Source: an uncultured Candidatus Saccharibacteria bacterium
Lineage (GTDB): Bacteria > Patescibacteriota > Minisyncoccia > UBA6257
Direction of reading: 5' to 3'
Assembly (NCBI GenBank): GCA_964479005.1
Contig: CAYZJA010000002.1
Location: 32,001 to 96,000, forward strand
Length of the DNA: 64,000 nt
In this document: positions 1 to 64,000 of the stretch, piece by piece
Layout of the letters: each line of letters opens with the position of its first letter
Numbering within the stretch: the first letter of the stretch is position 1
Notes under the pieces: model-generated
Told to the model about the DNA's origin: nothing
The model's database searches: none
The model's input: the letters and a program-made list of their open reading frames with translations, nothing else
Translations under genes and position numbers: made by a program

Positions 1-213
1 TTGGCATATTTTTTAATCACGCCCTTCAAATAAACCGGCGGTGGTAAATTCTCATATTCATCATTTTCTAAATCTTTAAGTATGGATAATAAAATTTTTG
101 TTTCTTCAGAAACTTTTTCTAAAGACCATCCTTTTTCCTGGCGCATTTTTTTTAAAAAAGCGCCGCATAATAAGCTTTCTTTATCGTTCATAATTTTCTT
201 TTTTATTAAAAAA

Positions 214-2331
214 TTAATTTTTCTTCTCTGCTTTTACAAATACCTCCCTTGGCTTAGCCCCATTAAGCGGTCCAACTATTCCCTTTTCTTCTAAAATATC
301 TAAAAGCCTGGCAGCTCTTGCATAACCAATTCGCAATCTTCTTTGCAATAAAGAAGCTGATGCTTTTTGAGCTTGTACTACCACATCATAAGCATCTGGA
401 TACAATTCATCTTCTTCTGTTTGATCTAACCCTCCAAAACCAATGCTTCTAGGAGATGGTGATCCCTCTATAAATTCTTGCAAATCCTCGGACAAACCAT
501 TTTCTTCTTCTTCAACTCCTGATTCTTCAATAATAAAAGTTACTAATTTATTAACTTCTTGTTCTGAAACATAGGCGCTTTGAATCCTTCGTGGTTTGGA
601 GGAATCAGGAGCAAGGTAAAGCATATCCCCGCTGCCTAAAAGTTTTTCTGCTCCACCAATATCCAAAATGGTTCGAGAATCTACTTGCGAAGCTACTTGA
701 AAAGCAATTCGCGCTGTAATATTTGCTTTAATTAAACCAGTAATTACTTCCACTGACGGCCTTTGCGTAGAAACAATAAGATGAATGCCTGTTGCCCGAG
801 CCATTTGCGAAATTCTAATTATTAAACCTTCCAAATCACGGCCATAACGCGCCATTAAATCAGCTAATTCATCAATAATTATTATTACATATGGCAATGG
901 CATTTCCTTTTTTGCCAAGGTTTTTAGATTATAATCTTCAATATCACGGCTTTTATATTCAGAAAGCAAATTATACCTTCTTTCCATTTCATTCGTAGCC
1001 CAACGAAGCGCTGGAAGCACTTTTTTATAATCAGTGATAACTGGCGTCAAAAGGTGCGGTATCTCATTGTAGTGAGAAAGTTCAACCCTCTTGGGGTCTA
1101 TCAAAATTAATCTTAACGTTTCTGGAGAATTTTTAAAAAGAAAAGATGAAAGAATACCATGAATGCATACGGATTTCCCCGAACCTGTAGACCCAGCTAT
1201 TAAAAGATGCGGCATTTTGCTCAAATCCGCCAGTAATGCATCGCCTTTTACATTTCTACCTAATGCAAAAGACAATGACGAAGCGACTTTTTGAAAATCG
1301 CTTTCTTTTAATAAACTCCCCAAACGAACTAATGAAATAGATTTATTAGGAACCTCAATCCCAACTAATGATCTTCCAGGAATAGGAGCTTCTATGCGTA
1401 ATGGATGAGCTGCCAAAGCTAAAGCTAAATCATTTTGAAGGGCAGTGACGCTGGAAAGCTTTACGCCTTCAGCCGGCTTAAAAGTATATTGGGTAACTGT
1501 TGGCCCCACATTTACTTCTCCCATTTCCACATCAATTCCAAAGTTTTGAAGAGTTCTTTTAATAATATTGGCATTAGCCCTGATATCACCAACGCGAGGA
1601 CGAATATTTTCAGTTTCCAATAAACCTAACGATGGAAATTTGTAATTACTTTTTGATCTTATAAAAGCGCGCATTTTCTTTTCTGATTTGGCTTCTTTAT
1701 CTTTTTGTTCTTTATCAGTAACCTCTTCAATTATTTTTTCTGGCTCAGAAATTACTTTTTTTTCCACAGATTCTGGAAAAGAAGAAATTTCTACCTCTTC
1801 TTCCTCTTCTTCTTTGCCCTTTCTCAAAAATCTAAGAGGAATATTCAAAACTAATAAAAATCCCGAGATTAAAACAGCTATATATATAATTAAAGTAGGC
1901 CAAAGCCCCAAATAATTTTTTAGCAAAGCGCCTATAGTACCAACTATACCACCCTTGCCATTGGCAAAAATCTCAAGAAGGGAAAGAGTTGAAAATAGTA
2001 TAAAAAAACATCCCTGAAATGTAAAAATAGTAAAATTAATCTTTTCAGATAAAGAGCGGAAAAAAATAAATGATATTAATAAAAAAAGGATTGGTAAAAC
2101 AAAATATCCCCACCCTAAAAGGTAATCAAAAAGCTTAAATACCCCTCTTCCTATAGGACCAGCTAGATTAAAGGAGCTTAATATTAAAATCAAAGCTAAA
2201 CATAAAAAGAGAATCACATAAAGGCTATTCCTAATTTCTGTGCCCAAAGATGCCTCTGGAATTATTCTCCTTAAAATTCCTCTTCCATTTTCCAAAAAAT
2301 TGATTTTTAGTCCTTTCTTCTTTTTACTCAT
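214..2331 (-). CDS. ftsK: DNA translocase FtsK/SpoIIIE
   Basis: 705 aa. N-terminal TM helices and an acidic linker precede a Walker A motif (GSTGSGKS). The C-terminal winged-helix gamma domain (LLQRRLRIGYARAARLLDILEEKGIVGP) is present. Confidence 0.9.
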   Translation of the reverse strand: MSKKKKGLKINFLENGRGILRRIIPEASLGTEIRNSLYVILFLCLALILILSSFNLAGPIGRGVFKLFDYLLGWGYFVLPILFLLISFIFFRSLSEKINFTIFTFQGCFFILFSTLSLLEIFANGKGGIVGTIGALLKNYLGLWPTLIIYIAVLISGFLLVLNIPLRFLRKGKEEEEEEVEISSFPESVEKKVISEPEKIIEEVTDKEQKDKEAKSEKKMRAFIRSKSNYKFPSLGLLETENIRPRVGDIRANANIIKRTLQNFGIDVEMGEVNVGPTVTQYTFKPAEGVKLSSVTALQNDLALALAAHPLRIEAPIPGRSLVGIEVPNKSISLVRLGSLLKESDFQKVASSLSFALGRNVKGDALLADLSKMPHLLIAGSTGSGKSVCIHGILSSFLFKNSPETLRLILIDPKRVELSHYNEIPHLLTPVITDYKKVLPALRWATNEMERRYNLLSEYKSRDIEDYNLKTLAKKEMPLPYVIIIIDELADLMARYGRDLEGLIIRISQMARATGIHLIVSTQRPSVEVITGLIKANITARIAFQVASQVDSRTILDIGGAEKLLGSGDMLYLAPDSSKPRRIQSAYVSEQEVNKLVTFIIEESGVEEEENGLSEDLQEFIEGSPSPRSIGFGGLDQTEEDELYPDAYDVVVQAQKASASLLQRRLRIGYARAARLLDILEEKGIVGPLNGAKPREVFVKAEKKN

Positions 2332-2376
2332 TGCTTACATTTTAACATAAAAAAGGAGCATTGATAAAGCCCTTTT

Positions 2377-2856
2377 TTAGGTGTATCTATCAGCTACTTT
2401 AGAAGCTCCATAAGATTCAGGCTTAGTCTTGACATTAAAACCAGAACCTCTAACCATGCCAATTATTTCTTGAAGCATCTCCTTTGTTTTTCCTCGAGAA
2501 CCAATGTCTACATGAACCTCAAAATCAAAATTAATATTTCTATCTTGAGATAAATTAAATAAGATTTCTTCGGCTAATTTCAAAGAGATCATTACTTCCT
2601 GATAAATTCTTGCCCTCAAACTATTAATCTTTTTTTGGTTAACTCTTCGCCAAAAGAATCTTCCTCCATGTCCAACGCGATAAACAACAATGGCGCTGAC
2701 AAAATCTGTTGTCCCATGATTAGCAGAATCTGTCCCAATCACAACTTTATATTTTTCCGTAGGGTCAGATTTAATATAAAAAAGAAGCTCTTTCACAAGT
2801 TCCTTATAACTAAATGATTTGCCACTTGGCGAATTAAACCTCTTCTTATTATCCAT
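2377..2856 (-). CDS. Hypothetical protein, possibly DUF458/YkuK-like RNase H-fold family
   Basis: 159 aa. Motifs VVIGTDS...SAIVVYRVGHGG...HVDIG...GMVRGSGF...KP.SY.ASKVADRY resemble the DUF458 family. The assignment is from memory only. Confidence 0.4.
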   Translation of the reverse strand: MDNKKRFNSPSGKSFSYKELVKELLFYIKSDPTEKYKVVIGTDSANHGTTDFVSAIVVYRVGHGGRFFWRRVNQKKINSLRARIYQEVMISLKLAEEILFNLSQDRNINFDFEVHVDIGSRGKTKEMLQEIIGMVRGSGFNVKTKPESYGASKVADRYT

Positions 2857-2865
2857 TGCAAAAAT

Positions 2866-3066
2866 TTAATAGTTAATAAAAGGCAAAAGACCCATTACTC
2901 TGGCCTTTTTTACGGCTTTTTTTAATAAACGCTGGTGCTTAGCGCATAAATTAGTTTTTCTTTGAGGATAAATCTTCATCTGGCTGGAAATAAAGCGCTT
3001 CAAAGTTTCCACATCTTTATAATCTATTTCTTTTTTATTTTGGAGACAAAAATAACATTGAGACAT
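2866..3066 (-). CDS. rpsR: 30S ribosomal protein S18
   Basis: 66 aa. Carries CYFC...[14 protein letters not shown]...CAKHQR...ARVMGLLP, the canonical S18 signature. Confidence 0.9.
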
Positions 3067-3088
3067 AATAATAACAAATTTTTAATTT

Positions 3089-4630
3089 TTAACGGCTGGC
3101 TAATTCTTTAAGATAAGAAATATCCCTTTCATACCTATCAGCTATCGCCAGTACATTATCTCCGTAAAAACGATAACGTGTATTTGTGGATCCAGAAAAA
3201 TAAATCATCGCCGCGCGCCACTCTGCATCCCTTGTTTGTTTAGCTGCCCCCCATCTGGATAAATATAAAGCAGCGGCAACAAAAGCATCTCTAATATCCC
3301 AAGGATTAGCAGGATTATTACCTGTGATTTTACTCACCTTATCTTTGTAAATCATCCATGTTGAGGGGATAAATTGAGCCGGACCCATTGCTCCGCCCCA
3401 ACCAACCTGTTTTCCACTTCTAAACATTGGGCAGGAGACAGGAGTTGTGTTAGGATCTAATCCCAATTCCCTGCAAACTTGTAAAAATGGTTGTTGATCC
3501 CTGCTTGGTTTCATTATCTCTCTCCAGCTTTTACTCGGAGGATCCCCAGGACGGTTACAAGTTCCTACATTCTGTCCTAAATTAGATTCCTGAGTCAAAA
3601 TTGCTAAAAGAAAAGCTGGCCTTACTCCAGTACGACTACTTACCCAATTGGCTATTTCCAATGCTTCACCAAAAGTAACTTGAGTTTTTACCCCAATTAA
3701 CTGATAAATACGCGCTCTAATCTCATTCGCTTTTTGCCTTGATTCAGACAACATTTGCTGATACTTATCTTCGTTTCCATCAGTAATATGCCAAAGATCA
3801 ACTTTTTCACTCTCTGTTCTATTTAAATCATTTTTCTGGAGCAACTGCATTGCTAATAAGTTTTGAGTTTCATCCTTGTCACTGCTTAATTCTTGATTTT
3901 GCTTATTTAAAGTTAGCTTTAAGGCTTCAAGCTCTTCAATACTTTCTTGAATCCTTTCCTGAATATTATTAAGAGCATTGGAATAATCAAAAAACTCGCT
4001 TATTGTCCCTGACCCCAACAGTATTTCTAAGAGCGACACCTGCTTTAATTGATAAAAAGATTGTAAAGAATTTGTTAAATTTTCTTTTGTTGCCCCTACT
4101 TTATCAATAGTTTTAATAATAGAAGTTGTCGTTTCATCAATTCTTACATCAAGATATTGCAAATTGAGATTGGTAGATTTGATTTGAAGGCTTAATTTTG
4201 ACGCCCTGCTTCTTAATTCATTAATTTTATTTTGAAGGGTCTGCTTTTCCTGTTTTGTCGTAACTATTAATTTTTCATATTCGGCTATTTCTTTTTCAAC
4301 TGATGCTAACTCTTCCTCTAATTTAGCCCGCTCTTCATCATATAGAGCTTCTGCTTCTTTTGATTGAAAAAAGATTGGCGCTGTTACGCTGGATTGAATA
4401 ATGGAAAAAAGAAAAAAAGAAAAAATTAATAACGAAACAAATCTTTGTCTTGTTATTTTCGAACGAAGTGAAAAAACAAGGTTCTGCGGACAGAGTGCGC
4501 AGGTTCTTATTTTTTTCCCTTTAGAAAAAAAGGGTGGAATAAATATTTTTCTCTTGTTTTCTACAATTTCTTTTTTAAAAGGAAAGGAAATATCTTTAAC
4601 CTTCTTTCTAGAAATAGACTTAATAACCAT
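3089..4630 (-). CDS. Membrane-anchored coiled-coil protein with C-terminal lytic transglycosylase (MltB/Slt-like) domain
   Basis: 513 aa with an N-terminal TM helix and about 250 aa of heptad-like coiled coil. The C-terminus carries GWGGAMGPAQFIPSTW, an MltB-type lytic transglycosylase motif. The N-terminal 50 aa may be over-called because a conserved non-coding element overlaps 4474-4511. Confidence 0.6.
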   Translation of the reverse strand: MVIKSISRKKVKDISFPFKKEIVENKRKIFIPPFFSKGKKIRTCALCPQNLVFSLRSKITRQRFVSLLIFSFFLFSIIQSSVTAPIFFQSKEAEALYDEERAKLEEELASVEKEIAEYEKLIVTTKQEKQTLQNKINELRSRASKLSLQIKSTNLNLQYLDVRIDETTTSIIKTIDKVGATKENLTNSLQSFYQLKQVSLLEILLGSGTISEFFDYSNALNNIQERIQESIEELEALKLTLNKQNQELSSDKDETQNLLAMQLLQKNDLNRTESEKVDLWHITDGNEDKYQQMLSESRQKANEIRARIYQLIGVKTQVTFGEALEIANWVSSRTGVRPAFLLAILTQESNLGQNVGTCNRPGDPPSKSWREIMKPSRDQQPFLQVCRELGLDPNTTPVSCPMFRSGKQVGWGGAMGPAQFIPSTWMIYKDKVSKITGNNPANPWDIRDAFVAAALYLSRWGAAKQTRDAEWRAAMIYFSGSTNTRYRFYGDNVLAIADRYERDISYLKELASR

Positions 4631-4660
4631 TTTGAAGATTTTGTTACTACTTTTTTATCG

Positions 4661-5425
4661 CTACTTTTTTTTAGAATCATCACTTTCAGAAACTTTCTCT
4701 TTCTCTTTTCCTTCTTCTTCCTTTTCCTTGCCCTCCATAACTTTAGCGGAAGATGGTTTCTCTTCTCCGCCTTCTTCCTCTTCTCCTTCTTTCTTCTCGC
4801 CTTCTACCTCTACATCTTCCACAGTTTTAGCTTCTCCAAGTTCTTTTTCAAATTCTTCTTCTGTAATTGGAGCATTTACAGACACAACAGGCGTATTTTC
4901 ATCAATCAAAACCTTTACTTTCGAAGAGAAATTAATGTCTTTGATATAAAGCGTCTGATCAAAATCTGTGAGCGAGGAAATATCAACAATAATTTCGTGA
5001 GGAATATCCATTGGCAAAGCTTCCACTTCTATTTCGCTCGTTGGTTTAACCAGAACTCCACCAAGTTTCACAGCTGGTGATTCGCCAGTAAAATTAACAG
5101 GAATATGGGCTGTTATCAGCTTATCCATTTCCACTTCAAAAAAATCTACATGAAGGAATGAACCATCTAAAAAATGATTGCTAACATTTTGAACTAAAAC
5201 GCTTTTTGTCTGCTTTTTCTTCTCGTTCTCAATTATTAAATTAATTATATCTGTATCTCCAGCTTCTTTATAAACATCCTTAAAATCTTGAGTATTCACC
5301 TGCAGGGAACAAGCTGGAGTTTTTTTTCCATAAAGAACAGCCGGAATAAAACCTTGCTCCCGAAGGAGCTTATTCTGTTTACCAAAAACAGTCCTTTTTT
5401 TTACTTTTAAGGTTAAATTTGTCAT
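4661..5425 (-). CDS. rplY: 50S ribosomal protein L25 / general stress protein Ctc, with acidic K/E-rich C-terminal tail
   Basis: 254 aa. The L25/Ctc beta-barrel region is alignable (KVKKRTVFGK...LREQGFIPAVLYG...). The C-terminal tail is E/K-rich. Confidence 0.85.
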   Translation of the reverse strand: MTNLTLKVKKRTVFGKQNKLLREQGFIPAVLYGKKTPACSLQVNTQDFKDVYKEAGDTDIINLIIENEKKKQTKSVLVQNVSNHFLDGSFLHVDFFEVEMDKLITAHIPVNFTGESPAVKLGGVLVKPTSEIEVEALPMDIPHEIIVDISSLTDFDQTLYIKDINFSSKVKVLIDENTPVVSVNAPITEEEFEKELGEAKTVEDVEVEGEKKEGEEEEGGEEKPSSAKVMEGKEKEEEGKEKEKVSESDDSKKK

Positions 5426-5482
5426 ATTGTCTACCTATTCTAACGAAAAATCCCTAAAAAAGCAAGAATAAATTATCTTTAA

Positions 5483-6127
5483 TTACTTGTCATTTAGGCT
5501 TTCTTTAAAATATGAAATTCTTTCTATGGGGTCTTCTGCTTCAAAAATAGCTGAACCAATTCCTACAAAATCCACACCTGATTTTTTAACTTCTTCTAAA
5601 TTTTCTTCATTTACCCCACCGTCTATCTCGCATAAAACTTTAGGATATTTTGTTTTAAATTCCTGAATTCTATCCAGTACAAACCATTCAAATTTCTGAC
5701 CAGAAGGGCCTGGGGTTACTCCTAACGCGACAACAATATCTATTTTCTTTAAATATTGATCAAGAGCAGTAAATGGAGTTCCTGGATTAATGGCTATGCC
5801 CAATTCTACTCCATTTTTACGGCAAAGCTCGTAGATATAAGAAAAATCTTTTATTGCCTCATAATGAATAATGACTCTCTTAGGAGAAGTTTCCAGCCAG
5901 TAAGGCAAAACCTGCTCAGGGTTAAAAACCATTAAGTGTAATTCAAATTTCCCTTTTATTTTTTTGATTTTTTTTAAAATTTCCGGACTATTCCATGTTT
6001 TCCAGGAAGTAAATTTACCATCAGCTATATCAATCTGAAAAATTCCATCAAAATCTTTTAATAATCTAATTTTTTCTTTAAGTTTTTGTATTGTTTTAGT
6101 ATTAATAACTGGAATGAGTTTAGGCAT
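5483..6127 (-). CDS. rpe: Ribulose-phosphate 3-epimerase
   Basis: 214 aa TIM-barrel sequence with HLMV, GVTPG and DGGV motifs. Confidence 0.8.
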   Translation of the reverse strand: MPKLIPVINTKTIQKLKEKIRLLKDFDGIFQIDIADGKFTSWKTWNSPEILKKIKKIKGKFELHLMVFNPEQVLPYWLETSPKRVIIHYEAIKDFSYIYELCRKNGVELGIAINPGTPFTALDQYLKKIDIVVALGVTPGPSGQKFEWFVLDRIQEFKTKYPKVLCEIDGGVNEENLEEVKKSGVDFVGIGSAIFEAEDPIERISYFKESLNDK

Positions 6128-6164
6128 AATTATAGAACAATTAACAATTAATAAATATTAAATA

Positions 6165-6608
6165 TCAATTTAACAAATTAGCAATCTTCTTTAATCTTCT
6201 TTTGTGGCGTGTTTCATTTTTAAATTTTGACTTCAACCATTCTTTAATAATCTTTTCACTAGTTCCAGCATCAGTAATATCGGCTGCTAAGCATAAAATA
6301 TTAATATCATCTTCTTCTACGGCTCTTTTTGCCATATAGCCAGAAAGACAAAGACCTGCTCTTATTTCTTTAAATTTATTAGCCACAATACTCATTCCAA
6401 TACCTGTTCCGCAAATAAGAATGCCTTTATCTTTTTTTAAATCAGAGGATATTTTCTCTACAACTTTTTTTGCAAAATCAGGATAATCATCTTCTTCGTC
6501 ATATTCCAAATTGCCCAAATCCTGAAATTTGATTTTTTCCTGTTCTAAAAATTTCTTAAGCTCTTTTTTTAAATTATATCCACGGTGATCAGCTCCTAAA
6601 TAAATCAT
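6165..6608 (-). CDS. rpiB: Ribose-5-phosphate isomerase B
   Basis: 147 aa with LGADHRG...ICGTGIGMSI motifs of the RpiB/LacAB family. It overlaps gap by 4 nt, which indicates an operon. Confidence 0.85.
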   Translation of the reverse strand: MIYLGADHRGYNLKKELKKFLEQEKIKFQDLGNLEYDEEDDYPDFAKKVVEKISSDLKKDKGILICGTGIGMSIVANKFKEIRAGLCLSGYMAKRAVEEDDINILCLAADITDAGTSEKIIKEWLKSKFKNETRHKRRLKKIANLLN

Positions 6609-7606
6609 GGTAATTTTTTAATCTGTTGGAGCAATGTCCATGAATAAGCCCATTCATTGTCATACCAAACTAAAATTTTTACTAAATCTTTATCTACCAC
6701 TTTGGTAAAACTTAAATCAACTATCGCAGGAGCAATGGTTTTAATAATATCAGAAGAAACTAATTGTTCATTTGTTGCCTCTACAATACCTTCCCAGTTT
6801 TTTTCTTCTGACGCTTTTTTAAAGATTTTATTAATTTCTTCTGCAGAAGTATCTTTCTCGGAAACAAAAGTAATATCAGCAATAGAACCGCAAACAACCG
6901 GCACTCTCAAGGCTATGCCGTCAAATTTCCCGCCTAAATCTTTCATAACTTTGCCAACGCATTTAGCTGCTCCAGTAGTAGAAGGAACAATGTTTTGACT
7001 AGCTGCTCTTCCTCTCCTCCAGTCTTTTGAATTAGGGCCATCAACTAAGCGTTGAGTAGAAGTATAAGCGTGAATTGTATTAAGAACTGCTTTTTTAATT
7101 CCAATTTTTTCTTGCAAAATTTTCATAATCGGCGCTACAGCATTAGTTGTGCAAGAACCATTAGAAATAATATCGAATTTTGCCAAATCTTCATCATTTA
7201 TTCCTATCAAAACTGTCTTCCCCAGCTTATCTTCCTCTCCTTTTGCAGGAGCAGTAATAATAACTTTTTTTGCGCCAGCTTCTATATGCGCTTTAGCTTT
7301 AACATAGTCACTAAATGCTCCAGTAGCTTCTATAACTAGATCAACTTCTAAATCCCCCCATGGAAGATTTTTTGGGTCTTTTTCCTGAAAAAATGGAATT
7401 TCCTTACCATCAATAACAAGCAACTTTCCTTGCTTTTCAATTTTTTTATCAAATTTTCCGTAGACTGTATCATTTTTCAAAAGATAGGCTAAATTCTCCA
7501 AGTCAGCCAAATCATTAATCGCGACTGTTTGAATTTTAGGTTCTTCAAAAGCCAATCGAAAAAATGCCCTGCCTATCCTTCCAAAACCATTTATACTAAT
7601 ACGCAT
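6605..7606 (-). CDS. gap: Glyceraldehyde-3-phosphate dehydrogenase
   Basis: 333 aa. Starts INGFGRIGR and has the catalytic SCTTN motif. Confidence 0.9.
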   Translation of the reverse strand: MRISINGFGRIGRAFFRLAFEEPKIQTVAINDLADLENLAYLLKNDTVYGKFDKKIEKQGKLLVIDGKEIPFFQEKDPKNLPWGDLEVDLVIEATGAFSDYVKAKAHIEAGAKKVIITAPAKGEEDKLGKTVLIGINDEDLAKFDIISNGSCTTNAVAPIMKILQEKIGIKKAVLNTIHAYTSTQRLVDGPNSKDWRRGRAASQNIVPSTTGAAKCVGKVMKDLGGKFDGIALRVPVVCGSIADITFVSEKDTSAEEINKIFKKASEEKNWEGIVEATNEQLVSSDIIKTIAPAIVDLSFTKVVDKDLVKILVWYDNEWAYSWTLLQQIKKLP

Positions 7607-7633
7607 GTTTTTAAAAATTAAATTACTTAATTA

Positions 7634-8317
7634 CTAATTACTTAGTAATTCTTTAATTGCCTTTCCAAATTCCTCAGCTGCATCTGGGCCATTGGCAGTA
7701 ATAATCTTATTATCAATTACCACTGGGCTATCTTCATATATTGCCCCATTTTCTTCTAAATCTTTTACCAAACTTTTATCCAATGCAGATGACCAAACAG
7801 TCGCTTTTTTATCTTCCAGAATTCCAGCTTTAGCTAAAAAAACTGGCGCAACACAAATTGCGGCCACTATTTTATTATTCTCGTAAAAATCTTTGGCTAA
7901 TTTATGAAACTTCTGATTATCTAATTCATTAGCCATGCCAGATCCCCCACAAAAAACAACTGCTTTATAATTTTCCAAATTAATTTCATCCAACTCAACA
8001 TGAATAACTACTTGGCCTCCTTGAGATCCTACAGCTATTCCTTTTTCAGTGCCAGTTGTATCAATGAAAAAACCAGCTTTTTCTAAAATTTCCTTGGGAA
8101 TAAAATATTCCTCATCTTGAAAATCTTTAAGAGCGACTACCATTAAAATCTTTTTTTCCATAGTAATATTAGTTAATTCATCATGAACATTAGGTTGAGT
8201 TGTTGAAGTTGTAGATGGCACTTTCTGAGGAGCAAAAAGCGTTAAAGGAACGCCCCAGAGAACTAATCCAAGGCCAACTATAATTAAAACTGCCGAATAA
8301 ATAAATCTATTTTTCAT
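7634..8317 (-). CDS. DJ-1/PfpI family protein with N-terminal membrane anchor
   Basis: 227 aa. An N-terminal TM helix is followed by a class I glutamine amidotransferase-like fold (KKILMVV...VVFCGGSG...AAICVAP). Confidence 0.6.
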   Translation of the reverse strand: MKNRFIYSAVLIIVGLGLVLWGVPLTLFAPQKVPSTTSTTQPNVHDELTNITMEKKILMVVALKDFQDEEYFIPKEILEKAGFFIDTTGTEKGIAVGSQGGQVVIHVELDEINLENYKAVVFCGGSGMANELDNQKFHKLAKDFYENNKIVAAICVAPVFLAKAGILEDKKATVWSSALDKSLVKDLEENGAIYEDSPVVIDNKIITANGPDAAEEFGKAIKELLSN

Positions 8318-8382
8318 ACTTCTTAAGCTATTTAATTATACCACAATTAATCTCAGTCATTCAAAGAAAAACAGCGCATGTA

Positions 8383-8646
8383 TTAGGCGCTGTTTTTCTT
8401 CTCTTCTTCAGTCTTATGAAAGCCCAAGATTTCCTCTAAGACCGGCTTATTAAAACCAATAACAATTTTATCATCAATTTCTATAACTGGTACTCCCATT
8501 TGTCCGCTTTTTTCCATTATTTCCTGAGCAACTTTTTCATCAATGCTTACATCAATATCTTGAAAATCTATATTATGTGATTTAAAAAAATCTTTAGCAA
8601 CATTACACCATGGGCATGCTGGGGTAGAATAAACTTTTATATTCAT
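8383..8646 (-). CDS. Glutaredoxin-like protein (NrdH/Grx family)
   Basis: 87 aa with a CPWC active site and a thioredoxin fold. Confidence 0.8.
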   Translation of the reverse strand: MNIKVYSTPACPWCNVAKDFFKSHNIDFQDIDVSIDEKVAQEIMEKSGQMGVPVIEIDDKIVIGFNKPVLEEILGFHKTEEEKKNSA

Positions 8647-8663
8647 AAATATCTATCTCTAAA

Positions 8664-9644
8664 TTAATTACAACTTGCATTCGCTCCAGCATTACTTTCT
8701 GTAGAACTATACGTAGGAGAAAAACTTGGGTTTGCCGATTCTGTGCTTAATGCTTCATCACAAAAATCTGGTTTATCCTGAAAAGCGCAGCAAACCACAG
8801 TTTTTACTGCTTCTGCTGTTCTTCCACCAAAATCAAATTCACTAATTTTATTTCCATCTAAAATCAAAGTCGGGGAACCTGTCACTCCATATATATTCTG
8901 ATTAGCAAAATCTTTTTCTGCATAAGCTAAGCCGCGATTTCCATCTGCTAAACAACCAGTTAATTTACTAACGTCAATTTGCGCTGCTTGTAAACAAAAA
9001 TCAACATCTCCTTCTTTAATATGGCAATCAATATATGCCCAAAAATTGTCTGATTGTTCTTCTCTCAAACAAATCTGACGTAAATTTTCTTGCGCCTCTT
9101 CATCACCATGCATTGCAGTAATTTTACCTCCCTCAATTGCGCCCATATACTCAACTTTAATATAAGGAGCTATTTGAGGCATATTTTTAACAATCTCATT
9201 TAAAATTCTTTGCATTTGCACGCCAAATGGACATTTACTAACAACAAATGCCTCTAAAACAGGTTCCTTTGTTTTATTAATATCCTCGCAAGTCATCTTC
9301 TCTCCTTCTGCAACTGCAGTATCTTCTTCTGGCTCCAATAAGCTAATTCCACTAGGAAAAAGAATTTTTCCATCTTTAGTCAAATACGAATCAAATTCCT
9401 CTTCATCAATTTTCATTTTAAATTTATAAACTCCACTTTCCTCAGACACAGAAACCAAAACAGCCTCAGCACCATCCAGCATATTTTCACTAACAAAATC
9501 AACAGCTTCTTGAACAGTTTCCTCCGCTTTTTGACTGCCAAAACCTCCAAACAATGCACCATCACTATTCATTTTGCCATACCCAATTAAAAATGCGGCA
9601 ATCATTAAGGTAATTAAAATCCAAGATAAATTTATTTTATTCAT
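8664..9644 (-). CDS. Secreted thioredoxin-fold/DsbA-like thiol-disulfide oxidoreductase
   Basis: 326 aa with a signal/TM anchor. It has a CPFG(V) motif in a DsbA-like domain, multiple Cys pairs and an S/T-rich C-terminus. Confidence 0.5.
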   Translation of the reverse strand: MNKINLSWILITLMIAAFLIGYGKMNSDGALFGGFGSQKAEETVQEAVDFVSENMLDGAEAVLVSVSEESGVYKFKMKIDEEEFDSYLTKDGKILFPSGISLLEPEEDTAVAEGEKMTCEDINKTKEPVLEAFVVSKCPFGVQMQRILNEIVKNMPQIAPYIKVEYMGAIEGGKITAMHGDEEAQENLRQICLREEQSDNFWAYIDCHIKEGDVDFCLQAAQIDVSKLTGCLADGNRGLAYAEKDFANQNIYGVTGSPTLILDGNKISEFDFGGRTAEAVKTVVCCAFQDKPDFCDEALSTESANPSFSPTYSSTESNAGANASCN

Positions 9645-9726
9645 ATTAAGTTTTAGTTTTTTATTCTTTATTTTTTCGACTTTAAATTCACCTAAATATA
9701 GGTTCTAAAATTCTAACAAATTTTTT

Positions 9727-10986
9727 TTATTTCCACAAGACAAAATAATAACTCTTCTTTCCTTTTTTTGCAACCAAATATTTATCAAAAAAACAATCAG
9801 GTTTTTTCATCATTCGTTGAATATCATCATAAAGGTTGCCATTAATAAATATTATTTTATTTTGAACATCCTCCCTTGCCTGCCTTTTAGATGAACAAAT
9901 TTTTGTTTCAACCAATAAATCCACTAAACTCATTCTGTTTATATCCCGTAAAATAGTCAAAGGGGCGCCTTCAAAAATCATTTGTAATTCTTCTTCAGAA
10001 AAATCTTTTATATCATCGTAAAATAATTTCTGGGATATTTTTTCTGCTATTGCCGCTACCTCATTACCATGAACTAAAGAAGTAACATTATTAGCCAAAG
10101 CTTTTTGGGCTCCTCTCTTTTCTGGATTTTTTTGAACCTCTTTTTCCAAATTCTCAATTTCTTGCTTAGATAAAAAAGTAAAAAATTTTAGATATTGAAT
10201 TACATCCCTGTCATCAGTATTTATCCAAAATTGATAAAACTGGTACGGAGTTGTTTTTTTAGCATCAAGCCAAATTGTTCCAGTTTCTGTCTTGCCAAAC
10301 TTCGCGCCATCAGCCTTTGTTGCTAAAGGAACAGTTAATCCAAATACTTCTTTTTCCAATTTTTTCTTAATTAAATCTATCCCGGCAGTTATATTACCCC
10401 ATTGATCACTTCCTCCAATTTGTAATTTACAATCATATTTTTCAAACAAATTTAAAAAATCATATGCCTGAAGCACCATATAATTAAATTCTGTAAAAGA
10501 AATCCCGCTTTCCAAACGCGCTTTTACCGATTCTTTTGCCAGCATATAAGAAACAGTAAAATATTTGCCAATGTCCCTAAGAAAATCTATTGCTTTAATT
10601 TGACCCAACCAATCATAATTATTAACAATCAAAGCAGAATTATCTTTGTTTTTAAAATCTAAAAATTGTTCTAATTGGGTTCTAAGCGCATTACTCCATT
10701 TTTCCACTATCTTCTGAGGATTAAGCGCTCTTTCGTCTTTTTTGTAACTAGGATCGCCAATTAAACCTGTTCCTCCCCCTACTAAAGCAATAGGCTGGTG
10801 TCCAGTCTCCTGAAAACGCTTTAATGTTAATATGGGCAAAAGATGTCCAATATGCAGACTATCAGCAGTAGGATCAAAACCACAATAAAGAGATATTTTC
10901 CCTTTGTTCATTTCTTTTCTCAATCCTTCTAACCCACTTGCCTGATTTATTAATCCTCTAAATTTTAAATCATCTAAAATATCCAT
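9727..10986 (-). CDS. tyrS: Tyrosine--tRNA ligase
   Basis: 419 aa. Has the HIGH motif (HIGHLLP) and a KFGKT (KMSKS-like) motif. A C-terminal S4-like domain is present. Confidence 0.9.
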   Translation of the reverse strand: MDILDDLKFRGLINQASGLEGLRKEMNKGKISLYCGFDPTADSLHIGHLLPILTLKRFQETGHQPIALVGGGTGLIGDPSYKKDERALNPQKIVEKWSNALRTQLEQFLDFKNKDNSALIVNNYDWLGQIKAIDFLRDIGKYFTVSYMLAKESVKARLESGISFTEFNYMVLQAYDFLNLFEKYDCKLQIGGSDQWGNITAGIDLIKKKLEKEVFGLTVPLATKADGAKFGKTETGTIWLDAKKTTPYQFYQFWINTDDRDVIQYLKFFTFLSKQEIENLEKEVQKNPEKRGAQKALANNVTSLVHGNEVAAIAEKISQKLFYDDIKDFSEEELQMIFEGAPLTILRDINRMSLVDLLVETKICSSKRQAREDVQNKIIFINGNLYDDIQRMMKKPDCFFDKYLVAKKGKKSYYFVLWK

Positions 10987-11116
10987 AAAAAAAATTGGTA
11001 TAGCTTTATAATACTATACCAAAATATAAAATTCAAATACAAAAACTTCTAAAATATCTACAAAAATTTATATGTTATAATAATAGAAATCCAAAAAGCT
11101 TAATCTCCAAGCAAAT

Positions 11117-11596
11117 ATGAAAAAGATTCTATTAAATACGGCATTAATTACTCTTCTCTTAATATTTTTGGCTCCTTCCTCTATTTTGGCTACTACTGTC
11201 AATGAATTCTTCACTAAAACAGGAGCAATAACTGAAATTCCTCCATCTTCAGGAAGTATTATTGACAAAGAAGGAAATGAGGTGCCAGCAGGGCGCTTTG
11301 TTCTTCAAGAATACGTACCTTGGTATCAAAGAATATTTGAAGAATTGTTGCAAATTCTAAGAATTTCAGAAAAACCAAAACACACATTCTCTATTTGGGC
11401 AGACGATGATTCTACTGATTTTCTAATTCAAGAAGCGGATAATAATTATAAAAAAGCTAGTTTTTCTGACTTAAAAATGAACGATAAAATAATTACTGAA
11501 GTAAGATATTGGACTACATATGGCACTGCTCCGCCACCTAAACATACAAATATACAGCATCACTACTCTGCTGAAAAAATAATAATAATAAAATAA
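11117..11596 (+). CDS. Secreted hypothetical protein
   Basis: 159 aa with an N-terminal signal peptide. No recognisable domain. Confidence 0.4.
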   Translation: MKKILLNTALITLLLIFLAPSSILATTVNEFFTKTGAITEIPPSSGSIIDKEGNEVPAGRFVLQEYVPWYQRIFEELLQILRISEKPKHTFSIWADDDSTDFLIQEADNNYKKASFSDLKMNDKIITEVRYWTTYGTAPPPKHTNIQHHYSAEKIIIIK

Positions 11597-11651
11597 CTTA
11601 TTTTCCCAAAGATATTTTTAATTCCCGATTAAAAACTTGAATAATCTTTAA

Positions 11652-14600
11652 TTATGGAATAGTAGTTGTGGTTACCTCTGGAACAATTGGCGGAATATTT
11701 ATAAAAATTATTTTAGGAATTTCTGATTTTAACCCTTCACTGTCTTGAGCTTTGATACCAAAAAACACATCAAGGGAAACACCAGGTAATCTTTTCTTTT
11801 CTATATAACGTAAATCATCGATAGATACTTGAAGTCGAAGTTTATTTTCTTGAGCATTCAAAGTTGGTTCCCCTAAAACATTTTGAGATTGAGAGTATCT
11901 CCATGATTGTCGTGTTAAATCGTTGTTCTCTGAACCATCTCCTTGTTTGGCAAAAACATAATGAATATCATATTTTAAAATATCTTTTGGATCTTCATCC
12001 GAAGCTGGCGTCCAAGAAAAAATTAAATTATTACAATCTTCATTATCGCATTCCACTTCAAAATTTTTGACATTAGTTGGTTGATGATAATAATTTGAGG
12101 AATAAAAATAAAATTTAGTATCATCATAAGCAATTAATTTCAAATAAGACCGAATATTTTTAGCATATCCATAATAACCAATTGTTATATATTGATCAGG
12201 AGTAAAATTTAAACCTTGACCATGAGTAGTCCCTATAACATCAACAACAAAATGATTATCGCTAGATAATTTGTCTATTCTATAGGATAGTTTTCTCGGA
12301 ACAGCAGAGCCAGCTGCCATTTTTTCATCAGCAGTGAAAATTATACTTCCTACTTTTTGAGTATCACCAACATAATTAGGATAAGATAATAATAATCCAG
12401 GAGTATTGCTATATAATTCCCAGTCATTTTTACCACCTAAATAACCTGTTGGAATGCCAAAATTTGCTGAAGGATCATCAAAATCTGAGTGGAGATAGAA
12501 CACCATCGCCGTAAAAATATTGCTCGTATGATTTGTTGAAGGAATAAAAGGATAAGAATTAATTCTAAAATCAATTACTATTTTGGGAGAATCTTTCTCA
12601 AAAGGATGCCAAGAAAATTCAGTAATATAAGGTATTGTCGGCGCTGCAGGAGTAGTGGTTGTTGGGATGAAACAATCATTAGAAGAAAAACTTTTGGGAC
12701 TGGGACAATTTTGAATTTCAAAATCATCGGCATTATTATCAGAGTCCAAAAAATTACCATCTATATACTTTCTTTGAATGCTTTGACTTGGTTCAGGATT
12801 TATCGCGCAATTAACCTCACAATCATTTGCTTCTCCATAACCAATTTTATCTACTATTTCTCTATTGGGATTCTTTAGAATAATAGTATTATTATTAGTA
12901 AGACTATAATTAGAGACTAAAACATCGGCTATCTCTGTATAAGTACTTGAAGAATGAGTAATCAATAAATATCCAAAGGAACTAATAACTTTTTCTGCTA
13001 ACAAATGAGCTGGTACTAAAGAAGAAAATTCTTGACTATTTTGGGTTTTCTTTTGAATATACCAATCAGTTAAATCTACATCATTATCATTGGGATTATA
13101 AAGTTCTATAAATTCATCTTTTGTAAGAGTTTTTGCCTCAGAGTCCAACCCAGCAATTTTTATCTCATTAATTAGAATTTTAGGAAAAACAATGGGGGGT
13201 AATGTTGTTGTTGTAGTAGTAGTAGTTGTTGTTGTAGTAGTAGTTTGCGAAGATGGAGTTGAACCCCCTCCGCCGCCTGAAGAAATAATCACAGGTTGAC
13301 TATTCTCCCTTTTGGGTGTGCCCAAAATACCATTTTGTTCTACACCACCATAGGTATGCCATGATAAATTATTGCCTCTTTCCATTGTCCGTTTTTGAGA
13401 ATTATTTCCTGCTGACCAATCCAAATCAGCTAAAACTTCATCTTGAAGCTGACAATTACTATCAAATAAACGAAGTCCTTCATCAGCATTATTAAGGACC
13501 CCTGCATAAATATGATCTGCAATCACAAAAGGAATAGAACTATCATCTGTTCTTTCCAAAAGATAAAAACCATGAGCAGCTATTTTACTGCCTTGCTCAA
13601 AAACAATTTTAATTTGTTCTTTTTTATCTATTAGCTGCCAATTAGAAATATCTATTTCATGTGAAGAAATATTTTTTAATTCTATCCACTCGTCATTGGC
13701 ACTATTTTGGGTTCCCATCCAAGCTAGTTCACTAATAATTATTTTATTTCTTAATGTGGCTTGGGTAGTATTAAAAGAACAAAAATTGGGGCTAAGAGTA
13801 GTTGTTGTGGTTAGTTTAGTTGTTGTAGTAGTTGGTTTGGTAGTGGTGACAGTGAGTTTGGTAGTTGTTGTAAATAACTTAGTAGTAGTCGTGGTTTGTT
13901 TAGTAATGGTTGGTGATTTGGTAGTAGAAGGTTGATATTTTATTGTGGTGGTTGTGGTAATTTGGGAAAGAGTAGTCGGAGAAAAAGATAAGCTGGTGTC
14001 TGAAGCATCTGGGGGACTATGTGGAATTTCTGTTTCTTCAATCAAAACATATTCGGGATTTCTTTGAAAAATATCATTAATAAAATCAGAAAGACCACTT
14101 ATCATAGCTGTCAACACATTTTTTTCATTCTTTGATATAAAATCAGGCTTAGATTTTGCCCTTGCAACTTCTTGAAAAAATAAATCAATAACTCCAGCAC
14201 CAGTTAAAACTACCCTTTTAGAAAGCCTTTCCCAGTACTCCTGAAGAACTTGATCATCTTCTAATGAAAAAATCGTGGGGCCGGAAGTTAATCGCCATCC
14301 TATATTATTTTTTAAAATAAGCGCTAAATGAAAAATATTATGGTTTTCGTCTTCTCCTAGTACATAGAAAATTAATTTTCCATTTATTAACTCAGGTACT
14401 TCAGAAAAAACAGGCTGCGGCAATTTATATTTTGAACCCGAAATCGTATCGGGACTATAAAAGTAATTATTAGAATAAAGAGCAATTTCATCAAAATATT
14501 CGTCAAGGTTAACCCTTCTAACAGGTTTCAGATTTTCGATACTCTTTCGTGTTTGTTCGTAAAAATCTTTATTATTTTTAGCTGTATAGGATTCATAAGG

Positions 14601-15164
14601 ACTGCCTGTATTTGGTATAAAAAATATATGGACATTCTGTCTTGTATGCTCTGGCACACTCATATCCTGAATCAAATGTAAAATATGGCCGAGGGCCTTA
14701 AAGGCTTCAACTCGATTTCCTTTTACATACTTATAAATAGCCTGTTGCCAAGTAAAATTAGTCTTGGAAAAAACTGGACTTTTAGCTATTGGACCAATAA
14801 GAACTGAATAAATAGGATCGTAGACAGCTTGAGCAAAAGGGTTCTGCCCCCACTCTTTAGCAGTTAAAACCGGAAAAAGATGTTCTACTCCCCCAAACTG
14901 CCAAGTTTTATTAAAAACTGGATCATAAAAATGATTTACGCTTCTAACACCATCATCCTCATCAATGCTGCCTTGCATTAAAAGTTGTTTTTCTGTTTCA
15001 TTCAAGGCATGATTTAAAAAGTGTTGATTATAAAAGTCAACAGTAATTTCTGTTAAATTTGGATGTGTAGTTTTAGCATCGTAAGCAAGAACAGAAAAAT
15101 TAGGTAAAAAGAATAAACATACAAATAAACATACAAATAAAAAACTGGTGGGGCTTTTTCTCAT
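11652..15164 (-). CDS. Giant secreted/surface protein: PLC/P1-nuclease-superfamily-like N-domain, Thr-rich linkers, two lamin-tail (LTD) domains
   Basis: 1170 aa with a signal peptide. HILHLIQDMSVPEH resembles the zinc-ligand motif HxxGDxxxPxH of S1/P1 nuclease and phospholipase C. Poly-Thr/TTTTK linkers are present. Two LTD-like segments are EWIELKN...ISNWQL and EFIELYNPNDNDVDLTDWYI. Confidence 0.6.
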   Translation of the reverse strand: MRKSPTSFLFVCLFVCLFFLPNFSVLAYDAKTTHPNLTEITVDFYNQHFLNHALNETEKQLLMQGSIDEDDGVRSVNHFYDPVFNKTWQFGGVEHLFPVLTAKEWGQNPFAQAVYDPIYSVLIGPIAKSPVFSKTNFTWQQAIYKYVKGNRVEAFKALGHILHLIQDMSVPEHTRQNVHIFFIPNTGSPYESYTAKNNKDFYEQTRKSIENLKPVRRVNLDEYFDEIALYSNNYFYSPDTISGSKYKLPQPVFSEVPELINGKLIFYVLGEDENHNIFHLALILKNNIGWRLTSGPTIFSLEDDQVLQEYWERLSKRVVLTGAGVIDLFFQEVARAKSKPDFISKNEKNVLTAMISGLSDFINDIFQRNPEYVLIEETEIPHSPPDASDTSLSFSPTTLSQITTTTTIKYQPSTTKSPTITKQTTTTTKLFTTTTKLTVTTTKPTTTTTKLTTTTTLSPNFCSFNTTQATLRNKIIISELAWMGTQNSANDEWIELKNISSHEIDISNWQLIDKKEQIKIVFEQGSKIAAHGFYLLERTDDSSIPFVIADHIYAGVLNNADEGLRLFDSNCQLQDEVLADLDWSAGNNSQKRTMERGNNLSWHTYGGVEQNGILGTPKRENSQPVIISSGGGGGSTPSSQTTTTTTTTTTTTTTLPPIVFPKILINEIKIAGLDSEAKTLTKDEFIELYNPNDNDVDLTDWYIQKKTQNSQEFSSLVPAHLLAEKVISSFGYLLITHSSSTYTEIADVLVSNYSLTNNNTIILKNPNREIVDKIGYGEANDCEVNCAINPEPSQSIQRKYIDGNFLDSDNNADDFEIQNCPSPKSFSSNDCFIPTTTTPAAPTIPYITEFSWHPFEKDSPKIVIDFRINSYPFIPSTNHTSNIFTAMVFYLHSDFDDPSANFGIPTGYLGGKNDWELYSNTPGLLLSYPNYVGDTQKVGSIIFTADEKMAAGSAVPRKLSYRIDKLSSDNHFVVDVIGTTHGQGLNFTPDQYITIGYYGYAKNIRSYLKLIAYDDTKFYFYSSNYYHQPTNVKNFEVECDNEDCNNLIFSWTPASDEDPKDILKYDIHYVFAKQGDGSENNDLTRQSWRYSQSQNVLGEPTLNAQENKLRLQVSIDDLRYIEKKRLPGVSLDVFFGIKAQDSEGLKSEIPKIIFINIPPIVPEVTTTTIP

Positions 15165-15212
15165 ATAAATACAGGGAACTTAAAGGTTTAAATAGTTTAA
15201 AGTTTAAAGCTA

Positions 15213-15758
15213 TTAAAATTCTATTATTTTCCAAATATTAGAAATTGGTTCCTTTTCTGCTGCAACAAGGTTCAATGGTATTTTTAAGACAGCCTGAGCA
15301 ATTAGATAATTCTCAGTATTATAGACACGAATAACATATGTGTTATTTTCTTTCATTTCCCCTTCCTGGTTATCAGGATTGAATAAGTCTTCAATCATTT
15401 CATTCCATTTATTATTATTTTTGATATCAGTAAAAAATTGCTTATATTCTTCCTGCTTATCTAAAATAAAATACTTACTCGCCAAACCAATGTCCTCCAT
15501 TTTTAAAGCCTGTAAAAACATTCCGTATGTTTCTTCTGGCGTTTCTCCACCATAAGTATCAGCTGCGTATTCTTCTACCTGTTCTTGAATTTTTCTAGCC
15601 AAAATCTCTGCATCTTTTTTATATTGTCGAGCTTGCCGTACTTCTGCGCTAAAATACCAAACTAACCAACTTGTAGTTAATCCTAAAATTAAAAAAATAA
15701 CAAAAATGGAAATATACCGTGATTTAAAAAATTTTATATTTTTTTTCCTATGTTTCAT
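15213..15758 (-). CDS. Membrane-anchored hypothetical protein
   Basis: 181 aa with a single N-terminal TM helix. Confidence 0.4.
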   Translation of the reverse strand: MKHRKKNIKFFKSRYISIFVIFLILGLTTSWLVWYFSAEVRQARQYKKDAEILARKIQEQVEEYAADTYGGETPEETYGMFLQALKMEDIGLASKYFILDKQEEYKQFFTDIKNNNKWNEMIEDLFNPDNQEGEMKENNTYVIRVYNTENYLIAQAVLKIPLNLVAAEKEPISNIWKIIEF

Positions 15759-15806
15759 TTTTTGTTTTTAAAATTTAAAGACCCTTTTACAGGGCCCTGA
15801 AAAGAA

Positions 15807-15872
15807 AAAACGGTGGGGCTAAAACTCTTCAGAACCCTGTAAAAAGATCCTTAGAACTATCCCCACCGTTTT
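15807..15872. repeat. Long hairpin (12-bp stem aaaacggtgggg/ccccaccgtttt, 42-nt loop) in intergenic region
   Basis: A perfect 12-bp inverted repeat read directly from the sequence. It is flanked by a GGGCCC palindrome at 15792-15797. Confidence 0.6.
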
Positions 15873-16183
15873 AATTTTATTTTCTACAATATATCCTACA
15901 AACAAAATCTTCTTCTGTCAAGATAAATTGTGGATAACTTGAAATAACTATATTATTTAGTTAACCGTTATTTTCTGACGTTAACATATTTTCATTTTCT
16001 TTTAAATATCGCATGTTAATTTCTATTTTTAATAATATTATTATACTTTTATAATATCACTTGCCTTTTCTATATACAAATCTAAGTAGTAAAATTCTGC
16101 TTGCAGATTGGGAGCCTGATTCCAATTACTACAATATTAAAATCTGTTTATAAAATCGATAAATGAAATTAGATTTTAAATAT

Positions 16184-16211
16184 AAAACCCCACTTTTTTA
16201 AATGGGGTTTT
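16184..16211 (-). terminator. Rho-independent terminator downstream of 16237..16590
   Basis: The stem aaaacccca/tggggtttt is followed by a T-run on the minus strand. Confidence 0.6.
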
Positions 16212-16236
16212 CTTCTAAGTTTATGGTTTAATAAAC

Positions 16237-16590
16237 TTAATCTATGGAGCTCCAAAATCCCTGCTCCATATTTTTAAAAGTCTCAATAAAACATTCAACT
16301 AATAAGGCTTTTGGAAAAAACTTCTTCGCTATCTTTCCTAAAATTTCCGCGTACTCATTTCTCACCCGAAGGGTTCGAGATGAATAGTCGAAAAGGCCTT
16401 TAACAAAAATAATAATTTCTTCTCCTAGGCCTTCTTTTAATCTATCTTCCGGAAAGAAAACTGAAACCTGATTAGGTCGCAGTCTTAAACTTGGGTTATC
16501 CTGACCTGCATTTTGGAGTTCTTTCAAAAATTCTTTAAGTTTATCTTTAGGATATCTATCTGGGGTCCCATTAACAAAAATTACCGGCAT
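16237..16590 (-). CDS. Hypothetical protein
   Basis: 117 aa with no recognised domain. Confidence 0.4.
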   Translation of the reverse strand: MPVIFVNGTPDRYPKDKLKEFLKELQNAGQDNPSLRLRPNQVSVFFPEDRLKEGLGEEIIIFVKGLFDYSSRTLRVRNEYAEILGKIAKKFFPKALLVECFIETFKNMEQGFWSSID

Positions 16591-16774
16591 TTTCTATAAC
16601 CTCCTTTTAAAAATCTTTTATTCTTTTTCTCTTTTATCTCTTTATAAACATTCTAAAGAAAAAAGATAAAATTCGTGTAATCCAATCGTCTTTCCGGGCG
16701 TACCTACAACGACTTCCCAAAACTCTGCTTATTCCTGCTGGCATCTTTTTCACTCCTTTCAAATTTTTTATTTT

Positions 16775-16978
16775 TTATCTTTTATCTTTCTTTACACCCT
16801 TATTGATAGACAACAATACTTCAATTAGCAATTCACATAAAATAATAAGTACTAATATGTCTGTCCATTTTTCCCATGCATCAGGAAAAAAACCAAAAAT
16901 ACTTAATGCTATGAATCCTATAGCTAAAATATGCAAAAAAGTAGCTATTGCTAAGAAAATCATATTTAATCTTTTCAT
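16775..16978 (-). CDS. Small membrane protein
   Basis: 67 aa with two predicted TM helices. Confidence 0.35.
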   Translation of the reverse strand: MKRLNMIFLAIATFLHILAIGFIALSIFGFFPDAWEKWTDILVLIILCELLIEVLLSINKGVKKDKR

Positions 16979-17185
16979 ATTTTTACCTCCTTTAATAAAA
17001 TTTTTTAATAATACACACCAGGAAACTAGCCACTAACAAAGATAATAACCAATTTCCTTGTGTGTATCAGAAGGTACTCTTTTCAAAGAACAAAAGATAT
17101 CCTATTACAGGATATCATAAATATAACATATTTTATGTTAAAGGTCAATATCTATCTCTAATTGTTTCGTAAGCTCGCAACAAAC

Positions 17186-17212
17186 AAAAATCGCCTTTTT
17201 GGCGATTTTCGT
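17186..17212 (-). terminator. Rho-independent terminator (palindromic, possibly bidirectional) downstream of rpsP
   Basis: The hairpin aaaatcgcc-ttttt-ggcgatttt is flanked by T/A runs. Confidence 0.6.
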
Positions 17213-17242
17213 CTTAATCATAAATAAAATAACTTAAAATAA

Positions 17243-17812
17243 TTATTTTTCTGTTTTTTCTTTTGGCGCTTCCTCTTTTTCCGCCTTCTTTTTTATGTCT
17301 TTTTTAGATTTCTCTTTTACTTCCTCTTTCTTCTCTTCGGTTTTAACTCCCTTTTTCTTTTCTTCCTTTTTTCCCTCAACCTTTGTTTCTTCAACAGGTT
17401 TTTCTTCTGCTTTTTCTTCAGGTTTCTTCTTGGGTTTCCCTTCAGTTGGTTTTTCTTCAATTGGCTTTTCTTCAGTTGCTGGCGCTTGCTCTGTTTTCTC
17501 AACAGACCCAGTTTCAGCTTCATCTTTTACTTTTTTCTCTTTCTTTTTCCTAATATTAATAGGCCTTTTCTTACCTTCAATAATTTTTGCTCGTACTAAA
17601 AGATTATAACAAGAATCTGAGGGCTGAGCCCCTTGGCTGATCCAATAAAGAATTCTTTCTTTTTTTAATTCAAATTTATTTATTCGCGGGTCCCACCATC
17701 CTAAAATTTCTTTTGATTTGCCGCTATTAATGGCAACTTTAGAATCAACGGCTATAATCCGAAAAATAAAATCCTTTTTTTTACCTTGTCTTTGAAATCG
17801 TAAAGTTAACAT
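17243..17812 (-). CDS. rpsP: 30S ribosomal protein S16 with ~100-aa K/E/P-rich C-terminal extension
   Basis: The N-terminal 85 aa match S16 (MLTLRFQRQGKKK..FRIIAVDS...GWWDP). The remainder is low-complexity KE-rich sequence. Confidence 0.85.
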   Translation of the reverse strand: MLTLRFQRQGKKKDFIFRIIAVDSKVAINSGKSKEILGWWDPRINKFELKKERILYWISQGAQPSDSCYNLLVRAKIIEGKKRPINIRKKKEKKVKDEAETGSVEKTEQAPATEEKPIEEKPTEGKPKKKPEEKAEEKPVEETKVEGKKEEKKKGVKTEEKKEEVKEKSKKDIKKKAEKEEAPKEKTEK

Positions 17813-17852
17813 AGTTTTAATATCCTAATTGAAAATGTTTAAAAAGTCAATT

Positions 17853-19964
17853 TTATATATCCAAATTTCTTACTTTCTGAGCATAAGCTTGAATGAATTT
17901 TTTTCTTGGTAAAACTTCTTTGCCCATTAAAATATCAAATAATCTGTCTGCTTCTTCCGCATCTTCAATAGTAACTTGCTTTAAAACCCTCTGATCAGGA
18001 TCCATTGTTGTATTCCATAATTGATCAGGATTCATTTCTCCTAATCCTTTATATCGTTGAATAGAAATTCCTTTCATTAATTCCTCGTGGCTACCCTCAG
18101 AAATCCCTTCTTTTTCTACAGCCAAAATAGCTTTGCCTTTACCTTCTTCAACTAATTTTAATTTTCGTACCTTAGATTTGGAAGGCTTCTCTTTTTTTTC
18201 TTTTACCTTACCCTGTAATTTCATTAATATCTTTAATGTCTGCAATTTCTCCTCTTTTTCTGATTCTGTATAAGCGTAATGTATTTCTTTTCCTTTTTGA
18301 ATACGATACAGAGGAGGTTGGGCAATATAAAGATAGCCAGCTTCAATAATTGGTCTAAAGTAACGGAAAAATAATGTTAAAAGCAAACTGCGGATATGAG
18401 CGCCGTCGACATCTGCGTCACTAGCGACAATTATTTTATGATAGCGTAATCTATTTATGTTAAAATCCTCGCTTATTGCTGTTCCTAAAGCCACTATTAA
18501 AGCTTTTATCTCTTCAGAAGTCATCATCTTATCAAAACGGCTTTTTTCTACATTCAAAATCTTACCTTTTAAAGGAAGAATCGCTTGCGTATTTCTATCC
18601 CTTCCCATTTTGCTCGAGCCTCCGGCAGAATCGCCCTCAACTATAAATAATTCTGATTCTTCTGCATTTTTTGAAATACAATCAGCTAATTTTCCAGGCA
18701 AAGTCATTCCTTCTAAAACCCCTTTTCTAAGAATATTCTCCCGAGCTTTTTTGGCAGCCTGCCGGGCTCGAGCGCTTAATAAAGATTTCTCAAGAATCCT
18801 TTTAGCGTCTTCCTTATTAGCTTCTAAAAACTCTTTAAAGTTTTCCCCCACAACTTTTTCTACAACAGTTCGCACTTCTGGGTTACCTAATTTTGCTTTT
18901 GTTTGCCCTTCAAATTGAGGTTCTCTTAATTTTACGCTAATCACTACCACTAATCCTTCACGGGTATCTTCACCAGCAAAACCTTTATCTCCATTTTTAA
19001 ATATTCCCTGCTCCTTAGTATAATCATTTAAGGTTCTTGTTAGTGCCGACCTAAAACCAGTCAAATGCATGCCTCCTTCCGGAGTATGAATATTATTAGC
19101 AAAAGCTTTTTCTGTGCTTTCAGAATCATCTGTATAAAGTAAGGCAACCTCAACTAAAATTCCTTCCTTCTCTTGCTTAACATAAAAAACATTATTAGTT
19201 AGGCAATGGGTATCTCTTGCCAAATATTGAACTAAAGTGATAATTCCGCTTTCAAAATAAAAAGTATAAGAGGGAATAAGAGCACCCTCCCTATTATCTT
19301 CAAATTTGATTGTAGTGCCTGGAGTAAGATATGCTTGTTGCCTTAGATGATCAAGAATTTTTTTTGTATCAAATCTAATTTCTTTAAAAATTTCTGGATC
19401 GGGTTCAAAAACAATTTTCGTCCCCGATTTTTCGCATTCCCCTATCTTTTTTATCTTTGCTTTAGTTTTACCCCGACTGTATTCCTGCATATACAAAAGA
19501 CCGTCCCTGCAAACTTCTGCTTGTAAATATTCTGAAAGGGCATTTACAACTGAAACTCCAACACCATGTAATCCACCAGCAACTTTATAAGAACTCCCTC
19601 CAAATTTTCCCCCAGCATGAAGAGTACACATTACTGTTTCTAATGCTGATTTTTTCGTCTTTTTATGGATATCCACAGGAATTCCTCTACCATCATCTGT
19701 TACAGCCACTTTATTTTCTTTTAATATCTGTATTTTAATATTCTTGGCATAACCACCCATTGCTTCATCAATAGAATTATCAACACATTCCCAAATTAAA
19801 TGGTGTAAACCCTCAGGACCAGTAGATCCAATATACATACCAGGTCTTTTTCGAACCGGGTCCAATCCTTCTAAAACATAAATGTCTTTGGCTGTATAAG
19901 AATTCTCCTCTATATTATTGAGGAAGTCTTTAACTTTTTTTGTTTTTTTTACAGATTTAATCAT
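17853..19964 (-). CDS. gyrB: DNA gyrase subunit B
   Basis: 703 aa. Has the GHKL ATPase domain, the Toprim domain (EGDSAGG) and C-terminal QRYKGLGEM. Confidence 0.9.
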   Translation of the reverse strand: MIKSVKKTKKVKDFLNNIEENSYTAKDIYVLEGLDPVRKRPGMYIGSTGPEGLHHLIWECVDNSIDEAMGGYAKNIKIQILKENKVAVTDDGRGIPVDIHKKTKKSALETVMCTLHAGGKFGGSSYKVAGGLHGVGVSVVNALSEYLQAEVCRDGLLYMQEYSRGKTKAKIKKIGECEKSGTKIVFEPDPEIFKEIRFDTKKILDHLRQQAYLTPGTTIKFEDNREGALIPSYTFYFESGIITLVQYLARDTHCLTNNVFYVKQEKEGILVEVALLYTDDSESTEKAFANNIHTPEGGMHLTGFRSALTRTLNDYTKEQGIFKNGDKGFAGEDTREGLVVVISVKLREPQFEGQTKAKLGNPEVRTVVEKVVGENFKEFLEANKEDAKRILEKSLLSARARQAAKKARENILRKGVLEGMTLPGKLADCISKNAEESELFIVEGDSAGGSSKMGRDRNTQAILPLKGKILNVEKSRFDKMMTSEEIKALIVALGTAISEDFNINRLRYHKIIVASDADVDGAHIRSLLLTLFFRYFRPIIEAGYLYIAQPPLYRIQKGKEIHYAYTESEKEEKLQTLKILMKLQGKVKEKKEKPSKSKVRKLKLVEEGKGKAILAVEKEGISEGSHEELMKGISIQRYKGLGEMNPDQLWNTTMDPDQRVLKQVTIEDAEEADRLFDILMGKEVLPRKKFIQAYAQKVRNLDI

Positions 19965-19969
19965 ATTAA

Positions 19970-22030
19970 TTATCGTATTTTCGCCCCAATACCCCTCAAT
20001 ACTTTATAAATTTTCTTCATTTCTTTATCAACCTCTTCGTTTTTTAAAGTATGATCATTGGCGCGAAAAGTTAAATGAAAAGACAAACTTTTGGTGTCTG
20101 ATGAAAGACTTTTCCCCGCATATATATCAAACAAATCCACATCTTCAAGGTTGATTGGAGAAGTCTTTTGAATAACACTTAATATTTTATCCACTAAGAT
20201 ATTCTGAGCAATAATAAAAGAAATATCCCTAATAATTGCCGGGTATTTTGGAAGTGGTTGGAATTCTCTTTCTTCTTTAATAATTTCCAATAAAGGCAAA
20301 AGTTTGATTTCCCAAAAAACCGATTTCCCTTCGCAATCATACTTTTTTAATATATCTTTTTTAGGGTTGCCTATGACGCCAATTAACTCTTTGCCTTTAT
20401 AAATAGCGGCTCCTTGTTCTAATAAAAACGAATACCCAGTGCCTTCTAATGATTTAAAACTATAATTATCTCTATCAATACCAAAGCGACTAAATAAATC
20501 TTCAATAATTCCCTTTGCTTGATAAAATATAGAAGAATCATCACATTTTTCTTTTTGAGCTAAAACGCCTGAAAAAACAAAATATTCTTTCAAGTTTTTA
20601 CTCTCTTTAAGATATGTTTTGCCTATTTCAAAGAATCTGATTTTATCAGCAAAACTGAAATTATAATTTATGTTTTTTAGAAAATTGATTAAAAGAGTCG
20701 AGCGTAAATATTTAGTCAAAGCACTGGTTGGATTTTGTATCCCTATAAGTTTCTGTTGCCATTTATTAGGCAAAATATCTTTATCTTTTTCTGATATAAA
20801 TGAATAATTATATACCTCTTCTAAACCATAGTCCTTAAGCCAATCTTTTACTTGTTTTCGGAATTCAAAAAACTCATTTTGCAAAGGAAGAGTTAGTATT
20901 TCCTGTGGAATAATAGAATCTATTTTATCAATCCCATACAAACGGGCTACTTCACCCATTACATCTTCTTTTATTTTTATATCATTTCGAAAAGGTGGCG
21001 GGGAAATTAAAAAATATTTTTTCCTTTCTTGAATAGAAAAGCCTAAAAGAGAAAGATATTGAATAACCTCCTTTTTTTTAATTGGCCATCCCAAAAACTT
21101 TTCCCAGTTTTCCCATTTAATAGGAATTAATATTTTTTCTTCTTTAGAAATCCTTTGCCCTGCTTTTCCTTTTAATATATCTCCCCCAGCTAATTCTTGG
21201 ATTAACTGAGCCAAACGATCAATTGCGTAATCAGCTATTTCCAAGGGAATATTATGTTCAAATCTCCAAGAGGCATCTGTTCTCAATCCTAATTTTTTAG
21301 AAGTTAGCCGAATATTTACCCCGTTAAAGTTAGCGCTTTCTAAAACTATATTTGTTGTATTTTTACTAATTCCGGCAATTTTCCCTCCTTTTATCCCAGC
21401 CAAAGCTAATGGATTTTTATTGTCAGCAATAAGTATTGCGCCCTTATCTAAATCATATGTTTCATCTTCCAAAGTGGTAATTTTTTCATTCTTCTTAGCC
21501 TGCCTTATAATTATTTCCTTTTTAATCTTTTTGTTAGCAACAACTGATTTATCACTAATTTTATCAAAATCAAAAACATGAAGAGGCTGACCTGTTTCCA
21601 GCATTACATAATTAGCAACATCTACAATGTTATTAATGGAACGTACGCCACAATCAGTTAATGCGTCTTTTAACCATTTCGAAGATACTTTTATTCTCAC
21701 TCCTTGAAGCAATCTTGCTAAATAATAATTACAATTTTGATCTTTTATTTTAACATTCAAAAAATCTTTAGCAAATATATCTTTTTCCTTCAAATTAATT
21801 TTAGGATAAATAAATTTTTTTCCTAAAATCGCTCCAATTTCTCTAGCCAAACCTAAATGACCCGACGCTTCAGCAACTTGATTAGATAAAAGTTCCACAT
21901 CTAAAACAGGTCTCCTGCCATGATATTTAACTGTCGTTTCAGCAAAATACATCGTTAAAATATCTGCCAGTTTTTCAGGCGTTTCTTTAAACTTCAATAA
22001 ATCTTTTAACCAATTATATGAAAATTTCAT
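19970..22030 (-). CDS. pheT: Phenylalanine--tRNA ligase beta subunit (short form)
   Basis: 686 aa. Has the PheT B3/B4 and B5 domains and lies immediately downstream of pheS. Confidence 0.85.
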   Translation of the reverse strand: MKFSYNWLKDLLKFKETPEKLADILTMYFAETTVKYHGRRPVLDVELLSNQVAEASGHLGLAREIGAILGKKFIYPKINLKEKDIFAKDFLNVKIKDQNCNYYLARLLQGVRIKVSSKWLKDALTDCGVRSINNIVDVANYVMLETGQPLHVFDFDKISDKSVVANKKIKKEIIIRQAKKNEKITTLEDETYDLDKGAILIADNKNPLALAGIKGGKIAGISKNTTNIVLESANFNGVNIRLTSKKLGLRTDASWRFEHNIPLEIADYAIDRLAQLIQELAGGDILKGKAGQRISKEEKILIPIKWENWEKFLGWPIKKKEVIQYLSLLGFSIQERKKYFLISPPPFRNDIKIKEDVMGEVARLYGIDKIDSIIPQEILTLPLQNEFFEFRKQVKDWLKDYGLEEVYNYSFISEKDKDILPNKWQQKLIGIQNPTSALTKYLRSTLLINFLKNINYNFSFADKIRFFEIGKTYLKESKNLKEYFVFSGVLAQKEKCDDSSIFYQAKGIIEDLFSRFGIDRDNYSFKSLEGTGYSFLLEQGAAIYKGKELIGVIGNPKKDILKKYDCEGKSVFWEIKLLPLLEIIKEEREFQPLPKYPAIIRDISFIIAQNILVDKILSVIQKTSPINLEDVDLFDIYAGKSLSSDTKSLSFHLTFRANDHTLKNEEVDKEMKKIYKVLRGIGAKIR

Positions 22031-22033
22031 AAT

Positions 22034-23032
22034 TTAAAATTGTTCCAAAAATCTTATGTCCGAAGAGAAAAATAATCTAATATCGTCAATATGATATTTA
22101 ATCATGGCAATTCTTTCCACTCCAAGCCCAAAAGCAAAACCCTGCCAGAGATTAGCCTCATATCCCATCCTTTTAAATAAATCTGGATGAACCATACCTG
22201 CACCCATTATTTCCAACCATTCGTTTGTATCTTGTTTTTTGCTTTTTGTTTCTTGCTTGAGCTTTATATCCACTTCAACACCAGGAGATACAAAAGGAAA
22301 ATAACTTGGCCTAAAACGAACTAAAACCTGTTGTTTGAAAATATCTTTTACAGTCTCTTCAATAACAGCTTTAAAATTAGATAGACTAATATTTTCTCCG
22401 ACCATCAACCCCTCTATTTGATGAAATTGAATTTCATGAGAAGCATCAGTCGCTTCATGACGAAAACATTTACCAGGAACAATTATACGAAAAGGCGGTT
22501 GATTAGTTTCCATATAACGAACTTGCATTGGGCTAGTATGCGTCCGCAATAACAATTTTGGCTTTATCCAAAGCGTATCCCACATTTCTCTTGCAGGATG
22601 ACCAGCAGGAATATTCAAGGCATCAAAATTATAATATTCAGTTTCTATTTCAGGCCCTTCTATAATGGAAAAACCCATTTTTTGGAAAGAATCAGTTATA
22701 TCACGTAAAATCAATGTCAAAGGGTGAAGATGCCCTTGGTGGATTTTCTCGCCTGGCTGAGTAATATCAATAAAATCCGAAGGAAAAGAAAAATTAGTTT
22801 CTAAAACTCCCTTCTTCTTCTTATACAGAGAGGAAAAAAATTGACGAAAAGCATTGGCTTTTTGCCCTCGTTTTTTCTTTTCTTTTAATGGTAATCCTAC
22901 CAAAGAATTAAAAAATAAAGAAAGGACGCTTTTCCTCCCTAAATATTTAATACGCCATTTTTCTAAATCTGATGTATTTTTAATTAAAGAAATACTATTT
23001 TCAGCTTCCTTTTTTATTTGTTCTAAATCCAT
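22034..23032 (-). CDS. pheS: Phenylalanine--tRNA ligase alpha subunit
   Basis: 332 aa with a class II aaRS core (FRPSYFPFVSPGVEVD, GAGMVHP). Confidence 0.9.
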   Translation of the reverse strand: MDLEQIKKEAENSISLIKNTSDLEKWRIKYLGRKSVLSLFFNSLVGLPLKEKKKRGQKANAFRQFFSSLYKKKKGVLETNFSFPSDFIDITQPGEKIHQGHLHPLTLILRDITDSFQKMGFSIIEGPEIETEYYNFDALNIPAGHPAREMWDTLWIKPKLLLRTHTSPMQVRYMETNQPPFRIIVPGKCFRHEATDASHEIQFHQIEGLMVGENISLSNFKAVIEETVKDIFKQQVLVRFRPSYFPFVSPGVEVDIKLKQETKSKKQDTNEWLEIMGAGMVHPDLFKRMGYEANLWQGFAFGLGVERIAMIKYHIDDIRLFFSSDIRFLEQF

Positions 23033-23185
23033 TGTGCGCTTTTTAATACCTCTATTTTAACGCTTATAGTTAATTTTACTCTAAAATATTGATTTTTTCA
23101 AGCGAAAACTGAGGAAAAAATAGTTCTCCTTGCGAAAAAATGAAAAAAATTATACAATAAAATAGCTAAATTTTTAAATATTATC

Positions 23186-23911
23186 ATGTCAGGACATTCT
23201 AAGTGGTCTAAGGTAAAATACCAAAAAGCTGTTAAAGACCCAAAAAGAGCCAAGGCTTTTTCTAAATTAACAGCCATAATCACTGTAGCGGCAAAAGACG
23301 GTGGAAATATAGATTCCAATTCTAAATTAAAAATGGCTGTTGACAAAGCAAAAGAATTTGGAATGCCTAAAGAAAATATTGAGAGAGCTATAAGTAGGGG
23401 GTCTGGCGAATTAGATGATGGAAAGAAAATTGATGAAATTTTTTGCGAGGCTTATGGTCCAGGGGGCTCAGCTCTTTTAATCCATGCGATTACAGATAAT
23501 AAAAACCGCACCTTAGCTGAACTACGGCATTTACTTCAAGAGCATGGGGCTAAAATGGCAGATACTGGAAGTGTCCGCTGGATGTTTAAAGAATTAGGAA
23601 AAATTATCTTGCCTAAAAAATTTTGGAATGATGATATTTCACTAGAAGCCATTGAAAATGGGGCCGAAGAAATAAAAGAAGAAGATGAAAAAATTATAAT
23701 TTACACTGATCCGCAAAACCTCGCTTCAATTAAAGATTTTCTTGAAAAAAAAATAGGCCAAGATGTTATTAAGGCTGAATTTGATTTTATCAGCCAACAA
23801 CCAATAAAAATTACCGATAAAGGAACAAAAGCAAAGTTGGATAATCTATTCGATGCTTTAGATGAACATGATGATGTAGAAGAAATTTATTGTAACGCTG
23901 ATTTATTGTAA
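23186..23911 (+). CDS. yebC: YebC/PmpR family DNA-binding regulator
   Basis: 241 aa starting MSGHSKWSKVK with conserved YebC motifs throughout. Confidence 0.9.
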   Translation: MSGHSKWSKVKYQKAVKDPKRAKAFSKLTAIITVAAKDGGNIDSNSKLKMAVDKAKEFGMPKENIERAISRGSGELDDGKKIDEIFCEAYGPGGSALLIHAITDNKNRTLAELRHLLQEHGAKMADTGSVRWMFKELGKIILPKKFWNDDISLEAIENGAEEIKEEDEKIIIYTDPQNLASIKDFLEKKIGQDVIKAEFDFISQQPIKITDKGTKAKLDNLFDALDEHDDVEEIYCNADLL

Positions 23912-23918
23912 CAAAACA

Positions 23919-24401
23919 ATGATAATTTTAGGTATTGATCCCGGAACAACTCGAACAGGATGGGCTTTTCTCCGTGTTGGAAGAAAAAATATTAAACCAA
24001 TAGATTATGGGTGTTTGGAGATATCCAAAGAAAGCCAAGGTGAAAGGCTAGAAATAATTGCCAAGGACCTTAATTCATTAATCAAAAAATACAAGCCATC
24101 AATAGTAGCCATAGAAAAAATATTTTTCTTTAAAAACGCTAAAACCGTTATGAGCATTAGCGAAGCCAGAGGCGTTATTCTGTTAGTTGCTCAAAAAAAC
24201 CATTTAAAATGTATTGAATTAACACCGCTTGAAATCAAGCAAAATCTTATAGGTTATGGAAGAGCGAATAAAAAAGATGTCCAAAAAACAATTCAATGTT
24301 TTTTCTCTTTAGAAACAATGCCCAAGCCCGATGATATTGCAGACGCTTTAGCTGTTGCCTTAGCAGGAGTTAATAAATTGGGAATAAAATATTCAAATTA
24401 A
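23919..24401 (+). CDS. ruvC: Crossover junction endodeoxyribonuclease RuvC
   Basis: 160 aa starting MIILGIDPGTTRTGWA, with an RNase H-like fold. It is adjacent to yebC, a conserved linkage. Confidence 0.85.
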   Translation: MIILGIDPGTTRTGWAFLRVGRKNIKPIDYGCLEISKESQGERLEIIAKDLNSLIKKYKPSIVAIEKIFFFKNAKTVMSISEARGVILLVAQKNHLKCIELTPLEIKQNLIGYGRANKKDVQKTIQCFFSLETMPKPDDIADALAVALAGVNKLGIKYSN

Positions 24402-24408
24402 AACAAAA

Positions 24409-26877
24409 ATGATAAAAAAGACCATTTCATTTTTTCTGCTACTATCCCTTCTAGCTTTAACTCTATTGGGCTTTTTTTTGATTTTTCTCGCTGAAGGATT
24501 GCCAGACCCATCTACATTTGATCAACGAGTTGTTCCAGAATCAACAAAAATTTATGATCGCACAGGAGAAATTTTGCTTTATGAAATACATGGCGGAGAA
24601 AAAAGAACTATTGTAAATTTAGACGAAATATCTCCTTATATTGTAAAAGCCACTTTGGCTGCCGAAGACCATAACTTTTATCAACATCGTGGATTTGTAA
24701 TGAAAAGTATTATTCGCGCCATTGTTCATAATTTACTGCGTCCTGATAGTCTTCAGGGGGGCTCTACAATAACCCAACAATTAGCCCGTAATGCTTTCCT
24801 CACCATTGATAAAACTTTAGTAAGAAAACTAAAAGAAGCGATTTTAACTGTTAAGATTGAACAAACTTACAGTAAAAACCAAATCTTAGAAATGTATTTG
24901 AACCAAATTAATTATGGACATAATGTTTACGGAATTGAATCAGCCAGTAATTTCTACTATAGCAAAGAAGCCAAAAATTTAACCTTAGCTGAGGCGGCTT
25001 ATTTGACAAGTCTAATCAAATCACCTAATTATTTGTCCCCTTTTGGCAATCATCTGGAAAATCTAGAAAATAGAAAAAATTGGATTCTTTCACGAGTAAA
25101 AGGCCTTGATTATTGCTCAAGTGAGGAAGTAGAAAAAGCCCAACAAGAAAAAGTAATTTTTACACCACCAAAGGTTGGCTTTAAAGCGCCTCATTTTGTA
25201 ATGTATGTTCGTAATCTTCTCTATGAAAAATTCAGTGAAGAAGAATTGGAAAAAGGCGGATATACTATTATCACAAGTTTGGATATGCGCCTTCAAAACT
25301 TGGCTGAGAAATTAGTGGAAAAATACGGGAACCTTAATGAGGAAAAAGTAGGAGTAAAAAACCTGAGCCTTTTAGCTGAAGACCCTAAAACCGGCCAAAT
25401 ATTAGCAATGGTAGGATCACGCGATTATTGGAACTTAGAAGCTGAAGGAAATGTAAATACTACTTTGAGTATTCGCCAGCCAGGTTCATCTTTTAAACCA
25501 ATAGTTTATGCCACGGTTTTTAAAAAAGGATTTCTTCCTGAAAGTATTATTTTTGATGTCGCTATAGATGGCAAAATAGCTAATTTTTCCACTGACCCAC
25601 AAAATCCTTATTTAGTCCGAAACTATGATGAAAAAACTAGAGGGCCAGTTACTTTCAAACAAGCCCTTGCTCAATCTTTAAATATTCCATCAGTAAAAAT
25701 CTTATATCTAGCTGGCATAAAAGATTCTATTAAAACAGCCCAGGATTTTGGCATTACAACACTTAATGATCCGCCAGAACATTATGGATTAAGCTTAGTT
25801 CTTGGTGGAGGGGGTGTAAAACTAATTGAAATGGTTCACGCATATACAGTTTTCAATCAAGGGGGAATCTATCACCCACAAATAAGTATTTTAAAAATAA
25901 AAGACAAAAATAATCAAACCATTGAAGAATTCTCTTTAAAAAATAAAGTGGTTTTAGATTCACAAATAGCTCATCTTATTAATAGTATTCTATCAGATAA
26001 TAGCGCGAGGGCCCCTACGTTTGGATGGAATAATCAATTATATTTTCCTGATTTTCAAGCGGCAGCAAAAACTGGAACAGATTCTGAATATCGCGATGCA
26101 TGGACAATCGGCTACACTACATCCCTGGTTAGCGGAGTCTGGGCTGGAAACAACGACAGATCTGTAGTAAGTAGAACAGGAGCGCCAGGATCTATGTTAG
26201 CAGCTCCTTGCTGGCATGAATTTATGGAAAAATCAATAGAATTTTATCCTCCAACAAATTTTATTGAACCACTTCCATATACCAATGACCAAGCAATCAA
26301 AAATTCTATCCCAATGCTTAATGGAAGTTATGTGAACACAAAAGAATATAAGAATATTCAAACTGAAGAAATTATAAGCGTCAATGAAATCCATAACATT
26401 CTTTATTATGTTAATAAAGATAATATTCTTGAATCTCCGCCTACTAACCCACTAGGTAATCCCCAGTTTTGGAATTGGGAAATCCCCGTGCTTTTATGGG
26501 CGCAAAAAAACATTATTAATTTCAGTCAAGAATATAATAAATATTTAGGCGCTAATTATATACCTATTGACACCAATGCCATACAAACAACAATAAATTT
26601 TCCCGATGTTCCTAAAATTGAATTTATTTCACCTCAAAACGGCAGCTTTATTGATGCTGATATGGATTTAATTATTAAAATTAATAGCCCTACTGAAATA
26701 ATGAATACCCAAATTTATCTTAATAAAATATTACTCGGGGAATTGAATAAAATTGATGACAATGTTTATTCTCACAAAGTACATCTGAATGATTTAATCG
26801 ATCAAAATGAAATAAAAATTGAAGCCATTGACGGCTTTAATCAAAAAAGCACAGCGTCAATAATTATATTTAAATAA
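24409..26877 (+). CDS. Penicillin-binding protein 1A (bifunctional transglycosylase/transpeptidase)
   Basis: 822 aa with an N-terminal TM helix. GT51 motifs (EDHNFYQHRGF), transpeptidase SxxK/SxN/KTGT motifs (SSFKP, SLN, KTGT) and a C-terminal extra domain are present. Confidence 0.9.
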   Translation: MIKKTISFFLLLSLLALTLLGFFLIFLAEGLPDPSTFDQRVVPESTKIYDRTGEILLYEIHGGEKRTIVNLDEISPYIVKATLAAEDHNFYQHRGFVMKSIIRAIVHNLLRPDSLQGGSTITQQLARNAFLTIDKTLVRKLKEAILTVKIEQTYSKNQILEMYLNQINYGHNVYGIESASNFYYSKEAKNLTLAEAAYLTSLIKSPNYLSPFGNHLENLENRKNWILSRVKGLDYCSSEEVEKAQQEKVIFTPPKVGFKAPHFVMYVRNLLYEKFSEEELEKGGYTIITSLDMRLQNLAEKLVEKYGNLNEEKVGVKNLSLLAEDPKTGQILAMVGSRDYWNLEAEGNVNTTLSIRQPGSSFKPIVYATVFKKGFLPESIIFDVAIDGKIANFSTDPQNPYLVRNYDEKTRGPVTFKQALAQSLNIPSVKILYLAGIKDSIKTAQDFGITTLNDPPEHYGLSLVLGGGGVKLIEMVHAYTVFNQGGIYHPQISILKIKDKNNQTIEEFSLKNKVVLDSQIAHLINSILSDNSARAPTFGWNNQLYFPDFQAAAKTGTDSEYRDAWTIGYTTSLVSGVWAGNNDRSVVSRTGAPGSMLAAPCWHEFMEKSIEFYPPTNFIEPLPYTNDQAIKNSIPMLNGSYVNTKEYKNIQTEEIISVNEIHNILYYVNKDNILESPPTNPLGNPQFWNWEIPVLLWAQKNIINFSQEYNKYLGANYIPIDTNAIQTTINFPDVPKIEFISPQNGSFIDADMDLIIKINSPTEIMNTQIYLNKILLGELNKIDDNVYSHKVHLNDLIDQNEIKIEAIDGFNQKSTASIIIFK

Positions 26878-26938
26878 CCATATTTAAATAAATTATGTAT
26901 AGATAATTATTTTCAAGTAATTACACCTTTATAATTAT

Positions 26939-27235
26939 TCATCCAATTTTATAAAAAATTTTATTAATTTTCACTTTGGGAATTCTCTTTTTAAGATAAG
27001 CTCTTAATTGCGGTTCCTCTAATCGTAATTCTGATGAAATAACTGCCCTACAACACTTAATTGTTAATATCCCCTGTTTTAAAGAACTGACCCTGACTAT
27101 ATCCAAGGACCAGTTTTTTCTTTTTTTAAAATATTGGTTGATTACGTTAATTGCTTCCTGCCCCTGAAAAAAACTTTTAAATCTTTTGGTGTTTGACCAA
27201 CTGTTTAGTGCTTGTTTGATTGATATAAAAGCCAT
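26939..27235 (-). CDS. DUF721/DciA-like protein
   Basis: 98 aa immediately downstream of dnaN. The pattern V.SLKQGILTIKC.S.VISSELRL...L resembles DUF721, which is usually linked to dnaA/dnaN. Confidence 0.5.
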   Translation of the reverse strand: MAFISIKQALNSWSNTKRFKSFFQGQEAINVINQYFKKRKNWSLDIVRVSSLKQGILTIKCCRAVISSELRLEEPQLRAYLKKRIPKVKINKIFYKIG

Positions 27236-27250
27236 AAGACAAAATACTAT

Positions 27251-27310
27251 GTCAAATTTTAATTGGCATTAAAATATAGCGTCAAATTTTAATTGGCATT
27301 AAAATATAGG
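27251..27310. repeat. Perfect 30-bp tandem duplication covering the last 8 codons plus stop of dnaN
   Basis: gtcaaattttaattggcattaaaatatag(c/g) occurs twice in tandem at 27251-27280 and 27281-27310. Copy 2 contains the real dnaN stop, and copy 1 lies just downstream. Confidence 0.9.
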
Positions 27311-28418
27311 AAAAGCTATCATCAGATTTCCCATGAATCAAGCCGGGATTAATTTCTTTATTTAATTTAATAATAATTTCATCTTCTTTAATTGAATGCA
27401 ATCCATCTAATAAGAAATGATAATTAAAACTAATCTTTAATGGATTTCCACTTATATCTTCGGGGGTAAGAACTGTATGGCTTTTCCCCAAAGAAGGGTC
27501 TTGAGCCTCAATAACAATTTCCTTTTTCGATGAATTAAAATCAAACATAACGTCATTTATCCTCCCGCTAAATAAGCCAATAATTTTAACGGCCTCAATT
27601 AATTTCTTTCTATTTAAAATTGTCTGATTTTCAAAATTAGACGGAATTATTGAAGAATATTTTGGGTATTCAGCATTAATAAGCCTGGATATTAAGCGAA
27701 CATTATTTAATGAAAACTGAATTTGATTAGGTTCTGGAAAAATCTTTACTACACTACTAACTTCCTCCATCTCTTCTTGAATAATTCTTAGAACTTCTTG
27801 CGCTGTTCTTAATGGAATTATTATTTCTAAATTATCTTTTATATTAGTTTTAATTTTTTGGGATAAAATATTCTTTTCTGCCAAACGGAAACTATCAGTG
27901 CCAACTAATTTTAAAACGCTTTTTGAAGTATCGTTTTCTAATTTGAATAAAATACCATTCAATTCTGGTTTTGGAGAAGTATAACCAACACTCGGAATTA
28001 CTTGTTCTAATGCTTCTTCAAGGTCCTTTTTTTCTATTTCTATATATCTTTCTGTTTTTGTTTCTGGAATAATTGGAAATTCATCGGGATTTATTCCTTG
28101 AAAGGTCGTATTATAATTCCCACTTTTTACTGATAGAATATTTTTACTTTCTTCAATTGTAATTTTTTCTTCTGATAAATTATTCAAAAACATAGAAAAA
28201 GTTTTTGCTGGAATGATAAATTTTCCTTCTTTTTCCACTTTTCCTGTGATGATTAATTCAATTCCAATTTCCAAATCAGTGGCCAAAAGATGGAGCTTAT
28301 TTTTATTTGTTTTTAAAAGGATATTACTCAAAATAGGGAGTGTAAGATTTTTCCCTGTAATTTTTTCTGCTAAATTAATAGATTTTTTAAAATTATCGAC
28401 TAAAGTGATAAATTTCAT
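27282..28418 (-). CDS. dnaN: DNA polymerase III beta sliding clamp
   Basis: 378 aa with the three-domain beta clamp. It lies downstream of dnaA. Confidence 0.9.
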   Translation of the reverse strand: MKFITLVDNFKKSINLAEKITGKNLTLPILSNILLKTNKNKLHLLATDLEIGIELIITGKVEKEGKFIIPAKTFSMFLNNLSEEKITIEESKNILSVKSGNYNTTFQGINPDEFPIIPETKTERYIEIEKKDLEEALEQVIPSVGYTSPKPELNGILFKLENDTSKSVLKLVGTDSFRLAEKNILSQKIKTNIKDNLEIIIPLRTAQEVLRIIQEEMEEVSSVVKIFPEPNQIQFSLNNVRLISRLINAEYPKYSSIIPSNFENQTILNRKKLIEAVKIIGLFSGRINDVMFDFNSSKKEIVIEAQDPSLGKSHTVLTPEDISGNPLKISFNYHFLLDGLHSIKEDEIIIKLNKEINPGLIHGKSDDSFSYILMPIKI

Positions 28419-28672
28419 ATTTTTATACTAATTATTATTTATATATTATATATATTAATATGTTATTATAATTAAGGACGGATATTTTGTGCATAAATGA
28501 TTTTTTAAAGGTAGTATTGGTTATTAATGATTCTTTAAATGGATAACTAGTGAATAATTAATGAATAATTTGGAGAAAACATGGGGATAGTAATTTAATT
28601 TTCGATTTTTAATTTTCAATTCTCAATTTTATCAAGTGTTTACACCTTATTTTATCAACAATATATCCACCA
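28419..28672. promoter_or_regulatory. Candidate oriC/DUE region between dnaA and dnaN with DnaA-box-like 9-mers
   Basis: An AT-rich tract at 28420-28480 is present. Boxes are TTATCAACA at 28651-28659 (8/9), aTATCCACc at 28662-28670 (7/9) and atGGATAAc near 28540 (7/9 to TGTGGATAA). Confidence 0.55.
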
Positions 28673-30055
28673 TCATTTATTATACAACATTTCTTTCAAA
28701 ATTGTTATTTCCTGACAAAAAACAGGGTTTTTTTCAATTTCAGAAGATATCTTTTTATATGCATGAATAACGGTGGTATGGTCACGATTACCTAATTTTT
28801 CAGCAATACTGGTATAGGAATAATGCAACTCTTCGCGCAAAAGATACATTACTATTTGCCTTGGTTTTACTAATTCTTTCTTCCTAGAACGACCCAAAAC
28901 ATCGTCTTCTTTAAGGTCATAGAAAGAAACTATTTTTTTAATCACTTCTTTTGGTGAAATATATTTATTTGATTTATTTAAAATGAGTGACAATATTCTT
29001 TTGGTTTCTTCTAAAGAGATTGGACTATTTTTAAGGCGCGCATGCGCGATGACTCTGTTTAATGCTCCCTCTAATTCCCTGATATTCTTTGGGATTGCCT
29101 CAGCTATATACTTAAGAACATCATTGTTTATAAGATGGGATACATCCTGACTTTTGTTTTCTAAAATAGCTAATCTTGTTTCAAAATCAGGATAACCAAT
29201 ATCAGCTATCATACCCCCTTCAAATCTAGACCTTAACCGTTCCTCAATAGACGGAATAGATTTTGGCGGGCGATCAGAGGTAAAAACAATTTGTTTATCT
29301 TTTTCATAGAGCGTATTAAACGTATGGAAAAGTTCTTCTTGTGTTTTATCTTTTCCGGCGACAAACTGGACATCGTCAATTAAAAGAAGATCAAGATTTC
29401 GGAAACTTTTTTTAAACTCTGTCATTTTTTGATTACGGATAGCATTAACTAAATCATCTGTAAATTTTTCCGAGGTAGCGTATAAAATTTTCAATTTCTT
29501 TTTTTTTCTCTTTAGTTCATTACCAATAGCTTGTAGAAGATGTGTTTTTCCTAATCCAACGCCGCCATAGATAAAAAGAGGATTATATTTTTTTCCTAGA
29601 TTTTCTATTACTGCCAAAGATGCTGCATTAGCTAATTCATTATTGGTTCCGACAACAAAGTTTTCAAAAAGGTATTTTGGATTAAGATTAGTTTCAGGGT
29701 CAATATTAAATTCTAATTGTTCATCTAAAACTGACGATTTTGAAATAGTTGAAGAACGTTTTGTTTTTTTAGTCTCTATTTTTTTTAAAGAATCTTTATT
29801 AGTAGTAACCAGATATTCAATCTTTTTAATTTTAGGATTTAAGCTAAAAAGAGCGTGTAGAATTTGTTTATGGTATTTATTTTCAAGCCATTCTTTTGTA
29901 AAACTAGATGGGACACCTATAAAGACCGTTCCTTCTTTAATATCTAAAATAAAAGCATCTTTTAACCATGTTAGGTAATTAGCTTTAGAAATATTCAATT
30001 TAATCTCTCCCAAAGCTGCTTCCCAAAGTTCTTTGATATCCATAATTGAAATCAC
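28673..30055 (-). CDS. dnaA: Chromosomal replication initiator DnaA
   Basis: 460 aa with the AAA+ motif (GGVGLGKTHLLQAIGNE), sensor motifs and a C-terminal HTH DNA-binding domain. Confidence 0.95.
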   Translation of the reverse strand: MISIMDIKELWEAALGEIKLNISKANYLTWLKDAFILDIKEGTVFIGVPSSFTKEWLENKYHKQILHALFSLNPKIKKIEYLVTTNKDSLKKIETKKTKRSSTISKSSVLDEQLEFNIDPETNLNPKYLFENFVVGTNNELANAASLAVIENLGKKYNPLFIYGGVGLGKTHLLQAIGNELKRKKKKLKILYATSEKFTDDLVNAIRNQKMTEFKKSFRNLDLLLIDDVQFVAGKDKTQEELFHTFNTLYEKDKQIVFTSDRPPKSIPSIEERLRSRFEGGMIADIGYPDFETRLAILENKSQDVSHLINNDVLKYIAEAIPKNIRELEGALNRVIAHARLKNSPISLEETKRILSLILNKSNKYISPKEVIKKIVSFYDLKEDDVLGRSRKKELVKPRQIVMYLLREELHYSYTSIAEKLGNRDHTTVIHAYKKISSEIEKNPVFCQEITILKEMLYNK

Positions 30056-30261
30056 AATATTTACATTCTATAGTATAACAACCTTTCGTTTTACTCAAGA
30101 ACGTTGAAATTGAAATGTACGCATTTCCATTATAAAAATAAAATTTAGTTTCTGCAAGAAAATCATTCTCTTTTGGGGATAAACTGTTGATAATCAGTGG
30201 GTTTGATATTTAACGTATATTTTGGTATGCTGTTCTAGATTTAAATTTAATATTTATTGCT
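30056..30261. promoter_or_regulatory. Divergent dnaA / rpmH promoter region with tandem DnaA boxes
   Basis: TGGGGATAA at 30174-30182 and TGTTGATAA at 30185-30193 are each 8/9 to TGTGGATAA and sit 2 bp apart. Confidence 0.55.
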
Positions 30262-30396
30262 ATGTCGATTACTTATCAGCCAAAAAAGAAAAAGAGATCA
30301 CGCGCCCATGGATTTTTAAAAAGAATGTCTTCTAAGGGAGGAAAAAAAGTTATTAGTCAACGGAGGCAAAAAGGAAGAAAAAAATTAACTCCTTAA
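30262..30396 (+). CDS. rpmH: 50S ribosomal protein L34 (below the ORF-track size cutoff)
   Basis: Translates as [44 protein letters not shown] (44 aa), the classic L34 sequence. It lies directly upstream of rnpA. Confidence 0.9.
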
Positions 30397-30399
30397 GTA

Positions 30400-30735
30400 A
30401 TGCTTAAAAAGAAAAACAGAATTACATCTTCTGTTGCTTTTAAAGAGATTTTTACTAAAGGTAATGTAAAAGAAAACGAGTGTTTTAAAATTATCTTCAA
30501 AAAGAGTGATTTAGACTATCCGAGGTATGGAATTATTGTTAAGGCTCAAAATAGTAAGTCAGCTGTACAAAGGAATGCTTTAAAAAGAAGAATTAGAGAT
30601 ATACTTAGAAATTCTTTGTTGGTTTTTCCAAAAGGATTTGATGTTGTGATTGTTACGAAGAGAAATTGTTTAAATATGAATTTCTCAAAGCTGAAAGAAT
30701 CTCTTGGTGAATTATTATTAAAACTATTTAAATAA
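30400..30735 (+). CDS. rnpA: Ribonuclease P protein component
   Basis: 111 aa basic protein in the canonical rpmH-rnpA-yidC-jag arrangement. Confidence 0.8.
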   Translation: MLKKKNRITSSVAFKEIFTKGNVKENECFKIIFKKSDLDYPRYGIIVKAQNSKSAVQRNALKRRIRDILRNSLLVFPKGFDVVIVTKRNCLNMNFSKLKESLGELLLKLFK

Positions 30736-30741
30736 ATTATT

Positions 30742-31434
30742 ATGAATGTTTTTGAATTATTGATTTTTCAACCGCTATATAATCTTTTAGCCTTACTCTC
30801 CAATCTAACAATGGGTGATTTAGGGTGGGCTGTTTTAATTTTGGCGGCAATAATTCGTTTTATTATTTGGCCTTGGTATAAAAAAGCCATGGGGGATCAA
30901 AGAAAAATGGCAAAATTACAGCCGAAAATTAAAGAAATTCAAAAGAAGTTTAAGAAGGAACCAATAAAGGCCAATCAGGAAGTAATGAAAATTTTTAAGG
31001 AAGAAAAAATCAATCCTGGCAATTCTTTCTTTTTTATCATTTTCCAATTGGCTATTTTTATTTCCCTTTATATATTTTTTAGGCAAGCCATAGTCAATGA
31101 TTGGGCTCCTTATCTTTATAGCTTTGTTAAATTGCCAGAACAAATAAATTATTTATTCCTTGGCATTATTGATCTTAAAGCTCCAAGCCTTGCTCTCGCG
31201 ATTATTTCAGCTTGCTTGAACTCCTTTTTGACTTTTATCCAACCAAGTTCAGGCCAGAACAAAGCAATGTTACTTGGCTTCCCTTTTATAATTTTATTTT
31301 TCTACCAGAGATTTCCCGCGATTGTTATTTTGTATTGGATAGGATTTACTTTAGTAAATCTTTTGCAGGAATATATGACTAAGAAAGAAACCATTCTCCC
31401 AAATCAAGCATCGGAAGTAAAGGCTATCAGTTAA
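30742..31434 (+). CDS. yidC: Membrane protein insertase YidC (short form)
   Basis: 230 aa polytopic membrane protein. The assignment rests on synteny with rnpA/jag plus YidC/Oxa1-like TM topology. Confidence 0.75.
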   Translation: MNVFELLIFQPLYNLLALLSNLTMGDLGWAVLILAAIIRFIIWPWYKKAMGDQRKMAKLQPKIKEIQKKFKKEPIKANQEVMKIFKEEKINPGNSFFFIIFQLAIFISLYIFFRQAIVNDWAPYLYSFVKLPEQINYLFLGIIDLKAPSLALAIISACLNSFLTFIQPSSGQNKAMLLGFPFIILFFYQRFPAIVILYWIGFTLVNLLQEYMTKKETILPNQASEVKAIS

Positions 31435-31508
31435 TTTTGAGCAAAGCCACGTTTAACGTGGCAAAGTGAGAAACAAGGTTCTGTGAACAAAGTAAACAGG
31501 TTCTTATT

Positions 31509-31982
31509 ATGGAAACATTAAAGGTAAAATCTTTTTTAGAAGAATTGCTTACAATTGTTGGTTTTGTAAATTTTGAGATTAGTACACAAGAAAGTCCCCA
31601 GGACAAACTTGTTCAGTTTTCAATTAAAACTGATTCAGAAATTAATTATAGTGGTCTTTTGATAGGACGTGATGGAGAAAACCTGCAAGCATTAGAATAT
31701 TTATTAAATATCTTTTCAAAAAAATACTCCAATGATTATCCTTGGAGAATTATTTTAGATATTAATAATTATCGGGCAATACAGGAAGAAAAATTAAGAG
31801 AATTTGCTAAAAAAGCGGCTCGTCACGTATCTTTATCAAAAAAAGAAATAGAATTACCGCCCATGAGGGCGCGAGATAGAAGAATTATCCATTTAGAGAT
31901 TGCTTTAAGAAGTGATGTATTCACAGAAAGTGTTGGGGAAAGGAAAGAGAGGCATATTATAATAAAACCGCAAGAAAAATAG
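31509..31982 (+). CDS. jag: Jag/KhpB-like RNA-binding protein (KH + R3H domains)
   Basis: 157 aa with a KH-like GRDGENLQALEYLLN segment and an R3H motif (RARDRRIIHLEIA). Confidence 0.8.
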   Translation: METLKVKSFLEELLTIVGFVNFEISTQESPQDKLVQFSIKTDSEINYSGLLIGRDGENLQALEYLLNIFSKKYSNDYPWRIILDINNYRAIQEEKLREFAKKAARHVSLSKKEIELPPMRARDRRIIHLEIALRSDVFTESVGERKERHIIIKPQEK

Positions 31983-32000
31983 ATTTTCTAATATTTGATT

Positions 32001-32714
32001 TTAAGTAGCACCATACCAGCATCCTTCAGTAATACAATAATCACTGCCTGGATATGAACCATATCCAGTTGCTTCCATTAAAGATACATGGAGATGATTT
32101 CCCTCATCTAATACTGCCAATCCAGCTTTATTAAATTCTGCTATTATTTTTTTATTATCTTCAGAACTATTTGAAACTGAATCTATATCTACACAAGTGC
32201 CATCAAGATGACAATCATCGGCTCTCCTTGGCGTATAACTTGTACTATTGCATTCAGCGTCAATACAGGCATCATTTACCCACCACTTCGGATTTATATC
32301 TTTTAATAGAAGTAATTTATTTGCTAACGTGGAATCTAAATAAGCTTCTGATTGACCAAATGTATTATCATTTATTGGAATCCCCATATCTCTTATATTA
32401 ACTAAATTTTTTGATATAGCCTGATCTTCTGTAGTAACTTCTAGGGTAACTTCTGATGAGGGCAGGGTTATTGTATCAGAAGAACCTTTTAGAATATCAG
32501 GATTGATAGTATAAAGAATAATATAAAAAGCAAACAATAAAAGAAGTCCAATAATGGCGCCTGTGATTCTTTCTTGGGCGTCTTTTTGTTGGGCAGTATT
32601 ACCTCCAGAAGTAAGGTATTGAAAACCAGCATAAACAATCATGGCAAAAGCTAAAATTCCAGCGAGGCGAAAAGCCCACCAAATAAAAGTCTCGATTAAG
32701 CTTATTGGAGTCAT
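32001..32714 (-). CDS. T4SS pilin-like (VirB2-analog, two TM helices) protein fused to a C-terminal Cys-rich domain with HxD / HxH metallopeptidase-like motifs
   Basis: 237 aa. The N-terminus (AGILAFAMIVYAGFQYLTSGGNTAQQKDAQERITGAIIGLLLLFAFYII) fits the Gram-positive/CPR T4SS pilin pattern. The C-terminal ~140 aa contain CHLDGTC and NHLHVS. A LAS-type fold is a guess. Confidence 0.5.
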   Translation of the reverse strand: MTPISLIETFIWWAFRLAGILAFAMIVYAGFQYLTSGGNTAQQKDAQERITGAIIGLLLLFAFYIILYTINPDILKGSSDTITLPSSEVTLEVTTEDQAISKNLVNIRDMGIPINDNTFGQSEAYLDSTLANKLLLLKDINPKWWVNDACIDAECNSTSYTPRRADDCHLDGTCVDIDSVSNSSEDNKKIIAEFNKAGLAVLDEGNHLHVSLMEATGYGSYPGSDYCITEGCWYGAT

Positions 32715-32723
32715 AAGTTTTTA

Positions 32724-33419
32724 TTAAAATTGAGTAACATCGCCAGGATTAACTAGTCCAGGAATTCCTATTTCCCATTGGTAAGATTCAAAAATAGGAT
32801 ATTCAATTGACTGTATGTTTGGTGGAGCTGGTGGTTCTGGCAATGTTTGCAGAAATGTCTGCAGAATTTCATTTAAAATTATTGGGCATATTTGGGTAAT
32901 AAGAATAGCCATTGAGGTGCCAACTGTTGTGCCAAAAACCATTATATTTGCAGTTGCATCTGAAAGTGATTTACAGATATGCTCAATATCTACATGTTTA
33001 AGTAATAAATCTAAAATCCAACTTTTGACAAGTCCTGAAATATCATTATTTCCGTTTATTGCGCTTATAACCAATAATTTTAAGTCTTCTGGAATTACTT
33101 CATTATTCTGTATGATATTTATGAGTTCGTCTTTAACAGTATCTGTAATGTTCCCGTCATTTTGTATTGAGTTTATGAGATATGGTTTTAAATCTTCTGG
33201 AATCTCTTGACTGTTCTGTATTATGTTTATAAGTTCATTTTGAGTAAGTTCTGCTAATTCTGCGCCATCATTAAGGTTTGTTATTGTATCTAAGACCCCT
33301 TGTGGATCCAAAAAAGCCTGAGTTTGTATTGGGACTAAAAATAAACCACCTAATCCCAAATTTAATATCAAAACAATTAATACTATAGCCTTTGTTTTTT
33401 TGAAGATATTTTTAAGCAT
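32724..33419 (-). CDS. Secreted protein with three internal ~25-aa repeats (ELINIIQN..IPEDLK)
   Basis: 231 aa with a signal peptide. Repeats are visible in the translation and the C-terminus is hydrophobic. Confidence 0.4.
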   Translation of the reverse strand: MLKNIFKKTKAIVLIVLILNLGLGGLFLVPIQTQAFLDPQGVLDTITNLNDGAELAELTQNELINIIQNSQEIPEDLKPYLINSIQNDGNITDTVKDELINIIQNNEVIPEDLKLLVISAINGNNDISGLVKSWILDLLLKHVDIEHICKSLSDATANIMVFGTTVGTSMAILITQICPIILNEILQTFLQTLPEPPAPPNIQSIEYPIFESYQWEIGIPGLVNPGDVTQF

Positions 33420-33441
33420 ATTATTTTTTATTTAAAAATGA

Positions 33442-33810
33442 TTAGACTTTTTTTGGCGATGTTGCAGACGTAAGTTTAGTTACAGACGCAAGCTTAGCTG
33501 TTTTTTTTATTGCTTTTTTAACAGGTGCTGGTGATTTTTGGAGTGCATAGACAAGTATAACAGTTAAAGTGGCAATGGGCAAAATACTGGCAAATGGTAT
33601 AAGATCTAATGCTTGACCAATAAAAATCCATGTACCTCTTATTCCGCTGATAAGTGTAATAACAAAGATATAAATGACGAGAGGCAGGACAATAACCCAA
33701 ACAAAGAGGTTAATTCCAGGAATAAATCCCAAAAAGATTTCTATAACATCTTTAATAATGGATGTTATAAGCAAGAATAAAAATATTGTTAAGCTCATTT
33801 TATTTTTCAT
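33442..33810 (-). CDS. Small polytopic membrane protein (T4SS-cluster associated)
   Basis: 122 aa with 3-4 TM helices and a K-rich C-terminus. Confidence 0.4.
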   Translation of the reverse strand: MKNKMSLTIFLFLLITSIIKDVIEIFLGFIPGINLFVWVIVLPLVIYIFVITLISGIRGTWIFIGQALDLIPFASILPIATLTVILVYALQKSPAPVKKAIKKTAKLASVTKLTSATSPKKV

Positions 33811-33820
33811 AGAATAATAT

Positions 33821-35611
33821 TTATTCTTTTTTGAACTCCTCTTTAGCTTTCCTAATATCTATAAGTTGAGCTGGGTTTGAGGTAATAATTTGGTCTTCAG
33901 CATAAGAAGCGATAATCTGAATGGCAGCATGTTTGTCTTCTGCAAAAAAGAGACCTGTGCCAACAGAAGCTTGCAAAAGGATGGTTTTTTCTTGTTCTGT
34001 AAGATTTAAGGCTTTGCCTATGATATCAATATTCGCAGGCGACTGTCTTAGTAAAAGGGCTAAAGCAGAGTTGGTAATTAATGGTTTTCCATAAGGTGAT
34101 TTTAAAGCGTCTTCTATGTCCTGTGTAATAAAGGTTACTCCCATATAATACTTTCGCGCTCTTTTAACTAAACCAAAAAGAAAAGACGCGCTTTCTTCGT
34201 GGCGTAACAACCACCATCCTTCATCAATTATTACAACCCTTTTTCTTAAATCCTTTTTTATCATTGTCCATATGTAATTTAATACTACATACATGGCAAT
34301 AGGCCTAAGTTCTTCTTCTAATTCTCTTACGCCAAAGATAACTAAACGATTGTTAATATTAATATTCGATGGTTGATTAAGGAAGCCAGCATAGCTTCCT
34401 TTGGTGAATTTATAAAGTTTTGCAGCTAAATCTTCGCCTCCCTCGGTATTTTTAAGAACATTCTCTAGATCTTCCATTAATGGCAGATTTTTTTTCTCAA
34501 CCATATTTTCAGGAAAAATATCCCGACTTGCGTATGTTTGTACAATGGCTCTATCTAGCATAAGTTCTTCCTGAGGAGAAAGACCTTTAAGCATTAACTT
34601 AATTAGGCCAATAAGATTTAAAATATGGTTGCGAAAAACTTCTTCGCCAGTTTCCTCTTTTTTTACTGTAGGAAGTTCAAATGGATTAATATTATCATCA
34701 GAAGCAACAGATATTTTAAAGTAGCTTCCGCCAATTGAATCAGCCAAGTATTCATACTCATTTTCCGGATCAATAATCAATACATTAGTTCCTAGTAATA
34801 ATGAACGAAGGATTTCTAATTTTATAGCATAACTTTTTCCTGCGCCAGCTTGGGCAAAAACTATCATATTTGCGTTTGGTAGAACAAAGCGGTCAAAAAT
34901 AATCAAGCTATTATTATGCAGATTAACGCCATAAAGGATTCCTTTGTTTTCTGAAAGGTCTAAAGAAGAAAAAGGGAAAAGGGTTGAAGCCGGCTGTGAA
35001 TTTAAGGGAGTAGTTAATAATAATCTATCTATTCCCAATGGTAAGGAAGATTCCATTCCTTCGAATTCTCTAAAGACAGTTGGTTTTGCGTAAATTAACT
35101 GCTGCTCTAATACATTTTTGATTTTACTTTCTATTTTTATAAGTTCCTCCTTGTCATTGGCAAAAAAAGTGATATAAACACCTACTTCAAAAAGTTTTTC
35201 ACTACCTTGTTGGATAGTATCTCTTAGTTTTTCAATATTATTTAAAGCAGCTTCTAATAAGGGGTTACGAACTAATCCTCTATCTGCTTCAATGCTTAAT
35301 TGAGCTTGAATTTCTGCAGATTTTTTTCTTAAATTTCTTAAAACCTTATTAATATTAAGAGGGTGGAAAAAGATTGAAATATTAAAAGATTCATCCAAAT
35401 TAATAATTGAGGAAAACCAATTAGAGGCTAAATAATTTGGATAAGTTAGGATAAAAAGAGTTGAACAATATTTATTTCCTAATTTGAGAAAGTTAGTATT
35501 AATTTCTAATCCAGCAGGGGAAATTAAGTCCTGAAGAGTAGAAACAGCCTGGGATTGCGCTACCACTTGCGGGTTTTTAGGTTTTCTTTTAAATAAGTTT
35601 GGAAAACGCAT
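33821..35611 (-). CDS. VirB4/TrbE/CagE-family conjugal-transfer-type ATPase (C-terminal ATPase portion)
   Basis: 596 aa with Walker A (AQAGAGKS) and Walker B (VVIIDEGWW). It is followed in the cluster by PrgI-like and VirB6-like proteins. Confidence 0.75.
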   Translation of the reverse strand: MRFPNLFKRKPKNPQVVAQSQAVSTLQDLISPAGLEINTNFLKLGNKYCSTLFILTYPNYLASNWFSSIINLDESFNISIFFHPLNINKVLRNLRKKSAEIQAQLSIEADRGLVRNPLLEAALNNIEKLRDTIQQGSEKLFEVGVYITFFANDKEELIKIESKIKNVLEQQLIYAKPTVFREFEGMESSLPLGIDRLLLTTPLNSQPASTLFPFSSLDLSENKGILYGVNLHNNSLIIFDRFVLPNANMIVFAQAGAGKSYAIKLEILRSLLLGTNVLIIDPENEYEYLADSIGGSYFKISVASDDNINPFELPTVKKEETGEEVFRNHILNLIGLIKLMLKGLSPQEELMLDRAIVQTYASRDIFPENMVEKKNLPLMEDLENVLKNTEGGEDLAAKLYKFTKGSYAGFLNQPSNININNRLVIFGVRELEEELRPIAMYVVLNYIWTMIKKDLRKRVVIIDEGWWLLRHEESASFLFGLVKRARKYYMGVTFITQDIEDALKSPYGKPLITNSALALLLRQSPANIDIIGKALNLTEQEKTILLQASVGTGLFFAEDKHAAIQIIASYAEDQIITSNPAQLIDIRKAKEEFKKE

Positions 35612-35614
35612 ATT

Positions 35615-36295
35615 TTATTTATTAAATTCTTCTGGAATATTTATGGATTCTCTTTCAAAAGCTTCTGGGTTGTATGAATTGAAAAATAATTCAATCAGTT
35701 CTTTAGTAGTTAATGGTCGTGATTGTAATCCCATTCTAGTTAAATTCGTAATGATATTATTTTGTCTGATTATTAATTGTTGATAATGCTGACGAAAGCT
35801 TTCATCAGAAAGAGGGATTGTGGCGGAAAATGCCTGGTGCCTTAAATTAAGCAATGTTTTATAAGCTTCTAATATTTGGCTTAACGCGGTCTTTGGTTTA
35901 ATCATAATGGGGTCATAGGGCACTATTACATAGAATTTCTTTTTCATAATATTGTTTCCAGTAACAAGTCCTTTAATGAATGTATAATAATCCTCTCCTT
36001 GCAGTTTAAGCAGATTATTTGTTTCTTGACCAATCTTTTCCTGAAGAAAATTTAAATATGATTCAATATTAACGCGCCTAGAATGAGCTACAACTTGCAA
36101 TGGAAAATCTAAGTTATTTATAAGATTACGCCAGCTCATTAACACGGAAGATTGTTCTTCTTCTGATTTTAAATCAAAATTTATACCTGATACTTCTAAA
36201 ACCGAACGGAGCGAACCGTTTTTAAGAATAACTACCCCTTTTCTAATTTGTTGAAGGGAAATGAGTGACTGGCTACTGAAAGTTTCTTTAGGCAT
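35615..36295 (-). CDS. Hypothetical protein, likely the detached N-terminal domain of VirB4
   Basis: 226 aa ending 3 nt before the ATPase ORF start and in the same frame (TAA-AAT-ATG). The combined length of 822 aa is about that of a full VirB4. Confidence 0.45.
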   Translation of the reverse strand: MPKETFSSQSLISLQQIRKGVVILKNGSLRSVLEVSGINFDLKSEEEQSSVLMSWRNLINNLDFPLQVVAHSRRVNIESYLNFLQEKIGQETNNLLKLQGEDYYTFIKGLVTGNNIMKKKFYVIVPYDPIMIKPKTALSQILEAYKTLLNLRHQAFSATIPLSDESFRQHYQQLIIRQNNIITNLTRMGLQSRPLTTKELIELFFNSYNPEAFERESINIPEEFNK

Positions 36296-36712
36296 CTATT
36301 TATCTAATATATCGGTTAATTGTTTAAGTGTTTTTTTGTCCAATTGTTTTTTAATCTGTGTTTTTACTGTGGGTTTAGGCTTTTGAGAAACAGAATAAGA
36401 TACTTTCGAAAAAGTTTTTTCTTTTTTCCATAGATAGTATTTTGGAAGCCAAAAATGTCTGATTGCGGCAATGGCGAGTGTATAAATAGGAACACTATGG
36501 ATTTTCCCAAATGCGAGAGAAAAACCGACTGGAGCGAGAATCATTGCTAAAATTAACCAAAGCCATGGTTTTAAAACAGAAAAAAGTAAAAGGAGGAGTC
36601 CTCCAAAAGATAATAAAATCCATAATTGGGTAAAGGTAATCCAACCCATTAATTTTGTTTCCTCTTTTATAAATTGAGGCACTTGATAAGTCATATTTTT
36701 AAGCTTTACCAA
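36296..36712 (-). CDS. PrgI-family / VirB3-like small membrane protein
   Basis: 138 aa with two TM helices, positioned immediately upstream of the VirB4 homolog as in Gram-positive T4SS loci. Confidence 0.55.
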   Translation of the reverse strand: MVKLKNMTYQVPQFIKEETKLMGWITFTQLWILLSFGGLLLLLFSVLKPWLWLILAMILAPVGFSLAFGKIHSVPIYTLAIAAIRHFWLPKYYLWKKEKTFSKVSYSVSQKPKPTVKTQIKKQLDKKTLKQLTDILDK

Positions 36713-37589
36713 AAGGACTTTTTTTCTGATATTTTTTATAAGGAATAGGCTTTTGGATAGTAGGCGTTTCTTCTTTTTTTTCTTTTTCCTTTTTTAATTT
36801 AACGTCAAGGATATATGGTTTTTCTTTTTTAGTTTTCACAAAAACTTCTTCATCCTCAAATTCTTTTCCTTCACCGCTTAAAATTTTAGAGGGCGTTAAT
36901 TCTCCTATTCTTTTCTTTTCTAATATTTCCTTTTCTTCTCTTTTTGCTTCTTTGGGCGATGGGGGTTTTAAAGAGACTTTTTTCATTTCTTCAACAATCT
37001 TCGGTTGGACGGGTTTTCTCTGCATTGCCGCCAATAGCTTTGCTCTGATTTTTTCTTGTTGTTCTGAAGAAATTTTTGGAGCAACAACTTTTTTTAATTC
37101 CTCTATTTTACTAACTGGTTTTTCCACTTTTACTTCAGATGGTTCAGGCAAAGAATATTCAGGAATAATTGGTTCAGAAGGCATTTGTTCTGTAATGGTT
37201 TGTTCAATTTTTTCTTTCGTAATAGGCTTTATCTTTGAGGGCTTTTGCGGAATTCTTTGCTCTAAAGGTTGAGGTTTGTATTGGTTCAATTCTTTCTCAA
37301 ATATTTTAAAGATTTTTCCTTCAATTACTTTGTTAACAATTTGAGCTGCTACTGGAGAAATATTAATTCTTCTTTCTAATTCATTTTTGAATTGATCTTT
37401 AGATAATTGAAAAGATAAAATTTCTGTTATGATGTCCATAACACTAGAAAATTTTTCAGATGAAACTTTGCCCAAATTTAAAGCATCATCTATAATTGCC
37501 CCCATCTTGTCAGAGGCCAAAAAGTCCTGAATACGAAATGGAAGTTTATTGAATGATTTTAAGAATTTGTTTTTGTTCGTTTCTTCCAT
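36699..37589 (-). CDS. K/E/P-rich low-complexity hypothetical protein (T4SS-cluster associated)
   Basis: 296 aa with a structured N-terminal 100 aa followed by a KEP-rich tail. Confidence 0.4.
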   Translation of the reverse strand: MEETNKNKFLKSFNKLPFRIQDFLASDKMGAIIDDALNLGKVSSEKFSSVMDIITEILSFQLSKDQFKNELERRINISPVAAQIVNKVIEGKIFKIFEKELNQYKPQPLEQRIPQKPSKIKPITKEKIEQTITEQMPSEPIIPEYSLPEPSEVKVEKPVSKIEELKKVVAPKISSEQQEKIRAKLLAAMQRKPVQPKIVEEMKKVSLKPPSPKEAKREEKEILEKKRIGELTPSKILSGEGKEFEDEEVFVKTKKEKPYILDVKLKKEKEKKEETPTIQKPIPYKKYQKKSPFGKA

Positions 37590-37603
37590 ATTCCTCAGTA
37601 AGA

Positions 37604-39820
37604 TTAAAAAGGCAAAAATTCTGCCAAGAAACGATTTTTGTCGTATTTTCTTCTTTTGAGCTCTTGTTTAACAGTTTCTTCATTTCCGTGGATTTTGTCT
37701 TGGACAGATTTTACAAGTTTTTGTGCCCATTTTGTTTGTTTTTCAGTATCATTTGTTGACCTAAGCATAGCAGCAAAATTTCCAGCTGGAAGATTTTTAT
37801 CTAAAAGAGTATAGAAAAATCGATTGGTATGCTGTGGTCCTTTTTCTTCTAATCTTTCAAGAATGTTTTCCCAATTACCTAATTTTATATCATCAGGCGA
37901 AGATTTTAGCAGTTGTTCTGCTATAAGATTAGTGATAACACGATTTTTAGCTTCATCACGAGAGACTCCATGGAATCTTCGCTTCATCTGTTCTATTGCT
38001 TTGTCCATATCTTCAGGTTTTGTAAAGTATTTAGCATGAAGTTCTGGATGAATTTTTTTAATTCCTGAAACATTTAAATTAGGTTGATTTTTAGCTATTT
38101 CGATGAACTTGCTATCTTTTTTATAATCCAGTGATTCTTTTCCTATTAATGTGTTAACACCCAAAGCCATTCTTCCCCCATCTGTCTTATGTGCTTCCAT
38201 ATCAACTCTAATTTGATCTGGGCTTCTTCCTTTATAATCTTCTTCAATTTGTTTTAGTTCAGCTTCGCGAACTTTCCTAGGCTGCCTACCCATCCAAACC
38301 CCTATGTCATGTGTAGGCGCAAATTTGCTGTCTTCTAATTTTTTCTGAGCTTTTCTCCATGGTTCTGAGCTTACGGCTCCTTTTAATGCTTTATGACCAA
38401 GGAAGGCGCCAGCTACTGCTCCAGCCTTAGTAGTTTGTTTCATAACTAATTGAGATGCTGCTCCTCCGCTTTGGAGGGAGAAAATTAATCCTCCTACCAA
38501 AAACATAGAGAATAAAATCATTTGCACTATTGTTGAAGTTACAGAGTCTGCGCCGATTGATATTTGACTCATTCCACTCATTGCTATTATAGCAATATAC
38601 AGTATAAAACTAAAAATAACAGGAAAAAAACACCATTTTATAAATTGTTGCCACCACATTTTCCAATATTTTTCTGTATCTGGGAAAATCCAACAAGCAA
38701 AAACGATAGGGGATAAACCTAGAAGCATAATTAAAATGAATGCTCTGAAAATTATTGTCAAGAAAATAGCAAGCAAAGCAATAACAGCAAAACCTCCAAC
38801 CAATATCATTATAAAGCTGATTATGAAAAAGTTACCAAAACGTAGGCTATAACTCTCTACTTCCGTTGCTGCTGTTGTAGTTGCTGTACCAGTATCTCCA
38901 AGACCTAGAATTTTTGGCGTTTCATATTTATCCTCGCCAAATAAAACAGGAGGATCAAATGTTTTTGTATCCGCTGATTGTTGTTCTTGTTCAATATAAC
39001 TAAAACTTTCCATTATACGAGGGGCAAGGCTTTCATTTTTTTCTTGAGCAATGTTTAGAAAATATACTGAGAGATAATTAGAAGTATCTACTATGATTCC
39101 TGATATAACTAAACTGAAGTTTACTAACAAAGCAACAAGTATTAATTTCCAAAGGATTTGTTTCCAAGCATATTTTTTATAACCAAGAATAGTTGCGATA
39201 GCAATACCTATTAACCCTAAAACTAAAAGTGCGTTAACTAAATTGCGCATCATTTCCCATATTTGTATAACACCATCATTTGTAGCAAATCCGCCATAAG
39301 TTTTCGGATTTAACGCTTTTAATATCCAGCCTATTTCTAAATCTATTAATCCAGCAAACATTTTACCCAAACCTTCAAGTATGGCTTTTGTAGTAACACA
39401 CCACATGTCTGCAATCACTACTTTTATTTCGCATCCAAGCGCATCTAACCCCCAACCATACCTCGCTGCGCATTCCTGCATTCCCTCTTCAAAGTTCTTC
39501 TTACAAAGACCTTCTGGCCTTTCTTCTTGAAGTCTGGTTTTTATTGTCTGTGCTCCATGTCTTATCTCTGTTGTCCCAGGTTCAGGATTTGGAATACAAC
39601 ATTGCTCACTACCAAATCCAGGACAACTCAAAGAAGATTCAATGTAATCTTCTAAATCACTACATTTTGTTGTCTTTTTAACAACACATGTACCTCCTGC
39701 TTCTTCGCAGTCAGACCCAGCTCTTACTTGTGAAATATCAGTTTTTAAAACAGGGCTGATTAGTAATGTAAGAATAACTATGCTAAAAACCCCAATTTTT
39801 AATATATTTTTTGTTTTCAT
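37604..39820 (-). CDS. VirB6/TrbL-like polytopic membrane protein with N-terminal Cys-rich extracellular domain and C-terminal soluble domain
   Basis: 738 aa. A signal peptide is followed by a Cys-rich region with about 8 Cys, at least 6 TM helices in the middle and a soluble C-terminal 250 aa. Confidence 0.5.
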   Translation of the reverse strand: MKTKNILKIGVFSIVILTLLISPVLKTDISQVRAGSDCEEAGGTCVVKKTTKCSDLEDYIESSLSCPGFGSEQCCIPNPEPGTTEIRHGAQTIKTRLQEERPEGLCKKNFEEGMQECAARYGWGLDALGCEIKVVIADMWCVTTKAILEGLGKMFAGLIDLEIGWILKALNPKTYGGFATNDGVIQIWEMMRNLVNALLVLGLIGIAIATILGYKKYAWKQILWKLILVALLVNFSLVISGIIVDTSNYLSVYFLNIAQEKNESLAPRIMESFSYIEQEQQSADTKTFDPPVLFGEDKYETPKILGLGDTGTATTTAATEVESYSLRFGNFFIISFIMILVGGFAVIALLAIFLTIIFRAFILIMLLGLSPIVFACWIFPDTEKYWKMWWQQFIKWCFFPVIFSFILYIAIIAMSGMSQISIGADSVTSTIVQMILFSMFLVGGLIFSLQSGGAASQLVMKQTTKAGAVAGAFLGHKALKGAVSSEPWRKAQKKLEDSKFAPTHDIGVWMGRQPRKVREAELKQIEEDYKGRSPDQIRVDMEAHKTDGGRMALGVNTLIGKESLDYKKDSKFIEIAKNQPNLNVSGIKKIHPELHAKYFTKPEDMDKAIEQMKRRFHGVSRDEAKNRVITNLIAEQLLKSSPDDIKLGNWENILERLEEKGPQHTNRFFYTLLDKNLPAGNFAAMLRSTNDTEKQTKWAQKLVKSVQDKIHGNEETVKQELKRRKYDKNRFLAEFLPF

Positions 39821-39853
39821 AATATTAAATTAATGTTTAATATATTTTCTTTA

Positions 39854-40669
39854 TTATACAATATTTTTGATTAACAAGGAAGAAAGAGAAATCCATTCTT
39901 TTATGGAAAGATTTTGCGCCCTTGTATTTAGCGGCATGTTTAATTGTATGAATATTTTTTGGAGAACGTCTCTTTTTATACTGAGATTTTTGGAGAGATT
40001 ATTTATAAGCAATTTTCTTGGTTGCTTAAAACCAGCTTTTATAACTTTGAAAAAAGATTGCGGAGTTTGCCCGCCTAAATTTTGTTTCAAAATTTTAGCG
40101 GGTAAAGGAGTTATTTTAATAACAGCAGAGTCTACTTTAGGTTCTGGATAAAAAGCGGTTCTTGGAACATAGCAAATGATTTCTGGTTTTGCATAAAATT
40201 GTACAGAAGCGGATAGAAGATTCATTTTTGGTGGTTGAGCTATTATTCTTTCAGCCACCTCTTTTTGAATCATTAAAACTATTAATTTAGGTTTAATTGG
40301 ATTTTCTAAAAGTAAACGCAAAAGTCGCGAAGTTAAATAATAAGGAATATTGCCGATGGCCTTGTATTCAGTATTCAGTATTCTGTATTCAGTGTTTTGG
40401 AGGAAGTCTCGAATATCTCCTTGGATAATTTTTAAATTTAATTTGTCTTTAAAGTAATCTTTCAGGAATTTTACTAATTCTGGGTCTTTTTCAACAGCGA
40501 TTATTTCAGCACCAGTTTTCAAAAAAGCTTGAGTTAAAATGCCCTTTCCTGGTCCAATTTCTAAAATTTGATCTTTGGAGTTGATATCTGCTGCTTGGAT
40601 AATCTTTTGTATAGTCTCCTCGTCCTTAAGGAAAACTTGCCCTAATTTTTTTTGTTTTCTTGTTATCAT
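39854..40669 (-). CDS. rsmA: 16S rRNA (adenine1518/1519-N6)-dimethyltransferase
   Basis: 271 aa with LGQVFL...ILEIGPGKGILT and SAM-MTase motifs. It contains a small in-frame tandem duplication (NTEYRILNTEYKA). Confidence 0.9.
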   Translation of the reverse strand: MITRKQKKLGQVFLKDEETIQKIIQAADINSKDQILEIGPGKGILTQAFLKTGAEIIAVEKDPELVKFLKDYFKDKLNLKIIQGDIRDFLQNTEYRILNTEYKAIGNIPYYLTSRLLRLLLENPIKPKLIVLMIQKEVAERIIAQPPKMNLLSASVQFYAKPEIICYVPRTAFYPEPKVDSAVIKITPLPAKILKQNLGGQTPQSFFKVIKAGFKQPRKLLINNLSKNLSIKRDVLQKIFIQLNMPLNTRAQNLSIKEWISLSSLLIKNIV

Positions 40670-40736
40670 ATAGATTTTGACAAAAGTATTTATAATGGTA
40701 AAATAGAAAGGTAATTAAAATAATTATATAAAAATA

Positions 40737-41420
40737 ATGAATAAAAAAACATATACAAATTTGGTCATCATTGGTCTGGCCATAATAGCAATTGTCGCAG
40801 TCTTGCTTGTAAGAAGTAGGGGAAATCAAAATATTTATACTGGATTCTTAAAACCTGGAGAAGGCGCTTGGTCTGAAATTATGAATAGTGCAGAAAACTC
40901 ACAAAGGATAGTTTATTTAGGAGAAAAGATTGTTCATAATACACGAGCATATGGAATAGAAATTGAGTCAATTGTTTCTGAAAATGAAAGTGCTGTTACG
41001 CAGGTATGGCGGGACAGAGAATCAAATGAAATAGTGGAGATTGTTAGTAAACTAAAAGGGAAAAGCGAAGTTATTTGCGTAAACGATTCTTTAATGGAAA
41101 TACTTATACCTTCATTTAGTTCTTTGCTTCCAGCAATAAAAACACCAGAAAAATATAGTTTAAATAATGAATATACTTATGGTACTTTTACTACTAATAC
41201 CGGAAAAACAATTCAAATAGCGAAGCTCATGGACGAAAACGATATTGAGATATGGATTAGCAGTGAAGTTCCGTTTGGTATTGTAAAAATTGTAAATAAC
41301 ACAACAGGAGAAATCACAGCTTATTTACAGGATTTTGGTTTGACTGGAGGCAAGGCAAAGATTTCAGAAACAGAAATGCTTAATTGCAAAAAGATAAATT
41401 TTCCTAATTTAACAGAATAG
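40737..41420 (+). CDS. Secreted/membrane-anchored hypothetical protein
   Basis: 227 aa with an N-terminal TM/signal. Confidence 0.4.
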   Translation: MNKKTYTNLVIIGLAIIAIVAVLLVRSRGNQNIYTGFLKPGEGAWSEIMNSAENSQRIVYLGEKIVHNTRAYGIEIESIVSENESAVTQVWRDRESNEIVEIVSKLKGKSEVICVNDSLMEILIPSFSSLLPAIKTPEKYSLNNEYTYGTFTTNTGKTIQIAKLMDENDIEIWISSEVPFGIVKIVNNTTGEITAYLQDFGLTGGKAKISETEMLNCKKINFPNLTE

Positions 41421-41442
41421 ACTAAAAGATATATTTTGTTTA

Positions 41443-41471
41443 CCCCGTTAGAAGTATTGTTTCTGACGGGG
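41443..41471 (+). terminator. Hairpin (ccccgttagaa / tttctgacgggg) downstream of 40737..41420
   Basis: About 11-bp stem with one mismatch. It is not followed by a strong T-run, so terminator function is uncertain. Confidence 0.35.
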
Positions 41472-41499
41472 TTGACATTCAAACTAATCTTGATAGAAT
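41472..41499 (+). promoter_or_regulatory. Sigma70-like promoter (TTGACA-16-TAGAAT)
   Basis: TTGACA at 41472-41477 and TAGAAT at 41494-41499, upstream of the LysM-M23 gene. Confidence 0.4.
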
Positions 41500-41606
41500 T
41501 ATTGATAAGGCCTTTAAGAAGGCTTTTTTAATAACATTTATTCTAAATTACCATTTTTACCTGGAAAGCACAACTTAATAAAGGTATAAAAAGCGCCAAT
41601 TATTTA

Positions 41607-42686
41607 ATGTCCTTATCTTTATTAAAGATAGCAATTGGTTTGTTTTTGATTTCTTTGTTTTTCGGCAATTCTTATCTTTCTTCCCAAATTATGTTTCTTC
41701 AAAAAGAGGGGGAAGAGTTTTTAATAAAAGAAGACGGTTGCCCCATAATTTTAGAAGGCAGTTCATTTGCTAAGACGGCTTATGCCTACAGTGAATGCTT
41801 AAGTGCGGACGGAAGTCAAATTATTGAGGGCGATTTTGAAACGTATGACCCAGCCCAACAGAATTTTTTGATTATTATAAACAGCGATAGTTTTTTGGGA
41901 ATTAATTCCCCTGTTAAATTTTTATTGCCTTCATCTCAGCGCCATACAGTTTTTTCCTATGTAGTGCAGGAAGGAGATACGCCGGGTAGAATTGCGGCAA
42001 ATTTTGGAGTAAGTTTAAATACTATTTTATGGGCTAATGATTTAAAATCCAGCTCTATAATTAAACCCAATCAGGAACTCATTATTCTTCCAATTTCAGG
42101 AGTAATGCATACAGTCAAAAAAGGAGACACATTACTTTCTATAGCCAAAAAATACAGGGCATCATCTGATGAAATATTTGTTTTTAATGATTTAAAAGAT
42201 GAAGGTTCTATAAAAATCGGCCAAGAACTTATCATTCCAAGTGGTCGGCTTTCTTCAGCCACTTCTCTATCATTATCTGCTGGGCTTAAACCTATGATAA
42301 TTGATATTAGTCATTGGCCAGAGATTGATGGCTTTTTTGCTTATCCTACTTCCTTCGGCTTGAATAGAGGGATTTTCCACTATTATAATGCCGTTGATAT
42401 TGTGAGTTCTTGTGGAAGTCCTATTTATGCTGCTGCTGATGGAATGGTAGTTGAAGCTAAAGGAACAGGAAGATATAATTACGGTTATGGTAATTTAGTT
42501 AAGATTCAACATTATAACGGCACTACGACTGTTTATGGCCATCTAAGCGGATTATCTGTAAAAGAAGGAGATAAGGTTTATCAAGGAGATCTAATAGGAA
42601 AGATGGGTGACACAGGCAATGCTGAATGTTGTCATCTTCATTTTGAAGTCAGAGGAGCCCAGAATCCTTTTGTAAAAAGACGATAG
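41607..42686 (+). CDS. Secreted LysM-LysM-M23 family metallopeptidase
   Basis: 359 aa with two LysM repeats and a C-terminal M23 domain (HYNGTTTVYGHLSG...GDTGNAECCHLHFEV). Confidence 0.85.
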   Translation: MSLSLLKIAIGLFLISLFFGNSYLSSQIMFLQKEGEEFLIKEDGCPIILEGSSFAKTAYAYSECLSADGSQIIEGDFETYDPAQQNFLIIINSDSFLGINSPVKFLLPSSQRHTVFSYVVQEGDTPGRIAANFGVSLNTILWANDLKSSSIIKPNQELIILPISGVMHTVKKGDTLLSIAKKYRASSDEIFVFNDLKDEGSIKIGQELIIPSGRLSSATSLSLSAGLKPMIIDISHWPEIDGFFAYPTSFGLNRGIFHYYNAVDIVSSCGSPIYAAADGMVVEAKGTGRYNYGYGNLVKIQHYNGTTTVYGHLSGLSVKEGDKVYQGDLIGKMGDTGNAECCHLHFEVRGAQNPFVKRR

Positions 42687-42692
42687 GGACAA

Positions 42693-44237
42693 TTAATATT
42701 CATTCCAAGAAAATTCCGTTTTATATTGCAATGCTTCGGCAACGTGATTAAACTTAATTGTTTCTGTATTTTCTAAATCAGCTATTGTCCGGCTGATTTT
42801 TAAAATTCTGTGATAGGATCGAGCTGATAAAGAATATTTGTTGATAGCCTTTTTTAGTAAGATTTCCGCTTGTTGCTCTACTTGGCAAAATTCATTTATT
42901 TCTTTTATTTTCATTTCCCCGTTAGTAGACATACTAGGATTAATATTAATGAATCTTTGTTCTTGTATTTTACGGGCAGTAATAATCTTTTGTTTTATTT
43001 CTTCCGAGGTTTCTAGGGGGATATTGCTCTTTATTTCTTTAAATGATAAACGCGGTACATCAATAATAATATCGATTCTATCCAAAAGTGGGCCAGAAAT
43101 CTTTTTTCTATATCTAATTATATCTCCAGGGCGGCAGACGCATTCTTTATGCGAATCACCAAAATAGCCACATGGGCAGGGATTCATTGCCGCTATTAAA
43201 ATAAATTTAGCTGGAAAAGTGATTCTGTTTTGGACGCGGGATACGCAAATTTTCCCCTCTTCTAGTGGCTGCCTAAGGCTTTCCAAAACATCTCTTTTGA
43301 ATTCTGGCAATTCATCCAGAAAAAGGATTCCGCAATGAGCTAAAGTAATTTCCCCGGGCATCGGATGCGTTCCCCCTCCAATTAGCGCAGCTGACGACGC
43401 AGTATGATGCGGAGAACGAAAAGGACATTGCGTAATTAATGGTTGAGAAGGCGGGAGCAATCCGCTAATACTGTGAATTTTAGTCACTTCAAGGCATTTT
43501 TCCATGCTCATTGGTGGGAGAATAGAGAGAAAGGCTTTGGCTAGCAGAGTTTTTCCCGAACCAGGCGGACCTATCATTAAAATATTATGATTTCCGCTGG
43601 CAGCGACAACAAGCGCCCTTTTTGCTCTGGCTTGCCCCTTTATTTGAGAAAAATCCATCTCTTTATTAAAAGCACTGGGAAAATTCTTAGGGGCTTTATA
43701 AGGAGAAAGATTAATTTTGTTTTCTAAAAAAGAAATAAGTTCTTTAAGGTTTTTTATTCCAATAACTTTTAGATTTTTTGCAGCCATAGCCGCTTCGGCA
43801 GCATTTTTAGAAGGAACGAAAATATATTCATAACCGTTTTTTTCTGCCCACATAGCAATAGCTAAAACTCCGCGTACTGGTTTTACCAATCCTTCTAATG
43901 TTAATTCTCCAACGAAAATCTTTTTTTCAGGAGAAAAAGGAATAATTTGTTCAGAAGCCAAAAGATAGCCTAATGCAATAGCTACATCATAATAAGAGCC
44001 GTATTTTTTCATATTAGCTGGCGCTAAATTAATAGTAATTTTCCTATTTGCTCTTAAAGGAGATTTAGCTCCAATATTTTTTATTGCGGCTGATACTCTT
44101 TGCTTGGCTTCTTTAATAGAAATATCTGGTAAGCCGATTATATTAAAAGAATGAAGTCCATTAGATACATCAACTTCTACTTCAATTAAAGTAGTTTCTA
44201 AACCAAAAAGAGCGGCAGAGTAAATTTTAGACAACAT
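42693..44237 (-). CDS. comM: Mg-chelatase-like AAA+ protein ComM/YifB
   Basis: 514 aa with the N-terminal Lon-like domain (MLSKIYSAALFGLE..) and an AAA+ core (GPPGSGKT). Confidence 0.9.
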   Translation of the reverse strand: MLSKIYSAALFGLETTLIEVEVDVSNGLHSFNIIGLPDISIKEAKQRVSAAIKNIGAKSPLRANRKITINLAPANMKKYGSYYDVAIALGYLLASEQIIPFSPEKKIFVGELTLEGLVKPVRGVLAIAMWAEKNGYEYIFVPSKNAAEAAMAAKNLKVIGIKNLKELISFLENKINLSPYKAPKNFPSAFNKEMDFSQIKGQARAKRALVVAASGNHNILMIGPPGSGKTLLAKAFLSILPPMSMEKCLEVTKIHSISGLLPPSQPLITQCPFRSPHHTASSAALIGGGTHPMPGEITLAHCGILFLDELPEFKRDVLESLRQPLEEGKICVSRVQNRITFPAKFILIAAMNPCPCGYFGDSHKECVCRPGDIIRYRKKISGPLLDRIDIIIDVPRLSFKEIKSNIPLETSEEIKQKIITARKIQEQRFININPSMSTNGEMKIKEINEFCQVEQQAEILLKKAINKYSLSARSYHRILKISRTIADLENTETIKFNHVAEALQYKTEFSWNEY

Positions 44238-44275
44238 AATTTATGCACCCGCCGCTTTTTTGAATATTTTATAGT

Positions 44276-44659
44276 TTATTTTTTCTGGGACTTGTTTTTA
44301 TTATTGCAAATTATACAAGTTTTAGCCGCAGCATTGGCCTTTAAACGATCCAATCGGATATCTTTTTTACAGATTTCACAGCGACCATAATTATTTTCTT
44401 TAATTTTTTCCAAAGCTTCATTAACTTCTTTAAGGCGAATTTCTAAAGCATATTCTACAGCCAATAAGTTTTCATACATTTCTGTTTCTTTAACGCCTTC
44501 ATCAGGCGCAGAAGAACGGCCTCCGAGATCTGGAAATCTGGTATCGTAATCATCAGGCAGCTTCTTATCTTTATCGGCAAATTTTAACAAATCCTTTTCT
44601 AAAAGGGCTCGTTCTTGCTCTAATTTCTTTTTTAATTCGGAGAGAGTTTTTTTGTCCAT
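44276..44659 (-). CDS. DksA/TraR-family C4 zinc-finger protein
   Basis: 127 aa with an N-terminal coiled coil and a C-terminal CxxC...CxxC motif (CEICKK...CIICNN). Confidence 0.7.
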   Translation of the reverse strand: MDKKTLSELKKKLEQERALLEKDLLKFADKDKKLPDDYDTRFPDLGGRSSAPDEGVKETEMYENLLAVEYALEIRLKEVNEALEKIKENNYGRCEICKKDIRLDRLKANAAAKTCIICNNKNKSQKK

Positions 44660-44718
44660 AATTTTAATACAGGCATTCTATCATAAAATCAGAATTTTTA
44701 AAAGTCAACCCCATGCTG

Positions 44719-44747
44719 ATTGACCTTACATAAAAATATTGATATTA
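44719..44747 (+). promoter_or_regulatory. Promoter for tRNA-Gly (TTGACC-17-TATTAT)
   Basis: The -35 element is at 44719-44724 and the -10 at 44742-44747. The tRNA starts 10 nt downstream. Confidence 0.5.
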
Positions 44748-44757
44748 TAAAAACAAA

Positions 44758-44830
44758 TGCGGGGTTAGTATAGTGGTAATATACGACATTGCCAATGTCG
44801 AGACGCGAGTTCAATTCTCGTACCCCGCTC
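44758..44830 (+). tRNA. tRNA-Gly (anticodon GCC)
   Basis: The cloverleaf was folded by hand. The acceptor is GCGGGGT/ACCCCGC, the anticodon stem-loop is CGACA-TTGCCAA-TGTCG and the T-arm is GCGAG-TTCAATT-CTCGT. Confidence 0.85.
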
Positions 44831-44884
44831 AAATTAAATAGCAATTAACAAAATAACAATGATTAAAAACAACCCATTAATTAA

Positions 44885-45160
44885 TTAATGAGTTGTTTTT
44901 TTAATATCCGTTACTATCTTTTTTGTTTCTTCCATCATAATCTCTTGTAGATTTCCCAGGTAGTCATGCAAGAAATTATTTTTTTCTTCTTCATTATCAG
45001 AATTGAATATTTTTGCCATCATTGCTTTTTTTTCGTTATCTAAATTTTTATAAGCTCGCATTAATGAACGTTCTAATATAGTGTCATATATAGTGTCATA
45101 TAATTGTGAAACCGTGCTTTTCATTTCTGGAGGAAGATTGTTTAAAAATTTTTGTTGCAT
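44885..45160 (-). CDS. Hypothetical protein
   Basis: 91 aa with no recognised domain. Confidence 0.35.
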   Translation of the reverse strand: MQQKFLNNLPPEMKSTVSQLYDTIYDTILERSLMRAYKNLDNEKKAMMAKIFNSDNEEEKNNFLHDYLGNLQEIMMEETKKIVTDIKKTTH

Positions 45161-45195
45161 TTTACATATTATTTAAAATTTTAATAAATTAATTA

Positions 45196-46551
45196 TCATT
45201 TTTTCTCTTTCTTTTTACCTCCTCCGGCTTGTCCTATCAAATAATCTTCTCCCTTCATCAGAAGTCCAATAAAAAGAATTAAGATTAATGTAACAAACCA
45301 ACCAGCTGCTCCAAAAGCTGTTCCCCATGCAGATTCTTTTTTCTCAATATGTTCTTTTGCTTTTGTGATAGAATCTGGGACTTCTTCTTTTTGTTTTGTT
45401 ATCTTTTCTATTGTTTTTCTAAGCGCTTGAAATTCTTTTGTGTTTATGAGTTTTTGAACTTTTTCCTTTGTCTTTGGATCCTCAAAAAAGTTAACCAGTT
45501 CGGGCAGAACCTTGGATACTGCTTCTTTGTCAAACCCAAATTTTTTTAATTGTTCTATAATTATTTCATCTGGCGGTAATTTGTCGTGTTTCATATCTTT
45601 CTTTAGATCCTGTAAAGATTGTTTCTTCTTTTCAATTGATTCTTTCTCTATATCTGCTATTTCTGCTATAGTTTTTGACTTAATATCTGGGTTTTCTATA
45701 TTTTTAACAATAACATCAACATTGCCTTTAAAAGGTATATCTTCTGAGGCTAAAATCTGGGCTATTTCTTTGAAGGTTTTATCCTTTGAATAAAAAATAT
45801 TCTCTTTTTCTAATTGTCCATTAACAAAATTTTTTATTATTTTCAGTTTTTCTTTATCCTCAAGACCCCACTCTTTATAGTCTAAGGCCATAGTTAAGCC
45901 AACTTTGTTAACTGTTTGTGCCTTTTTTAAATCATAAAGAAATATCGATGGCTCTAATCTATTAAGTTCTGAGAAAATATTTTGGATGCCTTTATAATTA
46001 TCTAAATAGGCTGTGTCTGTCCAGTCGTCGATTAATTTAAAGTATCTTTCCGTTTTTTCTTTTTTTAATTTTTTAGTATCACATGGCATTTGCTTGATTT
46101 TTTCCAGTTCATCATAATATTCCTCTGTAATCTCTCTTTCTAAATCCTCTTTTTCCTTTTCTTTTTCTCCTTTTTTCTTTTTTGGACCCTCTTTCTTCCC
46201 AGGTTTTTTTCCTTCTGGTTTTACCTCCTTTTCTTCTTTTCCCCCCGGAGTTTCTTTAGTCTGTTTGTCTAGTGTGGTATATTTTATTTCTAACTCCTTC
46301 TTTTTTTGTATGTCGTCGGGACTAAGATATTCTTTATCATCTAATTTCTTTAATTCTTCTTCTAATGATGTTAATTCTTTATCAGTCTCTTCCTTTTTTG
46401 CATGGTCACCTTCTTTATCCTGTTCTGTTGATTCAGCGCTTTTCTCCTCAGCAGGTTTTCTCCAGATACCATTTTCAAGAACCCATCCAGGATAGGGAGG
46501 TTGTTCTTTAGATGGTTCTAATGGAGTATTTGGTATTTGTTCAAATCTCAT
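45196..46551 (-). CDS. K/E-rich hypothetical protein with C-terminal TM anchor
   Basis: 451 aa of highly charged low-complexity sequence. The C-terminus has a TM helix followed by GGGKKKEKK. Confidence 0.4.
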   Translation of the reverse strand: MRFEQIPNTPLEPSKEQPPYPGWVLENGIWRKPAEEKSAESTEQDKEGDHAKKEETDKELTSLEEELKKLDDKEYLSPDDIQKKKELEIKYTTLDKQTKETPGGKEEKEVKPEGKKPGKKEGPKKKKGEKEKEKEDLEREITEEYYDELEKIKQMPCDTKKLKKEKTERYFKLIDDWTDTAYLDNYKGIQNIFSELNRLEPSIFLYDLKKAQTVNKVGLTMALDYKEWGLEDKEKLKIIKNFVNGQLEKENIFYSKDKTFKEIAQILASEDIPFKGNVDVIVKNIENPDIKSKTIAEIADIEKESIEKKKQSLQDLKKDMKHDKLPPDEIIIEQLKKFGFDKEAVSKVLPELVNFFEDPKTKEKVQKLINTKEFQALRKTIEKITKQKEEVPDSITKAKEHIEKKESAWGTAFGAAGWFVTLILILFIGLLMKGEDYLIGQAGGGKKKEKK

Positions 46552-46565
46552 AATATTTTTTGCTA

Positions 46566-47180
46566 CTATTTTTTGTTTTTTATAATCTCATCAATAATTC
46601 CATATTCTTTTGCTTCTTCAGGAGTAAGCCAAAAATCCCTGTCAGTTTCTTTTGATATTTTCGCGATAGGTTGTCCAGTATGTTTTGCCAAAATCTGATT
46701 TAATTGTTTTTTAACACGAAGAATTTGTTTTGCCGCGATTTCTATTTCTGTAGCCTGACCTCCTGCTTCTCCCATTACCTGATGAAGAAGAAGCTCTGCA
46801 TTAGGAAGGGCAAAGCGTTTGCCTTTTTTACCAGCAGCTAAAATGACAGCGGCGCCAGAGGCGGCCATGCCCAAGCAAAGCGAGGAAACATCACATTTAA
46901 CATATTGTATTGTGTCGTAAATTGCCAGGGTAGAAGTAACTGATCCTCCTGGGGAATTAATGTAAAGGAGGATGTCCTTTTTTGGGTCTTGATGTTCCAA
47001 AAATAACAATTGAGCAATAATAGTATTAGCTAGAGGGTCATCAATTGGACCTCCCAAGAAGATGATTCTTTCTTTCAAAAGTCGGGAATAAATGTCATAA
47101 ACCCTTTCTCCAATAGCGGATTTTTCAATAACAGTAGGAACAAGAACCATATCATTTTGATTTTGAGAAAAATTCTTCAT
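46566..47180 (-). CDS. clpP: ATP-dependent Clp protease proteolytic subunit
   Basis: 204 aa with the Ser-His-Asp triad context ([14 protein letters not shown]). Confidence 0.9.
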
Positions 47181-47282
47181 ATTTATTTGTTTACAGTAAT
47201 ATATTTAATATAGTGGTTTTTAAATCTTTTGTCAAACCCCATGCCTTTGAAAAATAAAATAAAATTAGTATAATGAATTCAT

Positions 47283-47969
47283 ATGGAAGAAAAAGAATTA
47301 TCTATTATTATTCCCGTCTATGAAAAAGGGAAGTGGATTAGTAATACAATTAAATCTCTACTTGAACATTTTCCTCGGGCAGAGATTATTATAATTAATG
47401 ACGGTAGCAAAGATGATACGCAAAAGATAAGAGATATATTTGGCGAGAGAATTGTTTACTTAGAAAACGAAATGAATTACGGGAAAGGATATAGTTTACG
47501 GAAAGGATTTAATAAAGCGCAAGGAAAATATTTGATTTTTACTGATGCTGATCTGCCTTTTAACGTTGAATATATAGACAAAGTATTTGAAGAATTAAAA
47601 AAGAAAAAATCTATAGTAATTGGTTACCGCAAACGATTCTATAATGATAGATTTTACAAAAAGCTTATTAGGCCTTTCTTGTATTTAACATTAAAAATCT
47701 TGTTTGGTTTTAAATATCGTGATACTCAGTGTGGTTTGAAGGGATTTGCCAAAGAACAAGGTAAAAAAATATTTGCCCTTAGTATTACAAATGGTTTTGT
47801 GATTGATATAGAAATACTTTATTTAGCCAAAAGATTAGGTTATTCAGTGGATAAAGCTGAAGTAAAACAAGGGATTTTTTCTGATTCATCCACTTTTTAT
47901 CTTTCTGGTATGTTGCGAATGGTTTTTGATTTATTAATAATAAAATTTCATCACTATGAAATACCTTAA
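47283..47969 (+). CDS. Family 2 glycosyltransferase (polyprenol-phosphate sugar synthase-like)
   Basis: 228 aa with a GT-A fold. It has IIIPVYEK, the DGSKDDT motif and a DAD motif. Confidence 0.75.
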   Translation: MEEKELSIIIPVYEKGKWISNTIKSLLEHFPRAEIIIINDGSKDDTQKIRDIFGERIVYLENEMNYGKGYSLRKGFNKAQGKYLIFTDADLPFNVEYIDKVFEELKKKKSIVIGYRKRFYNDRFYKKLIRPFLYLTLKILFGFKYRDTQCGLKGFAKEQGKKIFALSITNGFVIDIEILYLAKRLGYSVDKAEVKQGIFSDSSTFYLSGMLRMVFDLLIIKFHHYEIP

Positions 47970-50043
47970 ATTTCAAAGGATTTCTGTTATCCTGGTTTTT
48001 ATCTTTATTTTTGGTTATTTAATTTCTCAAATTCCGTGGAATTTAATCTTTACTGATACAATGGTTGGTGGAGGAGACACAGGTTCTCATAATTATGTTG
48101 TTTATTATGCTCAAGAGATTTTTCCAAAAATAAAATGGTGGTCTCCTGATTGGTATGCTGGTTTTCCTTTTCTATATTTTTATCCCCCGCTCCTTTATTA
48201 CACAACAATACTATTAAGTTATGCCATTCCTTTAAATATTGCCTTTAAATTAATTACACTTTTAGGAACATTTCTTTTGCCTTTAACTGTTTTTCTTTGT
48301 TTGTTATTTCTTGACTTCAAATTTCCTATCCCTTCTTTAGGGGCTCTTCTGAGCTTAAGCTATTTGTTTCTGGAAAAGTTTTCTATTTATGGCGGTAATA
48401 TCCCGAGTACTTTATCAGGGGTGTTTTCATATTCTTTTGCTTTTGCTCTTTTCTTTTTATTTATTGGCTTATTAGTAAAAGGAATAAAAGAAAATCGTTA
48501 TTTAATTATTAATATTTTTGTTCTTTCTTTAATGATTTTATCCCATCCCTTCTCTGCTATGGTTGCTGTTTTATTTGCAGCGATTATTTTTTTACAAAGT
48601 GTAATAAAAAAAGAAGCAAAGAAAGTTTTTTTGTATTTAATTAAGGTTTTTGGTTTAGCTTTTGGTTTAACTGCTTTTTGGTCACTTCCTTTTTTAGGTC
48701 TTCTTTCCTATACATCAAAAATGAGTTGGACCAAAATAATTAAATTTGAAGAAATTTTTCCAGCCTCTTTAATGATTTTTCAGATCATTGCGATATTAGG
48801 AATAATTTATGCTTTTCTTAAAAAAGACAAAAAACTTTTTCCTCTTGTTTTTATTATTTGCGTTTCTTTGATACCATTTCTTTTTCTTAATAATTCCAGT
48901 ATATTGAACGCCAGATTTTTGCCATTTATTTTAATGGCTAGCTTGATGATTGCCGCGTATACCTTAGGAAGCTGGATACAATATATAAAAAAACCATTTG
49001 TTTTTATTGTTTTGCTAGTTTTTTCCGGCTATATGTTATTTTTCTATCTTCCTTCAACAATTTCTTATATTCCTTTTTGGATGAAATGGAATTATGAAGG
49101 ATTGCAAAGTAAGGATGCTTGGCCAGAATTAGAAAGTCTTTCTGGCTATTTAAAAGATCTTCCTTATGGAAGAGTAATGTGGGAATACCGTTCTGAATAT
49201 GATAAATTTGGCACTCCTCGCGTTTTAGAAAACCTGCCGATTTTTACTAACAAACCAACTTTTGAAGGTTTGTTAATTGAGTCTTCTGTTTCTGGCTATT
49301 TTCATTTTATTAATCAAGCTGAAACAACCAAAACGCCTACTTCAGCTATTGCTGGATTAGAATATCCGTCTTTTAATTTTGAAAATGGAGCAAAGCATTT
49401 GCAGTATTTTGGGGCTCAATATTTTGTCGCGTATACATCTGAAATTAAAGAGTTGGCTGACGAACATTTTATCAGAATGTCTGATGTTGGTGGATTTAGA
49501 GTTTATAAGATTCCAGATTCTGATTTGGTGGAGGTTATTCCTGATATTAACTTAAAATTGAAAACAAAAAAGTGGTTAGACGAGTCAATTGATTGGTATA
49601 AAAAAATGGACTTATCTCAGCCCATAGTTTTTTATCAAAATAAAAAAGAATTAGAGGATATAAGGGGCTATATTCAGCAAAAGGAACTAACAGAGAATGC
49701 AATCGTTGAAATAAAAGAAATAAAAAATGATTCTTTAATTTTTTCAACTGATTATTTAGGAATGCCTCATTTAATAAAATATAGTTATTTTCCCGGTTGG
49801 CAAGCAAAAGGAGCAAAAGGCCCTTATTTAATTAGCCCATCTTTTATGATGGTGATTCCTTTTCAAAATGAAGTAACTTTAAAGTATTCTTATAATATTT
49901 GGGATAAAATTGGCTTTGTGATGTCTCTAGGTAGTTTTATGATGATTCTATTGTTGTTGCGAAATTTGTCTTTTTGGCAAAGCCAAAAGGGCGATGCGAA
50001 GCAATCCAAAAAGATTACTGAGTCGCTTCGCTCTTCACAATAA
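47956..50043 (+). CDS. Large polytopic membrane protein, putative GT-C-type glycosyltransferase
   Basis: 695 aa with at least 12 TM helices in the N-terminal two thirds and a soluble C-terminal domain. It overlaps the GT2 gene by 14 nt. The function is inferred from this pairing. Confidence 0.4.
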   Translation: MKYLKFQRISVILVFIFIFGYLISQIPWNLIFTDTMVGGGDTGSHNYVVYYAQEIFPKIKWWSPDWYAGFPFLYFYPPLLYYTTILLSYAIPLNIAFKLITLLGTFLLPLTVFLCLLFLDFKFPIPSLGALLSLSYLFLEKFSIYGGNIPSTLSGVFSYSFAFALFFLFIGLLVKGIKENRYLIINIFVLSLMILSHPFSAMVAVLFAAIIFLQSVIKKEAKKVFLYLIKVFGLAFGLTAFWSLPFLGLLSYTSKMSWTKIIKFEEIFPASLMIFQIIAILGIIYAFLKKDKKLFPLVFIICVSLIPFLFLNNSSILNARFLPFILMASLMIAAYTLGSWIQYIKKPFVFIVLLVFSGYMLFFYLPSTISYIPFWMKWNYEGLQSKDAWPELESLSGYLKDLPYGRVMWEYRSEYDKFGTPRVLENLPIFTNKPTFEGLLIESSVSGYFHFINQAETTKTPTSAIAGLEYPSFNFENGAKHLQYFGAQYFVAYTSEIKELADEHFIRMSDVGGFRVYKIPDSDLVEVIPDINLKLKTKKWLDESIDWYKKMDLSQPIVFYQNKKELEDIRGYIQQKELTENAIVEIKEIKNDSLIFSTDYLGMPHLIKYSYFPGWQAKGAKGPYLISPSFMMVIPFQNEVTLKYSYNIWDKIGFVMSLGSFMMILLLLRNLSFWQSQKGDAKQSKKITESLRSSQ

Positions 50044-50054
50044 CAAGAGAAAAA

Positions 50055-51335
50055 TTATTGTTTTTCCAGTATTTGAAATACTTTTTCATTACGCACTATT
50101 CCTAATGCGAATTCTTTTAAGTCTTCAGGATTAATTTTTTCTTTAACTTTTGGGTCAGGAATTTGTTGTAAGATTTCATTAACTTTTTCTTTTATTTCGT
50201 CTTCAGATACTTCAATTTTTTCTAAAAGACCGATTTCTCTTAAAACCAAAGACGAGAAAACTCTTTTTTTTGCCAGTTCTTGGAAATCTTTTCTTAACTC
50301 TTCTTCCGTTTTTTTAATTTGTTCAAGATATTTTTCAAAAGTTAATTGGATTTTTTCAAGCTGAGATTTTAATTCTTCCATCATTTTCTCAATTTCAGTA
50401 TGAATGAGAATTTCAGGAATATCTACTTTAGCATCTGTTATTATTTTATCCAAAACCGCTAAACGCCATTTTTCTTTTTCTTTTGTTTCTTTTTCAATCT
50501 TAAGTCCTTTTAGAATGTTCTTTTTTAATTCTTCTAAATCTTTAAATTTTCCCAATTCTTGAGCAAACTTATCATTTAAAGGAGGTAGTTTTTTTTTCTT
50601 TATTTCTTTGAGAGAAATTTCAACAGAAAGTTTTTTGTCTTGTAAATCTTTTTGAACCCAAGATTTTGGTACTGTTATATTAAAAATTTTATTTTCTCCT
50701 GTTTTCATTCCAATTAAATTTTCTTCAAACCCCGGAATAAAATGTCCTTTTCCTAATATAAAAGAATAGTTTTTATCTTCACCATTTTTAATTAAGCTCT
50801 CCTTTTCTTTAATTTGATAGTCAATGGTGACAATATCTTCTTTTTCAGCTGGACGTTCTACTTTTTCTAAAACAGAGCGGGAGTTTTGCAGCCATAGTAA
50901 CGCGTCATTGATTTCTTTTTTCTCTATTGCAACATTCAATTTTTTCGCCTGCATATCTTTGGCGATTTTTTTATAATCAGGCAAATTTAAATTAGGAATA
51001 ATAGATATTTCTGCTTTAAACTCTACATCCTGATTAGGAATTATTTTAGTGATGTTAATAGATGGATACCCAATTGCTTGAATTTCTTTTTCTTTGATAA
51101 TTTGCGGATAGAATTTTTCAATAGCTAAGCTGGCTGCTTTTTCATAAATTTTTAAGGGGGAAAAATGGTTTTCTGCGATTGACAGAGGGGCTTTACCGAC
51201 GCGATATCCGTTAACTTTAAGATCTTTATTAAGGTCTTTTAAGGCAATATCTTTAAAAGGTAAAAGATCTTTTTTATCAAGATTGACAATTATTTCAATT
51301 TTTGATTTTGGAAGGGAGTTAATTTTTATTTTCAT
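50055..51335 (-). CDS. tig: Trigger factor
   Basis: 426 aa with an N-terminal ribosome-binding domain, a PPIase-like middle domain and a C-terminal arm. Confidence 0.85.
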   Translation of the reverse strand: MKIKINSLPKSKIEIIVNLDKKDLLPFKDIALKDLNKDLKVNGYRVGKAPLSIAENHFSPLKIYEKAASLAIEKFYPQIIKEKEIQAIGYPSINITKIIPNQDVEFKAEISIIPNLNLPDYKKIAKDMQAKKLNVAIEKKEINDALLWLQNSRSVLEKVERPAEKEDIVTIDYQIKEKESLIKNGEDKNYSFILGKGHFIPGFEENLIGMKTGENKIFNITVPKSWVQKDLQDKKLSVEISLKEIKKKKLPPLNDKFAQELGKFKDLEELKKNILKGLKIEKETKEKEKWRLAVLDKIITDAKVDIPEILIHTEIEKMMEELKSQLEKIQLTFEKYLEQIKKTEEELRKDFQELAKKRVFSSLVLREIGLLEKIEVSEDEIKEKVNEILQQIPDPKVKEKINPEDLKEFALGIVRNEKVFQILEKQ

Positions 51336-51352
51336 AATTGCAAATTTATTGT

Positions 51353-52618
51353 TTAATCTTCTTTAATAATTTGTTTTGTTTTTTCTGTTTTTCTTTTGTC
51401 TTTTGTTTTATCAAGCTTCTTTTCTTCTTTGGTGTCAGCTACTCCTCCTTCTATTGTTTCTTCTGGCGCAAGAGCAGAGCGAATATCGATTTTCCAGCCA
51501 GTAAGTTTTGCCGCTAAACGAACATTCTGACCATTTTTACCAATAGCTAAAGAAATTTGATCAGGAGGAACGAATACTCTTACTTCTCTTTTCTCGGAAA
51601 TAATTTCGGCTTCTTTAATTTTTGCTGGACCTAAAGCAGACGCAACATATCTAGTTGGTTCTTCAGAATAAGGAATAATATCTATTTTTTCACCGTTTAA
51701 TTCGTCAATAATAGTTGTTACCCGTGTTCCTTTTTGCCCAACGCAAGCGCCTACTGGATCTACGTTTTCATCTTTGGAATCTACAGCGATTTTTGTTCGA
51801 TTTCCCGGTTCACGGGCGATAGATTTTATTTCTACTACTCCCTCACTTATTTCAGGAACTTCCATTTCAAAAAGATAAGAGACAAATTTTGGATGACAAC
51901 GGGAGAGCAGAATTATCGGTCCTCGCCCTTTTTCTTCTAATCGAAGAATATAGAATTTTTTTCTTTCCCCTGCTTGGTAATGTTCGCCTGGTATTCCCTC
52001 ATTGGCATAGAGGACGCCAAATGTTTTTCCTAGATCAACATAGATATTTTTTCTCTCTATTCTTTGGATGATTCCGCTTACTACCATTCCTTCTTTTTCT
52101 TTAAATTCTGAAAGGATTGTTTCTTTTTCTAATTCCTTGAGTTTTTGTAGGATAACTTGTTTGGCAGTTTGGGCAGCTATTCGGCTAAAATCGCTTTTTA
52201 CATCTAAAGGAGTAACTATTTCTTCATCGATTTTAACATTTGATTTTGTCTTTTTCGCTTCTTCTAAAAAGATATGCCTTTCAGGATTAAATTTGATTTT
52301 TCGATTCTCATCTTCATCAACTTCGTTTTCATTTTTCTTCCCCCCACTTTTTTTTGTTGAATCAATTTTTTCTTCTTTTTCTTCCTCCTCTTCAGCAATA
52401 ACAGAAGATTTATCAACAACAATTTTTACTTGCGAGAATTTTACTTGCCCATCATCAGGATTAATTTCTGCCCGAATAACTTGTGTTTTTTTGCCATATT
52501 CTTTTTTATAAGCAGCAGCAAAAGCGACCTCTAAAGCTTCGAAAACTTTTTGTTCCGAAAGTCCTTTCTCTTCGGCAATCTGACGAATTAATGGTTTTAA
52601 GGTTTTTAGATCTAACAT
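51353..52618 (-). CDS. nusA: Transcription termination/antitermination factor NusA
   Basis: 421 aa with an N-terminal domain, S1 and two KH domains. There is an acidic insertion and a K-rich C-terminus. Confidence 0.9.
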   Translation of the reverse strand: MLDLKTLKPLIRQIAEEKGLSEQKVFEALEVAFAAAYKKEYGKKTQVIRAEINPDDGQVKFSQVKIVVDKSSVIAEEEEEKEEKIDSTKKSGGKKNENEVDEDENRKIKFNPERHIFLEEAKKTKSNVKIDEEIVTPLDVKSDFSRIAAQTAKQVILQKLKELEKETILSEFKEKEGMVVSGIIQRIERKNIYVDLGKTFGVLYANEGIPGEHYQAGERKKFYILRLEEKGRGPIILLSRCHPKFVSYLFEMEVPEISEGVVEIKSIAREPGNRTKIAVDSKDENVDPVGACVGQKGTRVTTIIDELNGEKIDIIPYSEEPTRYVASALGPAKIKEAEIISEKREVRVFVPPDQISLAIGKNGQNVRLAAKLTGWKIDIRSALAPEETIEGGVADTKEEKKLDKTKDKRKTEKTKQIIKED

Positions 52619-52700
52619 TTTATTTTAAATTAATTTTATTAAGAAAGACCGCCTTTGGGCGATCTCATCGTTACTTTTAGTAGCTTATCTTGTTTTTTCT

Positions 52701-52830
52701 GAAAAGTCAACCCCGTTAGAGATTTAAGTTAGTTAATTTATTTTCAATGACCATAGCCGAGAGGCGGCTTCGCCTTATGGTTTTTATATTATTGAAAAGC
52801 TGGGTTGAATCTCTAACGGGGTCAACCCTC
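52701..52830. other. ~130-nt nested hairpin element (candidate structured RNA)
   Basis: The outer 15-bp perfect inverted repeat is accccgttagagatt / aatctctaacggggt. An 8-bp stem ttttcaat/attgaaaa sits inside, and an inner ccata..aggcg-gctt-cgcct..tatgg hairpin sits inside that. Confidence 0.6.
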
Positions 52831-52876
52831 CACGCTAAGATTTGTAATTATGGGATAAAAATATTAAAATAAAAGG

Positions 52877-53254
52877 ATGAGGATAGGAAGAATTGGTTCT
52901 TTTGGAGAAGATAAAGCAACAACTTATCTTCAAAATAGCCATTATCAAGTTATACAAAGAAATTTCCAAAGGAAGTGGGGTGAGATTGATATTATTGCAA
53001 AAGATAAAAAAACAAAAGAATTAGTTTTTGTAGAAGTTAAAACAAGACAATTAAATTATGCTTATAGTTTAAACCCAGAAGAGGCATTAACTTCAAAGAA
53101 GGTTCGTCGTTTAAAGCGGGCCTTTTTAAGTTATTTAATTCAATATAATTTAGAAGATAAACCCTGGCGCTTTGATTTTATTGCTATAGAAATAGATAAT
53201 TTTAATTCAGAACCAATAATTCGGCATTATAAAGATATATTTTTACAATTTTAA
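52877..53254 (+). CDS. yraN: YraN/UPF0102 family endonuclease
   Basis: 125 aa. YLQNSHYQVIQRNFQRKWGEIDIIAKD...VFVEVKTR matches the UPF0102 PD-(D/E)xK pattern. Confidence 0.75.
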   Translation: MRIGRIGSFGEDKATTYLQNSHYQVIQRNFQRKWGEIDIIAKDKKTKELVFVEVKTRQLNYAYSLNPEEALTSKKVRRLKRAFLSYLIQYNLEDKPWRFDFIAIEIDNFNSEPIIRHYKDIFLQF

Positions 53255-53264
53255 ATTAAATTGA

Positions 53265-53465
53265 CTTTGTGACACGGTAAACATTGTGTGAAACAAAGTG
53301 TGAAACAATATTAACAAAGCCATTTCCTAATTTTAGACTAAAAATCTGGCTTATTTATGGGCAAACCAAGTAATTTAGGCAGCTTTTATCTCTATTAAGC
53401 CAAAACCCTAATTAAAAATAGTTACTTTGTGACACGGTAAACATTGTGTGAAACAAAGCGTGAAA
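53265..53465. repeat. Two ~45-bp direct repeats (ttactttgtgacacggtaaacattgtgtgaaacaaag[t/c]gtgaaaca) separated by ~113 bp
   Basis: Copies lie at 53265-53308 and 53422-53465 with 44/45 identity. Each contains GTGTGAAACA sub-repeats. They sit between the yraN stop and the tRNA island. Confidence 0.9.
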
Positions 53466-53496
53466 CACCGTAAAACGGCGTGAAGGAAATTATTTG

Positions 53497-53681
53497 TGGA
53501 CTCAGCGAGAATCGAACTCGCGTCTTCGCAACTTGCCCCCACACCATTATATTAGTGGACCCGAGGGGAATCGAACCCCTATCTCGGCAATGCGAATGCC
53601 GTGTAATACCATTGTACTACGGGCCCGTATTTTATGGTGTGGGGGTAAAAATGCGGTATATTACCACTATACTATGAGCCC
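53497..53681 (-). tRNA. Split/interrupted tRNA-like gene (Gly-like body, G3:U70) whose anticodon arm carries a ~150-nt insertion containing a complete tRNA-Ala
   Basis: The 5' half at 53681-53651 is GGGCTCA-TA-GTAT-AGTGGTAA-TATAC-CGCAT. The 3' half at 53530-53497 is TTGCG-AAGAC-GCGAG-TTCGATT-CTCGC-TGAGTCC-A. The acceptor halves pair perfectly (GGGCTCA/TGAGTCC). The insertion is clamped by the 12-bp inverted repeat CCCCCACACCAT/ATGGTGTGGGGG. Confidence 0.5.
53556..53626 (-). tRNA. tRNA-Ala (anticodon CGC), nested inside the split tRNA-like gene
   Basis: Hand-folded. The acceptor GGGCCCG/CGGGTCC has the G3:U70 alanine identity pair. The anticodon stem-loop is CGGCA-TTCGCAT-TGCCG and the T-arm is AGGGG-TTCGATT-CCCCT. 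Confidence 0.8.
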
Positions 53682-53885
53682 ATTAATTAAATTCACATTA
53701 TTTAAAATTATCTAAAATAGCATAGCAAAGATTTTAGATTTAAACAAATTTAAAGAAATAAAAAAGGAAGAAGAGAGGGGAGGTTCTTGTTCTGTCTTTA
53801 CCCTGAGATTTTACAGAGGAAGTACAATTACCCTTTTAGGAGATAAGTATCTCAACCTTGGCTTCTTCCTTATTTATATTCCCCT

Positions 53886-54083
53886 TTATTTAGATAGAAG
53901 ATCATTAAGCATTTCTTTGATAATCTCTTCACCAAATTCTTTCAATTCTGATAGGGGGATATTAGTGGCTTTGGCCATGTTACCTAACTCTCGTTTCATA
54001 TCTGGTCCGAGTCGCATACCTTCACGATTGAGCCGATACTTCAAGAGAATTAAAGCAATTTCACCTTTTCTTTTTTCATCCAT
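53886..54083 (-). CDS. Small hypothetical protein
   Basis: 65 aa with no recognised domain. Confidence 0.35.
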   Translation of the reverse strand: MDEKRKGEIALILLKYRLNREGMRLGPDMKRELGNMAKATNIPLSELKEFGEEIIKEMLNDLLSK

Positions 54084-54231
54084 GTTTTTAATTTAGTTAA
54101 ATTAATCGATCTTTATAGAATAGAGTTCTTTGAACTCTATTTGTTCTAAGTATACGTCTATTCTATTATTCTGTCAAGGTGGAAAATAATGATGGCTAAG
54201 GTTATAATCTTAGCCATTAACTAATTAATAG

Positions 54232-54302
54232 TCGGGGAACCGGGACTTGAACCCGGACTAAATCCTCCCAAAGGACTCGTGCTACCATTACACTATCCCC
54301 CG
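54232..54302 (-). tRNA. tRNA-Pro (anticodon TGG)
   Basis: C1:G72 acceptor (CGGGGGA/TTCCCCG). The anticodon stem-loop is AGTCC-TTTGGGA-GGATT and the T-arm is CCGGG-TTCAAGT-CCCGG. Confidence 0.8.
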
Positions 54303-54317
54303 ATATGTTTTTAACAG

Positions 54318-54391
54318 TGCCCTCGGCAGGACTCGAACCTGCACTCTTGTCCTTAGAAGAGACCTGCTTTATCCAATTAAGCTACGAGGGC
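54318..54391 (-). tRNA. tRNA-Arg (anticodon TCT)
   Basis: Acceptor GCCCTCG/CGAGGGC. The D-arm is GCTT..AAGC, the anticodon loop is CTTCTAA and the T-arm is GCAGG-TTCGAGT-CCTGC. Confidence 0.7.
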
Positions 54392-54534
54392 AATTCTTTT
54401 TGAGCTTATCTTCATTTGAGTTGCAGGGATGTCTGGTTTCTATTTTATCATACTTTTACTTGAAATAAAAGTTTTTTTGATTTATAATAAAGTAAAAGTG
54501 GGGCTTATATTTTAAAGATGAGAATAATGTATAT

Positions 54535-55701
54535 ATGCCCAAAGTAAAATGTAGAGTTTGCAAAAAGATATTCTATATCAAATCCAATTGGCTTAAAAGA
54601 GGATGGGGAAAATATTGTTCGAGGAAATGTCAGTACAAATCCCAATTGAAAGGAAAATTTGTGGTTTGCGCCTATTGCGGTAGAAGGGTATATCGATCAC
54701 TTGCTGAATTGCGCAGAAAATCTAAGGCAGGAGTTTATTTTTGTAATTTATCCTGTCATTGCGCTTGGAAAAATAAACAAAGGAAAAGTAAGGGAAGATT
54801 TAAATTACAAAATTTATGGGGACCGTGGTGTAATAGTAGCACTAGGACCTGTGGCGTCCTCGGTACGGATGCAAATTCCGTCGGTCCCCCATTTTTCTTT
54901 CTAAAATTCTTAAAGCCCAAGAAGAAAAAAAATAATCTTTTATTTCTTAAGCGGCCACCAAAGAAAATTCTTTATCATTTTTATTGGAAAAAGAATTATA
55001 CCCAAACAGAGATAGCTAAAATTTTTAATGCCACCCACACTAGCGTGAAAAGATGGTTTAATTATTATAAAATCATGGTGAAGTACCGAACTCTATCTTG
55101 TGGCCATAATCCCAATATTTTAAGAAATTTAAAATTAGGTCGTACAGATAAAGCTATTAGAAAATCGGCAGAAGCAAGAAGAATTTATTCAAAAGAAAAA
55201 CTTATTGAAAAAATAAAAGAATTTGTACAAAAAGAAGAAAGAATTCCTACAAAGAACGAATTTATTAATAATTCCTCTTATCCAGATTATGTCACTTACA
55301 GGCATTATTTTGGCACTTGGAATAATGCCATCAAGACAGCGGGCTACAAGCCAAATGAACAATGGTTTGCCTCAGGACATTTATTTGCTAAAGATGGGCA
55401 CAAATGTAATTCAATTTCAGAAATAATCATTGACGATTGGTTTTTTGAAAATGATATTTCTCATACGAGAGAGTGTTTATACCCAGAAGGACGATATCGC
55501 TGTGATTTTATGGTTGGCAATACTTTTATTGAATTTTTTGGTTTATTTAATGCTTCCATTGTTAACCCAAGTTATATTGAAATCGTTAAAAGAAAAAAAG
55601 AAATATGTAAGAAATTTAATATTGTCCTCATTGAACTCTATGAGAAGGATCTTTATAAATTAGATCAATCCTTGGGAGCAAAGATTGGATTAAAAGTATA
55701 A
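54535..55701 (+). CDS. Composite ORF: N-terminal double Zn-ribbon, HTH, HNH-repeat (homing-endonuclease-associated) and DUF559/Vsr-like PD-(D/E)xK nuclease region
   Basis: 388 aa. The CxxC..CxxxC repeat occurs twice. The other elements are an HTH (TQTEIAKIFNATHTSVKRW), an HNH-repeat-like motif (YVTYRHYFGTWNNAIKTAGY) and a C-terminal S.SE....DDW...N..H..E...P.G.YR.DF.V......IEF.G. The ORF reads through an embedded tRNA-His-like gene at 54818-54891 and a poly-A tract, so the true CDS boundaries are uncertain and it may be a fragmented gene. Confidence 0.4.
   Translation: MPKVKCRVCKKIFYIKSNWLKRGWGKYCSRKCQYKSQLKGKFVVCAYCGRRVYRSLAELRRKSKAGVYFCNLSCHCAWKNKQRKSKGRFKLQNLWGPWCNSSTRTCGVLGTDANSVGPPFFFLKFLKPKKKKNNLLFLKRPPKKILYHFYWKKNYTQTEIAKIFNATHTSVKRWFNYYKIMVKYRTLSCGHNPNILRNLKLGRTDKAIRKSAEARRIYSKEKLIEKIKEFVQKEERIPTKNEFINNSSYPDYVTYRHYFGTWNNAIKTAGYKPNEQWFASGHLFAKDGHKCNSISEIIIDDWFFENDISHTRECLYPEGRYRCDFMVGNTFIEFFGLFNASIVNPSYIEIVKRKKEICKKFNIVLIELYEKDLYKLDQSLGAKIGLKV
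54818..54891 (+). tRNA. tRNA-His-like gene (anticodon GTG) with encoded G-1:C73
   Basis: Hand-folded. G-1 is followed by the acceptor GGGACCG/CGGTCCC and discriminator C. The D-arm is GTGT..GCAC, the anticodon stem-loop is AGGAC-CTGTGGC-GTCCT and the T-arm is ACGGA-TGCAAAT-TCCGT. It is oriented opposite to the neighbouring tRNAs and lies inside the predicted ORF. Confidence 0.6.
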
Positions 55702-55791
55702 AAGGCGATAGAGGATTGACCCGCACACCATAACGAATACTAAGTGCCTTTGGCGCTAAGATACGAAGTATGTGCTCGTTTGGTATCAGGG

Positions 55792-55819
55792 TTGACAAAT
55801 TATTTTTCTTTGTTATAAT
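55792..55819 (+). promoter_or_regulatory. Consensus sigma70 promoter (TTGACA-16-TATAAT)
   Basis: TTGACA at 55792-55797 and TATAAT at 55814-55819. Confidence 0.6.
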
Positions 55820-55822
55820 GGG

Positions 55823-55888
55823 AATGCTATCGTTTAGAGATATTAAATAGCTTGCTATCTAATTTCAAAAAGCGATAGCATTTTTTTT
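55823..55888 (+). ncRNA. Candidate small RNA / attenuator: 10-bp stem (aatgctatcg/cgatagcatt) enclosing an inner hairpin, followed by T8
   Basis: It starts about 4 nt downstream of the -10 element. The inner palindrome is atagcttgctat. The element ends in an 8-T tract at 55881-55888. Confidence 0.4.
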
Positions 55889-55957
55889 ACCGCAAAAATA
55901 TGAAGAGTAATCCTTCACATTTTTTAAATTCATAATATTTGGTATAATATAAATATT

Positions 55958-56266
55958 ATGAAAATAGATTGGAACAAAAAAATCGGAATGCAGGAAGAAA
56001 ATTACGGTTTAACGGTATTTGTTGGAGGGTTAATGCAAATAGTTTTTGGATTTAGTTTTGGTTTAATTCCTTTAGCCATTTTTATTATTACAGTAATCGC
56101 TTTTGTTTTAAGTTTGAAACATGACAGATACGAACCTTTTAGAAGAAGAATGAGTTTTATCGGTTTAGGCATTGTGATTACAATGGTTTTACTTTATTTT
56201 GTTTTTGGCTGGGTAGGAATTATTGGGACATTAGTAATGCCAAAATATGTTTCAATGTTAAGGTAA
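55958..56266 (+). CDS. Small membrane protein
   Basis: 102 aa with two long hydrophobic segments. Confidence 0.45.
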   Translation: MKIDWNKKIGMQEENYGLTVFVGGLMQIVFGFSFGLIPLAIFIITVIAFVLSLKHDRYEPFRRRMSFIGLGIVITMVLLYFVFGWVGIIGTLVMPKYVSMLR

Positions 56267-56279
56267 AGCAGAAATTTAA

Positions 56280-56310
56280 AACAGCCCCGATTTATCGGAG
56301 CTGTTTTTAT
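56280..56310. terminator. Bidirectional rho-independent terminator between convergent genes
   Basis: The stem acagccccgat/atcggagctgt has one mismatch and is flanked by T/A runs on both strands. Confidence 0.6.
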
Positions 56311-56321
56311 TAGTTACTTTT

Positions 56322-58448
56322 TTAATCTTTGCGCATAATCTGATGACGTGTATATGCCAACCAAATATCACGAATTTTACTTTCTACTCTAACTAAAGCA
56401 AGCTGTCCTTTAGGATTAAATTTCAGATAATACCAGATTATTAAAGCTGATATTAAGCTGATAATAAGAGATATTAACAAAGTGTTCAAAGGGCCTGTGC
56501 GGATTGTGGCAGCGCCTGCTACTAATCCATAGGTAATTGAAGCGCTATCTGTTATTTTAGTTTCATTGTCTGCTGTTACTTCAGCAGTATTGGTGTAAGT
56601 CAAATAAGTTCCTGAAGAAAGGCTGATAGCTTGGAATACAATTGCTTTACTAGCTCCTCTATAAATTGTTCCTAACGATAATCCGGTGGTAGCAATCGTA
56701 TCTGATTGTACTATGCCATTAATTTTAGTAGTACCAGGCATATAACTAAGTACAGAAGGCATAATATCTTTTAAGCTTACGTTATAAAGATCTTTATTAT
56801 TGCCAGCAGTTATAGTTAAGTGGAATTCAATTACATCGCCTTCAGTAACACGAATAACTTTTGAATATACTCTATCCCCAGAAGAAAGATTTCTTCCTAA
56901 TTTTGTCAAATTAAGGTTAGTGCTTATAGAAGTTACGTAGATCGTAACAGAGCGTGTGATTTGTCCGCCACTACCATAACAAGTTAAGCGATACGTTGTA
57001 TCAGAATTGGGAGAAGTAGATTCATATCCACTAGTTGATTTACTTCCGCTCCATCCATTAGAAGCAGTACAGTAGTTAGCATTAGTGGAGGTCCAGCGAA
57101 GATATGTAGATTCTCCTTGAGTAATCGTATATTTATCTGCCCAGAGATTAAGTGTAGGGGTATTAGTGTATTGTCCACTGACATTTACACTACAAGAAGT
57201 ACTTGCGCTTCTATTTTGTGAATCATGAACAGTTAAATAAGCTGTGTAATTACCATATGAACTAAAACTTTTTTGACTATATGAAGTACTACCATAAGTT
57301 GCCCCAGACCAATAATATGAATAATTTCCTGAACCACCAGAAATATTACTAGAAAAAGTAACTGTTTGGTCCGTTTGGGCTGGATTAGGGGAGGCAGAAC
57401 AAGAAACAGATAGAGATTGATTTGTTTGTTGACAAGCATTAGCACAATCATTATATGAAATATAAGAGCCAGAAGTTGTTTGATAACATTGATGGGTAGA
57501 ATAATTACAAGAATATCTTGTTTGGGCAATGCAGTTATTTTGGCAATTATTTAAAGAAGTGTAAGGACCAGAAGTTGATTGATAACATTGCCATGTAGAA
57601 GTATTGCATGCATATCTAGTTATGGGTGTTTGGCAAGCATTTGCACAATCATTTAAATTAGCATAAGCCCCATTAGTAGCTACATAACATTGATAAGTAT
57701 TTGTATTACAGGAATATCTTGTTGGTGCAATACAGTTATTTTGACATGTGCTTAAAGAGGTATATTGTCCATTAGAATCTACCACACATTGATAATTAGA
57801 ATTGCAAGTGTATCGAGTTACAGGCGGCTGACAATTAGTTGTGCAATCATTTAAATTAGCATAAGCCCCATTAGTAGCTACATAGCATTGATAAGTATTT
57901 GTATTGCATGAATATCTTGTTGGAGATGGAGGTGCCTGAACATAAACCGTAGCGCTATCAGTGACCGTATCGTAATGGCAGTTACTATTACAAGTGATTG
58001 TAAAAGCAGTAGTTTTAGTAAGATTATTAATAGATTTATTTCCATTAAGAGTTACGCTACCACTCCATTGATAATTATACGGAGAAGCAGATGCAGTACA
58101 GTAATTAGTATTAGAAGAAGTCCAGTGCAAAGTAGCAGAACTATTGTATGGAACAGAAGTCGGGGCAGCAGAAATATTTACTGATGGGGAATGGCAAATA
58201 GTAGTGGTTGTGGTAGGAGGACAGGTTGTTGTAGTGGTGCAAGGAGGTTGTGTAGTTGTAGTTGTGGTAGGGGTAGGATAATGGCAATCAGGATAATGGC
58301 AAGGTGGATAAGTAGTTGTAGTTGGACCCGTAACAATTATAGAAGCATCTACAAAAGATGGACTTATTAATGTAAATAGCAAAATAGCCCCTAAGACAAA
58401 GCTTGGGATTATATATTTTCTAAGAGTTCTATAAAAAAGCTTGTTCAT
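56322..58448 (-). CDS. Secreted surface protein: Thr/Pro linker, ~7 tandem ~31-aa Cys-rich repeats, DUF11-like domain, C-terminal TM anchor with basic tail
   Basis: 708 aa with a signal peptide. Repeats follow TRYSCNTNTYQCYVATNGAYANLNDC..NCQ.P. The DUF11-like region covers LNLTKLG...VIEFHLTITAGNN...AEVTADNE. The C-terminus reads ...IRTGP, then a hydrophobic helix, then K/R-rich sequence. Confidence 0.6.
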   Translation of the reverse strand: MNKLFYRTLRKYIIPSFVLGAILLFTLISPSFVDASIIVTGPTTTTYPPCHYPDCHYPTPTTTTTTQPPCTTTTTCPPTTTTTICHSPSVNISAAPTSVPYNSSATLHWTSSNTNYCTASASPYNYQWSGSVTLNGNKSINNLTKTTAFTITCNSNCHYDTVTDSATVYVQAPPSPTRYSCNTNTYQCYVATNGAYANLNDCTTNCQPPVTRYTCNSNYQCVVDSNGQYTSLSTCQNNCIAPTRYSCNTNTYQCYVATNGAYANLNDCANACQTPITRYACNTSTWQCYQSTSGPYTSLNNCQNNCIAQTRYSCNYSTHQCYQTTSGSYISYNDCANACQQTNQSLSVSCSASPNPAQTDQTVTFSSNISGGSGNYSYYWSGATYGSTSYSQKSFSSYGNYTAYLTVHDSQNRSASTSCSVNVSGQYTNTPTLNLWADKYTITQGESTYLRWTSTNANYCTASNGWSGSKSTSGYESTSPNSDTTYRLTCYGSGGQITRSVTIYVTSISTNLNLTKLGRNLSSGDRVYSKVIRVTEGDVIEFHLTITAGNNKDLYNVSLKDIMPSVLSYMPGTTKINGIVQSDTIATTGLSLGTIYRGASKAIVFQAISLSSGTYLTYTNTAEVTADNETKITDSASITYGLVAGAATIRTGPLNTLLISLIISLISALIIWYYLKFNPKGQLALVRVESKIRDIWLAYTRHQIMRKD

Positions 58449-58538
58449 ATTTTTATGTTTTTATTTCTATATTAAAGATTTCCATAATATTATCACATAA
58501 AGATATAACTGTCAAGGAGTAATGGATTTAGCATGGAC

Positions 58539-58566
58539 TTGACAAATCACAAAAATGTAGTATAAT
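58539..58566 (+). promoter_or_regulatory. Consensus sigma70 promoter (TTGACA-16-TATAAT)
   Basis: TTGACA at 58539-58544 and TATAAT at 58561-58566, upstream of the small ORF and lipoprotein operon. Confidence 0.6.
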
Positions 58567-58633
58567 TTAATTAACATCTTAGTATTTTAGCATCATTGAT
58601 AATTTAATAAATGAAAAAAAGGAGATAGATAGA

Positions 58634-58762
58634 ATGAGAATCAAAAAGGCATATCTTTTATTAGTAATTATAGGTTTTGTAATATTGCTAATTGGTTTTT
58701 GTGTTTATGACAAGGGGCCTACAAAAATATATAGAGTTTACGAATTTTCTTTAGAAAGATAA
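58634..58762 (+). CDS. Unannotated small membrane protein (42 aa)
   Basis: A strong SD (aaggagat) lies 7 nt upstream of the ATG. It translates as MRIKKAYLLLVIIGFVILLIGFCVYDKGPTKIYRVYEFSLER. The downstream gene has its own SD. Confidence 0.4.
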   Translation: MRIKKAYLLLVIIGFVILLIGFCVYDKGPTKIYRVYEFSLER

Positions 58763-58802
58763 GAGAGATAAAGAAAGAAATAAAAAAAAGGAGGAAAAAG
58801 AA

Positions 58803-59252
58803 ATGAAAGGAATGAAAAGAAAAGTACTATTTTTTGTTTTAGTAATTTTGCTGGGAGGTTTGTTGACAGGGTGTAATATTGTAATTACTGCACCTGATTG
58901 TTGCCCGTCTCAAATCGAGTGCAGCCTTACTGTAGTGGCAGACTCTTCAGAGGTATATGGAGAAATTGTTGTCAATGGTCAACGAACTGGAAAGTATATA
59001 TTACCTGGTCAATCAATAATAATTTACGGAGTTCTTTGCAATCAGATTGCGACGATTTCTATAGTTGATAATTGTGGGTATTGGTCGCACGAGGAGAATA
59101 TTTACATAATTCCAGGGTCAAACAACTATGTTGTCTTTAGTTACTGGGGTCCATACGGTGTATACAAGGAACAGCAGAAGGAACAGAATGACTATCAGGG
59201 ACAGAACGATTGTCATTGTCATTGTATGAGTATGATGAGTACGAAGGATTAA
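58803..59252 (+). CDS. Lipoprotein (LTGC lipobox) with C-terminal CHCHC motif
   Basis: 149 aa with a signal peptide ending LLTGC. Confidence 0.5.
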   Translation: MKGMKRKVLFFVLVILLGGLLTGCNIVITAPDCCPSQIECSLTVVADSSEVYGEIVVNGQRTGKYILPGQSIIIYGVLCNQIATISIVDNCGYWSHEENIYIIPGSNNYVVFSYWGPYGVYKEQQKEQNDYQGQNDCHCHCMSMMSTKD

Positions 59253-59282
59253 ATAAGGGCTAAGAAGTTAGTAGTACAAAGT

Positions 59283-59324
59283 ATCAAGCTTGTTCAGTAA
59301 GTGGGCAAGCTTGATTTTTTTTAA
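59283..59324 (+). terminator. Rho-independent terminator
   Basis: The 10-bp stem atcaagcttg/caagcttgat has a 14-nt loop and is followed by T8. Confidence 0.7.
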
Positions 59325-59354
59325 ATTCAATTTTCGTTTTGACATATAATATTG

Positions 59355-59386
59355 TTATTTGTCAGGAGGTGATAAATGTGGTATAA
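59355..59386 (+). promoter_or_regulatory. Promoter with extended -10 (TTGTCA-17-TGgTATAAT)
   Basis: Read directly from the sequence upstream of the CAP-domain gene. Confidence 0.4.
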
Positions 59387-59456
59387 TATAAATATAATTA
59401 GAAATTTATTAAAATTAATAGAAATTGATAGAAATTTATTGTAATATATATTAAAT

Positions 59457-60443
59457 ATGAAAATGTTATCTAAAATTAAAAATTGGTTTTTGCCGACTAA
59501 AGAGAATAATTTTCAGCCAAGCGTTTTAAGCGACAGGGCGATTTCTGTTTTTATACTTTTATTTTTATTGGTAAAAGTTATTTTTAGTTTTAATTTAATA
59601 TTAGTAAAACAGTCTTCTCTTTTTGCCGATATTAGCGCTCAAAGAATAATATTTTTAACTAATGAAGTTCGTCAGCAATATGATTTGCCTCTTGTGCAAG
59701 AAGATTCATTATTAAACAAGGCTGCCCAGGAAAAGGCTCAGGATATGTTTAAAAATAAATATTTTAGTCATTATAGCCCAGCTGGAACTTCTCCTTGGCA
59801 TTGGATAGATAAATCTGGATATGATTATTATTATGCTGGGGAAAATTTGGCAATGAATTTTTTAGACACCGAAGAAGTAATAGAAGGATGGCTTAATTCC
59901 CCTTCTCATAGGGAAAATCTTTTGAATAAAGACTATAAAGACATGGGAATTGCTGTTGTTTCAGGAGATTTTAATAGTGAAGGAATTAACAGGATTTTGG
60001 TAGTGCAGATGTTTGCTTCTAAAGCCAAACCATCAATTCCTGTAGCTATGGCTCAAGTTCCTCCAGAGGTTATTCCTTCTGAGGAAATTTTGGAAGAAAA
60101 CAAAGTTTTACCTGAAACAACGGAAACAACAATTCAGACGATTATTGGGGTTGCAGAGGAACAGGCGAAAGATATAACCAGTAAACAGGTTTTAGCGCAA
60201 AAAAATGTATTAGCTCAAATTAATAATAATACAAGAAATCAGGTAGAAACAACGAATAAAGTTATTGCTGGGTTTATAATTCTTTTGGGGGTAATGGCTA
60301 TTGCGGGAATTATTTTGCAGCAGAAAACAATTAGTTTTGGTCTTTCCGAACTCGTTTTAAGAAGCGCAATTATTATTATTTTAGGCGTGTCGTTTACCGC
60401 TTTTCATTTAGAGAATTTAATAGGACACTTGATGATATCTTAA
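59457..60443 (+). CDS. Membrane-anchored CAP/SCP/PR-1 (YkwD-like) domain protein
   Basis: 328 aa with an N-terminal TM helix. The CAP motifs are HYSPAG...GENLA and WLNSPSHRENLL. There are two TM helices at the C-terminus. Confidence 0.7.
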   Translation: MKMLSKIKNWFLPTKENNFQPSVLSDRAISVFILLFLLVKVIFSFNLILVKQSSLFADISAQRIIFLTNEVRQQYDLPLVQEDSLLNKAAQEKAQDMFKNKYFSHYSPAGTSPWHWIDKSGYDYYYAGENLAMNFLDTEEVIEGWLNSPSHRENLLNKDYKDMGIAVVSGDFNSEGINRILVVQMFASKAKPSIPVAMAQVPPEVIPSEEILEENKVLPETTETTIQTIIGVAEEQAKDITSKQVLAQKNVLAQINNNTRNQVETTNKVIAGFIILLGVMAIAGIILQQKTISFGLSELVLRSAIIIILGVSFTAFHLENLIGHLMIS

Positions 60444-60488
60444 TTGTTATTTGTTGATTGTTACTTGTTATTTGCTATTATGTAGGAT

Positions 60489-61175
60489 ATGTTTAAAGAT
60501 TTAAAGCTTTTTTTTCAGATTTTTTTTATAATTTTTATAATTTCTTTTTTTATTTTTAATGGGGCTGCTTTTTTTGATTTAGTAAATTATAAAATTAATA
60601 AATCAACAGAAGTCATAAAGCAAGAATTAATTCGTACTCCTTCTTTTTTAACTAATTTGCCTACACTTGAGGGAATACAATCTTTAATACCAAGCATTAT
60701 TTCACCTGTAATTAGGCCTATTCCTCCTGAAGCAAAAAATGCCAATATTTTAGAAATACCTCAGTTTAATATTAAAGCGCCAATTTTGGAGGTGGAAACA
60801 GCTGATTCAGAGACAATTTATAAAAAATTAAGACAAGGCGTTGTATTATACCCAGGTTCTGATATTCCTGGTAAGGGTTATTCTATTATCGTAGGGCATA
60901 GCTCACAATATCCTTGGGATCCAGGCAGATATAAATCAGTGTTTTCTTTATTAAACCAATTAGAGCAAGGTGATAAAGTTTATGTATTTTGGGATCAAAG
61001 ACCATTAGTTTTTGAAGTAAAAGAGAAAAAGATATTTTTGCCTTGGCCCAAAGGAACAGAAAGCACTGAAATTATTTTTCCGCCAAGCGATGAGAGAACT
61101 TTAATCTTACAAAGCTGCTGGCCTGTAGGCGTTGCCTCTAAAAGAGTGGCAGTGAAAACGGTTCTTGTAAGATAA
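60489..61175 (+). CDS. Sortase family transpeptidase
   Basis: 228 aa with an N-terminal TM helix. The catalytic His is in IIVGHS, the Cys in LILQSCWP (TLxTC-like) and the Arg in KRVAVKTV. Confidence 0.75.
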   Translation: MFKDLKLFFQIFFIIFIISFFIFNGAAFFDLVNYKINKSTEVIKQELIRTPSFLTNLPTLEGIQSLIPSIISPVIRPIPPEAKNANILEIPQFNIKAPILEVETADSETIYKKLRQGVVLYPGSDIPGKGYSIIVGHSSQYPWDPGRYKSVFSLLNQLEQGDKVYVFWDQRPLVFEVKEKKIFLPWPKGTESTEIIFPPSDERTLILQSCWPVGVASKRVAVKTVLVR

Positions 61176-61219
61176 TCTTTTTTTTGTTATGCTAATTTGG
61201 TTCGTTCCAAAATTATAAT

Positions 61220-61294
61220 GCCGTCATCGTCTAGCTTGGTTTAGGACACGGGGCCTTCAATCCCGTAACATGGGTTCAAATCCCATTGACGGCA
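61220..61294 (+). tRNA. tRNA-Glu (anticodon TTC)
   Basis: Acceptor GCCGTCA/TGACGGC. The anticodon stem-loop is CGGGG-CCTTCAA-TCCCG and the T-arm is ATGGG-TTCAAAT-CCCAT. C33 is unusual. Confidence 0.65.
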
Positions 61295-61313
61295 CTCTTC
61301 ATTTTTCTTATTT

Positions 61314-62435
61314 ATGACAATTTTAGGAATTGAGAGTTCTTGTGATGAAACGGCTGTTGGTGTTTTAGAAATAAAAAAAATCAAAGCCGGTTTTTTTATT
61401 AATCCACTTTCTAATGTAGTAGCTAGCCAGATAAAAATACATAGAAAATATGGAGGAGTGGTGCCTATGTTAGCGAGCAGAGAGCACACAAAGAACATTT
61501 CAGTAGTAACTAAAAAAGCGCTAAAAGAAGCATTCGGTTCTGAAAAAGATATTGTTCAAAAAATAGATCTCATAGTTGTTACAAAAGGCCCAGGGTTAAT
61601 TTTATCTCTTTTGATTGGAGTTAATTTTGCCAAAACATTAGCTTGGAAGTGGAATAAACCAATAATTGGGATTAATCATTTGGAAGGCCATCTCCATAGT
61701 TTCTTGTTGCCGCAAAAAACTAAAAATTTAAAACAAATACACAATACAAAATACAGAGCACAGAAGACAAAATCTGTCTTTCCATCAATTTGTCTTTTAG
61801 TTTCTGGGGGAAATACACAATTAATTCATGTAAAAGGCATTGGAAAATATAAAATTATTGGAGAAACTCGCGATGATGCCGCTGGAGAATGTTTTGATAA
61901 AGGAGCAAGAATTTTAGGCCTTAGTTATCCAGGAGGGCCGAGCATTGCTGCTGAAACAGCAAAATTAAAAATTAAAAATTTAAAGTTAAAAATTAGCTTT
62001 AGTCTTCCTCGGCCTATGATTGATTCTGAGAATTATGATTTTTCTTTTTCCGGACTTAAAACCGCTTTACTTTATTTAACTCAAGATATTGGGCCAAAAA
62101 AGGTGAAAAAATATCGTCAAGCTATTGCTTATGAGTTTCAGGAAGCTATTGTTGATGTTTTAATTAGGAAAACAATAAAAGCTGCTAAAGAATTTAAAAC
62201 GAAATCCATTATTTTAGCTGGCGGTGTCTCTGCCAATAAACGATTAAAAGAAAAATTTCAAGAAAGGTTAAAAAAGGAAAAATTGAATATTAAATTGCTT
62301 GTTCCAAAATTGGAATACGCAACTGATAATGCTATAATGATAGCGCTTGCGGGATTTTTCCAATATATTAAGCATGGTAAAAAATCTTTGAGCTGGAAAA
62401 GGATTAAAGCAGATGCAAATTTAAGATTGAGATGA
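61314..62435 (+). CDS. tsaD: tRNA N6-adenosine threonylcarbamoyltransferase TsaD
   Basis: 373 aa starting MTILGIESSCDETAVGV, of the Kae1/TsaD family. It carries a lineage-specific insertion. Confidence 0.9.
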   Translation: MTILGIESSCDETAVGVLEIKKIKAGFFINPLSNVVASQIKIHRKYGGVVPMLASREHTKNISVVTKKALKEAFGSEKDIVQKIDLIVVTKGPGLILSLLIGVNFAKTLAWKWNKPIIGINHLEGHLHSFLLPQKTKNLKQIHNTKYRAQKTKSVFPSICLLVSGGNTQLIHVKGIGKYKIIGETRDDAAGECFDKGARILGLSYPGGPSIAAETAKLKIKNLKLKISFSLPRPMIDSENYDFSFSGLKTALLYLTQDIGPKKVKKYRQAIAYEFQEAIVDVLIRKTIKAAKEFKTKSIILAGGVSANKRLKEKFQERLKKEKLNIKLLVPKLEYATDNAIMIALAGFFQYIKHGKKSLSWKRIKADANLRLR

Positions 62436-62490
62436 ATATAATATAACAAGAACGTTGAAATTGATATGTAACTATTTCAATTATAAAATA

Positions 62491-64000
62491 GTGAATAAAA
62501 TTTACGAACCACAAAAAACCGAGCAGAAAATTTACCGACTTTGGAAAAAGTCGGGCTATTTTAATCCTGATAAATTACCTAACAAAAAAAGCAAGCCGTT
62601 TTGTATTATAATGCCTCCGCCTAATGCAAATGCCCCTTTGCATATTGGGCATGGAGTTTTTGTCACTTTGCAGGATATAATAATTCGTTATCAGAGAATG
62701 AAAGGAAGAAAGGCTTTATGGTTGCCAGGCACAGATCATGCCGGGTTTGAAACTCAAGTTGTTTTTGAAAAGAAATTAAAAAAAGAAGGAAAATCTGGTT
62801 TAGATATGCCGCGCGATGAATTTTATAAAGCGGTTTGGGAATATACACAAAAAAATAGAGAAGTTGTTAAAAAACAATTAGAACAGTTAGGCGCTTCATG
62901 TGATTGGTCTCGTGAAAAATTTACTCTTGATAGAGATATTCAAAAAATCGTTTATCAAACATTAGAGCGGTTATGGAAGGATAAATTGCTTTATCGCGGC
63001 AAAAGAATAGTTAATTATTGCCCCAAACATAAAACAGCCTTTTCTGATTTGGAAGTCAAGTATAAAGAAGAGAAAGGAAGATTATATTTTGTGGAATATA
63101 GATGTAGAGACAAAAATGAATCAATCACTGTTGCCACTACAAGGCCAGAAACTATTCCTGGCGATGTTGCCATTGCTGTTAATTCTAATGATAGAAGATA
63201 CAAAGAGTTAATTGGGGAAAGCGTGATAGAGCCTATTACCAAAAGGGAAATTCCTATTATTAGTGATGAGGCTGTGGATATTGATTTTGGCACTGGTGCA
63301 TTAAAAATTACGCCAGCCCATGATTCTTTAGATTTTGAAATTGGGCAAAGGCATAATTTAGAAACAAAAGAGACATTAGATTTTGATGGGTATTTCAATG
63401 AATTAGCCGGTCCTTTAGCAGGATTAAATATCGCAGATGCGAGGGAAAAATCGGTTGATATTTTAAGAAAAAACAGGGCATTAGTTAAAGAAGATGATTA
63501 TGTTCATGAGATTGGCCATTGTTATAAATGCGAGACAGTTATAGAGCCAATGTTGATGAATCAATGGTTTATAGCTGTAACAAAGTCATTGCCTAAGACA
63601 AAAGAATCTTTACGTGATTTAGCTGTTGACGCAGTAAAGAATAAAAAAATAAAGATTATACCAAAACATTTTGAAAAAGTCTTTTTCCATTGGATGAAGA
63701 ACATAAAAGATTGGAATATTTCGCGCCAAATTCGTTGGGGAATTCCAATCCCTGCTTATTATTGTGATGACTGCGGAAAATCTTTTATTAAAGCGAAAGG
63801 AAATGTATCAAATTGTATTTATTGCAAAAGCGGAAATATTAAAAGCGATTCAGACGTATTAGATACTTGGTTTTCTTCAGGGCAGTGGCCGTTTGCCACT
63901 CTTTTAACATCTAAAAATAAAAAGGATTTTAAAACTTTTTACCCAACTGATGTAATGGAAACAGGCTGGGATATTTTATTTTTTTGGGTGGCAAGGATGA
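62491..64000 (+). CDS. valS: Valine--tRNA ligase (5' part; runs off window end; GTG start)
   Basis: It translates as VNKIYEPQKTEQKIYRLWKKSGYF...PPPNANAPLHIGHG (HIGH motif). A Zn-binding CxxC...CxxC editing-domain region is present. It is absent from the ORF track because there is no stop within the window. Confidence 0.85.
   Translation, partial: MNKIYEPQKTEQKIYRLWKKSGYFNPDKLPNKKSKPFCIIMPPPNANAPLHIGHGVFVTLQDIIIRYQRMKGRKALWLPGTDHAGFETQVVFEKKLKKEGKSGLDMPRDEFYKAVWEYTQKNREVVKKQLEQLGASCDWSREKFTLDRDIQKIVYQTLERLWKDKLLYRGKRIVNYCPKHKTAFSDLEVKYKEEKGRLYFVEYRCRDKNESITVATTRPETIPGDVAIAVNSNDRRYKELIGESVIEPITKREIPIISDEAVDIDFGTGALKITPAHDSLDFEIGQRHNLETKETLDFDGYFNELAGPLAGLNIADAREKSVDILRKNRALVKEDDYVHEIGHCYKCETVIEPMLMNQWFIAVTKSLPKTKESLRDLAVDAVKNKKIKIIPKHFEKVFFHWMKNIKDWNISRQIRWGIPIPAYYCDDCGKSFIKAKGNVSNCIYCKSGNIKSDSDVLDTWFSSGQWPFATLLTSKNKKDFKTFYPTDVMETGWDILFFWVARM

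Follow-up and report, generated by a model that had tools for sequence, protein, structure and literature searches.

The locus considered here raises the question of why a complete tRNA gene should lie inside another tRNA gene. On the minus strand of the window (the whole 64-kb stretch of DNA that was analysed), positions 53681-53497 hold the two halves of a split tRNA, a perfect 12-bp inverted repeat and, between the arms of that repeat, a complete tRNA-Ala(CGC). The host is one of the Patescibacteria, Paceibacterota-like, and its tRNA-Ala(CGC) gene is presumed to be single-copy. With a probability of about 80%, comparison of this locus with its relatives points to a mobile cassette that split the resident tRNA-Ala(CGC) gene and that carries a self-complementing replacement tRNA. 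A miniature cassette of ~120 bp with 12-bp terminal inverted repeats would have entered the anticodon loop of the resident gene, its interior being a complete and probably foreign tRNA-Ala(CGC) in the orientation of the host gene. The resident promoter would transcribe outer half, cassette and outer half together, and the inner tRNA, as part of that transcript, may be freed by RNase P at its 5' end and then by RNase Z or exonucleases, with CCA addition, at its 3' end. The 12-bp helix and its extension could serve as an RNase III site, and the outer fragments would be discarded. Since the tRNA lost through the disruption is the one that the cassette brings with it, insertion would be tolerated and would then become indispensable, a course of events that can be called "disrupt and rescue".

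Architecture of the nested locus

A first-pass annotation had described the locus as a tRNA-in-tRNA arrangement, and this arrangement is genuine. The two outer halves and the complete inner tRNA-Ala(CGC) that it proposed are confirmed (Table 1), and the acceptor strands of the outer halves are fully paired (7/7, G3:U70 included). The inverted repeat is likewise perfect over 12 bp, although its arms had been placed 1-3 nt away from their actual positions (at 53533-53544 and 53633-53644); extended beyond 12 bp, the pair covers 20 nt with 85% complementarity. The outer 5' half (GGGCTCA TA GTAT AGTGGTA ATAT A CCGCA) consists of the acceptor 5' strand, the D arm and the anticodon-stem 5' strand, and the outer 3' half reads TGCGA AGAC GCGAG TTCGATT CTCGC TGAGTCC A. 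The cassette measures 110 bp between the outer repeat ends (53536-53645) and the whole insert ~120 bp, of which 71 are tRNA; the cassette tRNA has the same orientation as the host tRNA gene. The only direct repeat involving the tRNA is formed by the T arms of the outer and inner tRNAs, which are 71% similar. The short leader 5' of the inner tRNA is AAAAATAC in L089, a distant relative, and an unrelated AAGGCATATAC in the close relative L117.

Table 1. Features of the nested tRNA-Ala locus, in tRNA sense from 5' to 3'
Feature	Position	Strand	Remarks
Promoter-like site, resident tRNA-Ala	53700..53728	-	TTGCTA, 17 nt, TTAAAT; read from sequence
Outer 5' half, resident tRNA-Ala(CGC) positions 1-31	53652..53681	-	now apparently a pseudogene fragment
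5' junction TTTTTA	53646..53651	-	TT left over from loop positions 32-33; TTTA absent from empty site
Inverted-repeat arm CCCCCACACCAT, 5' arm	53634..53645	-	exact match
Spacer AAAATAC, inner tRNA 5' leader	53627..53633	-	
Inner tRNA-Ala(CGC), cargo and presumed working gene	53556..53626	-	ARAGORN; Rfam 63.1 bits
Spacer CTAATATA, inner tRNA 3' trailer	53548..53555	-	
Inverted-repeat arm ATGGTGTGGGGG, 3' arm	53536..53547	-	exact match
3' junction CAAGT	53531..53535	-	T left over from loop position 38; CAAG absent from empty site
Outer 3' half, resident tRNA-Ala(CGC) positions 39-73	53497..53530	-	33/34 identical to L130

The minimum free energy fold of 53490-53690 is a cloverleaf within a cloverleaf (-81.3 kcal/mol; z = -6.8 against 200 shuffles), in which the predicted helix runs from a continuous 12-bp stretch through a 2x1 internal loop, a 3-bp stretch and a 1x1 mismatch to the 4-bp remnant of the anticodon stem. 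The promoter-like site ends 19 nt upstream of the outer 5' terminus, and the CTTTGCTATGCTATTTTAGA..TTTAAATAAT block is kept upstream of the intact tRNA-Ala gene in two relatives (L127 and L130). A promoter scan did not list the site at 53700..53728 and listed none in the interval that separates the inner tRNA from the outer 5' half; we infer that the promoter-like site drives the inner tRNA.

At least seven independent assemblies, representing three lineages, show the nested arrangement. It is 100% identical in an independent JGI contig (L002), it is found in three assemblies of one related species (L117-L119), and a distant relative has it on three metagenome contigs (L089, L093 and L113). 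Long contigs that bear the nested allele include a 551-kb contig and CAZUBI010000001.1 of GCA_964618625.1, and the organism is present in the samples JGI 3300005782, SRR3095939 and SRR3095933. This independent recurrence practically excludes both chance and the mis-assembly at the inverted repeats that the first-pass annotation had named as a possible objection.

The resident gene and its decay

An uninterrupted version of the outer tRNA, which the first-pass annotation had suggested looking for, exists in four close relatives, with the anticodon CGC. An intact tRNA-Ala(CGC) lies at the same site with the same flanks in L130, L127, L131/L132 and L120-L122, and the flanking housekeeping DNA of the window is 86-89% identical to that of these empty-site relatives; occupied and empty tRNA-Ala alleles coexist among relatives at this level of DNA identity. 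The intact gene corresponds to the 5' half of the window (30/30), TTCGCAT and the 3' half (33/34). The 5' half is identical (30/30) to the gene of both L130 and L127 and near-identical to that of L120 and L131; the upstream flank TTAATG is common to the window and the intact-gene relatives. In a more distant genome, L006, the syntenic ortholog is intact and agrees with the outer halves at 56/64 positions, and the 3' half differs from that of L089 at 2. The outer halves are as close to the intact genes of relatives as those genes are to one another. By orthology with the intact genes, the outer gene is identified as the resident tRNA-Ala(CGC). Its likeness to the tRNA-Gly at 44759, to which attention had been drawn early, is real as far as it goes (a 19-nt identical D arm, 45/64 overall) but does not extend to Gly identity; readings of the outer tRNA as Gly, Lys or suppressor, based on the Gly-like D arm and on UUU/UUA in the loop, are ruled out by the Ala(CGC) orthologs.

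Comparison of the empty site (CCGCA-TTCGCAT-TGCGG) with the occupied one (CCGCA-TTTTTA[..]CAAGT-TGCGA) indicates that CGCA, the anticodon together with position 37, has been swapped in the window for TTTA, the repeat-tRNA-repeat segment and CAAG. With its anticodon replaced by the insertion, the outer gene cannot decode Ala however its transcript is cut. Co-conversion of the anticodon stem, considered because L120 has CTGCA/TGCAG, was dropped, as CCGCA/TGCGG is native to the clade in L127 and L130. Among the splice junctions tried, none restored an NGC anticodon in a 7-nt loop; on the G3:U70 body (residual loop TTTTTA/CAAGT), each gave either an anticodon for something other than Ala or a loop that is too large, although, since the body is a tRNA, any junction yields a "tRNA", its anticodon is set entirely by the junction picked, and such a trial says nothing on splicing. 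The intron modes of ARAGORN, run to 200 nt and with lowered thresholds, never called the outer tRNA.

The outer halves also show signs of decay. In the window the C27.A43 pair is broken (G43 to A), which is the sole difference from L130 in the 3' half; the outer halves of L117 have broken pairs at A2.C71 and A49.C65, and those of L089 have a C5.A68 mispair and have lost G3:U70. Relative to L130, 3/4 of the substitutions in the outer halves of the window and L117 break a pair, against 0/13 in the intact genes (Fisher test, about 0.006), and changes in the intact and inner genes are restricted to loops or compensated pairs. Every occupied Ala copy thus has broken stem pairs, and the outer halves are, on this evidence, decaying. 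The early suggestion of an intron-like, spliced, permuted or functional dicistronic outer tRNA is therefore unsupported on several counts: no NGC anticodon is restored, there is no bulge-helix-bulge, there is no group I match and the stems are breaking.

Lateral movement of the cargo and the repeat family

The inner tRNA-Ala(CGC) has G3:U70, A73 and no encoded CCA. Its stem pairs are standard at 20/21 positions, the exception being 13:22, a position that is often non-Watson-Crick in tRNAs. It differs from the inner tRNA of L117 at 12/71 positions (59/71 identical), and all of the stem changes keep pairing; such compensated changes indicate that it is under structural constraint and purifying selection. 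ARAGORN found no second tRNA-Ala(CGC) within the 64-kb window, and the inner tRNA is apparently the functional replacement for the resident gene. Although L117 is a close relative (87% DNA identity), the inner tRNA of the window matches that of the distant L089 at 71/71 positions, within a block that is 94.5% identical over 181 nt, against a background of 71.5% for housekeeping DNA and 63-75% for the tRNAs His, Arg and Pro. Likewise, L094 and L112 share 97% of an inner tRNA(CAU) although their 16S rRNA is 79% and their tRNA-Asp 78% identical. An inner tRNA that is closer to the copy of a distant genome than to that of a close relative indicates lateral transfer.

The exact CCCCCACACCAT/ATGGTGTGGGGG pair occurs at 31 metagenome loci in ~25 distinct contexts, a small sample defined by the exact repeat at 75-105 nt spacing, while the window holds one copy of the pair only. 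Family members measure 62-209 bp, none contains an ORF, and subfamilies lengthen the inverted repeat to 16-22 bp; the usual interior is a hairpin, in place of which the window copy has a tRNA gene. Most copies lie between protein genes, others in an RNase P RNA gene, in rRNA operon spacers and in dead tRNA genes, and one copy is nested within another. Direct repeats of 4 bp (TTTA, TAAA, TTCA or TCAA) flank 8 of the ~25 copies, including a tRNA-Thr cassette, and the NusA-YraN spacer is filled in L117 and L128, with TTTA duplicated, and empty in the window and five relatives. The repeat evidently defines a dispersed family of small non-autonomous DNA elements. The proposals of a mobile insertion and of a tRNA-carrying miniature element, both made in the first-pass annotation, are borne out by the empty sites, by the repeat family with its duplications and by the lateral movement of the inner tRNA.

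The window copy has TTTA on one side and CAAG on the other, neither of which is in the empty site, and it has no target-site duplication. The CAAG flank recurs at other family members, and flanks of the type CNTG-element-TRAA recur at in-tRNA copies of two repeat families. A variable-length duplication, a one-sided target like that of IS200/IS605 and a carried-over donor flank were each considered for the TTYA-element-CAAG (CNTG-element-TRAA) pattern, and all misfit the empty site. Simple cut-and-paste transposition into this loop does not account for the flanks in the window. Targeting of hairpin loops, considered as a cause of the hits in tRNA loops, was set aside because the flanks of intergenic copies generally form no stems. 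A domain scan (ten ORFs between 47956 and 60443 in the window) and the loci examined yielded no transposase or other mobilising enzyme, and nowhere in these loci did two repeats spaced by 0.7-2.5 kb have a transposase ORF between them, as in an autonomous element. Apparent long-spaced pairs in L088/L095, L091 and L096 are unrelated 12-mers, two of the L096 matches being pilin leader peptide coding sequence, and the repeat pair is absent from viral contigs. To our knowledge, no cognate transposase exists in the record, and we know of no described IS family to which the repeat can be assigned. The cassette would spread by transposition, as shown for hairpin-only members of the family, and possibly also by homologous replacement of the whole allele through the conserved tRNA flanks.

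MITEs and mobile insertion cassettes (MICs), such as Correia/NEMIS in Neisseria and MIC231 in Bacillus cereus, are short non-autonomous elements with terminal inverted repeats. The present family is like them in being short, non-autonomous, bounded by terminal inverted repeats, dispersed and mostly intergenic, in the short target-site duplication of some of its copies and in its presence/absence polymorphism among close relatives, and it is like MICs in carrying a passenger gene unrelated to transposition. It is unlike them in that the passenger is a tRNA gene and the site a matching tRNA gene that is destroyed and apparently replaced in function, and in that the window copy has no target-site duplication.

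Five independent cases of a tRNA-carrying cassette within a tRNA gene were found: Ala in the anticodon loop (the window locus), CAU in the T loop (the L094/L112 groups), CAU in the D loop (L102), Thr(CGU) in the anticodon loop with a TAAA duplication (L098), and Pro(UGG) with a second repeat family (L091). In all five the cargo is co-oriented with the host tRNA gene, and the inner and outer anticodons agree wherever the outer one is readable or can be inferred from orthologs (Ala, CAU, Thr); the outer anticodons of L102 and L091 are now unreadable, the match being drawn from orthology (L102) or from a Pro-like acceptor stem (L091). As CAU tRNAs are of three functional kinds (initiator, elongator Met and Ile2), "cognate" is unproven for L094 and L112. 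The outer genes of these two have perfect stems and an intact CAU anticodon, and their acceptor stems differ by three compensated pairs, whereas those of L098, L102 and L091 are degenerate, L098 and L091 badly so. Several outer genes have received two or more insertions and still have perfectly paired acceptor and T stems. As a control, 65 distinct tRNA contexts were searched, and a flanking inverted repeat of this kind was found only at cassette tRNAs. One unrelated 10-nt T-rich match flanks the tRNA-His of L131.

"Disrupt and rescue" would explain why tRNA cassettes are found inside matching tRNA genes. Random transposition followed by selection should, however, also leave tRNA cassettes in intergenic DNA, and none was seen in the small sample defined by the exact repeat and 75-105 nt spacing, which counts against the main reading. 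It is tempting to propose a natural, tRNA-gene-specific "disrupt-and-rescue" selfish system that is directed to the matching gene beyond chance and selection and that, by knocking this gene out and substituting its own tRNA, becomes irremovable, with cargo-target homology, a nuclease cutting intact alleles or an enzyme preference for tRNA-gene loops as candidate directing factors; we hold this stronger claim to be doubtful. Disruption with rescue is known from engineered gene drives, and no description of it was found for bacterial miniature elements. ClvR is such an engineered drive and uses a trans-acting nuclease. The cassettes resemble ClvR in that the element would kill an essential gene, carry a working replacement and make the host dependent on it; they differ in that the insertion itself inactivates the gene, and any drive by them would be hypothetical.

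If the cassette reading is true, the resident tRNA gene is split and undetectable in Patescibacteria that bear the nested allele and a foreign gene works in its place, and both tRNA inventories and tRNA-gene phylogenies would be misread. A non-autonomous element of ~120 bp would survive in an essential single-copy gene by carrying the replacement, and the tRNA genes of one lineage could be replaced laterally by those of another even at a 16S rRNA identity of only ~79%. RNase P RNA, rRNA operon spacers and dead tRNA genes likewise harbour these repeat families, which may therefore have a part in the unusual insertions in stable-RNA genes long noted in these reduced genomes.

Alternative explanations and known systems

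The alternative that survives best is that the nested allele arose once or rarely and spreads whole, by homologous recombination between the tRNA-Ala genes of different lineages, possibly aided by a free-standing homing endonuclease that cuts intact alleles, the inverted repeats being a disused relic. This would be a variant of the main explanation and no alternative to the identity of the locus, and it is a tentative possibility. The window and L117 have identical TTTTTA and CAAGT junctions, those of the distant L089 are almost the same, and there is no target-site duplication. The 5' half of L089 is native-like, with a compensated D-stem change, and its 3' half is of the L006 type and mispairs with the 5' half, as co-conversion predicts. 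At least three unrelated sequence types (those of L130, L123/L124 and L128) occupy the tRNA-Ala locus in close relatives, which suggests frequent allele exchange there. On the other hand, the homology arms are just 30-34 nt long, the boundary of identity with L089 falls at the anticodon stem, leaving almost no left arm, and the Thr cassette of L098, with its fresh TAAA duplication, looks like transposition into a cognate gene. Nuclease-like ORFs do lie in the same tRNA clusters, HNH_repeat in the window (54535-55701), LAGLIDADG in L089 (1388-1843) and GIY-YIG in L112 (7548-7817), but they are not common to the occupied genomes, and by tblastn the window ORF matches its own genome only. The HNH_repeat ORF, which adjoins tRNA-His, was accordingly rejected as a partner: it is absent from the other occupied genomes, and the ORF at that place in L117 is unrelated.

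It is improbable that the outer halves and the long helix have been retained as a processing scaffold that helps the inner tRNA to be transcribed, folded, protected or formed at its 3' end, the locus then being a functional dicistronic precursor rather than a dead gene. The outer 3' half is indeed highly conserved (33/34 against L130, 2 differences from L089), the acceptor and T stems of much-interrupted outer genes stay paired and the fold is very stable. Recency, however, explains why the outer halves are conserved, and most of the few changes in them break a pair; scaffold-free intact alleles are the majority state in close relatives, and the badly degraded outer genes of L098 and L091 speak against the idea as well.

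Less probable still is an intron acting at the RNA level, in which the segment is excised, the outer halves are ligated and both tRNAs function, making the insert a new, protein-dependent, tRNA-carrying intron. RNase P and RNase Z could perform the excision, with the 12-bp minihelix-like stem as their substrate, or else RNase III or a further endonuclease could do so. The stem is exactly as long as an acceptor/T-arm minihelix (12 bp) within a nested-cloverleaf fold, the repeat also lies in an RNase P RNA gene that must function and in rRNA operon spacers, multiply interrupted outer genes retain perfect acceptor and T stems, and the outer genes of L094 and L112 combine perfect stems and an intact CAU with three compensated acceptor pairs. 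In the window, by contrast, the anticodon is deleted and no excision regenerates NGC; the residual loop varies in length (CAAGT in the window, CACAGT in L089); pair-breaking mutations mark the outer halves of all three Ala lineages, L089 lacking G3:U70 as well; and L098, L102 and L091 have degenerate outer genes. Target-site duplications and mostly intergenic sites are properties of DNA transposons, and the copy in RNase P RNA lies at P19, an optional position that can tolerate an additional hairpin without excision. A bolder version of the directed disrupt-and-rescue proposal, in which RNA-level removal in some hosts represents a new type of bacterial tRNA intron, has its candidates in the CAU tRNAs of the L094/L112 groups, whose outer genes show no visible damage other than the insertions.

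Archaeal tRNA introns are removed at a bulge-helix-bulge (where exon meets intron, two bulges of 3 nt with a 4-bp helix between them) by a splicing endonuclease and ligase, which leaves a functional host tRNA. In Nanoarchaeum equitans the halves of split tRNAs are held together by a GC-rich 12-14 bp helix, and the tRNA-Trp intron of Haloferax carries a C/D-box RNA. The present inserts resemble these systems in occupying anticodon, D and T loops, in their long helix and in that the insert may carry another functional small RNA. They are unlike them in that the host is a bacterium (NusA, trigger factor), such bulges are missing from the helix and the host tRNA is unrestorable; the predicted fold rules out a bulge-helix-bulge. 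A split or permuted tRNA gene was also rejected, as the halves are collinear, contiguous with the insert, derived from a gene intact in relatives and marked by pair-breaking mutations. Insertions described in tRNAs of the same phylum are ribozymes, a few hundred nt long, whose self-splicing restores a working host tRNA (PMC13011429, 2026). The window locus shares with them the phylum, the anticodon-loop site, a host tRNA that standard tools miss and a sporadic distribution; it has, however, no ribozyme core, its host tRNA gene has lost the anticodon and is decaying, and function would come from a second tRNA within the insert. Rfam gave no Intron_gpI match in 53300-53900 at the gathering threshold or at E up to 10; in a permissive search of that interval the inner tRNA alone was credible, the remainder being chance similarities to tRNA-like families. 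That no equivalent bacterial arrangement was known, as the first-pass annotation had remarked, accords with the literature searched, in which none was found: searches on tRNA introns in these bacteria, on miniature elements or mobile insertion cassettes with a tRNA, and on the 11-mer of the repeat returned no description.

Two further kinds of insertion deserve comparison. Integrative elements of tRNA genes (phages, ICEs and genomic islands) encode an integrase, are kilobases long and duplicate the 3' segment of the tRNA. Like them, the cassette is inserted in a tRNA gene, often in the anticodon or T loop, and brings sequence that preserves tRNA function; unlike them, it would do so in ~120 bp with a whole independent tRNA, while the original gene stays split, and the window shows no integrase nearby and no duplicated tRNA 3' half. 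The intervening sequences (IVS) of 23S rRNA in Salmonella, Leptospira and others are excised by RNase III without religation, carry no gene and leave a fragmented rRNA that works. The resemblance lies in sporadic, extended-hairpin inserts of ~100 nt in stable-RNA genes, here including RNase P RNA and rRNA spacers; the difference is that a tRNA cut in its anticodon loop is nonfunctional and that here the insert carries a gene.

An assembly artefact, by chimeric joining at the inverted repeats or between two tRNA-Ala genes, is almost certainly not the explanation: inverted repeats and repeated tRNA segments can confuse assemblers and several Logan contigs end near the locus, but their break, at 53293, is due to a 44-nt direct repeat rather than to the cassette, the nested form recurs across independent assemblies of three lineages, and the sequence differences between these lineages are evolutionarily coherent.

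Architecture of the nested locus

On the minus strand the nested block reads GGGCTCATAGTATAGTGGTAATATACCGCA / TTTTTA / CCCCCACACCAT / AAAATAC / GGGCCCGTAGTACAATGGTATTACACGGCATTCGCATTGCCGAGATAGGGGTTCGATTCCCCTCGGGTCCA / CTAATATA / ATGGTGTGGGGG / CAAGT / TGCGAAGACGCGAGTTCGATTCTCGCTGAGTCCA. ARAGORN and Rfam calls are limited to the middle piece, a complete tRNA-Ala(CGC), referred to as the inner tRNA. The pieces on either side, the outer tRNA, have an acceptor stem paired at 7/7 positions with G3:U70, A73, a D arm and a T arm, and are missing the anticodon loop. RNAfold returned nested cloverleaves, one within another (-81.3 kcal/mol, z = -6.8). The tRNA-in-tRNA arrangement proposed in the first-pass annotation is thus confirmed by tRNA calls, the perfect inverted repeat, the outer tRNA parts and the fold. 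The 12-bp repeat described there is present and perfect, although its coordinates had been placed 1-3 nt off, and the likeness of the outer body to tRNA-Gly is real, the D arm and T arm being common to both genes. The host gene set includes NusA and trigger factor, the nearest NusA loci are in metagenome-assembled Paceibacterota and Wolfebacteria genomes, and the host organism is a bacterium of the Patescibacteria.

The nested arrangement is no artefact. Over the whole locus a JGI contig (L002) matches the window at 100%, and three assemblies of one related species (L117-L119) and three contigs of one distant relative (L089, L093, L113) share its architecture. The Logan contigs that end nearby all end at 53293; this break of several short-read assemblies is caused by a 44-nt direct repeat and not by the cassette (the repeat-tRNA-repeat insert). 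This direct repeat, downstream of the tRNA-Ala locus, is rich in TGTTTCAC / GTGAAACA motifs and could be a protein-binding site or terminator; every close relative also has similar motifs, among them a perfect palindrome (TTTGTTTCACGTGAAACAAAG), conserved on the downstream side of tRNA-Ala.

Coordinates of features in the window and in loci fetched from other genomes or metagenomes (L-numbers)
Feature	Source	Position	Strand	Remarks
Nested tRNA block	window	53681-53497	-	outer 5' half to outer 3' half
Inner tRNA-Ala(CGC), GGGCCCGTAGTACAATGGTATTACACGGCATTCGCATTGCCGAGATAGGGGTTCGATTCCCCTCGGGTCCA	window	53556-53626	-	ARAGORN and Rfam, 63.1 bits
12-bp inverted repeat	window	53536-53547, 53634-53645		perfect
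Putative resident promoter	window	53728-53700		TTGCTA-17-TTAAAT, conserved upstream of intact alleles
Second-family element	window	52711-52821		111 bp, perfect 14-bp terminal inverted repeat CCCCGTTAGAGATT / AATCTCTAACGGGG
44-nt direct repeat	window	53264-53307, 53424-53467		copies 98% identical
Open frame, 388 aa	window	54535-55701	+	spans tRNA-His
tRNA-His	window	54819-54890		ARAGORN call, below Rfam gathering score
Lone 12-mer CCCGCACACCAT	window	55720-55731		directly after stop of 388-aa frame; one mismatch from cassette repeat, partner arm absent nearby
LAGLIDADG-like protein, 151 aa	L089	1388-1843		beside tRNA-His, in cluster with nested tRNA
GIY-YIG protein, 89 aa	L112	7548-7817		directly upstream of nested CAU tRNA
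Nested tRNA-Pro(UGG)	L091	7780-8000	-	flanked by 11-bp repeat CCCCGTTAAAT, inside Pro-like CGGGCCG...CGGCCCGACCA
TTCCGCC...GGCGGACAGGC insertion	L098	1357-1425		in outer tRNA-Thr T loop
RNase P RNA gene	L100 (also L107, L109)	2805-3261		type A, 108.8 bits; 106-nt family member at optional P19; separate 145-nt expansion vs 12 nt in model
16S rRNA gene	L105	3763-5817		2055 nt vs 1533-nt model, about 500 nt of insertions
First-family hairpins	L105	3515-3652, 5970-6137		just beyond both 16S ends
tRNA-Ala(CGC)	L014	1-73		very contig end; acceptor stem GGGCCCG/CGGGTCC as in window inner tRNA; record labelled Pacearchaeota, its NusA bacterial
Palindromes after tRNA genes	L089	8203-8260
Palindromes after tRNA genes	L112	7440-7530, 8080-8130

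The resident gene and the inner gene

Relatives' loci were reached through YraN, the adjacent gene, by taking the surroundings of its close homologs. Four relatives whose flanking housekeeping DNA is 86-89% identical to the window (L130, L127, L131/L132, L120-L122) have an unbroken tRNA-Ala(CGC) in the corresponding position, between the same flanks, and the more distant L006 has an intact, syntenic ortholog, which identifies the outer tRNA, by position and sequence, as the resident tRNA-Ala(CGC) gene. The intact gene of L130, GGGCTCATAGTATAGTGGTAATATACCGCA TTCGCAT TGCGGAGACGCGAGTTCGATTCTCGCTGAGTCCA, has a normal anticodon loop and agrees with the window at 30/30 positions of the 5' half and 33/34 of the 3' half. 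Where this loop reads TT-CGCA-T, the window has TT-(TTTA-repeat-tRNA-repeat-CAAG)-T and no anticodon, and the alignment shows a resident gene destroyed by the insertion.

The 21 cloverleaf stem pairs were scored in every copy. Intact genes (L130, L127, L131, L120, L006, L123) keep 21/21 pairs, and the two different inner tRNAs, those of the window and L117, keep 20/21 (the exception is 13:22); G3:U70 is kept in all of these. In the outer genes, C27.A43 is broken in the window and A2.C71 and A49.C65 in L117, both of which keep G3:U70, and in L089 C5.A68 is broken and G3:U70 lost. With L130 as reference, the outer halves of the window and L117 have 4 substitutions, 3 of them pair-breaking, against 0/13 in the intact genes, whose changes fall in loops or are pair-preserving (Fisher test, ~0.006). 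The two inner tRNAs differ at 12/71 positions, with the pair preserved at every stem change. Outer genes are also damaged in other nested cases, the anticodon being absent in L102, the 3' end unpaired in L098, and the L091 gene riddled with insertions. The pattern shows an outer gene that is, on these substitutions, decaying and an inner gene under selection.

Inverted-repeat families and their tRNA cargo

A single scan of metagenome contigs with the pattern CCCCCACACCAT-N(75-105)-ATGGTGTGGGGG gave 31 loci in ~25 distinct contexts with a G+C content of 32-64%. Family copies are mostly plain hairpins of 60-210 nt, found between protein genes, in rRNA operon spacers and at the optional P19 position of an RNase P RNA gene; one is nested within another copy, and eight are bounded by 4-bp direct repeats (TTTA, TAAA, TTCA or TCAA). 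The cleanest evidence for a mobile family comes from the NusA-YraN spacer in the clade of the window itself, where a 70-nt member is present in L117 and L128 and the site is empty in the window and five relatives; empty sites have a single TTTA, and in filled sites a TTTA stands at either end of the insert. A second-family element, which has a TCAA duplication (TCAA on both sides in the window), occupies this spacer in the window, L117, L128 and L123 and is absent from L130, L127, L120 and L131; its repeat CCCCGTTAGAGATT is related to the repeat CCCCGTTAAAT of the L091 tRNA-Pro cassette. The first family consists of miniature non-autonomous DNA transposons, and its repeats show the cassette to be, by sequence, a member. 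No transposase was found in the window neighbourhood or the examined loci, no copy of the repeat pair in viral contigs, and no description of this repeat family or of tRNA-carrying miniature elements in the literature.

tRNA genes lie between the repeats in at least five cases: tRNA-Ala(CGC) in the anticodon loop of the outer gene (window, L117 and L089 groups); tRNA(CAU) in the T loop of another CAU tRNA (L094 and L112 groups); a different tRNA(CAU) in the D loop of the ortholog of that outer gene (L102); tRNA-Thr(CGU) at position 38/39 of a tRNA-Thr(CGU), with a TAAA duplication (L098); and tRNA-Pro(UGG) with the second repeat family, within a Pro-like gene (L091). CAU tRNAs comprise three functional kinds, pooled in the outer/inner match of L094, L112 and L102, and the outer anticodon is no longer readable in L102 and L091, which limits the match claimed there. 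Cargo orientation equals that of the host gene in all five cases, and several outer genes contain further insertions. Among 65 distinct tRNA contexts in the fetched DNA, inverted repeats of this kind flank cassette tRNAs only, apart from one unrelated T-rich 10-nt match flanking tRNA-His in L131, so the cassette repeat does not serve these genomes as a general stem for tRNA processing.

The Pro-like outer gene of L091 has at least three insertions, yet its acceptor and T stems are perfectly paired; its insertion flanks are once more of this type, CTTG..TGAA and CCTG..TGAAATT. A third kind of insertion, sharing the motif TTCCGCC...GGCGGACAGGC, occurs in L098 and, in L102, within the anticodon loop of the CAU-type outer tRNA; a small hairpin, GTCCCGC-NNN-GCGGGAC, recurs as well, in L091.

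Between the window and L089, housekeeping DNA is 71.5% identical and the His, Arg and Pro tRNAs 63-75%, while the inner tRNA is identical (71/71) and the entire nested block 94.5% identical over 181 nt. Between the window and L117, housekeeping DNA is 87% identical and the tRNAs match at 72/74 (Pro), 60/77 (Arg) and 50/78 (His) positions, the inner tRNA at 59/71. By these figures the window cassette is nearer to that of the distant genome than to that of the close relative. L094 and L112 compare likewise (16S 79%, Asp 78%, fMet 90.5%, inner tRNA 97%). Such identities show lateral transfer of the cassette between lineages. At the tRNA-Ala locus, close relatives have three or more sequence types unrelated to one another, and alleles are often exchanged; foreign copies apparently take the place of the resident gene even where no cassette is involved. 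L123 and L124 (GGGGATG...) and L128 (GGGGACG...) have unrelated tRNA-Ala(CGC) types at the resident position.

Origin and expression of the cassette

It is likely (roughly 80%) that a mobile cassette destroyed the resident tRNA-Ala gene and carries its replacement. The window cassette behaves as a mobile insertion cassette, a miniature inverted-repeat element (MITE) with a passenger, and resembles one in size, repeats, dispersal and polymorphism; it differs in that target duplication, seen in the family, is absent from the window copy, and in that no transposase for the family was found. Bacterial miniature elements are not known to follow a logic of disrupting an essential tRNA gene and carrying the replacement, and literature searches turned up no account of one that does.

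A single transcript would be driven by the resident promoter; a promoter scan of the stretch from the outer 5' half to the inner tRNA found none. RNase P, together with RNase Z or exonucleases and the CCA-adding enzyme, would release the inner tRNA. The predicted fold lengthens the 12-bp helix by three pairs and the anticodon-stem remnant, and this helix may be an RNase III site at which the outer fragments would be cut away from the cassette and then degraded. A promoterless tRNA cassette would be expressed only within a transcribed RNA gene; it would be lethal in a non-matching single-copy tRNA gene, indispensable in a matching one and dispensable elsewhere, and shared orientation and matching identity would be what selection leaves behind.

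A more novel mechanism, be it directed targeting, a drive or, in some hosts, removal of the insert at the RNA level, seems rather unlikely. Selection alone may not account for the absence of tRNA cassettes from intergenic DNA, where none was seen in a small sample biased by the exact search pattern. None of the excision points tried on the window insert restores a 7-nt loop with an Ala anticodon, and a G3:U70 body with any other anticodon would mis-insert alanine. A group I intron, a bulge-helix-bulge intron, a split or permuted tRNA and an integrase-type insertion were each rejected, defining features of each having been tested for and found absent.

In place of four loop nucleotides the window copy has TTTA and CAAG, neither of which is in the empty site. 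These flanks follow a pattern, CNTG-element-TRAA (reverse complement TTYA-element-CAAG/CATG), that recurs around further copies inside tRNA genes in both repeat families, which points to a shared insertion chemistry or to carried-over flanks.

Nuclease-like ORFs occur in the tRNA clusters, with HNH_repeat in the window, LAGLIDADG in L089 and GIY-YIG in L112, and none is common to the occupied genomes compared. The 388-aa window ORF, found in none of the related loci examined, has N-terminal CxxC zinc-ribbon repeats, a C-terminal part matching the homing-endonuclease-associated HNH_repeat domain and, by eye, a PD-(D/E)xK-like motif at its end. Short palindromes of the CCACGTTTAACGTGG / CACCGTTTAACGGTG type are repeated after tRNA genes in distantly related genomes, and a similar one, GCCGTTTTACGGT, follows the window outer 3' half at about 53460-53480.

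What the first reader, a model, noticed from the sequence alone, without database searches (positions are those of the whole stretch)
54535..55701. tRNA-His-like cloverleaf embedded in-frame inside a composite homing-endonuclease-like ORF
A near-perfect tRNA folds at 54818-54891 on the plus strand. It has a 7-bp acceptor, a 4-bp D-stem, a 5-bp anticodon stem with loop CTGTGGC, a 5-bp T-stem, an encoded G-1 opposite discriminator C73 (the tRNA-His hallmark) and anticodon GTG.

It sits inside, and on the same strand as, a 388-aa ORF. Upstream of it the ORF encodes two Zn-ribbons. Downstream it encodes an HTH, an HNH-repeat-like motif and a DUF559/Vsr-like PD-(D/E)xK nuclease motif. A poly-A run (aagaagaaaaaaaataat) follows the tRNA.

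Either the ORF is an artefactual fusion across a real tRNA gene, or a tRNA gene has been inserted into or captured by a mobile-endonuclease gene. Both are noteworthy next to the tRNA island. The window shows no other tRNA-His.
Basis: partly seen in the sequence, partly recalled or inferred. Interest (0 to 1): 0.75.

Follow-up and report, generated by a model that had tools for sequence, protein, structure and literature searches.

The report
tRNA-His gene nested inside nuclease gene
A working histidine tRNA gene sits in-frame in the middle of a conserved, homing-endonuclease-like gene of a Patescibacteria genome, and both appear to be maintained by selection, so a single transcript probably serves as both tRNA precursor and messenger RNA.

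Summary
ARAGORN and Rfam (53.6 bits, cut-off 29) call tRNA-His(GUG) at 54818-54889. It lies on the same strand as the 388-aa ORF 54535-55701 and in frame with it.

It is not an artefactual fusion. The same 72-nt tRNA sits at the same codon phase in 19 distinct related loci, and 17 of them are open from Zn-ribbon to nuclease. The tRNA keeps 99% of its base pairs, with 12 compensatory pairs and an invariant G-1:C73. The coding segments on both sides, including the start-less linker after the tRNA, show frame-specific purifying selection (pN/pS 0.40, against about 0.8 in the shifted frames). All their indels are in frame.

In about 130 of 160 loci of the wider family, a tRNA-Pro or tRNA-His gene lies within 300 nt. 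A sister clade has tRNA-His just upstream of the gene.

Best model (inferred): one promoter makes a bifunctional transcript that is either translated or cut by RNase P/Z.

The closest precedent is selC nested in the selB C-terminal extension. This is a new variant. Not tested: whether this is the only tRNA-His gene in the genome.

The parts
54460..54488 (+). Sigma-70-like promoter TTGAAA-17-TATAAT, 46 nt upstream of the ORF start. It is the only promoter-like site upstream of the tRNA on this strand.
   Evidence: 11 of 12 matches. The same site is present in L001, L002 and L081. Most other relatives have TATAAT 6 nt before the ATG, a leaderless layout.
54535..55701 (+). 388-aa ORF (stop codon included) for a Zn-ribbon / HTH / HNH_repeat / Vsr-like nuclease protein that reads through the tRNA gene.
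54535..54789 (+). N-terminal domain, aa 1-85: two CxxC-x18-21-CxxxC zinc ribbons (TRASH/MYM-like).
   Evidence: Cys residues nearly invariant. Match to 2das MYM zinc finger, E 0.012. pLDDT about 90. pN/pS 0.32.
54818..54889 (+). tRNA-His(GUG), from G-1 to discriminator C73 (72 nt). It is translated as residues 95-119 (WGPWCNSSTRTCGVLGTDANSVGPP).
   Evidence: The peptide segment is predicted disordered.
54892..54960 (+). Post-tRNA linker, aa 120-142 (FFFLKFLKPKKKKNNLLFLKRPPKK...). It is K-rich and contains no in-frame ATG, GTG or TTG.
   Evidence: pN/pS 0.40 in the ORF frame against 0.87-0.89 in the shifted frames; stops in the other frames. It is homologous to the linker of the tRNA-less sister clade.
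54961..55068 (+). Helix-turn-helix, aa 143-178.
   Evidence: Match to the DeoR DNA-binding domain 7bhy, E 0.002. Weak Pfam HTH_28. pLDDT above 90.
55186..55350 (+). HNH_repeat (PF18780, 'homing endonuclease associated repeat'), aa 218-272.
   Evidence: E 2.5e-13, 50.6 bits against a cut-off of 26. phrog_22655.
55375..55698 (+). C-terminal restriction-endonuclease-like (Vsr-like) nuclease domain, aa 281-388. Invariant residues are D287, G288, H289, E296, D300, H310, D324, E333 and K354.
53555..54391 (-). Neighbouring tRNA cluster: tRNA-Ala(CGC), tRNA-Pro(UGG) and tRNA-Arg(UCU). tRNA-Arg(UCU) is the conserved neighbour of this tRNA-His/nuclease unit in relatives.

Best explanation
**What it is.** A functional tRNA-His(GUG) gene is nested, co-oriented and in frame, in the interdomain linker of a conserved nuclease gene. 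That gene encodes an N-terminal double Zn-ribbon, an HTH, an HNH_repeat DNA-binding module and a C-terminal Vsr-like nuclease. It belongs to a Patescibacteria family that almost always sits beside a tRNA-Pro or tRNA-His gene, which suggests a free-standing homing-endonuclease-like selfish gene.

**Shown here.**
- The tRNA structure is under selection.
- The coding sequence on both sides of the tRNA is under selection.
- The reading frame through the tRNA is maintained over deep divergence.
- The tRNA-encoded 24 residues lie in a predicted disordered linker.

**Inferred mechanism.**
1. The promoter upstream of the ORF makes one bifunctional RNA. In most relatives this promoter has a leaderless TATAAT-N6-ATG layout.
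2. If ribosomes translate the RNA before it is processed, they unwind the tRNA segment and make the full-length nuclease.
3. If the tRNA folds first, RNase P cuts 5' of G-1 and RNase Z or exonucleases cut 3' of C73. This releases tRNA-His.
4. That processing leaves a non-stop 5' fragment and a start-less 3' fragment, so tRNA maturation and nuclease synthesis exclude each other on any one transcript. Nuclease output would stay low, and the gene would be hard to lose.
For: **The tRNA is real and under structural selection.**
- It is called by ARAGORN and Rfam.
- In 16 distinct embedded tRNAs, 99.1% of cells are paired and 12 pairs show compensatory changes. Controls with slid partners reach 55% at most. 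G-1:C73 and the GUG anticodon are invariant.

**The arrangement is conserved.**
- The same tRNA length and codon phase occur in 19 distinct loci. In 17 of them one frame runs from Zn-ribbon to nuclease.
- About 40 full-length protein clusters cover the whole ORF.

**The flanks are translated.**
- pN/pS: N-terminal domain 0.32, pre-tRNA linker 0.43, post-tRNA linker 0.40, C-terminal region 0.22-0.25.
- Synonymous divergence (pS) is only 0.37 in the tRNA segment, against 0.62-0.72 in the flanks.
- The signal is frame-specific, and the other frames carry stops.
- The post-tRNA linker is 0, 16, 18, 19, 20 or 22 codons long. In-frame deletions occur in L094 and L087.

**No independent expression signals.**
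- There is no conserved start codon between the tRNA and the HTH.
- No promoter-like site lies between the ORF start and the tRNA in any of 18 loci.
- No + strand terminator follows the tRNA.

**Protein architecture.**
- AlphaFold2 mean pLDDT is 79; residues 89-137 are disordered.

**The family is linked to tRNA genes.** About 130 of 160 loci have a tRNA within 300 nt of the ORF. The sister clade has tRNA-Arg, tRNA-His and then the ORF ATG about 21 nt later.

**Precedent.** The same mutual-exclusion model was proposed for selC nested in selB (PMC8124441).
Against: - There is no expression data: no RNA ends, no peptides.
- The rest of the genome could not be scanned, so a second tRNA-His gene is not excluded.
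- The elbow is non-canonical (A18, G55). One sub-clade (L082, L085, L100) has T-loop CGCRCAU, which may mean a weakened tRNA.
- Several copies are degenerate: L085 has an in-frame stop, L100 has frameshifts, L081 has ATG changed to ATA, and L002, L093 and P0054 carry truncations. The protein is therefore dispensable and not always maintained.
- Homing activity and the cleavage target are entirely inferred.
- Only one reading frame of the tRNA is closed, so openness across the tRNA itself is weak evidence.
Confidence: 0.68

Rival explanations
1. Artefactual or decaying fusion. A real tRNA gene lies between two unrelated or dead ORF fragments, and the long ORF is open by chance. No full-length protein is made.
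For: - Two of the three frames of the tRNA lack stops, so read-through of the tRNA alone is not improbable (sequence).
- Some relatives are broken (L085, L100).
- NCBI and JGI annotators call only the C-terminal part (P0041, P0047-P0049).
Against: - The N-terminal and C-terminal parts form one protein in the tRNA-less sister clade and in the distant family.
- 17 of 19 loci are open.
- pN/pS is frame-specific, at 0.3-0.4 in both flanks.
- All linker indels are in frame.
- No conserved restart codon follows the tRNA.
- The truncated annotations begin at arbitrary GTG or TTG codons. This is what pipelines that mask tRNAs first would produce.
Confidence: 0.06
2. The nested tRNA is a redundant, element-borne copy or a tRNA-shaped RNase P cleavage signal that only throttles nuclease expression. 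The cell's working tRNA-His is encoded elsewhere.
For: - The elbow is non-canonical: A18/G55 in 15 of 16 sequences.
- The T-loop is further degraded in the L082, L085 and L100 sub-clade.
- G55 tRNAs are found only in the tRNA species that neighbour this gene family.
Against: - G-1:C73, the GUG anticodon and all four stems are strictly maintained, with compensatory changes. Positions 18 and 55 change together, which implies selection for a folded, usable tRNA.
- tRNA-Arg(UCU) is the conserved neighbour both of the nested tRNA-His and of the sister clade's ordinary upstream tRNA-His. This indicates positional orthology.
- There is no other tRNA-His in the 64-kb window.
Confidence: 0.15
3. The two halves are translated separately. 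After tRNA excision, the 3' fragment would be translated from a non-canonical start and the Zn-ribbon would be a separate small protein.
For: - RNase P/Z processing of an embedded tRNA is expected from general tRNA biology.
- Scattered in-frame TTG or GTG codons exist in some relatives.
Against: - No start-like codon is conserved in position. The window has none before the GTG inside the HTH.
- The 5' fragment has no stop codon, so it would be a non-stop message.
- The post-tRNA linker directly after the cleavage site is under coding selection.
Confidence: 0.07
4. The tRNA acts as an 'intron'. RNase P and RNase Z excise exactly 72 nt (24 codons) and an RNA ligase rejoins the mRNA halves, giving both the tRNA and a 364-aa protein from one transcript.
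For: - The span from G-1 to C73 is 72 nt in all 16 sequences, so its removal keeps the frame.
- The predicted cleavage ends (3'-OH and 5'-phosphate) are chemically ligatable. This rests on general knowledge, not on a test here.
Against: - No such pathway is known in bacteria.
- The constant length is equally explained by tRNA constraints.
- No ligase is linked to the locus.
- This rival is pure inference.
Confidence: 0.03

Closest known systems
selC (tRNA-Sec) nested in the selB ORF of Alphaproteobacteria (Mukai 2021, PMC8124441)
   Same: An entire tRNA gene lies co-oriented inside a bacterial protein ORF and is translated as conserved peptide. The trait is conserved across relatives. The proposed model is the same: tRNA processing and full-length translation exclude each other, leaving a non-stop 5' fragment.
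   Different: - There, the tRNA sits in a C-terminal extension after all functional SelB domains. Here it lies between two conserved domains, so read-through is needed for any nuclease-bearing protein.
- The tRNA (His rather than Sec), the host protein and the phylum all differ.
- Here the host gene looks selfish rather than functionally tied to the tRNA.
Mitochondrial tRNA genes overlapping protein genes, e.g. tRNA-Lys inside cox1 of Armadillidium vulgare (cited in PMC8124441)
   Same: A tRNA is fully integrated in a coding region in direct orientation, and alternative processing has been proposed.
   Different: That case is an organellar genome under extreme compaction, with a truncated 60-nt tRNA. 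Here the tRNA is a full cloverleaf in a bacterial chromosome that has ordinary intergenic space.
I-Bth0305I / 'EDxHD' Vsr-like homing endonucleases (PMC3239194)
   Different: I-Bth0305I is encoded in an intron or intein and uses NUMOD motifs. No sequence-level match was found, and the EDxHD motif was not verified here. This protein is free-standing and uses Zn-ribbons, an HTH and an HNH_repeat.
Phage T4 SegB, a free-standing homing endonuclease in a tRNA gene cluster (PMC2330249)
   Same: It is a free-standing endonuclease gene embedded among tRNA genes, and it drives preferential inheritance of the tRNA region (abstract).
   Different: SegB is a GIY-YIG enzyme from a phage, and its gene does not overlap a tRNA gene.
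I-Ssp6803I, a PD-(D/E)xK homing endonuclease encoded in the tRNA-fMet group I intron of Synechocystis (recalled from my own knowledge, not checked here)
   Same: A restriction-endonuclease-fold homing enzyme is physically coupled to a tRNA gene.
   Different: The topology is inverted: there the nuclease gene lies inside the tRNA gene (in an intron), and here the tRNA gene lies inside the nuclease gene.

Membership tests
Bacterial tRNA-His | Cloverleaf scoring above the Rfam tRNA gathering score, with a GUG anticodon | tested here: met
   RF00005 scores 53.6 bits against 29. ARAGORN calls tRNA-His(gtg).
Bacterial tRNA-His | Genome-encoded G-1 opposite discriminator C73 | tested here: met
   G at 54818 and C at 54889. 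The G:C pair is invariant in 16 of 16 embedded tRNAs.
Bacterial tRNA-His | Stems maintained by compensatory substitutions across relatives | tested here: met
   99.1% of cells paired, 12 pairs with changes on both sides, slid controls at most 55%.
Bacterial tRNA-His | Universal elbow nucleotides G18 G19 and U54 U55 C56 | tested here: not met
   The D-loop is AAUAGUA (A18) and the T-loop is UGCAAAU (G55). Positions 18 and 55 co-vary: L003, P0039 and P0054 keep G18/U55.
Bacterial tRNA-His | Expressed, processed and charged with histidine; the only tRNA-His gene of the genome | not testable with these tools
   Only 64 kb of a contig of at least 551 kb is visible.
[quoted passage not shown] | Whole tRNA on the coding strand inside the ORF, with the frame kept open in orthologs | tested here: met
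   17 of 19 distinct loci are open.
[quoted passage not shown] | tRNA located in a terminal extension after the functional domains | tested here: not met
   The tRNA lies between the Zn-ribbon domain (aa 1-85) and the HTH/nuclease part (aa 143-388).
[quoted passage not shown] | Alternative fates of the transcript (tRNA or protein) | not testable with these tools
   This needs RNA end mapping, ribosome profiling or proteomics.
Vsr-like / EDxHD homing endonucleases | Vsr-like restriction-endonuclease fold in the catalytic domain | tested here: met
Vsr-like / EDxHD homing endonucleases | Composite EDxHD catalytic motif | tested here: inconclusive
   The profile search against PDB sequences found no nuclease match at E up to 1. 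Invariant E296, D300, H310, D324, E333 and K354 exist but were not superposed on the I-Bth0305I residues.
Vsr-like / EDxHD homing endonucleases | [quoted passage not shown] | tested here: not met
   The ORF is free-standing with its own promoter. No intron family was found by Rfam.
Free-standing homing endonuclease genes | Insertion next to a highly conserved gene that can serve as the target | tested here: met
   About 130 of 160 loci have a tRNA-Pro or tRNA-His gene within 300 nt of the ORF or inside it.
Free-standing homing endonuclease genes | Sporadic degeneration of copies | tested here: met
   L085 has a stop, L100/L007 have frameshifts, L081 has lost its start, and L002, L093, L094, P0042 and P0054 carry truncations or deletions.
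Free-standing homing endonuclease genes | Site-specific cleavage of an endonuclease-less allele, and empty alleles present in relatives | not tested
PADLOC candidate defence system PDC-S69 | Full-length match to the PDC-S69 model | tested here: not met
   Only the nuclease domain matches (aa 282-384 to model positions 180-281 of 289; E 3.5e-13).

The most novel reading that the evidence does not exclude
A selfish, tRNA-targeting endonuclease gene has wrapped itself around the cell's only tRNA-His gene.

- The essential tRNA would be made solely from the nuclease's (often leaderless) mRNA.
- Competition between ribosomes and RNase P/Z on that RNA would set the nuclease level.
- The host could not delete the element without losing tRNA-His expression.
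- The co-varying A18/G55 elbow seen only in tRNAs that neighbour this family would mark cleavage-immune tRNA alleles that spread together with the nuclease gene.
Probability: 0.3. Interest if true: 0.9.

Novelty: new variant of a known kind. Interest (0 to 1): 0.8.

Why it matters
Overlap of a tRNA gene with a protein ORF in bacteria has been reported once, bioinformatically, and there only in a dispensable C-terminal tail. Here the tRNA lies between two conserved domains. Both products are under selection, and the arrangement has persisted to about 50% protein divergence. One RNA must therefore be read in two incompatible ways.

- **A testable system.** It offers a natural system for studying competition between translation and RNase P/Z processing, and shows how a selfish gene can make itself hard to delete.
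- **An annotation blind spot.** Pipelines that mask tRNAs first truncate the protein, so this arrangement goes unannotated.
- **A new family.** It reveals a large, undescribed family of tRNA-linked nuclease genes in Patescibacteria.
- **A tRNA structure lead.** It turns up a natural G18:U55 to A18:G55 covariation at the tRNA elbow.

Tried and rejected
1. **tRNA remnants in the sister clade.** I looked for them in the linker of the tRNA-less sister clade (L095, L098, L099). Only chance 5-14 nt matches turned up. There is thus no evidence that the nested state is ancestral to both clades.
2. **Sequence search against PDB chains with the family profile.** Only HTH and MYM-finger matches appeared, and nothing for the nuclease domain.
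4. **Pfam, NCBIfam and PHROGs.** Only HNH_repeat passes. There is no DUF559 or Vsr sequence hit.
5. **Viral contigs.** Only distant partial relatives were found, so the element is not obviously phage-borne.
6. **Internal promoter or restart codon for separate expression.** None is conserved.
7. **Poly-A frameshift idea.** The tract encodes a conserved Lys-rich linker and is intact here. A one-base loss just after the homologous Lys-rich tract occurs in L100/L007.
8. **Literature.** Searches for nested tRNAs in CPR bacteria, for PF18780 and for A18/G55 found only the selB-selC report and nothing on this family.
9. **Organism and rest of genome.** Locating them through the look-up of encoding contigs gave only short Logan contigs.
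Full report
**1. The observation**

ARAGORN finds six tRNAs in the window. One is tRNA-His(gtg) at 54819-54890 on the + strand, and it is the only tRNA-His. Rfam's tRNA model scores it 53.6 bits against a gathering score of 29.

Read directly from the sequence:
- G-1 is 54818.
- The acceptor stem is GGGACCG/CGGTCCC.
- The discriminator C73 is 54889.
- CCA is not fully encoded (C-A-T follows).

The 388-aa ORF 54535-55701 is open through the tRNA. Codon 95 (TGG) contains G-1 and G1. Between the tRNA and the GTG inside the HTH there is no in-frame ATG, GTG or TTG.

One nuance: the elbow is not canonical. The D-loop is AAUAGUA (A at position 18) and the T-loop is UGCAAAU (G at position 55).

**2. 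The ORF is conserved across the tRNA**

A protein search returned 82 relatives, all from Patescibacteria/Parcubacteria metagenomes. About 40 cluster representatives of 357-426 aa cover at least 98% of the query at 52-87% identity.

In the alignment, most relatives keep the translated tRNA segment (LWGxWCNSSxxxCGxxxxDANSxxxP). A minority (P0036, P0038, P0040, P0043, P0044, P0046) lack it but keep both the Zn-ribbons and the K-rich linker plus HTH.

DNA loci were collected through C-terminal motifs only, so sampling does not depend on the state of the tRNA region. They give 19 distinct loci, window included, that carry the tRNA inside the gene. In every one the tRNA is on the same strand, spans 72 nt from G-1 to C73, and sits at the same codon phase. 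Seventeen of the 19 have one uninterrupted frame from Zn-ribbon to nuclease. The two exceptions:
- L085 has one in-frame stop.
- L100/L007 has two frameshifts.

**3. Both genes are under selection**

*The tRNA.* Sixteen distinct sequences were compared.
- 99.1% of cells are paired.
- 12 of 22 pairs have changes on both sides.
- Controls with slid partners reach at most 55% pairing.
- G-1:C73 and the anticodon are invariant.

*The coding sequence.* pN/pS by region:

| Region | pN/pS |
|---|---|
| Zn-ribbon domain | 0.32 |
| Pre-tRNA linker | 0.43 |
| Post-tRNA linker | 0.40 |
| Remainder of the protein | 0.22-0.25 |

Synonymous divergence in the tRNA segment is about half that of the flanks (0.37 against 0.62-0.72). 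This is as expected if RNA function constrains silent sites.

The signal is frame-specific. For the two linkers together, pN/pS is 0.40 (bootstrap 0.30-0.53) in the ORF frame and 0.78-0.81 in the shifted frames. In most loci the shifted frames also carry 1-3 stops in the post-tRNA linker.

Linker length after the tRNA varies (0, 16, 18, 19, 20 or 22 codons). There are larger in-frame deletions in L094 (second Zn-ribbon) and L087 (K-rich linker). All of these keep the frame.

No start-like codon is conserved downstream of the tRNA.

The simplest reading is that the nuclease-bearing protein can only be made by translating through the tRNA sequence.

Protein calls from JGI and NCBI start at arbitrary GTG or TTG codons after the tRNA (P0041, P0047-P0049, P0052, P0053). 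This shows how annotation pipelines hide the arrangement.

**4. The protein**

AlphaFold2 on an 81-sequence alignment gives mean pLDDT 79. There are confident domains at residues 1-85, 143-178, 220-268 and 285-388. Residues 89-137 form a disordered stretch that contains the tRNA-encoded residues 95-119.

- **N-terminus.** Two CxxC...CxxxC zinc ribbons, with a weak match to a MYM-type finger.
- **Residues 143-178.** An HTH resembling the DeoR DNA-binding domain.
- **Residues 218-272.** Pfam HNH_repeat, the 'homing endonuclease associated repeat'.

The architecture, modular DNA-binding motifs followed by a Vsr-like nuclease, parallels what was described for I-Bth0305I (PMC3239194). I did not verify the EDxHD motif.

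**5. The family is tied to tRNA genes**

Across 160 loci, about 130 have a tRNA within 300 nt of the ORF. The three common configurations are:
- tRNA-Pro(GGG or CGG) just upstream in either orientation, with a recurrent 26-nt divergent spacing.
- tRNA-His just upstream.
- tRNA-His inside the gene.

In the sister clade of the window's gene, the order is promoter, tRNA-Arg(UCU), 2 nt, tRNA-His, about 21 nt, ATG (L095). In L098 it is tRNA-His, terminator, TATAAT-N6-ATG.

tRNA-Arg(UCU) is also the conserved neighbour in the nested clade. The nested tRNA-His therefore looks like the positional ortholog of the ordinary chromosomal gene.

The sister-clade linker contains no tRNA remnant, so the direction and mechanism of the rearrangement stay open. 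Tandem duplication of [tRNA-His + Zn-ribbon segment] followed by two losses would do it. That is inference.

Degenerate copies are common: a stop, frameshifts, a lost start and domain deletions. This pattern is typical of selfish endonuclease genes.

**6. Transcription**

In the window, the only promoter-like site upstream of the tRNA on the + strand is TTGAAA-17-TATAAT at 54460-54488. No + strand terminator follows the tRNA.

In most relatives a TTTACY-16/17-TATAAT promoter ends 6 nt before the ATG, which predicts a leaderless mRNA. No promoter-like site lies between the ORF start and the tRNA in any of 18 loci.

I infer that the tRNA precursor and the mRNA are the same molecule.

**7. Mechanism proposed**

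This section is inferred, with confidence about 0.7 for the dual-use transcript and lower for the details.

- Translation of an unprocessed transcript yields the full nuclease.
- If the tRNA folds first, RNase P cuts 5' of G-1 and RNase Z cuts 3' of C73, because CCA is not encoded. This yields tRNA-His plus two untranslatable halves.

This is the model Mukai proposed for selC nested in selB, described there as the first nested tRNA in a bacterial ORF (PMC8124441). The difference is that in selB the tRNA occupies a C-terminal extension, whereas here it separates two conserved domains.

No paper in the searchable library describes this family or this arrangement.

**8. Side finding**

G55 in the T-loop always coincides with loss of GG in the D-loop (35 of 35 tRNAs). 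It occurs only in tRNA-His (14 of 17) and tRNA-Pro GGG/CGG (21 of 96). These are the tRNA species that neighbour this gene family. It never occurs in about 60 other tRNAs on the same contigs.

Within the nested clade, L003, P0039 and P0054 keep G18/U55 and the rest have A18/G55.

The variant also occurs in non-nested tRNA-Pro genes, so coding constraints do not impose it. It could mark nuclease-resistant tRNA alleles. That is speculation and lacks a control set of tRNAs from genomes without the gene.

**9. Limits**

- There are no expression data.
- The rest of the genome was not scanned for a second tRNA-His.
- Homing and the cleavage target are untested.
- The T-loop variants CGCACAU and CGCGCAU in the L082, L085 and L100 sub-clade may be weakened tRNAs.

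**Verdict**

This is a real and conserved feature: a new variant of the rare 'tRNA nested in an ORF' arrangement, in a previously undescribed tRNA-linked nuclease family.

Noticed in passing
window 54832-54838 and 54870-54876; loci L001-L160: There is covariation at the tRNA elbow. G55 in the T-loop (UGCAAAU) always comes with loss of G18 in the D-loop (35 of 35 tRNAs). It is seen only in the tRNA-His and tRNA-Pro(GGG/CGG) genes that neighbour this nuclease family, and never in about 60 other tRNAs on the same contigs. L003, P0039 and P0054 keep canonical G18/U55. These could be nuclease-immune alleles.
   Followed up: partly
L008-L080 and L101-L160 (family-wide): The roughly 280-aa relatives of the protein (about 40% identity, no HTH) sit beside tRNA-Pro(GGG/CGG) in most loci. 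The tRNA is either co-oriented upstream or divergent, with a recurring spacing of exactly 26 nt. In a few loci (L055, L140) the ORF runs over an antisense tRNA-Pro(CGG).
   Followed up: partly
window 55792-55890 (+): A perfect extended promoter (TTGACA-16-TG-TATAAT) is followed by a 62-nt long hairpin and a U-run (MFE -21.3 kcal/mol, z -5.1). There is no Rfam match. It lies upstream of a small membrane ORF (55958-56266). It may be a small RNA or an attenuator leader.
   Followed up: partly
L003, L005, L006, L082, L084, L085, L087, L089, L091, L093, L094, L098: TATAAT lies exactly 6 nt before the ATG of the nuclease ORF, predicting a leaderless mRNA. The window's sub-clade (with L001, L002 and L081) instead has a promoter 58-75 nt upstream.
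   Followed up: partly
L082/L083, L085, L007/L100: A sub-clade of nested tRNA-His genes has T-loop CGCACAU or CGCGCAU (C54, C/G58), and ARAGORN misses some of them. Two of the three host ORFs are broken (L085 has a stop, L100 has frameshifts). This hints at joint decay of the tRNA and the ORF.
   Followed up: no
window 56322-58448 (-): A 708-aa ORF has a Thr/Pro/Cys-rich N-terminus, repeated 'RYSCNTNTYQCY...' modules and a C-terminal hydrophobic segment. It is probably a repetitive surface protein.
   Followed up: no
proteins P0041, P0047, P0048, P0049, P0052, P0053: Public annotations of relatives start at arbitrary GTG or TTG codons just after the tRNA. Pipelines that mask tRNA genes before calling CDSs truncate this protein and leave the Zn-ribbon part unannotated.
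   Followed up: yes
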